NCBI GenBank assembly: GCA_951406725.2 | Contig: OX597821.1 | Coordinates: 27,032,001-27,096,000, forward strand | Source of the DNA: Octopus vulgaris | Lineage: Eukaryota | Direction: 5' to 3' | DNA: 64,000 nucleotides | In this document: one piece after another, positions 1-64,000 of the stretch | How the letters are laid out: each line of letters starts with the position of its first letter | Position numbering within the stretch: the stretch's first letter is position 1 | Translations under genes and position numbers: made by a program | Notes under the pieces: model-generated | Told to the model about the DNA's origin: nothing | The model's database searches: none | The model's input: only the letters and a program-made list of their open reading frames with translations

Positions 1-142
1 CCGTCTACCAAATCCACTCACAAGGCATTGGTCGGCCCGGGGCTATAGCAGAAGACACTTGCCCAAGATGCCACGCAGTGGGACTGAACCTAGAACCATG
101 TGGTTGGTTAGCAAGCTACTTACCACACAGCCACTCCTGCGC
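1..142 (-). mobile_element. tRNA-derived SINE head (octopus OR/OK-like, CORE-type), truncated by window edge
   Basis: Reverse strand reads GCGCAGGAGTGGCTGTGTGGTAAG (A box-like)...GGTTCAGTCCC (B box-like), then the CORE-like GCATCTTGGGCAAGTGTCT. Homologous to 1883-2324. Confidence 0.85.
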
Positions 143-1455
143 ATATTGTGCATGTTTTCAAAACTTTTACTTCATAAAAAAAGAATATGTGGGTATGTTT
201 GTGTGCAGAGAAAGATGGCATCGGATCAAGTGTGCTGCATGTGATATACGAAGAGTAATGCATTTTATGCGCAGATGTTAATTAAACTAACTTTCTCCAA
301 AAGGTTAAAAGGTTTGCTTCAAAAGCAACTTCCGGAGGAAATATACAAATATCATTATTTCTTTATCCATAGGAACCGATATTAATGCTAGAAAATGAGT
401 TTTAACTGAACAGTGATTAAAAATTATTTTAATAAGTGTACAATTTTGAAATATATATGACGCATTTTCACAAATTACTAATATATTATTTATAATGATC
501 ACTAGCTAATTACCAATAGAACTGTAAAAAAACCAATCACCTATTTACTTTTAAATAACATCTAAGTTACAAAAACAAATGCGTCGTTATGTCTTATATT
601 CCCATTAAGCTAATCACATGAATTCACGCATTAATAAAACTCTTCATTTCTATCCAACTTCTCTAATAAATATGATTAAATTTGCAGTTAGTAATTATTC
701 CTCATAACTAAATAAACAGCCAAATTACTCACTTTCGGGTAGTATTATAAAATATTAGATATTGATGACATATAACATCATTTAATTCCTTTAGTCATTC
801 TGTTATGAACGTGTTTCTCCTTTTCTCTCCCATATTCAAATGCTATAAATGCATATTTTGAATTACTCTTCGCTAGAACACACCATAGCATTAAATTGAG
901 ATTTGAATGTTATGCTTATGTAGTTATAATGGGTGTCCCTGTGTTAGGGCGTATGAATGTATATGGACATGCGCGTAGGTGTGTGCGTATGTGTGTGTGT
1001 GTGTGTGTATAGGAGAATATGCAATTACAAATATAATATTTTTTGTAATAATTTCACTAACGTGCAACCAACCACCTATCTATATCACACTTAAAATTAG
1101 TTACTAATTTTCTAACTATCTCTTCCACTAAAACTACCTATAAAATTCTTTTGAATTTTTTCACTGTGCATTTTCAGATACAAGTGAAAAAAGGAAAAGA
1201 GCCGAAACACCTCATAGACGCCCATATCAATGTCTCTGTTTATTACCATTTAGATTATAATTTTATAAACATAACCTTCAATTCTCATTTAATGCTCTGG
1301 TGGGTTCTGCTTATGAGTGAATCAAACTGCGCATCTGTAAAATTTAACTTTTATACCATCGCATTAATACATGTTCAATTATCTATATGTGAGAATATAT
1401 ACATGCACACACTCAGCACGCACTCACAGACACACACACACACACACACACACAG

Positions 1456-1511
<56 letters not shown>

Positions 1512-1538
1512 GCACACACCCATATATATATATATATA

Positions 1539-1721
1539 CGAAGGGGTGCTGAAATGTTCTTGCCTTTAATAATACCACAAAATGCCTTTTACAGGGCTTA
1601 TAAAAACTAAAAGATCGTTGTAATATGTGAATCTGAGAAGGGAATATGTTGAATGAATTCATAATTACCTGATCCTGTGTCTTCTTTTAATAAAGGCCAG
1701 AAACTTTTGAGTACCTCGTCG
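1539..1721. mobile_element. Mariner-type MITE
   Basis: TA|CGAAGGGGTGCTGAAATGTTCTTGCCTTT ... AAAGGCCAGAAACTTTTGAGTACCTCGTCG|TA: imperfect ~30-bp TIRs, TA flanks, no coding capacity. Confidence 0.65.
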
Positions 1722-1821
1722 TAGAAACATATGTTGGGCATTGTTAAACATGCTGTATGAAACCTTTTAAAAAAAGTTTTGGATGTGAGTACATCTCCAC
1801 TCGCCTCTTGTTTCTCAATTA

Positions 1822-1882
<61 letters not shown>

Positions 1883-2324
1883 AGGCGCAGAAGTGGCTGC
1901 GAGGTAAGAAACATGCTTACCAGCCAAATGTTTCCCGCTTTACGGCCACTGCGTTTGCAGCTTGGACAAATGTCTTCTATTATAGACTCGGGCCGACCAA
2001 AGCCTTTTGAGTGGAATTGGTTGACGTTAACTGAAAGAATCCCGTCGTTTACGTATATATGCACGTGTGCGTGTTTTTGTGTGTATGTGTGTGCTTGTGT
2101 GTTTGTATGTGTGTATTTGTGTGTATCTGTGGCTGTGTTTGTTCCCTCCCCAATCGGTATTGGTGTGTTGACGTCCCCGTAACTTAGCGGTTCAGCTAAG
2201 AGAACCCGCAGAATAAATACCAAGCTTAAAAATAAAAATACTAGGGCCATTCATCTAAAAATTCTTCAAATTGATACTCCACCGTGGCCGCAGTCTAATG
2301 ATTGATACATAAAAGGATAGAAGA
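1883..2324 (+). mobile_element. Near full-length diverged CORE-type tRNA SINE (same family as 1-142)
   Basis: AGGCGCAGAAGTGGCTG...GGGCCGACCAAAGCCTT...CTGAAAGAATCCCGTCG, internal TG-rich tract, 3' GTGGCCGCAGTCTAATG tail. Confidence 0.8.
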
Positions 2325-2343
2325 ATATATATATATATATATA

Positions 2344-2640
2344 AATACAAAATGGGACAAGAACGCAAAACATTCAGAAGACGATACAAAAAACACGGAC
2401 GGGTCATTCAAAACCTTTAATCTTCAGCCAAGAACCGTATCCTCCTCGTGATTTCGGCTGATTAATCTTGAGATTGCTCCAATCTGGCCAGCCCCTAGGA
2501 AAAACTAAGCTGAGAGCATTAGATTCCTTGGAAAAAAGCTTCGAAAGTATACGAAGCAAGGACGGAAAAACGGACGATCTTACACGAATTAAACTCACAG
2601 GGGAGGTAATCGACCCATGACCGTCTCTAAAATCACTGGA
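2344..2640 (-). mobile_element. Probable PLE pseudo-LTR relic abutting a (TA)n tract
   Basis: Starts at (TA)n. Minus strand has GGCTG...CAGCC-GAAAT (HHR stem II-like). Shares GGGGAGGTAATC with the PLE at ~60460. Confidence 0.35.
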
Positions 2641-3666
2641 CCAGGCCTAGATTCGCCTATTCTGTAGGTGTCGTCAGTAGTGATTTCTCCTTGTTATTGG
2701 CGTTCGTCGTCTGAATATGGATGCATTTTCTTTGATAGAAACTCATTGGTAGCAAGTGAATTAACAGAACAGACTTCAGGTTAACCTTGTTGATGACGGG
2801 GTTTCAATCTTCATTTCAAAAGTATAGTATTTTGCTTTCTCGTGTAGGAATGGATATCATATCCAAAAATGTGATTTCATGAATATTTTCGGGCTGGAAT
2901 AGAAGTTTCCACAACTGAATACTTTTGCAAGAAGTTGTTTCATGTGCAAATATTGAATGATTCTATGTCTCACGCCGATGCATATAAAATATATTGGATG
3001 AAGTTTGACAACAGATATCGTCTCTAGACTGTCCAAACTGGGAAGTTTTCATAAATGGCGGCGGTGATTTGAATTAGAAAGAACAATGTAGAAATCTCGA
3101 TTTAATTTTTGCTCAACGATATTCAAACTAATCAAATATAATTGATTACTTCCAAGAAGTCTCAGTATATTTTATCTTCCATACATAGTATATATTAAAT
3201 AACACTCATTAAATTTTGAAACCTACAATCAGATAATTGCTAATCATTTTATTTTTCTTCATTTGCAGAACTTATTTGAAGCAGGTCTGAATTCCAGCAT
3301 TCCCTGATATAATTAGTAAAGAACTTTTTTGAAAAGAAAAATATCTAATATATTACTTTTTCAGTATTTTAAAAATATCTAATATATTACATTTTCAGTA
3401 TTTTATTTATTCAATTTGTTATTATATTATATTTTAGCAACCTGTATGTTCCATGAACTGTTACAAAAAATATATAGTATTTTCACCCTATCGCAATCAA
3501 CTCTCAGTTTACAAGCACACACACAAACATACACACACGCACGCACACACACACACACGCACACACAAAAAATACAATAACCAATTCTTTAGATACAGAA
3601 AATTGCTTTTTAGTGTCATTTATGAAATAAAGTAATAAAAATATTTTACGTACAGAATTTGTTTCC

Positions 3667-3734
<68 letters not shown>

Positions 3735-4425
3735 ATATAACAGTTAGCAGTACAGGGGAGTCGTAAGGCTCAAATTGCTGAACGTGCATATTCTCTCTAG
3801 AACTGGAGGAAGAAATACGTAACGGTTAGTTGGTTTTGTAAAAAAAATCTATTTGTCCGTGCTGCTGGACGGAGTTATCCGCCTTACATTGGCTCTGGCC
3901 ATTGTGTTATTCGAAGGAGCTCTGGTGGGGACTATTCAACAAATGGGGAATTTCAAGCCCGAAATAGGAAACATTTTAGAGGAAGGCATTGACAATATAC
4001 CTCTTTCCTAGAGTTTCAAAACTTCTCAGCGTCAAGCGAAGTTTCAAAAGGCTTCCGAGACGAGTGAGAATTCTAGCCCTCAAGGCTTCCCTAATTTGTA
4101 CCCGTTTACAGAAGCTCTTGGTTTTTTAAGGAGCATCCATTTGATTATGTATGGGGTCACTTCTTCTTTTAAGCGCCAAACGTGTCTGACCACGGACTGG
4201 GGATTGCGCCTTCCATTATACTAAAAGCTGTCTTATATTTGCTCAGACATTGCTTAAACAGAGGCACAGATGAAACGACATATTTTCGGGTGCGTGTGAC
4301 TTGATCGTGCTAACGCTGCCTATATTTCTTTCGATAAATCTGGGCGCTGATGTCGTTAGTGCTGTTGTTGGAGTCACTGCCGGGGCTGGGGGGGTGCATA
4401 CACAGACACAAAGACACACACAAGT

Positions 4426-4510
4426 TGTCCGAGGCTATAACAGAAGGCACCTTCCCAAGATGACACGCAGTGGAACTGGACCAGAAACGTGTGATTGGTA
4501 AGCAAGCTTC
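4426..4510 (-). mobile_element. CORE-type SINE fragment
   Basis: GGCTATAACAGAAGGCACCTTCCCAAGATGACACGCAGTGGAACTG aligns with 41-90. Confidence 0.7.
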
Positions 4511-5136
4511 TTTATTTCATTATATTGGCCATAAAAGCCTTACACAGAGAAAGGAAGCTGCGGACTGGAAATAGACATAATGTTATATGAAATTAAAATG
4601 AAAATGATGATTAATGGGGGAAAAAACAACGCTCGTCGATCGATTTTTTCCGAGTACATCGATCTCTTGTATATTTTTCATGAGGCAACAAATCTCTATA
4701 CTGTTCACAATATTTAATAACAATATTACGTGAGAGAGCAGTGCACGCCATAAAAGTGACACTAGAGTAAAACATTCAGGGCGCAGTATACCCATCATGA
4801 CTACTCTCTGATAAGAGTTCACCAGGCACATCCATCACAATCATATATGCACGACATAGTGATCGCATATCCAGATAAACCGTGCATGACATTGCAGGCG
4901 GGGCCCAGTAAGAGTTCTCTTCAGGTCGAGTAGCTTATCCCGCTCAAAAGGTCCCTGAAGAAGGGTAGTTTAAGTATTTTGAATGGAGCACATATGTTTC
5001 CAAAGGTGAAGTAGCTAAACCCCAAAGAATCCCTCTCAACACATGGCTATGATGCTCCCCCACTACTTCTGCACGTGATCAGAAATGCACTTATTATCAA
5101 CCATAAAAAGACATGCTCAACTTGTTTAAGGTCAAA

Positions 5137-5187
5137 CAACTGACACGCAAATCTGTGTTATTGAGTAGAATATTTGCTGTCGCCCAT
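5137..5187. repeat. Unclassified interspersed repeat fragment (second copy ~51590-51641)
   Basis: CAACTGACACGCAAATCTGTGTTATTGAGTAGAATATTTGCTGTCGCCCAT vs CAACTGACAAGCAAATCTGTGGTACTGAGCAGAATATTTGCTGTAGCCCAT. Confidence 0.75.
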
Positions 5188-5218
5188 ATTATTATTATTA
5201 TTATTGTTGTTGTTGTTG

Positions 5219-5259
<41 letters not shown>

Positions 5260-5293
5260 GTTGTTGTTGTTGTTATTATTATTATTATTATTA
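5188..5293. repeat. Compound (ATT)n/(GTT)n microsatellite
   Basis: Seen directly; explains the poly-I/V/L ORFs. Confidence 0.95.
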
Positions 5294-6415
5294 TATTTGT
5301 TATTTTATGGATTGGGAGAATTGTTACGTTTGATTTTGAAATGGGTGTTTTTATAGAAAGAAAAGATAACTTCTGTATTTTACCGCTGATATGCCTAATG
5401 GTGTCGGTGTCGGGAAAAATTCATACTAAGTGATAGGTGATCACTTGTCATTAGATGAATTACATAACTCAGCTGTTAAGATATCAACATCATTACATCT
5501 CAAAGTTTACTTCTGAAAGATTTTTCTTTCTGAGATCTGACCAATTCAACATTTAGTTAACATTTCAGATGTCTATACTGTCTATTTTCTAAAGCAGACC
5601 ACCATTAGTTTCTTCTGTGCTTATATCTAACGTATAATGATAATTAATATAACAATCTTACTGAGAGGAGCACAAAATCTAGCGGTACGCTTCAGATTGT
5701 GCATGACCATTCCAGCTTAGACCAAATTTATTTCACTTACACCTGCTTAACTTTGTGATAGTTTATGGGAATTGAAATTTATCACCGTGTCCTCTCTTCG
5801 AAACTGGGATCTTATCTGACAGCTAGTGTTCATATATTTGATGGTTAGTAGATCTCAACAGCAGGAGCTGTATCGGTTGTTTTGACTGCATACACTTCCG
5901 CATAGCTCTTAATATCTAAACGGATGTAACTCTAAACGAATTAAATATTGTTCTAGATAATTAGCTAATAGAATGGTTAACTTATAATGATGAAGTTTCC
6001 ATTAAATTTTGCTTCCAAATCAAAGCTTATTTAAGATACCGTCAGGAAGAAACTATAAGTTACTGAAATGTCAAGCTTGTAGTCAATTCTGATAAACAGT
6101 ATGCTACTGACTTTAGAGTTTAAACAGTTTCAATGTTCGATGTAATGTATGTTGGGCAACATTGAAGGCATTTCAATAGATTACATTTAGTGTATCCATA
6201 TGTTCTATTTTATATGTATATGAATAAAATTACTTACGTACATACATTTGTACATACATATACGTTTAAATACTTTCCTACCTACCTATGGATACCTAGC
6301 TTACTGCCTCTATATATAAATATATTTATATATATAATTAAAATGAGGGTGTTAATTTGATAACACCAGTGGTCTAGCAGATAAAAAAAAACTGAGGTTC
6401 AGTAAATAGTATTAC

Positions 6416-6638
6416 ATATATAAATATAAGAGGGAATTTTACCACTATGGGGAAACTCTTACGGTAGAAGATCCGCTATGGTCTTAACCACTAAGAATTG
6501 CTCTAGAAAATTTAGCAAACGCTTCTGGCGTTTGCTAAATTTTCTAGAGAACAATTTTTAGTGGTTAAGACCACAGCAGATCTTCTTCTAGCGTAAGAGT
6601 TCCCACATAGTGGTAAAATTCCCTCTTATATTTATATA
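6416..6638. repeat. Near-perfect hairpin (arms ~107-110 bp, 5-nt loop TTCTG)
   Basis: ...AAATTTAGCAAACGC-TTCTG-GCGTTTGCTAAATTT...; outer TAAGAGGGAATTTTACCACTATG / CATAGTGGTAAAATTCCCTCTTA. Confidence 0.95.
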
Positions 6639-7204
6639 TATATATATATATATATGCACGTGGGAGTTTGTTCGGAGATCGATTGCGCATACTTCGGGTG
6701 ACTGTTGCTGGTTTCTTCTTACGTATAAGTACTGATCAATAGAGTACCATTCATCCGTCCTTGTTACATTTGTGTTGAAAATTAGACAGAAAAATGCGTG
6801 CGTATGTATTTGGTGAACATTAGAAAAGTCTTTAGGTTATTTAAAATGAAAAACACTTTTCTTTTTGTGACAGAATATACACAATCTCCAAAATATTGCT
6901 GAATGGTTTACTTTTAGTCTTGTATATCCCCAAAATTCACTCAACTTGTACTTATACTTCCCTACACTGCAATTTCATTATAAAGCGTAAAATTTCCATG
7001 GTGTTTTGTCCCCGATCCGAAAAGATGAAGTGTGATTGCAGCCGCGAATTGTGACACTTCTCTTTATGCAGTGGGGGATTTTTTAAGTGTGAATACAATA
7101 AGTGGCGTTTGAAAACTAGGGGCAATATAATCGACTTACCCACTCCCTTAAAGTAGCTAGTGTCAAAATTCAAAGCCATTATTATTTTGACAGAATATTC
7201 ACGA

Positions 7205-8480
7205 CGTTCAATAGCATGGACATGAAGATAAATTTCACTATAGAACACCCCGGCATCACTGGAACATCTGAACACGACTTCAAGCTGAATATAACGGAAG
7301 AAGAGATCTACACCGAGTTCTACAGGAAAGCAGCCAATAGAGATATGTTTGTCCGGTACAATTCCACTCGGTGCCAAAACAGGATACACCAGATATGAAC
7401 TTGCACGTATCCAGGTTAAGTGCAGCAGAACGGAGGACATGGTAACCCACACTACGCGCTTCCTAGATATATTGAAAACCAACGGGTACCCTAGATTGTA
7501 AATCGGATTGAGTACTGAAGACGACCAACACGCCGAACACATAGAACACCTAGAAACACATGCTTCCTTAAAATACCCCATTTTAGCGAGAGGATAATTA
7601 CATCCATCTGAAGAGCCATAAGAAGAGAAGGGCTAGACATACAATTAGCCCACTCCCGCCCCTCTCTGAGAGGACACCTCACTAAGAAACGAACAAGGGA
7701 CAACAATCAATGTACAGTAACAAACTGTCCCATCCGTGACACAGATTTATGCCAACGGGTAAATGTTGTGTATAGAATACAATATAACAAATGCAACAAG
7801 TTCTATGTGGGTAGCACAACAAGACCGTTACACGTCCGCATCAAAGAACATCTGAACAAGAGAGCTTCCTCCTTCAAAAACATCTAGACAGATGCCGGAA
7901 CACCGACAAAAGCATAACAGTCACAATTCAGGCCAATGAAAGAAATTTGGGTAGTTTAAGAATTAAGGAAGCTATACTCATACACAGATTAGGGCCCCAA
8001 ATTAACAACATGCTGGAGGTTGGTAATCAATACAATATTTAGATACATCTGGATGCGTGTAGGTTCATTTTTGATGATACGCTCAACTGTTGTTTATAAC
8101 AAAAAAAAGAAGATAAGAGAAAAAAGAAGGGGAAAAAGGAAGCTTCACATAATATACGTAACTTAGAAGCAGCGCTACGGATGTACCAGCACACACGAGA
8201 TTGAGACATGGTCGACCTCAAACACTTCTCATGAGGATATCCGGAAGGAACATCGTGAGATCACTGCTGAGACGCGTCCGCAAAATAAAAAGAAAAGCCG
8301 TTGGAAAACCGATTATAGCAGTGTCTCCATCTAAGAATATCTGAAGAAGGAATATTATTCCGAAATAGCATATCATACGATGGATGACTAAATTGCAACA
8401 GGTATATAGCCTATTGTCTGTATTATAGTGCATTGTTGTACCATTCAAAACTTTTTATTCTTTACAAACAATACACAATG
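7205..8480 (+). mobile_element. 5'-truncated Penelope-like retroelement relic: RT C-terminus/thumb + GIY-YIG endonuclease + 3' pLTR
   Basis: Frameshifted translation gives KINFTIE...TEFYRK, LKTNGYP, then CTVTNCPI..LCQRVNVVYRIQ.NKCNKFYVGSTTRPLHVRIKEH (GIY-YIG) and LRIKEAILIHRLGPQIN. HHR motif downstream. Confidence 0.9.
8338..8377 (+). ncRNA. Minimal type I hammerhead ribozyme motif in PLE pLTR
   Basis: tat-CTGAAGA-A-GGAAT-att-ATTCC-GAAA-TAgcaTA-TC^ata; predicted cleavage after C8374. Confidence 0.7.
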
Positions 8481-8518
8481 CTTCAAGCGTACTACAATAC
8501 TCTCCTATTATTGAGTGA

Positions 8519-8690
8519 AGGGTGCCAGCTAGCAGTATCGTTACCCCGTCGCACAAAATGCTTAGTGGCTTTTCTTTCGGCTTTTCTTTCTGAGTTCAAA
8601 TGTTGCCGAGCTCGAATTTGCTTTTCATCATTTAGGATCAATAAATTAAGTATCAGTTAACCATGTCATTGATGTAATCAACTGGGCCCT
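8519..8690 (+). mobile_element. Degenerate tRNA-SINE (family of 28917-29142)
   Basis: AGGGTGCCAGCTAGCAGTATCGTTA...TCTGAGTTCAAATG...TTTGCTTTTCATCATTTAGGATCAATAAATTAAGTATCAG. Confidence 0.7.
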
Positions 8691-10639
8691 GAGAAAAATT
8701 ATCATTGATTCTATGTGGTTGTATAACCATTTAAGAGCTCTCAGTAAATGTGTTTTAATGACAATTGTGTCAAGGAGACCAAAACGCTGTATATATTTTA
8801 CAAACAGAGAATTAGGTTTGGTTAAATATATCGTGTTATGCTTTATTTCTTTTGGTAAGTGTTTGGATATCTTCCCATTGCGTTATTCAAATGGGTACTT
8901 AGTCGAAGATGTTTTGCTCGACAATTAGTGATTCATTTGTGTATGCAATTAATTAAATTCTGAAAACGAAGTATGTGTGTAAATTAAATGTGTATACCAT
9001 TATCATATGATTTCTTTTATCGTTGGTATATGTCCGTCTATTAAATTTGATATTACCTCAAAAAAAAAAAAAAAAAAAGAAAACGATTTTAATATTCGTA
9101 GATATAATGATTCGAAGTCCGGCAAGAATAATTCTAGTGAATTTAATGTCAATATCGAATGTTTAGATTGCACTAAACAATATAAAATTTGCCGGTTATA
9201 CACCATGGACTCTTTAAATATTAAATTCAACACATTAATTATAGATTTTTATTGTCAGGATGGACCACATTTCCTGCAACAAAACGAATTTAGAAGCACA
9301 ATAGTTTTCACCCGTATCATTTATCTTTACCGATTTACCTAGTTAAGCATTACCTTTAGCTGGAGCATAGTCTCTAATTCATGTATTAAAATCCTATCTT
9401 TCTTATCCTTCATCGAACATGCATTGCTCCTTCAAATATATCATTACTACAGCTTTTCCTTAACCTTCTCAATATTTAATTCCTATCCGTTACCGCGTAA
9501 CGTTTTCAAATTCAATAATTTGCTCATTTCTTTGCCTCTATTTTGATATAGGAGGGCAACATTCAGATGGAACGTTAGATTCTACCATCCCTATATCCGA
9601 TGAAGCTACTTCATACTTATGTCACATCTTTCTGTGGGTAACAGTTCAAATGCAGACCCTCGTAATTTCATTGCATTCTGGAGTTTCTTCGCTCTTTATA
9701 TATTGGTATCACTGCTAGCCAGAAATGTTGGTATTCTATTTCCCTAAGTAATGCCAGTAATGAATTACAAAATAAATGTTGATGAGCGATTAGATTAACG
9801 ATCATGGATAATTCATTATATCACAACTGCATCAGAATACTGTTTTGTGTTAGGACTATTCCACCAGACAATGTTAGAGGAAGAAGAATTCTAATTCGTG
9901 CTCCTCCCTATAATATCTGCACGCAATTCAAAACGGAATTAAGAGATTGACAAAACCATACATGAATAATGGTCTTCTAGCACTTTAAAGCAGTAATATA
10001 TGAGTATTCTGTAAATGATTTTTAAGGAAACAAGCTCATATGTGTGTGTGTGTGTGTGTGTATGTGCGTGTGTGTGTGCGTGTGTGTGTGTGCGTGTGTG
10101 TGTGCGTGTGTGTGTGCGTGTGTGTGTGTGTGTATATCGAAATCCGCCCCTGCTAAGTCGATTTAGTCTCTTTCTGTCTGTCTCTGTATATATATATACG
10201 CATACTCACAGATGCACACACATGTCCAGGGCTTAGCAAAAAAAAAAAAAAAATTACTGTGATCGATTCTTTCGACTATCAAACAATTCTTCAAGACATT
10301 GCTCTACTATGGCCGCAGTCCAAGTGTATATATGCAGCAGCCAATATAATGATAAACAAACTGTCATAAAGAAACGAAATTTGTTAATTTGGATAAAACC
10401 GATTCCGTTTCATTCACTCTCGATTCTAAGCTGTTGTAGCGGCATTGTTTGGTACGCTGAACTATCGTGACCTTCATGCAGAGGCTATAAATTCATTTCT
10501 TTACTAAAGTTGAGCAGTAAAATAAAACAAACAATATTTTATTGATATCATGATGTTTTCTTTCGACTGGCACTTATAGCATGTGCGAAGTGGACACTGT
10601 AAGTATCGTGTCTGACTCGTAAATCTGAAGCATGCAAGT

Positions 10640-10950
10640 ATAAATACTAAACTGAACGTCGATCAAAGACTTGACACTGTAGCCGCTAATTGTAAAGTAA
10701 AATTCTGCCCCTGATATATGTTACTAAGGTGTCTTTTGTTAAAAGTGATTTGGTTGTCATAGCAACGCTAAAGAAAACTATGGAAACGTCAATGCGGCAT
10801 GCGAAATATGTCCATTGATACGTATGATGGCACCTTGTATGGACATTGAAGAAGCACTAAAGGTTGGTACCATCGAGAAAGGGCTTTGTTTTGCCAGAAG
10901 CAGCATCGATGCGGTCATTTAAGCCATTAACAAAGGCAATAAAGTAGTAT
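10640..10950 (+). mobile_element. Possible pogo/Tigger-like transposase N-terminal relic
   Basis: Fragments KLNVDQRLDTV and MDIEEALKVG...INKGNK resemble psq/CENP-B HTH segments; heavily decayed. Confidence 0.25.
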
Positions 10951-11030
10951 ACTGGATATGTATTGGATCCATATGGTACATAACTGTTGTTTCATGTGTT
11001 TGTATGTATATATATGTATGTATGTATATA

Positions 11031-11640
11031 GGGAGAGTTTACGAAAAAACAAAAGACGAAGACAGGTGGTGTACAAAACAAACAGATGTATTAGTATCAC
11101 GCTCAGAAATAGAAAAAGTATTTTACGTTTCGAGCCTACGCTCTTCTACAGAAAGGGACACAGAAAAAACAGGGAGAGAAACAAGGAGAGAAAAAATGTG
11201 TGTAGTGGCTCACGATCTATCATGGCGACTAGTGCCTGACAGAAAAGTCAAACACGAGAAAGAACGTAGGGGAGATAACAAGGTAAAGATGACCCCAACA
11301 CAAAAGTGCATGTGTGTATAAGAGAGTATGTATGTGCGTGTGAAGGATAACTGGTGGTCTGGACGTGTGCGTGTATGTATGTGTAGGTGTGAAGATGTGC
11401 TGATGAGTGTGTGGGTGGTGTGTTGTGATGTGACGTGTAATGTTGTATGGTGTAGTGTGGTGTGGTGTGATGTTGTGGGGAGGTGGGGGAGGCGAGAGTG
11501 GAGAAAGCACGAATGGGGGTGATAGGCTGGGGTGTTGGGGTAGAGTTGGGGTATGTGGGTAGGCAGAGGGTGGGTGTAGAGGTGGGGTATGTGGGAAGGG
11601 GGTGCGGGATAGGATGGGAAGGATAGGGAAGGTGTAGTAT
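11031..11640 (-). mobile_element. PLE pLTR-like repeat between (TA)-rich tracts, with HHR-like motif at 11121-11154
   Basis: The end GGGAGAGTTTACGAAAAAACAAAAGACGAAGACAGGTGG...GTATTAGTATCACGCTCAG matches 60149-60230, which adjoins a GIY-YIG ORF. Minus strand: ttt-CTGTAGA-A-GAGC-gtag-GCTC-GAAACGTA^aaa. Confidence 0.65.
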
Positions 11641-11746
11641 ATGTATATACTCATATATATATATATATATATATATACACAAGTATTCTTACATACACAT
11701 TGGTATCGATATACACATACACATAGACACACATATAATTCTTACC

Positions 11747-11940
11747 AATTTTGGCACAAGATCAGCAATTCTAGAGGGTGGAGTCGATTATATCGACCTC
11801 ACTAGTTGGCTGATGATTATTGTATCGGTCACAAAAGAATAAATGGTAAATCTAACTTAGCTTAATTTGAACTCAAAATGTAATGAATTGTAAGAACTAC
11901 TGCTTGGCATTTTGTCTAGGAACAAAATCTACTGCCACCT
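11747..11940 (-). mobile_element. Degenerate tRNA-SINE (family of 28917-29142)
   Basis: AATTTTGGCACAAGATCAGCAATT...GTCGATTATATCGACC...ATTTGAACTCA. Confidence 0.65.
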
Positions 11941-12964
11941 ATACATATCTAGTTACAACCTACATCATATGTATTTACAGGAAAAAATTTGTTATTTCTA
12001 AACGTATATTATTTGATCAAGTGAAGCGACCCTAGTATTTTACTGGTATGGTATTCATCCATTTTAAGAATATTAAGAAATAAATTCTTTCCCCGCATTT
12101 CCCGCAGCATTCAAGTATATAATGTACAACTAGAACAATATATCAGATTGTGTTTACAAACCGACATACTATTATTGGAAATTCACCATTGTGGTATTCA
12201 CCAATATATGACATATTAAATATATTTGCACTCTATATTTGATCGATTATTATCTTTTTATTTCTCGTGTAACGTCTCTGCTTATCTTATTGCTTGGCCT
12301 ATTTCCAGTCAGGGGTTATGTTTTATGAAATTGTAATACTATTCTGGCCGTTTCGTTCCGGAAAAAGTAGATTTTGAGCGCTTCAAATAAAATTATTTTG
12401 CGACAAACGAGTTCTTTCATGCCATTATCACATAGCGAATGTTTCTTCTTAAAACGATGCCTTATAATATTTCTAACTTCTTTATATCCATTTCCTTGAA
12501 AGAAGAACGTCTCTTTGATCAATAAATATGTTCTCTTGATACATATTTCGAATATATATTTCATTTTCATATTATGGTTTCTCTTTACTACTTTCTCTTT
12601 ACTACTTCCTCATTTTTTCTCAATATAACTGTATAACTATTGTTATATATCTCCCTTGTTCTCTGTCTCTAGAGTTATATCTCTCATGTTACTCGACAAC
12701 ACATCTCTTTCGTTTTGATATCCATTCATATTATTTGCGTAATAACTCTTCTGAGAAATAGTCTTCACAGAAGAATATATAATTTCTATCATTATCAAAT
12801 ACATCTATATATAACCTATGCGAAAATGGGAGCTGTGCTAGAACATAAATGAAAGACAGCCAACTTTGATAAAATCCGAGAATATTTCAGCTTCTTCTTT
12901 GAATATTTCTATTAGAGCCGAATATAAATCTTCCTTGAATTATTAACTCATGTTTCCAATAAAG

Positions 12965-13413
<449 letters not shown>

Positions 13414-14230
13414 AGGAAGAAGGTAAGTGGGGAGATTCGTAGATTGTCATTTTTCTTTAATACTTTCATCCATCAGTGAAAGAGAAGGAAATGTATTTAT
13501 GAAGCTATAAACGTAAACCTCTACTGATTTCGCCTTTAATGTTAACTTCAATTAAAGCGTTGTTGGAACGGTTAGTTAAAACAGTGATTCTCATATATGT
13601 ACAGAGATAAACTATACTTTCAACCAGTCTTCCAGAAAATCAAAATTTATATTTTAGTAAACAATTATGATTGTAAAACAGATTGCATTATAAGAGAAAC
13701 AGGAAATAGTAATACTTACTAGAAATATTGTTTCTCATTAATCAATTTATTACCAGGGATCCTGCGGAGGATTTGGCTCACGTAAGTCACCTTAACCATC
13801 TCTAACATGCTGTATTGATAGAAAATTAAAATTAACACGCAACTATTAGCTTTATCACAGCAGTAAGGTATTACCCCAACGTTGAATCTATCTTAGTGCT
13901 TTGCCTAACAACTTTATTTAGTCGCTGCGTCACGTTACATCCCTTCAAGTCTTCTGGTTACGTATCTCTTTTTCCTTGCAATAAATGACCTTCTCCAATG
14001 ACGCTGCCTACAATACAAGTTGATACGAAACATTAAGCTCCGCAACAAGAGTAAACCTATTTTGTGTTCGTATGCGATCTTTTCAATTGCAGTTTAACAG
14101 TTGTACCTCAACAAATATATTTCTCTGTTTCAACAATATGTTTCCCTTGGTCTTTTAATGATTTCGAGAAACTAGACACGAACGATAGTTCAGTTCTTTC
14201 CCTATAAAAAAGGCCAAATTAAATTAATTA

Positions 14231-14276
<46 letters not shown>

Positions 14277-14279
<3 letters not shown>

Positions 14280-14521
14280 TAAAAACGGTAAGATAACAAA
14301 AGAAAGAAAGAGACCTCAATAATATGTAGATAGAGGAAATGTATCTGTAAAATAATATGTGACAATTATTCAATAGCCAAGATAAAATTCTGAGTTTCGG
14401 ATGCCGAGGTGGAAATCCACAACACCATCTCTTCGGTTATCTGGCCAGATAACCGAAGGCATCCGAAACTCAGAGTTATATCTTGGCTATTGAATAATTG
14501 TCACATATTATTTTACAGATA
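14277..14521. mobile_element. Palindromic PLE-pLTR-like unit within (TA)n, with HHR-like motif on each strand
   Basis: Arms 14342-14405 and 14458-14521 are inverted; central perfect palindrome CTTCGGTTATCTGG|CCAGATAACCGAAG at 14431-14458. Confidence 0.75.
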
Positions 14522-14979
14522 TATATATATATATATATATATAGTGAAATGATATTTGATAACCAGCTGATCTAGCAAGCGGGGCCTCATATCAGTGCGC
14601 ATTGATGCCGTCGAGAGGTAGGCCCCGAAACGGCGCGCATTCTCTCCTGATGACCCCATACACTTGCTGGTTTCCGGTATGCGGAGTTTTTGACTGGTAG
14701 CACTTGCATGTGCAAGTTGTTTGCAAGACATCTTACATATAAGAGAGCATATATATATATGTATGTAAACCTATTTTAACCTGTAAAAACTGCAAACATA
14801 TTGGTATATATATTAGGTTATCTCTGAAGATAATGCGGCTCATCCATAGATAGTATTGAAACGAAGGTAGAAGTCATTTGTCTGTAACACACACAGGCAC
14901 GCACTGACAATGTCCCCCATATATGCATATCTAAATATGTACACATACACACACATATATACATAGTCATTTCAAATGA

Positions 14980-15165
14980 ACAGTAAAATTAACAATAAGA
15001 GAATAACAGACAAGAAGAGGACGAGCAGAAGGAATGTATTGGTTTGACCCTCAATTTAAAGAGATAGTTTTCGACGTTTTCAACATTGCCCTTCGTAGGA
15101 AAGGAGAGAAGGAAAAGTCTAAGGAAGGAAAATATATCCTCAACAACACGTGTGTAGTTGCATAT
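14980..15165 (-). mobile_element. Degenerate PLE pLTR-like repeat related to 11031
   Basis: GAATGTATTGGTTTGACCCTCAA...TTCGACGTTTTCAACATTGCCCTTCG has the same layout as 11085-11150, with a decayed HHR-like segment. Confidence 0.4.
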
Positions 15166-15180
15166 ACATATATATGTTTA

Positions 15181-15239
<59 letters not shown>

Positions 15240-15287
15240 ATGTATACATATATATAAATATACGTATCAATAAATAAATATATATAC

Positions 15288-15333
<46 letters not shown>

Positions 15334-18300
15334 GAAGTTCCTCTCTGTGAAAGCTGTCAATGAATACTCAGTTCTTCGCTAATGAGTAACAGTGTCCTCC
15401 AATATTGAATAATTGATAAAAAACAATTAGTCCTGCTACATAGGAGGAAACAAAGTTAAAAATAAAGAAGATATAATTATTGCAGCACAAGGAATTAAGG
15501 CTACGATTCATAATTTACAGAAATAATCGAATTGTCTTAAAGCCATTTCTTAAGAATGAAAATGGCGCATAATCATGTCTACAAAGTCAAACAACAGAAT
15601 TATATAAGGTTTGAAATTAATTCACACTTTCACTATTCTGAAGCCTATTTGGAGGTTGCTATTACTTACACGCGATATATATTACATTCTCCTGACCCGT
15701 ATTCTTTAAACATCAGTAAATATTTCTATAGAAGTTAAATTAAAATATGCTATGTTAAAAACAAAACGAAATCTATTATATATAATGATGTTATTTGAAG
15801 TTATTTATATTCTAACACTTTAACCTTCGTATAAACAAGCAAAATCGCTGATAACTGTTATATGAGATATGTATCCGAAGTAATACTTTAAAGCATAATG
15901 GAGAGGGTGATAGAGATCGTTTGTGGATGTTACAATACATATTCGTTGATGTGAGATGCGTTCGGTAAAACTGATGTGTATTGCTCTAAGTCAATCATTG
16001 TTCTCAGATTCAACAGACTATTATATGTGCACGTAAAAGGTAGGAGGTCAGGAAAACAATGTTGAAAAGAAGATTGGAGATTATTACAAAGGGAACATCG
16101 ATTGAAAACGAAATTATACATTAGTGAAGAAATTTAAAAGGCGTTTTCAGAATGCCGATATTAATAAAGATGAAAAAGAAGGGCCGAACGTATGCAACTC
16201 AATTTGCTTTGTAAAATTATTTCTTTCTTTCTGTATACTTATAGGATCACACCAGCTAATGGTTTTATTCCTTTTGATATTTCATGTATTACAACAGCAG
16301 TTTCAAGAAAATATCTTTAGAGTTAGTTAATGTTTACAACAAGAAGAATCTCTTGATTTATTACTATCTAAAACAGAAAATAAAAATAAGATGTAGTAAT
16401 ATTTAAGTTTAACTTCCTCGCTTTCCTTTGTACTTCTTATGAATATGATACACGAAAAAGAAATTATATTACACTTACGTGAAATACTAGGTAGGTAAAA
16501 TGTATCACGTTTCTGTCTGAATGGATTTTGTATTATTAATGCAATGATATTTATAGTAATAGTAATTCTCAGGGATTCATGAAAAATTGTATAGAGCTGC
16601 TTATCTACTACAGTTTGAGATCAAATCTTACCTACTTCTAAGACATCCTTAGTTGATTTCTCTAGAGCCAAACAAATACGTACGAGACATATTCCACCGT
16701 TGATTCAGTGGTTATCAACAGAAGTGTGATCGGATGTCAATGTGACAAATTAACATGAATCTTATGATAGAGCAGCGGCAGATACAGAATGATACTTTGT
16801 AAGAATATAGAGAAAAGAACTGAGGTGTATTGCAAAGCATTTTCTCGATTCACAACGTGCGAGGGGATTATTTGTGATTAACATAATGCTCTCGCTCGTT
16901 TGGAAAGAGAAAATGTTTTTGTGCATTTCAAGCAAGAAGTCTGATACACTGTGGTCATGTTCTGAACAAGATACATACACTGAATGAGAATGTTAATAAA
17001 TGTTTCTCCCCGCTATAAAATTGTGGAATCTGTTGAGATTGCTTGAAAACAATGGATTTTCGATATTATCGAAAACTCTAAAATATTTTAAAATCACACA
17101 CAACATGTTATTTAAACTAAGTGAGTCGTAGTTTCGTAGACATCAGCAGCATTGCAAATTAGTTGTTACGTGTTTGCTTTAATGAAGCTTTATAGGCGGC
17201 TACTCTTTACATCAAAGAACCATCACAACTTCAAGCACCTTCAGCTATTCGTCTAACTTGTATCTGAACCTACAGCATATCGAACCACCAAAATTACCCG
17301 TAGTGTTACTGCGCTTAGTAAATGGGATAAAAAGAGCCCCCATATCTCTCCCAAAACCCTTAAACTATGTCTGAAAAAGTAAACCTGATATCACGAATAG
17401 AATGCCTTGATAAATGAAACTCTTAGACTTGATAAATGAAAGCGAACCTAGGGTTAAAAAATAACAACTATCACTATGAGGTCGTAGACAATGATCACAT
17501 TTAACTCTAGGTTATTTTTAGTTTTCTCACCTACAAGTTATAAAACAGAATGTAGGTATTAATTAATGAAAATATTAAAATATATATTGCAAAGTAAATT
17601 TCGTATATTACCGAATTCCATGTATGAAATTAAAGTTATTTATATATGAAAAAATTAATTCATATAGCAAAAATTATGTTGTATGTCTGATTAATTAACA
17701 TTATCCATTAATCAAAAGCTGCTAGCTATTTCTGAAAATATCTACTCGTACTCATTATATTTAACCGCCACACAACTTAAAAGAATAAATATATATGGCG
17801 ATATATTTCTTTAATATTGTTGAAGTGAAATGATAAGTGCGAATAAAAATATAGTAGCGATCTGGAATTATCAAGCGATTATCCTATGATGTTCAGCAGT
17901 GCTCAACACCAAATCTAATATATCCGTCCTTACGTACTTAATAGTTAATCGATTACACAGTGGATACTTTTGCCACGTCGTGCTCACTATAATATATTCT
18001 TGTAATGCTACAGAGCAATTTTGATCTAAGTTCTAATATAACAATATACATCTAAAAGAACACTGTAACATATTTAAATAGTTACAATTCTCAAAAGTTC
18101 TATCAAAACTCAGATACTTTTTCATGTGTCAAAAATAACACAAATATATATAAATAAAAATACATTAACAATTTTATATTGTTTTTAAATTCGACAGGTT
18201 TTTGTTTTCATCATCTAGTGTTTTTTTTTAACTGTTAGAAGTCTTTTGAAACTCAAAATAAAACACTTGGCTGCGTTCAAATAATTTCTACATTATATAG

Positions 18301-21300
18301 CCTGAAGACAATAGTGAATACAGCTATCTTTTATCTCTTTGCATTAATAACTTTCTTCTCACAAATTTAATTTCTCCTTTCCAATTCTTCGGTAAGTTTA
18401 AATGATTAAATTATCGTAACATACTCCCTATCTTTCTCGAAACTTTGCAGCTATGGGAATAAGATCAATTTCTGTTTTCTCTTTTCTGTTTCACTTCACC
18501 TCTTCTCTTCCTCATCTCCAGCTTTGAACAAACCTGACAGGTCATTCTCACATCCAGAAAGATAAAGTAAATGTTTTCATTCTGCATTGATTGATATATG
18601 CACCTTAAGTATTCCTTCAATATATATCACGGCTCTATAATAAAGTTACAGCATTTAGCATAGGTATTTCAGAGCTCTTGAAAACAGTGATTAACCCGAC
18701 TATCTGTTCAGGGTTAGGTAGGAAGGGAGCAAATGGATCTAAAGTGCCAAGATTAATAATAGCACAGTAAACATATTACTACGGCATCTACTTGAAAAAC
18801 ATCTCTCTTCTCGTCCTTTTCAGACTCCCATCAATCATGTGTAATGTAGAATGCGACTATAATAAAAGCAGCAGCATAATGCATGGAGTTTTCTGTTGGC
18901 AGTATCTGCCACCACTGGATTACTTCTTTACTTTGCTTTAAATAAATAGCTGTACTCTGCAACAATACCAATTTATATATATGTGTTTCTCCCTTCCACT
19001 AATTTATGAACTGCCGCAGATTAGAATCAAAATGAAAATTAATCGCTTTCTTTTTCTTCGTAGCTGACCATTAACTGTTAAAGAAACCATCTTCCCTTTT
19101 GTTGTAGAGAAAGATAGGTGAAGGAATAAACAAAAAATTGAACACCCTAAACAGGATAAATATTAACATAATGGAGCTTTAGTGCTCAGAACAGTGGACT
19201 ATGATGTGTGAAAAATATTATTGTATATTACTTTAAATAGGGACCTTCAAGCAAAAACTATATCATGTATCAATGAAATTTTTATTTATGAAATTGAATC
19301 CCTCGGACGCTTTTATGAAATAGTGAATTCTCGTCTGTCTCTGTTAGAGTGACATACGAGATTTGATGCCTTGCAAACAATAAAACTGGTCAGTTGGTGA
19401 AAATTGCCTAAGTATTACAGAATTTAAGGTAAAAATCTAGAACTCAAAGAACTTAGTGATGACATGTGTCTATTATTCCATAGAAGAGTTTCGTAGGAAT
19501 TGTACAAAACAACAGGAAACAATCTCATATTTTAGACCGTTGCCCCAAGTCCGAAAACGAATAGCGAATGCTCCAGTATTTCAAACTTTATCGGCGTTGA
19601 ATTTTGACTCACTAAAATAGAAAGCATTAAATAATGTGAATGACGGTTCTAATTTATTGTCAACATTGGCTTAGAGACTATAGGGAACAGCTGATATTTA
19701 AGATACCATTAATGATGTGCCTGATATTAAATACCGAAGCGTCTCTCATGCAATACATGAAACGTCATACATTCTGCTTGGTTCTATTACATCGCAATAT
19801 AGTTTATACATTTAGGCTTTTTGACCATATACGTTTTTCTTGTGCTAGTAAACGTTGTATCCTAACTTATTTTGTATCGTTTACTCACTAGAAATAAAAC
19901 GATATTTTATAAATTTATTTAGAAAAATGAGCGTCCTATCTGAACAAATTTATTTTCTCTGGCACATAGAATGACGTTCTGCAACCTGCATCATTGTCGC
20001 CCGAGTACAAATTAACTGCAAGAATTAAGACTATGATTCCTGTAGAGCAAATGATATATTCAAGAATAGTAGAGAGAACAGCGTACTTTGGAAATTAATT
20101 ACTCTCAAATACTTCCCATATTCAATTTTGAATTCATTCACCTAACTTTTTTTGTTCTGTTTCCCGTGAAATTTATATTCTTGCATCCATTAAGAAATTA
20201 AACTGAACTATCCATATTTTCCACGGATCTTAAATTATTTTATTAAATATAGGATCGATAATAAAACACTATTTGTTTCCAGTAAAACTGAAACAGTAAT
20301 CCTTCATAATATAGTTATCCATAATATAATTCTTCACATTTTCTAAATATATTCAATATTATAGAAGTTTTACCGCGCGAAGCCTTGATCAACTCGAATT
20401 ACATGTCAGGTTGTACAGTTATTAACCTTTATCCTAATGAAATCATGCTTCTCTGTTTTTGTAGACTCTTTTAGAAAGATGTTTTCCGAACAATATAGTC
20501 AAGTCAAGAATAGCCCAGTGTCAGTTGCAGAACAAGACGCAGATTCCTGTATAAAATTACATACGCGTATATTGACTACAGAGTGATATATTTCACATGG
20601 AGGTGAAACATTCGACTGTAATTTCTAGAATAACTAGCTAAATTTGTTGAAGTCACAAACAATAATTGCTAGGTTTACACAATAGTTTCAAATTTGCAAT
20701 TTGAACAGCAAATGTTCCACGCCATCTATTTTGTATCCAATTTGATATGCTCGGAAGAGATCTAATTTTAAAATTCTTTACTTTCAGATTCAGAATACGG
20801 ATCTGCTGGTTTGGAGTACAATTATAATAATGCTGCAGATTTAATGATTATTGTGATTAGGGAATGGTTATAAATCTTAAACAAGGATTTATCACTCCAG
20901 TAATTTCAATATTGACAAATTGCACCTGTGTTTTATGGCTTAATCATATAAAGGAATCTTTCTCACGCGGAACCTCTCAGCAACTTAATGAGTTTAGCTT
21001 CGGATGTGTAGACACCACTGAAAGTTGGAATTTCCCCGAAAAAGAAAATATGCACCCAAAGATTAAAATAAAAGGTAGAAAAAGTCGACATGAAGTTTTA
21101 ATAACTCGTGTATATTTATTGAAAACTCTACAGCATTCACTAAATGCTAATCAAAAATACGTGCTTCAAATATATTTTTCGTTTTAAACAATGATGCTTT
21201 TAAATAGAGAGTATATATGAAATCATAGATCGCTAAACTCCATACAGAAACGCTACCTATTCATTTAAATGCATTTGTAGAAATTATATTCATATTTATA

Positions 21301-22838
21301 TAATCTAATGAGACACCAGGGTATTTGAAATCATTTATAAATTTTAAGTTTGAAAATAACTTAAAATATCTGGGAATATTGTAGTAAAAATTGAACAAGA
21401 TGCCAACAATCCGAATACTGATTTGTATGGCAATATATTATTGTTAAAGGAAACCATGCAATCTTAAGTTGATGGGACTTTTAGCGAAAACGGATGATGT
21501 ACTTTAACTACCACAACAGAAACCAATTCATTGTAAAGAAGAAAAAGCGGGCCCCGTCGAACATACGCAAGAACTGCTGAAAAATCACAAAACTTAACGA
21601 AACATGAACAAAAAGAACTTAGTTCCAGAAAAAGTGGATGTCAGGGAAGAGTAAGGAATCAATGGAATCGGAGTGCACTCAGCATGACATGACATCATTT
21701 TTTTATTTTGTGTAAATATATTTAAGATAATAAATACACACACGGCAAAAGATATGAATTCATCAAACTATTAATGACAGCAAGCATTGCTACTTTTGTT
21801 TCAAAACAGACGAACTAACATGTTCTCTAAAATAAGATGTAACGAGAATGAAATTTAGTTTGTTGCTAATATAGTTTTACTTTACAAATCAACGGCTATT
21901 CTTAAACATGTATTGCATTGTCTTTCAGTCAATAAAATAATAGCATTAAGAAAGACTTTAATCACTCTCGTTCTTTCCACACCCTGCTTTACAAACATTG
22001 AACAGAAAATCATTCTTCATTGATTTATCAGACGTTTATTTAGTATCATAGAGAGCAAAGTCATAGCTTGATCACAGACATCATTGTGTAAAGTAAGATC
22101 TTTGTTTTGAAAGCGTGTGGTTTAAATTTAATCAACCTTGAAACTTGGGTAGGGCATTCCTAAGAAAGCCTCTGCCTCATCAAATCTTTTGCGAATATAG
22201 TAGACCGAAACTTCAGATATAAAGATCCTCAGAGATTCCTTTTACGGCTTCGTGAGTGACAGAATTAATCCGTCATTCTCTATAGTACCAACACATCCCT
22301 TTAGAGGAATACACACCGTTGTAGAACTCCGTCTGAGATTCTCTTCTTTCCATGATCCATTGTTGGAAGCTCTCTAAAACCTTATACCTGCAGCTTTTTC
22401 TCGTTTGAATAAGCTGATGGTACCATTTTGTTGCCGCTAGGAAATATTTGAAAAATTCCACTTCAACAAATATACTATATCTCATTTGGAAGAGAATTCT
22501 CTATTTTAATATTGTCTAATATTTTAATTTCAAAAACACAACATAGACTGCTGTCAACATATAGAATTCTTGACGTGTTTTATGGAAAAAAAAATTACTT
22601 TTCAGCGAAAGACAATAGCTTTATTCTGTTGAGCGATTTTAATAAAGCAAATATATCCTAGCGATTACACTGCAGCGGAATAATGCGTGGCGTGTAAAAC
22701 GAGGGAGGTATTTTTAATGACAGTATTAAGAAAAGAACGCTAACACAAATGAAATTTCACCACTTGGTAACTTAAAAAAAGGATATAAATAATTATTGGG
22801 TATATGCACACAAGCACACATAGAAATACACACATAGA

Positions 22839-24045
22839 ATGCATGAAACAGTTTAATATAAACTAAGGTACCACCAGAATATGGAAAACAAGCGAATAAA
22901 AGTTCAAGCGAGTATAATCGCTTGATCTTAAAACATTCGCGTTATTGCTACAATCTGAATAATTTTCGACAGAAGATGAAAACCATTTATATATATACAC
23001 ACATGCACACACGCACACACACACTCACCTCACCCACACACAAACACAGACACACATACAGACATGCAAACATATATATGTAAATAATCTGACAAACATA
23101 TTTCAACTAACTTAAATTTTGATTATATTTAAACACTGTTTTGCGCCAATAATTCGTTATTTACCTTGATCGGGATAGAGGGGGGGGGTACCGGTGAAAA
23201 TCAGTCAACGTAATGACTAAATTATATATAAAGCTACAGCTTTATTAAGTTCATTGAGAGTTTCTTCTCTTAGGTACATCTAGTTGACAAATGACAAAAG
23301 ACTCCAAACACCGATGTCAGATTCCTCACAGATGGCGACACTGAACGAACTGTGTTTTCATACCTTTTACCATAAGAGACAGTTTTCTCCATGGTAGCTT
23401 CAGTGTATTTGCCTTGGAACAGTTCAAATATGTGACAAACATGTTTCAACTAACCTAAATTCTGCTCATACCTAAACATTACTTTTCGCCAATGTTTCGT
23501 TATATATATATATATATATGTCATGTGACCATCATGTGACCGACCAGGCCATTAGATGTTGCTACACGTCCGTCGTTGGTCACATTGTTTTAGCTTTCAA
23601 TGACGCCACCCCGCTGGCTTAAGCGAGCAGGCCAACAGAAGAAAGAGCGAGAGAAAGTGGTGGCGAAAGAATACACCAGGGATCCCCACCACACCCTGCC
23701 AGAGCCTCGTGTAGCTTTAAGGTGTTTTCGATCACAACGCCCGGTCTGGGAATCGAAACCGCGATCCTACAACTGCGAGTCCGCTGCCCTAACCACTGGG
23801 CCATTGCGTCTCCAATATATATATATATGTGTGTGTGTGCGTGTGTGCGTGTGTGAGTATGTGTGCGTGTGTGCATGCGTGTGTATATATATATGAATAG
23901 TTTTCATCTTCTGTCGAAAATAATTCAGATTGTTGCAATAACCCGAATGTCTTAAGATCAAGCGATTATACTCGCTTGAACTTTTGTCCTCTTGTTTTCC
24001 ATATTTCTGATGGTAGCTTAGTTTATATTAAACTGTTTCATGCAT
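22839..24045. repeat. Long inverted repeat (arms ~22839-23080 and ~23815-24045)
   Basis: ATGCATGAAACAGTTTAATATAAACTAAG...AAGTTCAAGCGAGTATAATCGCTTGATCTTAA...TTTTCGACAGAAGATGAAAAC is the reverse complement of 23895-24045 (~90% by eye). Confidence 0.9.
23521..23814 (-). mobile_element. tRNA-derived SINE, third family
   Basis: Minus strand TGGAGACGCAATGGCCCAGTGGTTAGGGCAGCGGACTCGCAG...GGTTTCGATTCCC (tRNA-like A/B boxes); 3' end has TCACATG repeats. Confidence 0.85.
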
Positions 24046-24785
24046 ACTGTTACCTCATTTCCGTCCCATTTTTGAATTCGATTCAGCAGATTAATTTTCC
24101 GAAGAAATCGATTTTGCTCCTATTCGAAATTCCAGTATTCAATTTCAAAATATTTAATGAAATATTAACAAATAATGTAAATGTAAATGTTAGTTTAGAG
24201 TCTCACCTATATAATTATGAAATGAAAGTAAAATAAAATAAAAATATAAATCCCATGCACAAACGATGTAAAATTGTGTCGGAGCACTTAAAACGAAATG
24301 GACTTAAACCTAAATAGTCCTAAAATGTAACACTGCAAAATGAGTACCATGCAAATTGAGTGACAGTTCGGAGGTTAAAGGCGCAAAAATTTGAGAAAGA
24401 ATAAGTATTTCAGAGGGGGTCACAATACGTAAGATACTTGAGAAGATGACAATGAGATTAATAGTGATTAAATATGATAGGGTGGGATGGGGATAATTAG
24501 GGTGTTATCTGAAATGAAGAACATCATTGTATTATTATATAAAAGCTGTTAATAAAGTAATGCATTAAGAAAATACATACTGTCATCCAGCTGTCTTATC
24601 AAAGGAAATCACACGAAATTAATTTGACAAATATTTAATGAAGTTATATCAGACTGGCGATTTTAATACGTATATATGTGTGAATAACTGTTGAATAATA
24701 CCTTGATACATACATACATACATACATACATACATACATACATGCATACATACATACATACATAAATACATATATATATATACAT

Positions 24786-25310
24786 TAGCCAAATATGTAT
24801 AACAACTGTGCTTATTAATATTAATATATACACTGATATATATTTTGTTTTATTTTGTTCTGTTTACCTTGCATTATTGTACCAATGAGTATTATATTAT
24901 ATAAGTGTAGCATTATGAAGTTTATGCATAAGTTTTTATATTTTACATTTTTATATTTTTATATTTATATGTATATGGATAAATAATTTTTTTCACAATT
25001 ATAACAAATTTAATTCTCTGAAGAGGCCGTGGGGCATCCTTGTTAATGCCTCATTTATACCTGCCTTTATGGCTTATAGGTTAAATGAGGTATGACTGCC
25101 CTCGCTGCCGAAACAGCTGTCAGATTTGATTTAATTACATATTATATTTGAAATTTTATACTTATATCTCTTTGTCTATTTACATTTACTGTATGTTTTG
25201 TATAATGCCTTTACTGATATGTAATGGTGTAATAAAGTATTGGTTGGGTATCATCTGATAGTTGGTGTTTTATTGATTTAAGTATGTTTCTCCATTTTCT
25301 AATTTTGTAG
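24786..25310 (+). mobile_element. Solo PLE pLTR-like insert between (TACA)n and (TA)n
   Basis: AT-rich unit bounded by microsatellites and containing an HHR with an intact core. Confidence 0.55.
25012..25127 (+). ncRNA. Type I hammerhead ribozyme with intact core and extended stem II
   Basis: tct-CTGAAGA-GGC...(~80-nt stem II including ATGCCTCATTTA/TAAATGAGGTAT)...GCC-GAAAC-agct-GTC^aga; palindromic stem III loop; predicted cleavage after C25121. Confidence 0.8.
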
Positions 25311-25316
25311 TATATA

Positions 25317-25377
<61 letters not shown>

Positions 25378-25381
<4 letters not shown>

Positions 25382-25895
25382 ATTAAGGGCTAAAGAGGGT
25401 TATTCTAAAGCCAATACACTGATTTATCCACTTATAATCCGCTTGCTACAGGAGAATTGAAACTGAAAACGGGCAACTAACCTTTAGAAAATTTAAATTT
25501 CGTTATCTCTATATTGAATCAATTTCGGAATTAATCTTATAAAAGATATATTCTTTCTTCAGTAGAGCTTTCGATGGGATATAAATAAAATACTCACGTA
25601 TGATCATGGAAAAAGCACAAGCTAAAAACATAACTACACTTGAGTACATCACTTATATCTAAAAATAAAGATTCTTTGGTCAGCTTCAGAAACAACGTCT
25701 TGACCTTTCGCCGCTACAAAATTGTAATGGTTACCGGTCCTCCCGTAGCAAGCAGCGAGTTTACTACTAACAATAAAGTGTATTGGCTTTAGAATAACCC
25801 TCTGTAGCCCTTAATTATTTGTTCATACTTCAACCGTAACGGTTTTTTTAAATATACTGCCCACGCTTCCTGATGGATTCCTTTTCTATTGTTAG
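25378..25895. mobile_element. Inverted-repeat unit inside (TA)n (arms 25378-25420 / 25777-25819)
   Basis: AATAATTAAGGGCTAAAGAGGGTTATTCTAAAGCCAATACACT and its reverse complement with 1 mismatch; inner GCTTGCTACAGGAG / CTCCCGTAGCAAGC; decayed HHR-like segment at 25516-25565 (-). Confidence 0.75.
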
Positions 25896-25913
25896 TATAT
25901 ATATATATATATA

Positions 25914-25950
<37 letters not shown>

Positions 25951-26399
25951 TGGGTTAAGCAACAGGTTGCTTAACCACAAACCGAAAACTTAGAAATAGC
26001 AGCCAAAGACCAATTATTCCTTTGGCTACAGATATTACTCCACCGATAACATTATTTATAACTCACATAAGCAAAAGAAGAAAGATAACGAAATCAAACA
26101 GTCTTCGATTAATTGTGGACGCGTTTCTTGGTTAGAAATATACAAATTCTATCCCGTCCTCAGTACAATAATTCGGTAATTTATAAATTTATAAATGCTA
26201 TTAACCTACTCTTTGCTCCCGATACAGCACCATCAACTCAGCACATCCAAATCCATATAGACGAATGAATTCGTATTTTCCCTCCAAGATTACCATGTGC
26301 GTCACAACATGGTACGTCAGAAAGAGAACTGTGGTTTGTTATAGGTGAGTGAAAATTTTCCTTACAAATATAAGTGTAAATAATTATTAAGTTTAAATT

Positions 26400-28620
<2,221 letters not shown>

Positions 28621-28916
28621 TGTGTGCGTGTGTACGTATAATCTATCTATCTATCAATCTATATACATCTATATATGTGTGTTTATGTGTGTATATTTAT
28701 GTATTCAATTTATATTTTTGATATGTCATTTCGTATTTCAATGTCCTACGAAAATTTATTTAATATTAATGTTTTGACAGATAGTGAAATGAAATTCCTT
28801 AATGCAATTAGAATATATGCTTGCACACACAAATGCCCTTCTTCTTCAGAGGTAGAGGTAAATGTATTCACATATATTAATCTGTATGTATGCAGATATA
28901 CGTATGCGTATGTAAA

Positions 28917-29142
28917 GGCGGCGAGCTGGCAGAATCGTTAGTACGCAGGGCGAAATGCGTAGAGGTATTTCGTCTGACGTCACGTTCTGGGTTCAAATTC
29001 CGCCGAGGTCAACTTTGCCTTTCCTCCTTTCGGGGTCGATAACTTAAGTACAACTTACGCACTGGGGTCGATGTGATCGAATTAATCCCTTTGTCTGTCC
29101 TTGTTTGTCCCTTCTATGTTTAGCCACTTGTGGGTAGTAAAG
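28917..29142 (+). mobile_element. tRNA-derived SINE with Meta/MESC-like central domain
   Basis: GGCGGCGAGCTGGCAGAATCGTTAG...GGTTCAAATTCCGCCGAGGTCAACTTTGCCTTTCCTCCTTTCGGGGTCGATAA; multiple copies in the window. Domain name assigned from memory. Confidence 0.85.
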
Positions 29143-29353
29143 ATGTATGTATGTATGTATGTATGTATGTATGTATGTATGTATGTATGTATGTATGTAT
29201 GTATGTATGTATGTATGTATGTATGTATGTATGTATGTATGTATGTATGTATGTATGTATGTATGTATGTATGTATGTATGTATGTATGTATGTATGTAT
29301 GTATGTATGTATGTATGTATGTATGTATGTATGTATGTATGTATGTATGTATG
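29143..29353. repeat. (ATGT)n microsatellite
   Basis: Seen directly. Confidence 0.97.
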
Positions 29354-29427
29354 TCTGTGTGTCTGTGCATGTGTGTGTGTGCTTTCATATAAATATACAC
29401 ACATATCCATGCATACATAGTACATAT

Positions 29428-30000
29428 ACGTGGGTCGCCTGACGAAGATACTCTAATGGAATGTGACCAAATGATTCCATTTTTCAACATAATGCCCTTT
29501 CCGGTCCATACACTTCATTGAACGGTGCTGCATTGCTTGGTTCCTATCTTTCCATGTGTTCCCATGTGTCTATTTCATGTACGAAAACAGATGATAATCA
29601 TATTGAGACAAATTAATTCACGGTCATGCATAGCAGCTATTGAAAGGAAAGTCTTGTGTACTGGAACATTACCCCGACGAGACAGCCCCTTCCTTCAGTT
29701 TTTCCTGAGCGTTTTTTCTTGATATCCTTTGTAACTGCCACAGGAAGTTGGCATAACACTATCCATTGAAAATTCTGGCCATTTTTGAACATATTCAATA
29801 AGTAAAATACCTTTTGCCTCCACAAAACTTAGGTGTTCTCCTTCCTTGCAGATTAAATGATCTTGGCCCTCTTTGAAGCTAGTCCAGGGGGTATTTTCTA
29901 GAATATTCTTAACTCTCTCACGGGCTAAGCTAATAGCGTTGGCTATTCAATTTGTAGTCAATCGCCTGTCATCCATCACCAATCAAGGAATTGATTGATA
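29428..30000 (-). mobile_element. Internally deleted mariner transposase relic
   Basis: Minus-strand fragments LVMDDRRLTTN*IANAISLARERVKNIL, EAKGILLIEY, NVPVHKT and QAMQHRSMKCMDRKGHYVEK (mariner C-terminus). Confidence 0.8.
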
Positions 30001-30279
30001 TAGGGTGAACGCAAATTCTTGCAAATATCCAGGGCCAGTCCAATGAAGATAGAAATGTAGAAGTTCTTATATCACCTCCTCTGATATTTCTATATATTCT
30101 GAAATCCTGTTGATATTCTCGCAAAAATATATAATACTTAATATCATACAGCGTGTCAGCTCCTCATCAAACCCTACAAAATGTTTATGTAGCAGCGCAC
30201 CAATAGAATATTTCAAGAAAATTCGTTGATAACAATGCGCTTCCCCTTTTTCATTTCCTCATACCTATCCCCCTTCAGT

Positions 30280-31145
30280 CACGGGAACAGTAAGTGTTCA
30301 TCTAATGGAAGGGAAAAAAAGCGCAAATGTCACATGTTAGGGATCTGTGAAACACACGGAAGGAAACAAACGATTGCGAGATGGACAATTGGAATTGTTG
30401 TGAGACTGGGAAAAGCAGAATCTGCGAGGGCAACAGGTTGTATAGCGTTTAAGCAAAAAAATGAGCTCGGTAAATCGTATTCTTCCCTGAACATCCTGCA
30501 GACATATGCTCCTAAAAATGTTAGAAGTGGGAAAATTCTGCTAAGAGCTAATGATAGTGCTAGCTCATAAATGTACTTACACTGTAGTGATGGGAGATTT
30601 CAAAGCAAAAGATAAGGAAGGCGGTAGAGAAAGAAATATGGCGGAAAATTTGGAACAGGAGAGAGACATGAAAAAGGAAGGCGTTTGGTTATCACGACAT
30701 AGCCTATTTATGAAACAATGCGGAGGGAGATGCACATAGATAGCTCCAAACGAGACTAAGTAGTCCTGGTTGACAAACGACGCATCCTGCATAACTTCTT
30801 GTTAGGCTGTTTACAAAGGTCATATTCTCACGACTATAGAAATACCTCCATAACTAGCAGACAAGGGAACAAGTAAGTTTCTGTCAGTACGATGGAACTT
30901 ACATTCATTCTAATATAGTTTATAGAACGAACAAATAAGCACAAGATGATTATGTGCATCACTTTTGTTGACTAGAAAAAGACCTTTGATAGCATCGAGG
31001 TGAACACAGTGCTGGAATTTCTGAAATGCACGGTACAGAGGCACAGTTTATCGAACTACTCAGAGATGCAATTTTGGATGCACAACAGGTATAGTTTTAT
31101 TATCGCCATCAGGAAGAATTCCATTTGGAAAGGATGTCACACAAG
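30280..31145 (+). mobile_element. Highly decayed RTE-clade LINE (endonuclease and RT fragments)
   Basis: LGICET, ILQTYAP, VVMGDFKAK and [18 protein letters not shown] motifs, in correct order, with deletions. Confidence 0.7.
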
Positions 31146-31208
31146 GATGCTTGCATATATGTATGCAAGCATGTATTATGTATGTATATATATATATATA
31201 TATATCTA

Positions 31209-31258
<50 letters not shown>

Positions 31259-31295
31259 AGGATGCTTGCATATATGTATGCAAGCATGTATTATG

Positions 31296-31340
<45 letters not shown>
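31138..31340. repeat. Local tandem duplication (~116-bp unit including (TA)n)
   Basis: ACACAAGGATGCTTGCATATATGTATGCAAGCATGTATTATGTATG occurs twice. Confidence 0.9.
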
Positions 31341-31342
<2 letters not shown>

Positions 31343-31982
31343 TTATACATACATATGTGTATGTGCGCATGCATACATTCTTACATAGTATATAATATTT
31401 TCAGCTTGATAGTGTGAGGCAATGAATATTCAAATGCTAGGAAGAGTGGAAGTCAATTCATTCGATTAGTAGGCATTGATTCACTGCGAAAATTTATCTT
31501 AATTTTGGTCTTGTAATTATTATCACAGCTACGAATACGTTAATGATGAGATTTATTTTCGGTGTCGCATAGATAAGACAATACATTAATTATGTCGACA
31601 TACATATCAAATTTAATGTGAATGATAATAATATTTTATAAATGCAAACTCTAGAAACAACATAATGATAATAAGCTAATGTATTATTGACAAGGTAAAA
31701 GAACAATTTTACATAGAATGGACGACAATAGACTATGGAATATTATTAGTGTTTGTGTTATTCATGCTCAGATGTAAAACAAACGTGAACCACGAATAGA
31801 TATGAAAATAGATAAGTTACGCTCTTCGGTACAATGGACACGAGATATATAAATTACCCACTAGATTAATTAAATTACTTGTTACATAAGGTAATCGATC
31901 CATATAGCTAGTAATTCCTGAAGCTAATATATTATTGTCTCTATTAGAACGACTGATACTGATTGGAAAAAATGAATATAGC

Positions 31983-32527
31983 AGATTTTTAATCTGATCC
32001 TCTATAAATTAGGAAAACACAGCTTAGATTATTAGATGAATCGAAATATCGTGAAGCAAGTATATATTCATCACTTGCTTTCGTTCTTCTAACATCTGGA
32101 TTCAAAGCGAATGAATGCAGAACAACCTTTGCAATGTGTATAGAACGTTCATTACGAGACATCACTTTTGTCTGTATAATTTATTGCCAGTTCAAATATG
32201 TAGTACAGACAATACAACATTAGGATTTAAATATATGTTTACAATACAAAAGTCAATAGAAAAATTAATCAACGAAAGCAAAAGAAATACGTGCACCACA
32301 ATCTTTAGTTGATTCAATAAATGATAGTAAAATATAGGAAATATTGTCTGCAATAAAGCAGTTGATACGAACAAAGAAATGTACGGTTGTCGTAGATTTT
32401 TAATCTGATCCTATGTAAATTACAGAAAAAAAACGACATAGGTTGATGGAAGGAACAAAATATCGCGTGTCAAATCTAAACGCTTAATTATTCTTCGTTT
32501 CGTTTCTCTAAAAATCAGAGTTCAAAG
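31983..32527. repeat. Diverged direct repeat (~125-135 bp at 31983 and 32394)
   Basis: AGATTTTTAATCTGATCCT...AAATATCG...TTCAAAG twice, ~411 bp apart. Confidence 0.65.
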
Positions 32528-32539
32528 ACTCCTGCGCAA

Positions 32540-32694
32540 TTCTGTACGAGGCAGAGAAGATAACAAAGCAGACCAAAACCGCGTGGATCTTAGGTGTTTC
32601 GCTCATAAACACACATATCGCCTGGTCTGAGATTCGAACCGGTGATCCCTCGACTGCGAGTCCGCTGCTCTAACCACTAGGCCATGTGCCTCCA
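32540..32694 (-). mobile_element. tRNA-derived SINE head (family of 23521)
   Basis: Minus strand TGGAGGCACATGGCCTAGTGGTTAGAGCAGCGGACTCGCAG...GGTTCGAATCTC. Confidence 0.85.
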
Positions 32695-32946
32695 CTGGAT
32701 TTCTACGTAGAACCTATGTTTTCTTATAAGTAACGCCAGTAAGATTAAAATTACTGTGTGATTAAGAGAACGTGTTAGAAATCAACTGCATGCTGAGACT
32801 ACATGAATGTGACGCTAAGAATAAAAGTCTATCTAAATCTAGATTTTGTAATGTTTAACAACGCATTGAATAGTTATTGATGACAAAATTTACTTGGAGT
32901 GCAAACTTTGTTTCATAGATATAACAAAATTATAATTTAAATATAT

Positions 32947-33290
32947 TTTTATCTTTTATCTGTTGACTTGTCTCTGTCATTAAGCTGCGGTCGTGCTGCG
33001 GCACCGCTTTGGAGAATTTTGAACGAATGAATCGATCCTAGTGTTTTTTTAAAAATCATGTTGCTTATTCTGTCGGAATCTTTTGTCAAACCACTAAGAT
33101 ACTGAAACGACTGTCAGACACACGCAGTCACGCGCGCGCACACACACATACACACATACATACACACACACGCAGGTATGTATATATATATATATATCTA
33201 TATATGTCTAGCTTCTTTCAGTTTCCGCCTGTGAAAACCTGAAAATATGTGGTTGGGAAACACACTTTTGATCACATAACTACAACTACG
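32947..33290 (-). mobile_element. Degenerate CORE-type SINE (family of 1883)
   Basis: TTTTATCTTTTATC...CATTAAGCTGCGGTCGTGCTG...CTTCTTTCAGTTTCCG...TGTGGTTGGGAAAC. Confidence 0.65.
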
Positions 33291-34705
33291 TCTTACATAA
33301 TTGCAATACAATACCACATGAGCTAACAAACACAAAATATACACAAACTATCTTTAGTTGCCTGCAAACATGATATTGGTAAAAAATGTGAAATGTTGCT
33401 TATTCATTAACCTGAATAAAATATACTTGCAGTATTTCCGTAAAATAATATTAGATGTAGTAATATTCATGATGGCGATAATCTACAACATATTTTAACT
33501 ATATTGATTTATATTCAAATGAACGCAATGCTACCGTAAATGATTTCAGCTTTCTGATTAACCAATCACAAGCTGACTGGTAGATAAATATTATTGTGAA
33601 TATCCTTGAGCCGAGAGCCATTAACGAACCGGTTAGAATCTCATTTGGGCGCAGACGCACACTAACAATATTGTTCACGAAATGAGTGTGTGTGTGTGTG
33701 TGTGTATGTGCTAAGTTTCCTCAAGTTTCCGTTTATGAATTTCTCTCAAATATTATGGGTCAAACAAAAGGTAGGGTAGAAAAGAAATTCATCAGAGTTT
33801 TGAGCATCGAAATCATCCAGAAAACATCGATGAAAAGCGATCATTTTAACAAAGCTTCTATATGTGTATGGGTAAGTCTGTATGTATACATTGGAGGATT
33901 TTAAATGCAATACTCGACCCAAGCTCAAGGCTGATTGAAATTCTGCTGGTCTAAAAACTCCAGGTACCACATCAATAAATCCAATGAATGGAGCTATCGA
34001 AAGTATAATATAATCCAAATATGACAAAAAAGACTTTAGCACATGTTTAATGATCAGTTAGAATTGTTTCGTTACCACTCTGATTTTAATCCCATTGCAC
34101 GCAACACTTCTATGTGGAAAGTTATGTAATATCTTTGGCTTGGAACATTGTACAGCTGTCAAGTGTTGTACTTTGTTTATGGAGAGGAAACAATAAATAT
34201 AAATAAGAATAATCATGGTGAAATAGAGGGCAGGTCTTAGGCAATAAGAATATGAAGTCAAATAAAGAAAGGGTTAAGAGCAGAAAAAGAAAACGAAGTT
34301 GAATGAGAAAAGAAGAGCGAAAACAAAAGAATAGGGAGACGGTATATAGGATATGATAGGTTATTACTATCATATCCGGTAACAAACCAATGATTAAACG
34401 AGAATATAAATGAGAATGAAAACGAAGAAAAGCAGATCTCCTCCTCGACCTCCCCTTCGTGCTCCTCTTCGTGTTCTTTCCTCCTTCTTCTATTTACATT
34501 TTTTCTTTCTTCCTTCTTTCTTTCTTGATTGCTTGCTTGCTTTCTTCTTCTTCTTCTTCTTCTTCTTCTTCTTCTTCTTCTTCTTCTTCTTTTTCCTTCT
34601 ACCTTTATCTGGTTTGCTATTACTATTGTCTAAGACTTGCGTGCAATTTATGTTATTTACATTATTTACATTTGACGGATATTTGTCCTCATCTTGTTTG
34701 TTGTC

Positions 34706-34751
34706 AACACAACGTTTCGGCTGTTGTACCCTCCAGTTTTCATCAGGTGTC
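34706..34751 (-). ncRNA. Minimal HHR motif (left arm; stem II partly mutated)
   Basis: Minus strand: gacac-CTGATGA-A-aactg..cagcc-GAAACGTT^gtgtt. Confidence 0.6.
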
Positions 34752-34816
34752 TCAGGGAAATTTCGAACCTGGGTTCTCAGTCCTAAGGTTCCTTCTCACG
34801 TTCGAAATTTACCCAA

Positions 34817-34862
34817 GACACCTGATGAAGGCTGGAAGGCACATCAGCCGAAACATAGTGTT
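34817..34862 (+). ncRNA. Minimal HHR motif (right arm; stem III ACGT mutated to ACAT)
   Basis: gacac-CTGATGA-A-GGCTG-gaaggcacat-CAGCC-GAAACATA^gtgtt. Confidence 0.65.
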
Positions 34863-34984
34863 AACAACAAACAAGATGAGGACAAATATCCGTTAAATGT
34901 AAATAATGTATATAATTCCTCATCTCTTAAATATAGAACTGTGTGCAATTTGTTTTAAATTTTATACCGTTTCCTTCTGCCAGA

Positions 34985-35089
34985 TTTGACTGGGCCTGAT
35001 GAAGCCTTCTTGCTTCACAGACCCCAGTAGAACCGTCCAACCCATGCTAGCATGGAAAACGGACGCTAAACGATGATGATGATGATGAT
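34985..35089 (+). mobile_element. 3' tail of an RTE-type LINE or its SINE partner
   Basis: AACCGTCCAACCCATGCTAGCATGGAAAACGGACGCTAAAC followed by (GAT)n. Confidence 0.7.
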
Positions 35090-38000
35090 AAGCAATTTAC
35101 AACACTTAACAAACACAATGTAAGAGCGCACGTTTTGATGTATGTCTTCTGATGTACCACTCTAATTTTAGCCAGATAATTGGCACCACAGGGAACAGGT
35201 ATCATTTATCAGAAACTTCAGTGGTGTCACGCCCACATACGACCACAAAGGCGGACCTAGACAGACAAAAAAGACGGAGCTGTTATTGATATTTAATGGC
35301 ATATCCTACTTACCTACAAGAATAATTTAAGTTAATGAGACTCCGCGCACAGAGACCCAAATGATACCGCTCGTGTTTTTATATATAAGAATGAACAACT
35401 AAAAAATCAAAATTAAAATATTTCCTCTTTTTATATTCGCACTAATGGACTCAAAATCTCAAATACACAAAATATTCTCATATCAATAAATAGATGTAGA
35501 TATTTAGGTACTCCAGCTGAAACTTACATGAAGAAACCAACATTTAAAAGTTCATATTGTTTGAAAAATAAATGTAAATACCTTAGGTATGCACTCTTGA
35601 TATTTTCGTTTAGAGGTCCATTTAAAGATCTTCACAAAATAGGATTCGGGCGGTAACTCAAACACTTAGCAATCCTTTAACAAATGTTTGCTTTGTATTT
35701 CTTTATATTTCTTTAAAGTAATCTACATGTGCGTTAAAATTCTTTTATTTGTGTTACGCCTGGAGATTCTATACAACATGCTACTAACTATTGCATTGTT
35801 AACAGAGCGTGGATGATTTCAGACGTTATTCGCATAAGTTAGGTTTTCATTACGTTTTATGTCATGGTAGATATAAACCAGTATTTAGGTCTGGCGATAA
35901 ATCAAGAAAATTCTTTTCTAGTATTATAAAAGTACTTAAATTATTTGTTCCTATTTCTTTCTATTACACTACGCTTCATCTATTTTGAGTGAAGAGATTT
36001 TCTTCCACGTAAAGACCTTACCAGTAATTTAGGAAACTTGTGTCGAGTTACTAGCTCTCATTGTTATATCGAAGTTATTTACTCTGTCACAACAGGACCA
36101 GAATCTGCCTTCATAATCTATAACATGTAGCATACATCTCAAACAATTCAGAATCGGCTATCATATAAAGTAAAGTAAAATTACTCATGGGAAACATTCA
36201 ACACCATTGGATTTATAGAATAGTACTCTGGTATATCAATGAATTTCATGTGTTGCTCATAGACGCACACACACACACACACACACACACACCTACTTAT
36301 ATATACACACATGTACATATATAACAGGTTATGCGTGTGTGCATATCTGAGTGCCTCGCTGCTTTGTTTTTGTAGGAGTATGTGTGGTCATCAACTGGAT
36401 TTCTAGCATAATCACTTTCTCATTAGAGATATATGCATACAATCCGTTTCATTGAATTATTATTATATGATCTTAGATCATTACTCAGGCATTTCTGTTT
36501 TTTGTTTTTCCTGTCAAACGTAGCACAATTTTGTCCAGAAGCATATCGGTAAGAGCTTCCCACTTATGTGTCCATCTAAAATGAATTTTCAGTCCAAACC
36601 TAGATGGTCTCGTCTTTAGACATAAATTACTATTTAGTTTTACCCAATATATGAATTTCCTGCATGAAACGTCCGATCATTTAAACTAATGAAACCACGC
36701 TGCGCATACGAGAATATCTTTACCATGAAAGATTTCAACTTCGTTCTGTTGTCTAACTTTTCATTATTTATCGCCTAATTCATATTTTCCTAAACTGTAG
36801 ACTATTTTACAGCGTTATAGATCTACATTTTAGTCGCTGCAGTGCAAGATTTCCTTAATGAGGGCCATAATATTTTTTATGTCATAAAATCTCCATTTTG
36901 GCTCGTGGAGTACCTTAACATGACCAGCTCAGCACATATGATTATTCATGAGTTGAGCTTCCTTAACGACACATTTTTCCTTTTCCATCAATTCTGTGTT
37001 AGGTGTAGATCTCTGAGTGATGTTTAACATAGGTCTAGACACTTTTGCTGAAATTTCTGGAGTATTCTGTTGTGTCGTCGATACGGAATCTAAGGTGTTT
37101 ATAGTAGAGATGTGCTTACGGAAATATAATTACTGTAAAGCCTGGCTGACAATTTCAAGTTCCTATTGCTAAACACTTGAAGACTCGATTTTTCCTGTAC
37201 AAGAATTTATTTTAATATCCGGAAATTATGTCAGCATCGCGTCTGTCTAAATACGTTTAACCGTCTGGAGAACCTCGTCCGGCTACTTTTAATTCATGCT
37301 CAATTTTATTTAACTTATAGCCAGGACGACAGGACTCTAACATAAATTCTATCAAATGTCCGCCATGTTTAAGTGAAAAAGTATTTTATTCTGTCTTAGG
37401 ATAAATCGACTTTAAACAGAAACTCTGAATTATTGAACTGTTAGAGATTTTCTTCGAAATGATTAATTTCAAGAACTGTTCCATATGACATACAGAGCTC
37501 TTGTTTTCTCTCACCAATTGTTACCATTAATACTTGGAATATGTTGCCACTTTCTTCTAAACTTACCGATTCTTTAATACATGGCAATCATGCCTCAAGT
37601 TATGGATATGACTTTTGTATAAATAATTTAAAAAAAAACTTACTGCTTCCATTTTGAAATCCACGCATTTTTGCGTGCTTTACCACCATTTCAAACCATG
37701 TGTATACCGTTAATTTTGACCTGTTTTTTCGTGTGATCCTATTGTTTTTAATACACCCCACCACCACTGTCTCAAAACATAGCGATTATATTAATCTTGG
37801 TTCTACATTCTAGATTGGTCTATATTTCGCCTTTCCTTTCTCATCACATTTACCGACTCATCGTTCCATAGATCTGCATTACATGTTTTCCTCTTAATTA
37901 CGCTGCTTACCTACGTATTTATCTCTCCAGCTATAACTATATTTAAAGCAGAGGTTATGTATCCAAGTGTAGCGATGCATATACACTGTTTCATACGTTT

Positions 38001-39879
38001 AGAGTATTCATACGCCAGTTCTCTAGCTTAGTTTTTTACCCCTTTATCTACTTAAGAGCCCTTCCTTCACTCCTCATTCTTGTTTGCCTTTCCTCTCCTA
38101 CGCACAACAAATTTATTTATAAAACTCTTTGCTTTTGTTTGATTTTGAATTTTTATTGTCCACTCACTTAGTCTATACTTTAAAACACTAAAATGATATT
38201 GTCTGGAGTTTTCCTAGAAAGCAGAAATTATAACTGCCTGAAGGCAAAACTTTATTAATGATAATATTTCTGTTAAAGGTCAATGTACTTACCTGACACA
38301 TTTTATCGATTTTGAAATGTGTCAAAACATTGTTTCATCAGCTTTAAATGTTTATTTAATTATTTGTCAATTGATTTTCACCGCACCATTTAAAGCCATT
38401 TTATCGTTCAAAAAGTTAAATTCTGTAAATCATCGCTTACGTACAGGTTGAAATAAGCTTCAATGAAATTCTGTATTTTATTGTGTATTTCGTATTCGAG
38501 TGCTTTCTCGCCTTCTTGTTTTCCACTTATGTGCCAGGGGTATACATACTGAAATACACTCATACACACACTTGTGCGCAAACCCTATGACATGCACACA
38601 CACTATAATACGCGCACACATATATGTGTATGTCTGTATCAGACTTATATTTAGATATAGGAGAATTTCTAACAGCGTTTCATAGATTTTTTTCATGTTT
38701 CTCTAGTTGTGTTTTAGCATGACAAATGGCGATGTCAGAATCAAATTACAAGTTGAATTGAATGATTTAAATTCACTTTAGTCGCAACTTTTATAATAAT
38801 GTAATAACACTAAACCTTATATAATTTCGTTTTTCAGTTCACTTCCGTTATAGTTAAAACGCTCTGTATAATCCCAGTGCGAGGTTTTGTAGGATAGGTT
38901 CTATGTTAGTTTTCTTGTGAAATGACATTGTATTTGATTTATTTTCTAATGAACCACAGTTGAAAATTTAACATCTTCCGTCTCATGCGGTGTAACTAAA
39001 TCATAGAGGGAGCATTTCAGCAATCAGTTATTATAATATGGAAATCTAAGCTCTACGATTTATTGTGATTAAATTAAGAACGCAATTCCTGCCAAGTGAT
39101 GAATAGCCTCTACATAATTGTAAGAATTTTCTTGTCATTGCGCAAGTGCTAATGTAATATCAGTTAATTATAAGAGACCAAGAAATCACAGAATCCCGAC
39201 CATAAAATATACGTTAAGCCAAAAGCTAAATCCTCGTGAAGTTTTCAAAATCCAATGGCGAATACATAAACAATGAATGGTTGATATGCTGTGAGTAAAT
39301 CATCGATATATTTTCAGACATGACAAAGTTTATTGCGTCAAAATGACTATAAACATGATACTGATATCCTTTTTGGCCTTTACAGCATAAAACTGGATGG
39401 GATTACTATTACAACTAAATAAATATATTTACTAATGTTCTCGATAACATAAAATATTTCTGTTATCTCTTGCCGAGTTCTCAAACGTTGGTGTCTGCAG
39501 TTCATTTATATAGAATACAAGATGAGTGACAAATTAATTTTGCACACAAATACCAGCACACACACACACACAAACAGAGGCGTATATGTGCAAATGTGTG
39601 TATGTATGTGTGCACCTATGCACGTAAAACTGTATGGATCGGGACAGAAGGTTACGACATCGCGTCTGCTGTAAAGACTGTAAAGTTGCATTACTCCACA
39701 AGCTATGACGCGATTACAATTTTTCAACTCCTATTGTTGAAATTGGAATCCTTCTTTTAACAAAGGTTTTCGATGGGGCTATGTAGGTTGGACTTTCGCG
39801 CACACACACATATGCAGAAGAGCCACAAAAAATCGACACTCTGAATTTGTGAACAGTTCGGACGCTGAAGAAGAGGGAG

Positions 39880-40234
<355 letters not shown>

Positions 40235-40785
40235 GTATATGTATACAATTGTGTATGCAAGTAAACATACATATACGTGCCTTTTATCCGTATATGAGCA
40301 TATAACCTGCCTTTTATAGATAAATAGATAAATAAATATATTTTAATTGTTGTGTGAGAAAGTATATATAATCCGAATATAAAATATAGTGCCTTTCAAA
40401 AAAATCCTAAATTTGACGACTATATCTCGTGGTTAAGAAAAAATAGATCTTACATTTATATTGTTTATGAACGCAGCCAATCACCCTCTCCCCGCAGACC
40501 CATGCATCAACACACAACTTCTGTCACAGACACACATACTTTAACTTCTTTATAAGAAGAAGGGGACTTAACTCATGTTAGCAAAATTCAAAATTGGTAA
40601 AAATTATGGTTCAAAATCTATTTTTACCACTATCTGCGGTTATCCCGTTGAAAATAAGTTGACAAAAAACTTACTATTGTCGTGACGACTGTCCTGCTAG
40701 AATTGGAGCGACATGCGTGCTAATTTGTAGAGTGCATAAATTACATTCATGTACACACATAGACAAACACATCCTCGCCTTTTAT

Positions 40786-40906
<121 letters not shown>

Positions 40907-40915
40907 TATATATAC

Positions 40916-41034
40916 ATCACGTGATCACGTGACCGACCAGACTATCAGATGTTGCTACATATCGCTGGTCACAATGCGTTTCGCATTGTTTTAGCCTTCA
41001 AACGACGCCACCCCGCTGGCTAAGCGAGCAGGCC

Positions 41035-41035
<1 letters not shown>
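40916..41035 (-). mobile_element. 3' fragment of the 23521 SINE family
   Basis: GTGACCGACCAGACTATCAGATGTTGCTACA...GACGCCACCCCGCTGGCTAAGCGAGCAGGCCAA matches 23536-23636. Confidence 0.85.
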
Positions 41036-41067
<32 letters not shown>

Positions 41068-41859
41068 ATAGACGTAAATCTCTCTCTTTTTCTCTGTCTG
41101 TATGTCTGTCTCTGTCTCTCTCTCTCTATAAATATATATATATATATATGCACACATATATACACAAGCATATATATGTAACTATACACATACACACAAA
41201 TATACATATATACGTAGTATTATATTAAATATTTCAGCTTAAGTGCAATGAAACACAAGGTATTCATTTTATCTATCTCCTATAACTTCCTTGGAGGCAT
41301 CACGATGTTATTGTATGCGATGCAAATTTGGCAAATGAACGTCCTTGAAGAACAGATAATCCAATAAGAACATTTAATGCAACGACTATGATAGTACTGT
41401 GATGTTATAAGGACAATTCTTGTAACACCTGAAAATTGATGCTGTTTATAAGTTCGCTAATTCGATGCAAGTTGCTGAGTTGTTTTCAATCAAGTAAAAA
41501 CAGCTTAAAATTCTCAAAGAAAATATTTTTGTAAGAATATTTGTGCTAAAGTACTAATTACAGCATTAAATAGATTTCTTGTTATCGCTTAAATGATTGC
41601 ATCAATACTACCATTCATTTCTAAATGGTTACTTAGAAATAACTACGTCTCATTTACTAAATAATATTACTTGTTTGCACCTGATAAACCGTCCAAGATA
41701 AGATTCTTTAGTCGGATTATTTTACTAGAATGCAATGGCATTCGCATTTAATCATCTTTTCGGTTGTGTGTGCCGATATAAATTTAACGTGATAGTGTAT
41801 GGCCCAAAATGCCACATGTGTGTTTCATAGGTACATGTTGCATGCAAATAAGTATGCAT

Positions 41860-42002
<143 letters not shown>

Positions 42003-42817
42003 CCTCTCTCACCGCCTGTCTGTCAGTGTGTCTGCCTCTCTCTGTGTCTAGGTGTCTACCTACCTGCACTTATATATATATATCTATATATATATATATA
42101 AACACACACACACATATATAAATGAAGATATATATGTATGAACACACATACACTTATATGTAGTATATATGCTTACTCATAGATATATATATACATGAAT
42201 TCAGACACAGACAAACGAACACGCATGCACGAATCAGCTTTCGATTATTTATGTCCACCACGTACTAATTGACTTGAGAACGGACTTAAAATTTATCTTT
42301 AACTAATAATAGTGTTTAGGCGGAGGCATGTCAGACCAGTTACGAAAGTTGCTTTGCATCCAAGTGGATTCGGTTTTATTCAAGCTGCGCACCAGCTATA
42401 GCGAGTGACTTCTAATATAGCACCATATAAATAAGTGTGGTCATATATACATTTGTGTGTTTTATGTGTGTGTGTATGTGTGTGTGTGTGAATGTATAAC
42501 CGATGTAAGGGAATTAACTCAACCCTATTCCACCCCGTCCTCCCACATCACGAACAATTAATTTTTCTTGTTTACAAAGCTAAGTGACCGTTTCGTATTT
42601 CTTCCTCAAATTGTAGAGATTATGCGCCTTCAGCCACTGGGGTATGACGAGTCGCCTATTGAGTTGGCATCCTTTTTGTCTCGGGAGACAATGGAGTTGC
42701 GCATAAAATAATCTAGTCCGGCTTTTACATTTCGAGTCGCCTATACATCTAAGCATTTTATAGGAGCGAAACCAATGGTCACTCTATGACCGGTCACAAC
42801 TATTAATTCCCTATACA

Positions 42818-42876
<59 letters not shown>

Positions 42877-43091
42877 ACAAATATATATCTGCAGGGTGTC
42901 CCAAAAAGTGTATACACTGTTAGGCAGCTGATAACTCAATTGATGACTTTTTTTCTTTCCAGATTGAATCCATTGGAATTAATGATGGCAGTCAGACTAA
43001 GCGAAACCAATGGTTACCATATGACAGGTAATAACTATTAATTCCCTACCCACCTCACATACACGCACCCCCACACACAAATATATATCTA

Positions 43092-44351
43092 CAGGGTGTC
43101 CCAAAAAGTGTATACACTGTTAGGCAGCTGATAACTCAATTGATGTTTTTTTTCTTTCCAGATTGAACCCATTGGAATTAATAATGCCAGTCAGGCTAAG
43201 CTTTGAACAAAGGAAATTGATTCTAAGATGCTGCTGGAAGTGTGAAAATGCAGTTGAAATGCAAAGACAGTTTAGGAGGGAGTTTCAAACAGATCCACCA
43301 ACGCGACTTACCATTATTCAAATTAGAGTAAAGTTTGAAGCAGATGGAACTGTTCAGAAAGTCCACGCGAATCGTTCCGAAAGACATCGAAAACAGAAAC
43401 CCCCCACAAAATAAGGAAGGGTGCTACAAACGTACACCAAAGTCCAAGATAACCTGTGCGGAAATCGAGTCGTGAGGTAGGTATATCAAAATCGTCTGCC
43501 CAACGCGTCGCATTTTGAAGCGTTGTCAATGGAAAAGTTACGTTCCAAGATTAGTCCATGCTATTAATGACGATGATCCAGACTGAAGAGTGCAATATTG
43601 CGAGTGGTACTTGGCACGATGCGTAGAAGATGCACACTTTCCAACAAAAATTGTGTGCAGTGATGAGGACACATTCAAATTAAATAGTTCAATTAACCAC
43701 CACAATGGCACCTACTGGGGACCTGCGAATCTGCATGTTATGGTGGAACGCCATGTTAATTCACCAGGAGGTACAGTGCGGTGTGGCTTATCATCAAGAG
43801 GATTAGTTGGACCATTCTTTTTTGACGCTATTGTGACTGGTCCCGTTTACTTAAAATTGCTGCAACAGTCTGTCATGTCAAACATTAGAGAAGACTTTTA
43901 AGATGAAGGATTTTATTTTCAGCAAGATGGGGTACCTCCACCCTGCCATCGGGATGTTAGATTGTTCCTTAAGATCTTGCCAAACAGGTAGTTTGGACGA
44001 AGGGATTTCTTTGAATACCCTCCACGTTCACTAGACCACTAGAGTTTTTTTTTATGGGGATACATAAAAGACAAAGCCTACGTTATAAAGCCTGCAACAG
44101 TCGCTGATTATACAGCAGCTATTGAACGAGAATGAACACAAATACCAAACTAATTGTTTTGTATGTTTGCGATACTATTGCTTCGCATTGTCAGCAGAGC
44201 CTGGGACAGAACGAACTTCAGTTTGGAAACATGCGTTGACAAAACGGAATAACGTCAGTCGATTTTATTAAATTTTGAAAATGAAATTTATTTTAATAAA
44301 CATCTACTTTACAATTATTTAAAGTGTGTATACATTTAAGGGGACACCCTG
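43092..44351 (+). mobile_element. Full-length decayed Tc1/mariner transposon, DD41D(rosa/VS)-like
   Basis: TA|CAGGGTGTCCCAAAAAGTGTATACAC ... GTGTATACATTTAAGGGGACACCCTG|TA. Transposase motifs [59 protein letters not shown], with stops and frameshifts. Confidence 0.93.
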
Positions 44352-44874
44352 TATATACAGACACACACACACACGCAGATTAAATGTACGAGTTTTAGAA
44401 AGATACCCGTTATTGTTTAGAGTTTACTTTAGCGTGTAAGCCTTTGTAATCAGCTAATTCAGCTCAGAATATGAATTACTATCTTCTCAAAGCAGACACC
44501 ACACGCAATTAAATACAATGAAAACATGGACGCAGACGCACACACTTGCGAAAATATACACTCCTACACGCACAAACAGAGAGTATACACGCACACAGCT
44601 GTATTACACAAACATCAGCATACAAACACATTCCAGTTTTACTGTTGTTCCGTTTTGCTTATTCCGAAAAATCATCACTCAAAGTTGTTGCGTCCACTTC
44701 ATTTATGGCTAGTAGTAGATCTTCGCTAATGTCGATGTAATCCATCGTAACTGCCTCGCTGGTTATAGGTGACACGGCAAAGAAATCCACTGGTTCGTTC
44801 ACATGTCTGTGTTCCAACGGGGTGATAAAGACACTTTTGAACTGGTCATTCATACGTCACTGAACCTGGTTGGA

Positions 44875-46030
44875 CTATCCGTTAGGGAGCCATCCTTTTG
44901 GAGGAGGGTTCGTATTTTGCAGCATACTGAGGCTGTTTGTTTGGCATAATGGACGAAGGCATTTGGGTTTGACTTTATGTTTTTTTTTATAACACGGGCT
45001 TCTTTGTCTGTTTTCTCCCTCACATAGGATTATTGCATGCTTTTCAATCTCTTTCATTGTTGTTTTTAGGCGGGACCATTCACTACTTTTGGAATGTTGG
45101 ATGAAGCGATTTGCAACCGTCGTCCGTCGTCTAATGAAGGTCTTCCCTTTCCGTAGAATATTGTTCCTTTTTGTGTTGGCCTTGTCCTCTGAGACATATT
45201 TCTGGCATATGGCTTTCATAACAGACATGACAAATTCTAGTTTCATGCCAATGTTTGGTGTGGAAAAAACATTTCGGCCTGTCCTGTCTGAAGATCTCTT
45301 TTTGGATCGATTTCCAGTATGCTTTGTGGAAGTTCAGATTGGTGAGATTTTGGGTGCTTCCTTTAGGCTGTATGTCTCTGGCTACTTTTGGTCCATACAT
45401 AGACAACTCTATTATGTTGTGATCGGAAACTAATGTCGGTGTCACTTTCACATCATGAACAATGCCCATATTGTTTGTGAAGTAGAGATCTAAAATATTA
45501 TTCATCTTAGTTGGTCTGAGTAAAACTTGCTCCATGAATAGGGAATTGGTAAGGTTGAGCAGAGACTCCACCAGTGCTTGCTTGCAATATGTCATTCCTG
45601 AGAGCGTCAGACCTTAAGACCATTTGATACTGAGGAAGTTGAATTCACCCATAAGAAATACGCTCACATGGTGTTCCTGTTCCATGAGGAATTCTTTAAT
45701 TCTTGTGAGGAAATCCTCAAACTTGCCTGTGTGGTTTGAGCATCCGGTGAGCGATATGTATTGCATGTGACTATATTGTGCTGTCTTGTGTATGCAATTA
45801 GAGCGTCACATACTGAATTTGAGTGTGACAGTAAGAACATATACATCTTCACAGATGTATATAGCAACTCCACCATAGCTCCTTTCCTTTCTGTCTGTTC
45901 GCAGTATGGTATGTTTTGGTACGTGTAATTCTGCATCTTCTATATCAGGGCTCACACAAGTTTCCACGAGTGCTATGCATAGGGCTTGATTGCATACAGC
46001 AACGTCTCTCAGAAAGAAAATTTTGCTTTT
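44875..46030 (-). mobile_element. CR1/Jockey-group LINE ORF2 AP-endonuclease relic
   Basis: Minus-strand motifs IALVET, YGGVAIY, YRSPD, MGEFN..IKW, RPTKMNNILDLYFTN and SDHNII. Confidence 0.88.
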
Positions 46031-47317
46031 GTTGTTGTGATTTAGTAAAAATATTGGCGTGACAAGTGTTCAGACGTTAGGGGGGGCATCCTATACCTGT
46101 TGATCGTGGAGGTCTCACCCAGTATTGGGCAAGGTTCCTTGTTTACGCTTGATGTAGCCAGGTCAGCTGCCGCACAATCTTTAAAAAGGTAGTATATTAA
46201 GCCGCAGGATCCACTTCTAGTGGTGCTCTTCCGTCAATTCATTTACGTTTCTGTTTTGCAACCATATACCCCTCAGAACCGACTATGGTTTCTCGCGCAA
46301 CTTATAAATGCAACTTTGAAAAGATGCCGTTTTATGAGATGTGGTAACGTAGGTATTCAGAATTTAATATTTTATTTGTCATATCACATATTGAACTGGA
46401 AATATGTTCATCAGAGGTAGTCTAAACTTAATGGTGCTACATCTAGCATTTATAAAATATAAACAGCTTGGAATAGTCTATCTATATATGTATGTGTGTG
46501 TGCGTTTGTGTACGTAAGTGTTTGTGTGTGTGCGTGCGTATGTATGTTTGTATACACACATATAAATTTATATATATGGCAATTAAGAGGAATAATATAT
46601 GTGCCTCTGAAGAAGCGCAATAAATATACTTACTATTAATCACTGTTCTGAGGAGAGAGTGAGTAACCATTACTGAAACTATGTGCGGCAACCAATTTTG
46701 TTACGTAAACGTAATACTCGGTGGCAAGACTAGAAACCTTAGTTTATGAAAGCTTTAATTTGCACTAGAACCATAGAAAGCGATAAGTTTCATAAAATTC
46801 AATTCGACACCATGAGCCCGCGTCTAAAATAAATAATTTAAAGTTTTTATTCTTTGATTTCGAAAAATAAGTGTAATATTATTTGAAAGAATATAGTAGC
46901 TCATGTAATGTTCTGAAAATCATACGCAAGCCACTGAACAAACAGCCACAGCAACTACAACAGTTCTTTAAATTCTCATAAAAAATTGGCTGTCCGACAA
47001 AATTCACTTAACTATGCATTAAACCAGTGACAAGCAAGTATGCTATTTTTTGTTCCTTTTCTGCTCCCCTTCAAATGACTGTGTTAGACTTATCAACTAC
47101 CTGTTAGCTCCAACATCTCGAAGTTTATCCTCAAGTCCGTCATTTGCAGCCATCTTCACACTTCACACATAACTTTCGTATCTTAGTTTTTAGAGTCACA
47201 ATATATACCCAATCATTCCTTGTAGCTACCTTCGATAATTCTCCCACCGTCCAGATTTTTTCCGCCTTATATCAACCCACTGAAATCGAAAGTCAATATC
47301 AACGGCATGAATCTCAA

Positions 47318-47897
47318 CAGCTTGGTTTCTGATTACAAATACCTTGGGTCATACATATCATCATCTGGAAAAGATTTTCTAACTGGAAGGGGTATGGCCT
47401 GGTCAGCCTGTAATGATATGCATAATATCTGGTCATCAAATCTAAGTAGAGACTTCAAACTTAAAATCTTCAAAGTCACAGTCGAACCAATTCTACCGTG
47501 TGGCTCAGAAGCCTGGATGTTGTCAAAGACGCTTGGGTGGCGGTTGGATGGATCCTACACTCGCCCCCTTGTGGGAGCTCAGGGTCTATCGTGGAAGCGT
47601 CATCCAACCAGAATGCAGGTGTATGGAAACTACCACCTGTGTCATCTCTTGTGAAAGGTAGGAGAGTCCAGTTTGCTGGATATTGTTGTAGAGCTGAAAA
47701 CGAGGCAATTTCTACTCTTCTCCTCTGGAAGCCATCTACTCGCAATACCAGAGGGCGCACACTCTCCTACCCTGATGTAAACACCTGGGATACAGTCATC
47801 TAGCAACATGGCCTCTGTAATGCTATGATGGACCGTGAAGACTGGCGTAGCATGGTAAATTACATTGTCTCGACCACGGTCGAACAATGATGATGAT
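47318..47897 (+). mobile_element. 3' end of an RTE-clade LINE (RT C-terminus + (TGA)n tail)
   Basis: YKYLGSYI...AWSACNDMHNIW...VEPILPCGSEAW...RRVQFAGYCCR...AMMDREDWR, then TGATGATGATG. Confidence 0.88.
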
Positions 47898-49413
47898 GGG
47901 TTGGACCATAAACCTGGGGAACTACCTAATCCAACTATTCATCTGGAATATGTTTTCTTACTCTCGCATTACTTTATTAAGTACTAAAACTCTACCATCA
48001 TAATAGCTTATTTTATTAGGTATCTATAGTTTAATTTGCATTAAGTGTAGCGCATTGCAAACCAGCCATACATTTTTTGTGAACGTGTCTACACTTCCTA
48101 TACAATGCTAAATTTTTCTTTTAATCTCAAGATTTTATTATTTGAATATCTCTTGTTTTTATAAGAGTACTATTGATTTCCACATTCTGTATTTCTGTAC
48201 GGAATTCCTTTGCGCATACTACATTTAACATCTTACATTTATTCTTAGCTTAGATTTCTGTTTCTTTCAAATGTTTTCAATTTTGTTAATGAGTATGTGA
48301 CCTTAGACCATATGTCTCTATGAAGCATTCTCCATGATCCTGATAAGATTGTTCCATATGTCCATGTATCTGTGTTAGATTTTCTGTCCGTTGTTGGTCG
48401 CGAAATGATAATAAGGGCCATCATGATTATACTCTCAGAGTTTAGAATCTTTGTGCTATCAAGAACAAACGTGGTAGTATATGTATTTCTTCCCACTGGT
48501 TATAGGGCCTATCTAGCAACTAATTCTAACATATTTTTGCAAACTATTTGGTTCTCAGTCAATTCAAACAAATTCTAGTTCCTAATATTTTTTTAAAGCT
48601 AAGGATACCTCTTTGGTCAATATGATTTGCAATTACTGCTCTGTTATTTTCTGATTTTATTATGTTCCGACGTTATTTTCTGTTGTAGCCAACAATTTTC
48701 TTTCATATCTATCACATGTATATTAATTTTGGGTTAGTGATTCGTTATCTCTATGCATGACTGATTTCATTTTCCCTATTGGATGTTCTAGGAATTCTTT
48801 GAAGCAGGTCGTTTTATTTAACAAAGTATGCGCGCCTGTTAAAACACATTATACATTGTAGCTTCGGTAATATACGTTGTTGTAAACTCCCTTACTCGGG
48901 ATACATATTTCTTCTTTGATTTTGTTATTCTTGTTTTTATATACTTTTAGTTGTCTCTTTGTATTTTGTCTGTGTATTTGACAGAACAGGGTGGGAAATT
49001 CGTCATTCTATCAATTTCGTTATGCGGTGAATTTTTCCAAATCGCAACTTGGATCAGTGAAGGCGTTTACTTGCTTTCATTCGAGTGAGTACGTATTCAT
49101 TTAGTCTTATGACGACGGCCGGCTTGGCTTACAGTCTACGTACAGTGTTAAAGCCAGCGTTAATTCTGAACTTTTTTTGTGTGTGTTGTACTTTGCTTTA
49201 GTGTCCTGAAAAATTTCGTCTAAAATTCTTTTAGATCTAATTCCCGACTTCTGTAAATATTTGGAATTTATGTATACAGAGAATAAAAGATTTCTACTGT
49301 TCCCTTTCTTCTCGAATTTCTTCTTTACGAACATTCCGTTTATGCAATAAAGTCAAAAGTTCGCAATGCATTTAATATTTAAATATTTATTAGTAGATTG
49401 TTGTATATTATTA

Positions 49414-49610
49414 GTTTCAAATTTTCCTAGAAGCACAGTAATTTCAGAGAAGAGTTAAGTCGATTACAGCCCAGCTGGTACATACTTTATCGTCCCCGAA
49501 TGGATAAAAGGCAGGATCGACCTTGGCGCAATTTGAACTAGGATTGTAAAGACGGACTTAATGCTGCTAAGCCTTTTATCCGACGCACTAACGATTTCAC
49601 TAACGATTCC
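49414..49610 (-). mobile_element. Degenerate tRNA-SINE (family of 28917)
   Basis: TTTATCGTCCCCGAATGGATAAAAGGCAGGATCGACCTTGGCGCAATTTGAACT. Confidence 0.75.
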
Positions 49611-51433
49611 ATATGCCTGTATGTTATCAATAATTATGAATCTTTTGCCAGTATATAATCTTTACTGTATCGTTCTACAGTAAATTAAACTTTTTTTCAG
49701 GAATCGAAATAACGATCAAGTAGATACGTCTAACTATTTTTTTCACAATTTCCTAGTCTTAAATATCAAGTGAAAGCTATACTTATAGATTTTGATATTG
49801 CTATAATTACTGGAGTACTTATAACAACAACGAATAATATGATTCTAGAGAAAATTGTAGCTACTACCATCTGGAATATTATTTGGCGGTAGTCCATTTA
49901 GATGCGGAATTAAACTTCAAATAATTATATTTAGAATAATTAATGGCGAGTAATTACAATTTCTTAAATTGAAACTGCAGGAACAATTCAGTACGTTCGT
50001 GCACTATTGCTTATTGAGACAAGTATATTTTTAAAAATTCTGCATGTGCATATGTATTTAATGAAAGGCCAAGATACTTAAATCGCATTAAGTACACATA
50101 GCTCTGGGCAGGTGTGTTGTACTATGTAACTGACTACTATAACCAATGGCAACAGTATACTATTAATGAGAATCACATTGGTATAGGTTGCTGTGAATAG
50201 AGCTACCCGCAACAGAGTAGAGTTGTGGCGGGAGGGAGACTTACGAGTCAACTGCATAACTCCAGGGAAATCTAAAATAAAATCTGTCTCTGCGAACTTT
50301 TATCGGAAGAAAAATAAGTATTCTTCTACAGACATTTATCACTTTAAGTAGAAGCTCGATAAATTATGTTTTATAGGGAGAGTGCCACAAATGTATAACT
50401 TTAAGACAAACTAACAACATCACGACCACGAATTTTCAAGTTTCTGTTTCAATGTATTTCTTCTCTCAGTTTTAATTTACATATATCTTTTGCTACCATT
50501 ATAAATCTTTACATTTAACAATCTTGTTTAAATTTCCTCCATTTATTTAATTTGTTACTTTGCCTTCCCTCAAATCATTGTTCTATGCAATTTTCTTCTT
50601 AGTTGATCTCCTTTCTATTATTTTGTGCAAATAATTTTAACTTTTTTCATTTCATCAATTATATTTCATATTACTGAATAATTTATGTATTTATTCATCT
50701 AATTCCTTCGTTTAATTGACATCTATTTAGTTATTTAATACATTTATCTAATCACATAATCTAATACTTTATAACTTAATCAGCAGCTATTTTTTTTAAA
50801 TAACCCTGCCTGTAATTATTTAAAATTAACCTTCATTCACTTTCAACAATTCTATAAAAAGTTTCATCACTTAAATTAATGCAATTACTTCCGTTGTCCT
50901 TCTTGCTGATTTCTTTAGTAGATTTATTGAAGATATACCCTGTCTTCCATACGTTTTCAGAGATGATATTTCTAATATTACCTTTCCATATTCCCCTATC
51001 TTAAAGTTAAACATGTAAAAACTTTGTTTAGCATCCCTGCACTCAAACGAATTCCTTCTTACCTTATTTTGATTTCGAGTACTCAAAATTTCTCAAGTAA
51101 CAATTTTTCAATACAGACGTCAATTAACAATACTCTTTATTCTAGGAGATCTAATTTATTTATTTATTTATTTATTTTATTCATCTATTCTGGTCTCGTT
51201 GTTATTAGTTTATACTTTACTTGAAATTTTAACAGACATTCAATTAGAGATCTATATCTGGTGTCCGTTCTGCATTTCTAGAAAAGTCACAACATTAAAT
51301 TTCCTATTAAGTCTTCACGAAGAAGAGAATTCAATAGCAAAATGCCGAAATAGAATATAAGAATATTAGACATTAACTTATTGTATTTCTTATGTTTTAC
51401 CTCACTTATATTCCTTTGGCTTTTCAATATATA

Positions 51434-51583
51434 TATTGAGTTGGTGTATAATTATTGCGTCTTTTTTTCACTAATTTTTATTTGACAAAAATAATAATAA
51501 CATGTAACAAAAACATATTTAAATGATTATTCCGGAGCACATTCACCATCTACTTCAATTACTGCTTTCGATTACTGCTTTCA
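51434..51583 (-). mobile_element. Mariner right-end fragment
   Basis: TIR-like TATTGAGTTGGTGTATAATTATTGCG; minus strand encodes AVIEVDGECAPE*. Confidence 0.6.
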
Positions 51584-51712
51584 AACCGTCAACTGACAAG
51601 CAAATCTGTGGTACTGAGCAGAATATTTGCTGTAGCCCATCTTTTATACTATAACAAAACAATGCACAACTTACCAATTCCAATCAGTTAAGATCACAAG
51701 CCGTGAAATTAT

Positions 51713-51960
51713 TATTACCTCCGCCATCGCTAATGCGGAAGTATTGTTTTCAGTGGGTTTTTTTCCCGTGGGCAAGATATCTTAAGAACCGCTGGAAGGA
51801 TTCGGATGAAATTGTCATAGATATTTGGTCTCGTAACTGGCACGAACTGAATAGATTATCGGATCGATCCGGTACCCGGCAAGGATTCTGGATCATTTCT
51901 TATATTTACTATACTTCACATGAAGTATTACGATCTTACGTTCATTTTAAAGTCTTTCTC
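51713..51960 (+). mobile_element. Non-autonomous DNA element, Helentron/HINE- or CryptonV-like
   Basis: TATTACCTCCGCC..GCGGAAGTATTGTTTTC...GATTCGGATGAAATT...GGATCGATCCGG layout; family assigned from memory. Confidence 0.35.
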
Positions 51961-52329
51961 TGATTATCTCCCTTGAAAGCACGCTCATGGTTTCCACATA
52001 AGTTATGGCGGCGTTGCTGTTTCCAAAGTTTTGCTTTCGTTTCACTGTTATTGATTTTACTCGCGTCTCTCTTTTAGTAGAAACTGATGAATAACGAAAT
52101 CAAACTGCATTAACAAACGGCAACAAAACCTTTCAGAAATTCAAATAACATTCTACATATTCAGTGACAGCAATAATTTTATTTGATCCTTTACAATTTT
52201 TAGTTTTACTAATTTTGAATATATCGCTCCTGTTTAAAACCTCTTACCTACTTGACAACTGCATTTCTAGCTCTGCCTCGAAGGAACCTTTACTACTTTG
52301 ACTAACATTTTGCGCGCAACGATGTTGTT

Positions 52330-52435
52330 AAATCTCCGTTAGCAGCGCCGTATGCAGGTCCTTTCCTTTTTGATTCACGCACGGATAAATTTTTCCCTAT
52401 AGACCGTAATGGTCTTAAAGACACTATATCTCCTC
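52330..52435 (+). mobile_element. Gypsy integrase C-terminal (GPY/F) fragment
   Basis: Translates PLAAPYAGPFLFDSRTDKFFPIDRNGLKDTIS. Confidence 0.65.
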
Positions 52436-53165
52436 TATTCGAGAGAGAAATCACGTCTGGAACTTTCTCTAACTGCTCTGGCGTCACGTGGAAAATAACC
52501 TTCTAAGCAGTCCCAACTCAATTCTCTCTCCTCGACTTTTTAACTTCCAGGAGATCCTCACCAACATCTGTACGAATACAAGCGAGAATCCACCATGCGT
52601 TCTGGCCTGGTGGGTCTTTAGATATTGTAATTCATACTGCCTTTCTTCCCATGCACGCTGGAAAGAGGGCGACTTATTCGGTGCGACGCGTAGCCACCGA
52701 ACTCTATATCGCCTCGGTCTTAAAAAGGTCCTCTACTACGCCGTCATGCCTCGCTCTCGCAATTTAATGGATATCCTTTTAAGGCTTTTTACACCTGGTC
52801 GCGTTTAGCGTTTTCGTGTATCCTTGTCTTTGTGCTCACGTACATGTAGACAACTGTCCATTTCGCTATTGCTTGAAGCACGTCGCTTCAAGGCGTCAGT
52901 TCTCCCCTCCTTCCATTCATTTTCAGATAGTTTGCTGCCTTGTTTAGTTTTTCTATTTTGTTCTCCAATGAGATGTTAACCAATTCGTCAGCTGCCGCGA
53001 TATTTGCAAAATTCTTTCCCGCCCCTTACTCCATTTTTTTTACACTCTTCGTAATTGTTGTCAATGTTGTTCGTGCTACTACAATTCCCCTGTAGTGAGG
53101 AAGACTCTACTTCTTCCTCTCGCCTTCTTTTCACCTTTTCATAATCTTTATTCTTACTCTTCAAT

Positions 53166-53250
53166 TCTTCTTCTTCTTCTTCTTCTTCTTCTTCTTCTTC
53201 TTCTTCTTCTTCTTCTTCTTCTTCTTCTTCTTCTTCTTCTTCTTCTTCTT
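53166..53250. repeat. (CTT)n microsatellite
   Basis: Seen directly. Confidence 0.97.
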
Positions 53251-53684
53251 TCTTTCTTTTCTTGCTGCTGTCTTCTACCCATCATGGTGGGAAAGACTGG
53301 GGAGTCCTCGTGCAAATTACCTTAACAGCTTCCTTCCTCATTCCAGCTTTAGGTTGCCATCTGCAAAATTTACGTTCTTCGAAGCAAATTTGGAAGAAAT
53401 TCGAAAAAAAAAAGTTTTGTACCAACCCCACCTCAACACCCCACCCCACCCCACAAACAATGGACAGCTGGCCTGCAAAACGAATTAACCAACAAAATAC
53501 AGTATACAGCCTTTTGAAACAATTGAATTAGTCATAAATTTACAGTGTACCAAAATTTATGGCGACAATAATAATAATTATCATTATCATTATAACAACA
53601 AAAATCATAATAACAATAATATTCAATCATTTAATCAGCGCATGCTCTATATATATGTAGATATGTATCTGTGTGTATGCATTC

Positions 53685-53822
53685 TTTTCTTTCTTTCTTT
53701 CTTTCTTTCTCCTCCTTCTCCTCCTCCTCCTCCTCCTACTACTACTACTACTACTACTACTATTACTACTACTACTGCTACTACTACTACTACTACTACT
53801 GCTGCTGCTGTTGGTGCTGCTG

Positions 53823-53856
<34 letters not shown>

Positions 53857-53882
53857 CATTACTACTACCACCACTACTACTA
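53685..53882. repeat. Compound (CTTT)/(CCT)/(ACT)/(GCT) microsatellite
   Basis: Seen directly. Confidence 0.95.
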
Positions 53883-53884
53883 AT

Positions 53885-54291
53885 GGTTTCGAATTTTGCC
53901 TTAAGGGCAGCAATTTTTGGTGGGCAGGGAATAAGTTGATTACATCGTCCTTAATATTTAACGGGTACTTATTTTATCGACTCCGAAAGGGATGAAAGAT
54001 AAAGTCGACCTCGGCTCGGCGGAATTTGAACTCAGAGAATACCAACGGGCGAAATACCTATTTCTTTATTACCCACAAGGGGCTAAACATAGAGGAGACA
54101 AACATGGATAGACATAGGTATTAAGTCGATTATATCGACCCCAGTGCTTAACTGGTACTTAATTTATCGACCCCGAAAGGATGAAAGGCAAAGTCGACCT
54201 CGGCGGAATTTGAACTCACAACGTAACGGCAGCCGAAATACCGCTAAGCATTTCGCCCGGCGTGCTAACGATTCTGCTAGCTCGCCGCCTT
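53885..54291 (-). mobile_element. Two adjacent tRNA-SINE copies (partial 53885-54036; near-intact 54055-54291)
   Basis: TTTATCGACCCCGAAAGGATGAAAGGCAAAGTCGACCTCGGCGGAATTTGAACTC...CTAACGATTCTGCTAGCTCGCCGCCTT. Confidence 0.9.
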
Positions 54292-56526
54292 AATAATAAT
54301 AATAATAATAGTAATAATAATGATAAGAAGAAGAAAGAAGAAGAAGGAGAATAATAATACACATATAAACAAATACATACATGCACACGCACACGTGCAC
54401 ATACACATATATAGAGGCTGTAACAATTTTTCTATGTAACTCATTAAATATTCATGAATTGTAATTAAATATATATGAGGTTTTAGTGTGTTTCGAGGAT
54501 CACTTATATATTGATTAGTGAAACATGTAAATTATTTCTTCCAGAATATGGGGCCCATGATAATTGCTATTTGGATCTCTTGGAACAATTGACAAAACAG
54601 TGTAGGCCTAAGGTCATTTAATCCCTATTAAGAAGATTTATTACAGCCAAGTTTATTCGACAAATGACACGGCATAATGCATCTAAAAATTGATTACAAT
54701 CATTGTATAGTCATTAAACCCTTGCAAGTTCCCACTATATAATTCTACTGAATGGATAAAGGCTATTCTGCCAAATGGACTGTAATTTCTAAATGATAAT
54801 ATATGTCCCGGTGACATGGAAATTTAACAAAGCAGATTTCTAAAATATCTCATTAAGTGTGATTCACGTTTGGATAGAATTGCTTAAAGAGACAAAGTGA
54901 GTTGAGGGTTATGATAAAAAAAATCTAATATTAGATTAAGTTTTCTATTATTGTCGAAAGAATTTAAAATATATGTATCGGCACCTGAACGAATGCTCCT
55001 TGCAATTTGTAGCCTATTACATTATGTTATCTTTCGAACATTCTGTTGTTACCTGCTTCTCCATCCAACCTACCGTACAATTGAATGGTTTTATAAATCC
55101 TTTAGTTTTCTTTTGCTATATGTATAAAATATACGCATAGGATAGGGTATTGAAATATTCCAAGTATTTCAGAACAAAAGCAAATAAAGAAACGACATTA
55201 TATACATTCAAACAAATACATGCAAACGTGTATAGAAAAGCGTGCGCACAGCTATTAATCGATCGATCCATCGATCGATCCATCAATCCATATATGCACA
55301 CATACACATGCAAACACAATCCGCTCCATGGACATCGATCTCACAAGATTCTGATATCAATTGCCAACAGCGATTGAAACAGTGGTACCCACTATAATTG
55401 ATTCAAACGTATTTACTTACGTATTTATTTACACATGCAAACAAATGAAGTTTATTGCGTCCTATGGATCGCAAGTAAAATCCTCGAGAAGTGTCGTCTC
55501 ATGAGAACGTCGACGAGTATGCGTAGCACACTTCAGAAAAGACCTCTAAAAGAAACACCGTTTGCCACAAACATTTATACATCGGTTTATTTCGCACAAA
55601 TGTGAGGAGGATGGTAATATTAACACAAAGAGTAGCTTCACGTTGAACAGCGACTGTCACGTTCAGTTACATGTTTTGGCTTACGCATTAGCAAATCAAG
55701 AGCAGAATATAACGGTAAAATATCTAATGAACGAAGGAGAGAGTTAAGGCATTAAACTCCCAAGAGTCAATGGTAAAAGTCGACGTAGCATGTGTCTCAA
55801 ATTGCCATTACATTGTTGTATGTTGCTGTCAATGGAAAAGATTACTCTAAGATAAATGCATAAAAAAACAAAAAAATACAATGCATTTGCCGTTGTATGT
55901 GTACATATCAACATAAGTAATATTGATAGAGTATTCTCCTGAAAACCTTTGTCATGTGCAAATATAGTTATTTGGGATTGAAAAAGGGAATAATGTATAA
56001 CCATGCAGATTCATGCCACACAGATGTGAATCACTCTTTCAAAATTAGTGAGAAGAATACTTATAGACAAGTACTTCAAAATCTGTTGTAACATTAGCTT
56101 AATTATAAATTAGCATTCATGCCAATAAAGTTTTGGTGCAATTAGTTATCTTAGTAAATATCTAAAAGACAAACTTCAAAGGTCAGTATTTTCGGGCAAA
56201 AATAAGTCAGTATTTTTGGCTATCACGCAAAAATAAAGTAGATTTTCACTTGAACTTTTGCTTGACCTGGTTTTGAATGCAGAATTTGTACAGAAAGAAT
56301 TGTAACTGAAAATTAAAAATGTGTTTACGTCTCGTTGTCTTTTTGTTTGGATTATATTTTACTCTTCTGTAAACCCACAAAACGGTTTTACCATCGCGAA
56401 ACCAGGATTTTCTACACCTGAAGTAATTCCGCATTGACCTAGAATCCGACAGCGTTGACAGCCCGGGGCTCGGATTGAGTGCTTCTATGGGAAAGTTACT
56501 ATCCTTCTATTCAACCAGGGTCTTTA

Positions 56527-56608
<82 letters not shown>

Positions 56609-56724
56609 AAGTGATGTACATATATTGTAAATTTGGAATAGTAATGTAGTGAGAATGTTGGATGATTTTATATTTTTTATCTACACTTTTAGCGCTTTCT
56701 TCCCTTATCAGATTTATCAAAAAG

Positions 56725-58282
56725 TGGTTTAAAGTTAGATTTCTTGGCCTTTTTATTTATAACATTTGTGTGGATGTTTTCCAAACCAGGTCGAATACAG
56801 AAGTACATTTTTTTTAAGAAGGAGAGGGAGGTAAAGAGGCGTGGCTTTTGTATTGGTATGGTCAGACTTGTTTGTATAGTACATACTAGTCTTTTAAGGT
56901 GAGGAGGGGAAAATAATTGTTCATTTGAATTGATCAAGCTTCTAAGAGAACAACTAGATGTTGCTTTTGACTTTCTTCAGTAAAAATTATAATTGCATTT
57001 CCAGCTCTTTTTCTTTTGTATTCGTTAAAGAATAGTTGCACGGATATGGTCAACTTTTAGATTGAAATTCTAGATGATCTCGAAAGATTAATTTTGTAGT
57101 TCACTGTACACTCACGCATCAATTATATATATATACGCACACGCACATACTCACACACCCACACCCACACACTAACATATACACACCACACATACACACG
57201 ATTGAAAAAAAAATAATTAAGATAGTTAAAACTTCATCTCTGCGGTTAAATAAATTTGGAAAGTTTTGGTCATTTTAGCCACTGATCTAGATTTTCGTCC
57301 AAGTATTTGTCCTTCAGACTGAAAAATGGAATTTTAAAAAAGGAATACACAACGCTATCAATTATATTTCCAAATTTATCTATTTCTGGTTCGCTGTTTT
57401 GGGTCGACCCAAACTTCCAAAAAGCAATGGAGCTACACTTCATAAAGAAGTTCTCATCAAAATTAAGTGCTTGAAAAAAGGAAATGTGTGAAGGAAAGTT
57501 TAAAGTTCGGAAAGATAATGGAACTATACTTCACAAAAAAAGCCGTCAACAAGAATTAAGATAAATATATATTTTTTGATATTCCGCCTATGAAATTTCT
57601 ATATCATTTTGAATGAATATATGTTTAAGATGATCTCAAACCATTTCTAAAACCTTTATACCACATTGTTGATGGACCTTGCAAAACATGCTAGATTCCG
57701 AAATTCTATAACAATAGCTGCTTTCCAACTTGCCTCTCTTTCACCTTTAGAAAATTCTAGGTTGGAGCTTCAAAATATATTCAAAACAAAACAGCCAACC
57801 AGCAATAGAAGAATTTGGAAGTATAATTGTGACAGCATTCTGTATTGCTTTATTAAAATTCCATTTTCCAGTCTGAAGGACAAATACTCGGACGAAAATC
57901 TAGAGTATAGGGTAAAATGACTACAACTTTGCAAATTTATTTAACCAGAGAGATTAATCTTTAATTATTTTAAGTAATTATTAACAAAAATATTCAAAAT
58001 GCTTATTTGTGTATGTGTGATGTGTGCATGTGTATAAGTCGACCAAATCCAATACAGTTATTCTTTAATGAATACAATCGAACAAGGCCTGGAAATGCAA
58101 TTATAATTTTTACTGAAGAAAGTCGAAAACAATGTCTCGTTTTTCAATCTTTCACCATCTTAAAAGGCCACTAAATGCTAAGCAACCATTTCTGACCATA
58201 CCAACACAAAACACTCTTTAACTCACCCTTCTTCTCAAAAATGTGTTTCTTCTTTCTTCCCCCTTGCTTGGCAAACCCCACG

Positions 58283-58354
<72 letters not shown>

Positions 58355-58380
58355 TAAGGACAAGAGTATGTGAAACATTT
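56725..58380. repeat. Large fold-back inverted repeat (arms ~56725-57401 and ~57787-58380)
   Basis: CTAGATTTTCGTCCAAGTATTTGTCCTTCAGACTG vs CAGTCTGAAGGACAAATACTCGGACGAAAATCTAG; CTTTCTTCAGTAAAAATTATAATTGCATTTCCAG vs CTGGAAATGCAATTATAATTTTTACTGAAGAAAG; TTGGTATGGTCAGA vs TCTGACCATACCAA. Confidence 0.9.
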
Positions 58381-59814
58381 TGCTTCTATATAAAAACAGA
58401 TTTTATACAATGCCGTTACAATGATAAGAATCGGTTTGAAACGATTTTCTACTCACTTACACACACCTAAGCGAGCATACACAATAAGAACCAGACTCAC
58501 ACATACACAGACACACTAGAGAAACATATATATCTTTGTAAATCAGTGTGTGTGTATGCATACATATTCATCTACGTATATATATATATATATTTATATT
58601 TGTGTATGTATACACACACATATATGCATATATATATACATATATTCATTAATTATGTGGAAATATTTCGTAGTTAAAAATATATCTTCTGGAATTTGTG
58701 CAATGTAATTAGTAATAGAGGTCATTAATAATGAAAAGAAGTTGACTGATAACGTTGCTATAAATAGACATTCATGCATAAAATCAGCTGATACAAAGAA
58801 ATATCAGAAAAATATCAAATCTCTTACTGAAATATATATTTTTATAATATATTTTTACCTTCAGACACTTTTTTATTTCCCTTTATATTTCTCTACGTCA
58901 AATATACACTGGACAATAAAAACAACACGAATATTTCGTCACTAGAGGTCCAAAGATAATGAAAAATCTCTGTCGCTTTAATTTAGTATGGTCGTACGGA
59001 TAACAGTACAGTACAGAAACGGACGTAGTATTAAAAACACAAATGCAGGCATACCTCAATTTCTGTTGTTCCTAGTTTTTGGACTTTACGCAGTTATTGT
59101 TTATTCATCTATTTGTTTATTTATTGATAAACCTGAATTTCAGTTAGTTTAATGGATGTTACATAGGCCTTATCGAACGTATATTGAAAACCATTAAATC
59201 TTTTAAAAAGATACATTTAAAAGCCAAGTGGAAAATCAAATAAAATACATGGCAAAATATGTTCAAACGGTACAAATATAAGTTAATAATCTGTTGAATT
59301 TTATGTATGTGTGTGTGTTACATGGTTTTACATCGTCTGGGACCCAATTGCCGACGAAACTTGAGTTATACTTGTACACAGAGTAAGATTTGTAAATATC
59401 ACTAGGAAAGTAAACAAAATTTTCCAATCGAAATCTTACATCATAGAAATAAACTCATGTAAATAAACTGTTAAATATGTCACAGTTGTACCAAAATACT
59501 TGTGTGGATAACGATTAATGGAAGGGCTTAATAAAATGAAAATAATTCAATTTCATGGAAAAAAATGCATGCAGTGGTGCGCAAATATAGCTCTGAATAT
59601 GTAGTTGGTTGTAAACTTATGCTACATATTAAAATATATATTTATAAATATTAGTAAAATATTCTATATTTAGATGCTGTTTCTGTTTTTGTTACTTAAG
59701 TCAACACAGATTTTTTTTTTCATTAAGTGTTAGCTTCGTCACTCGATGTCAAAACGGAGAATTAGTATTTGTTTTGTAGTTTTTACACATACGAGGAATG
59801 CCGAAATAATTCAA

Positions 59815-60010
59815 ATTTAGGCACAAGGCCAGCAATTTTTGGTATACTAGAAATGAATTATATCGACCTGAGTAACTGATTACTTTTTCGACCAGTAAGG
59901 AATGAGAAGCAAGTTCAACCTAACTGGGATTTAGACTCTGAACATAAGCCGCCGCAAGAAGTGCAGCTACGCATTTTATCCAATAAGCTAACGATTTTGC
60001 CAGCTCACCG
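59815..60010 (-). mobile_element. Degenerate tRNA-SINE (family of 28917)
   Basis: GGCACAAGGCCAGCAATTTT...CTAACGATTTTGCCAGCTCACCG. Confidence 0.7.
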
Positions 60011-60093
60011 TTTCAGGTATGAACATTTCAGGTAAGAACATTTCTTGCCTATCCAATAAAGTATTCAAGTTTGTGTATTTGTGTGTTTGTGTG

Positions 60094-60147
<54 letters not shown>

Positions 60148-60148
<1 letters not shown>

Positions 60149-61040
60149 CGGGAAGCTTTATGAAAATAAACAAAAGACGAAGGCAGGTGGAATACAAACA
60201 AACAATTGTATTAGTATGGCGCTCAGGAATATATATATATAAAATAGAAAAGAGTGAAAAAATACAGAAGGCTTGTTTTATAAGGTTAAAGAATATATTT
60301 AAGTCGTTATGTTAGAAAAATGTTATAAAATTTTGTGTATAGTAACATAGGTTTGGGAGAAATAAACGGTTTCGTGTAAACTTCTCAAATTTCTCAAATT
60401 TCTTTACCTACATCGTGTCATGTCTTCGTTATGTAGTGCAAAGAAGAGTTCCAGGCAGGGGGAGGTAATCAGGGACTTCTTCCGGTATAAGGGAGATAAT
60501 CGTTTTATATATATATACTTTTTTCAATGGGATGAGTTTCTTTGAATAGGAATTTTAGGATAGTTAAGTTCAGGCTTATATTTTTCAATGAAAAATGTTT
60601 CCTTGTTTAATCTAATTTGTGTTGGTGTTCCAATAGCACATTGATAGAATGGACAGATTAAAAAATGTGGTAGTAATTGCTTTGCGCATTTCTCAATATG
60701 CTCACTAAAGGGTATCATTCTATATTCTAGGAATGCAAGCTCTAGTCAGAGTGCATCAGCGTCTGAGTGATAATCCCGTAGACCCTACTTAGTTTTGGTG
60801 GAAGCCCGAGCATCTTATGACATAAATTATGTCTTCTGAAGCACAAGTAAAATTAGATTTGATCTTGAATTTTTGTCCCTCTTTGAAGAGGAATTCTGAT
60901 CCGTTTAGAAGTTTTGGGCATGTTGCGCAGTTTGGTCTACCACATTCTTTTACTTTTGCATCCGTAATTTCAGAAAACAATTTGGCCTCTCTGGGAAAAT
61001 CAGTAGAGATGGCTTTTTTGTGGGGATAATTTTTATTTTA
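60148..61040 (-). mobile_element. 5'-truncated Penelope-like (Neptune-type) relic: Cys-rich linker + GIY-YIG + pLTR, ending in (TA)n
   Basis: Minus strand KECGRPNCATCP...FKIKSNFTCASEDIIYVIRC...VGST.LSLR...SEHIEKC...RLNKETFFIEKYKPELN. Confidence 0.88.
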
Positions 61041-61494
61041 ATCTCAGTAATAATGTTTACAGCGAGTTACTCTGATATGAGTTTCGAGCTGCAAGTATAA
61101 AGGGAAAATACTCCAAGAATAACTTAATCCTGAAAGAGAAGAAATTCTACACTTTCCATTTGACACATTCTGATAGGCAAAATATTTTAAAGTGAAAATG
61201 ACTTTATAAATACGGTATTTCGTAAAAGACCCATCCATAACCTCAGTGTGAAATAGATTGTTTTTCCATAGGTTTCTTGGAGTGCATTCAATGTATCTCA
61301 CCTCGAAAGATTTGGTTGTTATTTCCAGCACACCCTCCTACTATGTAACAGCTATTTGCAATAAAGGACCCGAAATACCTGTTACATGGTAGTAGGGCGT
61401 GCAAGAAATAGCACCAAATCTTTCCTTTTCTGGGAAAAAGAGCCATTTACATGTGATTTCAAAATCACATTCGTTGAATGCATACACACACACA

Positions 61495-61549
<55 letters not shown>

Positions 61550-62089
61550 GTATATTTATGTATATATGTATGTGTGTGTATATGTGCATATCTGTGTGTG
61601 TGTATGCTTATATGTATATCATTCAACCACTACCGTGGGTGAATATATTCTTAAGTCCACCATTTCGTCAATCACAGCAGCTTCCAAGCTTCACCACTAA
61701 TTCAGTACTCAACGAAATTGCAAGGTGTTAACAGTTTTAAAGAGAACTCATCCTCAGCTACAGTTGTCATAAGTAGTTTGAGATCTGGTTCAGTAGAAAA
61801 AAGTTGCATCAAAATATCTGTGACCTTAAAGGGCCAATAAGACACCTATTGATTTTCAATTAACAATTTTTTTTAAATTCTAAAACAAAAATATACTTTG
61901 CTTAGGCTTAAATGATAGAAAAACGCATGAAGAATTCAGAATCGTTAGTCACATTCAACAATAATTAGTAGAAAAATGTTATGAGGTAAAATGCCACGAA
62001 ATGTAATGTCAGAAAGTCAGGAAGTAAGAAGTAATGCCCCATGCAATAAGAATAAGAATATATGTCTAAAATGAATGATTACATTCTAA

Positions 62090-62306
62090 GGCGGCGAGCT
62101 GGCAGAAACCTTAGCGCTCCGGGAGAAATGCTTAGTAGTATTTCTCTTGCCGCTACTCTCTGAGTTCAAATTCCGCTGAGGTCGACTTTGCCTTTCGGGG
62201 TCGATTAAATAAGTACCAGTTACGCACTGGGGTTCATAAAATCGACTTCAACCGTTTGTTTATTCTCTCTGTGTTTAGCCCCTTGTGGGCATTAAAGAAA
62301 TAGGTA
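62090..62306 (+). mobile_element. tRNA-SINE (family of 28917)
   Basis: GGCGGCGAGCTGGCAGAAACCTTAG...GAGTTCAAATTCCGCTGAGGTCGACTTTGCCTTTCGGGGTCGAT. Confidence 0.88.
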
Positions 62307-63317
62307 TTCCGCTGTGATCCACTTTTCTTTTTATACATTTCGTATCTATTCAATTTGACGTTCAGATTATTTAATTAATTTTTCTTAACTAAACACTTTG
62401 AAAATTCCGATACTGATACAATGCGTCACATACAACAGGGTTTAATCTTAATGTTTTGTATTTTAGAAGTTATTTCGTCAGAAGTTACAGAGTGACAATG
62501 GACAAATTTGTGTTTGATAAGTGCCAATACACGAAACTCTCATCTTTTGACTTACTCTCTAACTTCTGCCGATGATACATATTACATACATGTGTTAAAA
62601 AATTTCATCCTGCAATCGAACCAATGAAAGAGCCTCTACCTGGTCGCTCGACACGCTAAAAGGAACAACTATAGTATCCTCCTACCTAAATCACGCGCCT
62701 ATTGTCCCCTAGAAAGACGGTTTGCTGAAGGCTGAAATGTTTTTGATGATAGGTTTGCAGTATCATGATTGCTTTGAGGCTAAATAACAACATTATGGTA
62801 AATTTCTTTATTAACACCCGCAGGATTTTCACTGAGAAAGAAAAACAAAAAATTGGATTTTTTGCATGGAATCAAATACCCTGATCTCCTAATATACTGC
62901 AAATCCCTTATTTTTAGTTCGGATAAAATGATTCCAATCCCGGAATCATTGGAAATTATTATTTCGTTGAATGAATGTCTGTGACCTCTTAATATTCCAA
63001 AATTAGGTTACTTAAAGTGAACCTGGTAACTGATGGTTTTGGTGGTCTTGTTGTTTGTAACTTTTGATGAGCCATGGTGCAACCAACATCATGGTAAAAA
63101 TCCCTACCATTGATTTGGTGTGGATGGGTAATATCAAATAATTCAATCACAGCATATATCGAAAATAAACATGAAAAAAATTGAAATATTCTCATCACTT
63201 ACATGGAAAAATTGAAATGTATTATCCTTCAGTATTTTATAAGCTAAAATCTTAAATTATTAATTGAAACATTATTCATAACCTTATAGTAACAACGCCC
63301 AGAAAAATCATGGATGG

Positions 63318-63824
63318 CATGGAAATATGCGAGTATGAAAATATTCTTAAGATTATTAACCTGGAAAATACAGGACAAGTTATTACACCTGTAAAAGTAA
63401 AGGACGAGCTGTTACTTCTAGTAAAGAATAAGAAACCTTTTACTTAAAATATTGCAGCTAAAGTTAAAATTTGAATATTAAAAAAACTTATTTTATTATA
63501 GTTTACAAATAAACAATATACGTATTTAAGTAGAATTTGGCTAATTTACTACCTTAAATGCAGAAAAAAAGTGACTAATTAAACAAACTTACAACTTAGC
63601 TTCACAGTTTTGTGCAATAAATTTAAAAGATGAGAACTGTAAAGAGTGATAAAGTAGAAGAACTGGCATTCTTTGCTGCAATATTTTAAGTAAAAAGTTT
63701 CTTATTCTTTACTTTACTAGATGTAATGGCTTGTCCTATATTTTACAGGTGTAACAACTTGTCCTGTACTTTTTCAGGTTTATAATCTTAAAAATATTAC
63801 TTTTCATGCTCGCATTTATCCATG
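63318..63824. repeat. Fold-back inverted repeat (arms 63318-63463 and 63671-63824)
   Basis: ACAGGACAAGTTATTACACCTGTAAAA vs TTTTACAGGTGTAACAACTTGTCCTGT; AAGAATAAGAAACCTTTTACTTAAAATATTGCAGC vs GCTGCAATATTTTAAGTAAAAAGTTTCTTATTCTT. Confidence 0.9.
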
Positions 63825-63877
63825 TAATGTATGTATAGATGCATGCATATATCTGTGTGTATATGCGTGTGTATGTG

Positions 63878-63942
<65 letters not shown>

Positions 63943-64000
63943 CTTATAAAATAAGGGCAAAAGAAAAATTCTAATGCCAAATATGCCGAAAATGGACAAA

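Follow-up and report, generated by a model that had tools for sequence, protein, structure and literature searches.

The window, a stretch of 64,000 nucleotides from contig OX597821.1 of Octopus vulgaris, contains a palindrome whose inverted arms (34653-34771 and 34797-34915) are each 119 nt long, 88% complementary and spaced 25 nt apart. The 331-nt region is predicted to fold at -173.5 kcal/mol (z -23), a value equalled by none of 100 shuffles, and the window holds no further copy of the arm besides these two. On the left lies an inverted, 5′-truncated pLTR arm on the minus strand (34653-34789), which covers element positions 115-251 and is 93.4% identical to the majority sequence of its family; on the right lies a direct 5′-truncated pLTR arm with a tail on the plus strand (34797-34942), which covers positions 133-278 at 93.8% identity. 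The original prediction, made from the letters alone, placed a loop between the arms; the inverted arms are real, but 34772-34789 is further left-arm sequence rather than a loop of the element, and only the 7 nt at the head-to-head junction (34790-34796) are filler. This junction occurs a single time in the 2.8-Gb genome at up to two mismatches. The arms differ by about 6.5% from the majority sequence, with eight changes in each and one common to both, in agreement with the intact ancestor that had been proposed.

The two outer ends of the insertion are not alike. The left arm stops within a run of 9-nt repeats and has no tail, whereas the right arm passes through in-frame 9-nt repeats of the TGTAAATAA type (34898-34915, plus strand), the first of two fixed insertion end points in the family, into a one-sided PLE tail (34916-34942, plus strand) that extends 27 nt past the paired arms and ends at the second fixed point; the tail measures about 35 nt if the last variant repeat is counted in. 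These 27 nt of family sequence are absent from the left arm, and the strand symmetry claimed for the unit does not hold. The right arm is still an open frame of 49 codons, the N-terminal part of a PLE ORF. Between copies of the family, the 9-nt repeat varies in copy number while the ORF frame is kept; as the repeat is also an insertion end point, slippage at the RT start may generate it.

Flanking the insertion are two 9-bp copies of GTGCAATTT on the plus strand (34641-34649 and 34943-34951). Their reading as a true, locus-specific target-site duplication (TSD) is sustained by the presence of both copies and by the family TSD test described below; contigs of four public runs held no joint across the insertion, but none spanned it either, and the TSD at this locus rests on sequence and family statistics. 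A (CTT)n microsatellite occupies 34520-34595, about 45 nt to the left of the insertion. Adjoining the insertion, 34977-35090 is a 3′ fragment from another repeat, one that is much more abundant and ends in (GAT)n; a second CTGATGA at 34996 was considered as a hammerhead and rejected, as it lacks the GAAA core and is part of this repeat.

Both arms carry the motif GACAC-CTGATGA-A-stem II-GAAAC-NUH-GTGTT, giving one minimal type I hammerhead per strand, as predicted (34817-34862 on the plus strand and 34751-34706 on the minus strand), a call that is based on the motif and the published description of minimal HHRs (PMC4209133) and not on a covariance-model match. At gathering thresholds Rfam had no match in the window, and on the family loci it returned only chance matches to hairpins (miRNA-type), in seven loci. 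Metazoan PLE hammerheads of this class have an extra nucleotide before stem II, G10.1-C11.1, a 5-bp stem I and a palindromic, zero-loop stem III, and truncated PLEs carry dual minimal HHRs on opposite strands 100-700 bp apart (PMC4209133). The octopus motifs share these features and the opposite-strand pairing that comes from truncated PLEs, and they differ from the hammerheads described there in a stem II of 5-6 bp instead of 7-8 and in a majority cleavage triplet of GUU. The lesions named in the original prediction are present in both arms: the minus-strand motif has GG>AA at the base of stem II and folds no better than shuffles, and the plus-strand motif, which keeps stems I and II, has a G>A change in stem III (a CpG change) and, in addition, T>A at the cleavage nucleotide. 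With both hammerheads damaged, the locus probably does not self-cleave.

The family and its coding element

With up to one mismatch allowed, a 19-nt hammerhead motif is matched at least 17,796 times across the genome, against none for the control. In the 30 loci fetched with the arm, the family unit runs in the order tRNA-like head, (AAT)n, hammerhead, 9-nt repeats and tail, and some of the 30 loci fetched with the head extend upstream into the C-terminus of an endonuclease. It was through head-bearing loci that the coding partner was found; a genome-wide Pfam search for GIY-YIG returned other PLE families, with the arm in 0 of 30 loci. At 25 of 30 ORF-end loci, head, hammerhead or repeat/tail motifs lie downstream of the CCHH-type endonuclease end in sense orientation, and at most of 30 ORF-start loci the tail, judged by eye, continues without a break into the ORF. 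The pLTR block (head-hammerhead-tail) lies on both sides of the ORF, after its stop and before or into its start. The tile-wise majority sequence, which is a majority reading of the copies, holds a single open RT-endonuclease frame of 835 aa; its start lies within the arm, and the next head comes 29 nt past its stop. Arm and tail thus represent both a PLE pLTR and the beginning of that PLE's ORF. The original prediction is supported in invoking PLE machinery and not supported in its view of the unit as non-coding: the arm consists of coding sequence from an autonomous-type PLE.

Domain order and motifs point to a Penelope/Poseidon-type element. RT pieces are present in two long copies, one such natural piece matching RVT_1 at E 1.3e-8, and the tail peptide, at which the match begins, is identical at 53 of 73 residues to an independent 806-aa relative (P0023; E 1e-32). 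Pfam GIY-YIG gave no score on the endonuclease piece; read by eye against part of the published description (PMC8557442), its CCHH/GIY-YIG motif has a C-x-C lying between its two core motifs and, further on, two His residues, all conserved in the relatives. A CX2-5CxxC finger in the RT-EN linker is absent from the majority protein and from the relatives, and the lack of this finger is a criterion for the Penelope/Poseidon clade (PMC8557442). As in EN+ PLEs, a single ORF with RT and C-terminal endonuclease is accompanied by flanking pLTRs, an inverted truncated copy, a one-sided tail, a variable TSD and a hammerhead motif. A scan of metagenome contigs for relatives yielded one distant locus (35%).

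The closest described systems are Adineta Pen2a (PMC3846280) and anole Poseidon_Ac (PMC11167929), which share with the octopus element a single ORF of about 840 aa with RT and C-terminal endonuclease, a pLTR that overlaps the ORF start and contains a hammerhead, an inverted 5′-truncated pLTR, a one-ended tail, TSDs of 8-10 bp, a short palindrome at the 5′ end of the pLTR, and solo pLTRs. Unlike in those elements, the longest open frame here starts upstream of the hammerhead core and not at stem II. The octopus family looks dead, because its copies have diverged from the majority sequence (by about 5-6%, in samples that favour similar copies) and no intact ORF was found among 150 scored matches, in which the longest open frame is 452 aa. 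Further GIY-YIG matches, L037 and L042 among them, belong to another PLE family with many copies of a 781-aa open frame; that family is probably young or active, and its 3′ region has no match to the palindrome element. Elsewhere (L068/L069, G000:C17:37112826-37116920), a tandem array has units of about 1,030 bp, each with a head-to-repeat copy of the palindrome element between (ATT)n runs.

Assembly of the two-armed copies

The main set for this analysis comprised 87 loci including the window copy, three (L092, L069 and L062) having been dropped as repeats of other loci; 59 were two-armed, and 41 of these had both ends at the fixed points, the 18 with an end elsewhere being left out. Two position-ordered sets retained 25 and 29 of 30 loci each after duplicates were dropped, with 14 of their 38 two-armed copies left out for an end elsewhere; in the position-ordered hammerhead set, 17 of the 25 loci were two-armed. 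Among these two-armed copies, a single end carried the tail in 40/41, 14/16 and 8/8 (62/65 overall); 3 of 65 (1 of 41 in the main set) had it at neither end, and none of the 65 at both. A TSD score of 9 or more was reached by 27/41, 6/16 and 6/8 copies (39/65), compared with 14/1,640, 3/240 and 0/56 mismatched (shuffled) flank pairs (17/1,936); the other 26 of the 65 two-armed copies had no TSD at this threshold. The TSDs are specific to each locus, variable and mostly 9-13 bp long.

Between loci, the centres of two-armed copies vary widely, and the two arms of a copy are truncated independently. They also decay independently: across 45 pairs, 10 of 342 non-CpG changes were shared by the arms of one locus, or 0.22 per pair, where unrelated arms gave 0.13. 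Given a centre specific to each locus and a junction that is unique, each palindrome was most simply made during its own insertion. The idea that the unit is mobilised as a whole is accordingly not upheld; of the two features that the original prediction proposed to look for in copies, shared boundaries and locus-specific TSDs, the TSDs are there and a shared unit is not. It had counted copies with variable ends and no TSDs, or a palindrome unique to the locus, as evidence against itself, and both are found in part (the centre varies and the exact unit is unique), TSDs being nevertheless present. Several complex copies (L002:1473-1891, L078, L213, L220 and L222) have internal inversions or ORF-start pieces between their arms, which suggests several template switches in one insertion.

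We have considerable confidence in reading the window unit as one dead Penelope/Poseidon-type insertion that consists of two 5′-truncated pLTR copies head to head within a 9-bp TSD, and that likely arose from two RT events primed from both strands of a staggered break. The RT-endonuclease would introduce two nicks, one per strand and about 9-13 nt from each other, of which one would prime cDNA synthesis at the 9-nt repeats and the other at the end of the tail; both cDNAs would stop early or at the 5′ end of the RNA, and the two would then be joined by microhomology or a short filler. In the window copy, which has no tRNA-like head, both cDNAs would have stopped short of it, at element positions 115 and 133. 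In vitro, Poseidon_Ac cuts and extends both strands and has two internal RT starts that bound the tail (PMC11167929), and the one-tail rule fits both of these properties. As a route to the palindrome, two primed cDNAs is the account we favour, with moderate confidence.

The same element could have produced palindromes in another way, by fold-back of the cDNA, by self-priming on an antisense template, or through a longer head-to-head insertion that later lost its centre. The 5′ leader is self-complementary (GCCC-AC-GGGC), an inverted centre GT was found for 17 of the 100 head motifs listed compared with 1 of the 100 ORF-linked ones listed, and long palindromes are prone to deletion. Junction palindromes have also been read as a sign of self-priming (PMC3846280). 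Fold-back alone, however, leaves unexplained why, in 62 of 65 copies, one end lies at one fixed site and the other end at the second, in either order, and why the two arms are truncated independently; we regard this group of routes as possible and rather unlikely.

The locus is a known kind of PLE insertion, ordinary PLE debris. All of its main traits have been published before, from the inverted pLTR and the tail at one end to the TSD and the hammerheads paired on opposite strands: PLEs are described with an inverted 5′-truncated copy and a tail of 30-40 bp at one end (PMC8557442), and an inverted pLTR, a 9-bp TSD, a 31-bp tail and a pLTR that covers the first codons have been reported together (PMC3846280). 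What is new in this family is the tRNA-like head.

The tRNA-like head and its possible transcription by Pol III

The head is 74 nt long, has A and B boxes and aligns colinearly with tRNA genes of this genome, 40-46 of 72-74 positions being identical. Compared with seven tRNAs, it scored best against Arg(TCG), and for six of the seven none of 1,000 shuffles did as well; ARAGORN called no tRNA gene in 11 family loci, and Rfam gave no tRNA match on the head. A separate locus, L160, has seven tRNA-Cys-like genes clustered within 3 kb.

Of the copies that extend as far as the head, most have a sharp end at it. Among the arm-query loci, 16 of 30 reach the head start and none of 30 passes position -20, while truncation within the ORF, taken as a comparison for this pile-up, falls on average 427 nt past the query. 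Of the 25 loci in the position-ordered hammerhead set, 17 reach position 16 or less and one continues into the ORF. Genome-wide, the ORF-side 6-mer precedes 128 of 868 exact head motifs, a share that decay of the 6-mer would lift to about a fifth and in which each perfect palindrome is counted two times. The motif is not preceded by the ORF end in 21 of 29 position-ordered loci; in these the sense match stops at or next to a G six bases before the head, the search pattern itself having required those six bases. A 5-bp hairpin at the head start could stall RT without being a start site.

The 2,658-nt (2.66-kb) unit contains no T4 run on its sense strand. In a post hoc test, a codon-permutation null gave a mean of 2.9 runs (P 0.027) and a third-position null a mean of 5.0 (P 0.003), and eight control stretches of 1,790 nt from other PLEs contained 5-17 runs, only those of L037 and L042 lying wholly in long open frames. 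The unit is likewise free of G4 runs (P 0.29 and 0.05), and the T4 argument is somewhat weaker for it. Taken together, the sharp 5′ ends and the lack of T4 suggest a coding retrotransposon that may be transcribed by Pol III. We put forward tentatively, at a little below an even chance, that the template RNA would be started at the tRNA-like head and made by Pol III, most copies then being solo pLTRs from the first 280 nt of the transcript. A slightly less probable and more far-reaching version would have the coding element run wholly from a captured tRNA promoter, with a Pol III start 6 nt before the head and read-through of a 2.66-kb unit purged of T4, and with the two internal starts of an RT dimer yielding tens of thousands of SINE-like, head-to-head palindromes joined via the self-complementary leader.

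Against Pol III stands the observation that the known PLE promoters in pLTRs are of the Pol II type: that of Pen2a is TATA/Inr-like, and Penelope of D. virilis has an internal promoter with an intron (PMC3846280, PMC8557442). Unlike in those two elements, the pLTR here begins with the 74-nt tRNA-like A/B-box head, followed by an (AAT)n run. The literature searched contained no tRNA-headed or Pol III-driven PLE; Repbase, Dfam and a 1994 paper on octopus SINEs lie outside that scope. The main text of an annotation of octopus repeats does not have the words hammerhead or palindrome, and its supplements may list the family (PMC13282606).

Rather than by-products of the coding element, the solo pLTRs could be a non-autonomous family beside it, a PLE-mobilised SINE in which copies with the tRNA-like head would be transcribed by Pol III and re-copied in trans. 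Solo copies do dominate, by the head-start and 6-mer counts given above, and they retain the A box, the B box, the hammerhead and both end points. Among known systems, they resemble tRNA-derived SINEs, which include the octopus families reported by Ohshima and Okada in 1994. That paper is cited in PMC10886601, PMC4758252 and PMC3531059. Like such SINEs, the octopus family has an A/B-box tRNA-like head, a simple-repeat run, a 3′ part derived from a retroelement and many thousand copies; unlike in them, the head belongs to the coding element itself, which also speaks against a separate family, and the 3′ part is a PLE pLTR. At every position, solo pLTRs (79 arm alignments) and ORF-linked ones (68) have the same majority base, and the varying centres mean that palindromic copies are not re-copied whole. 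Moreover, the template of anole Poseidon needs ORF sequence beyond the RT starts (PMC11167929), which solo copies do not have. We consider a separate SINE family doubtful.

Unit mobility, and what the family means

The proposal from which this work began, a non-coding, strand-symmetric, retrozyme-like palindrome that would move as a unit and in which hairpin formation competes with cleavage, now appears very improbable. In its favour, two-armed hammerhead units are very common and bear TSDs, and animal retrozymes derive from pLTRs (bioRxiv 10.64898/2026.07.22.740005). The animal non-LTR retrozymes resemble the octopus units in being short, related to pLTRs and equipped with a type I HHR; the unit in the window differs in its head-to-head truncated arms, in having no tandem units and in showing no sign of moving as a unit, and the head-to-tail array that defines non-LTR retrozymes (bioRxiv 10.64898/2026.07.22.740005) is absent from the locus. 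A unique junction, variable centres, asymmetric ends and an arm that is ORF sequence likewise count against it. The ribozymes themselves point the same way: a strict hammerhead is kept in only 13 of 87 arms, changes between arms are uncompensated, and none of 21 arm 5′ ends, which fall between positions 125 and 235, lies at the predicted cut site. We infer that the hammerheads are passengers of the pLTR; in an insertion assay, hammerhead cleavage was not required (PMC11167929). Long inverted arms would also suit a MITE-like DNA transposon whose terminal inverted repeats are long, and the tail end read inward starts with CAGT, as do some Tc1 ends, but with no tail at both ends in 65 copies, variable TSDs of mostly 9-13 bp that are not TA, and sequence that continues into an RT ORF, its probability is negligible.

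Read as insertions of a PLE, the many dated copies of this family provide a genomic test of how PLEs build inverted insertions. The presence of a tRNA-type head in the pLTR of a coding element blurs the division between SINEs and LINEs. If Pol III does read the ORF, translation must proceed from an uncapped RNA, and solo PLE ends would account for many of the repeats that are annotated as SINEs in this genome.
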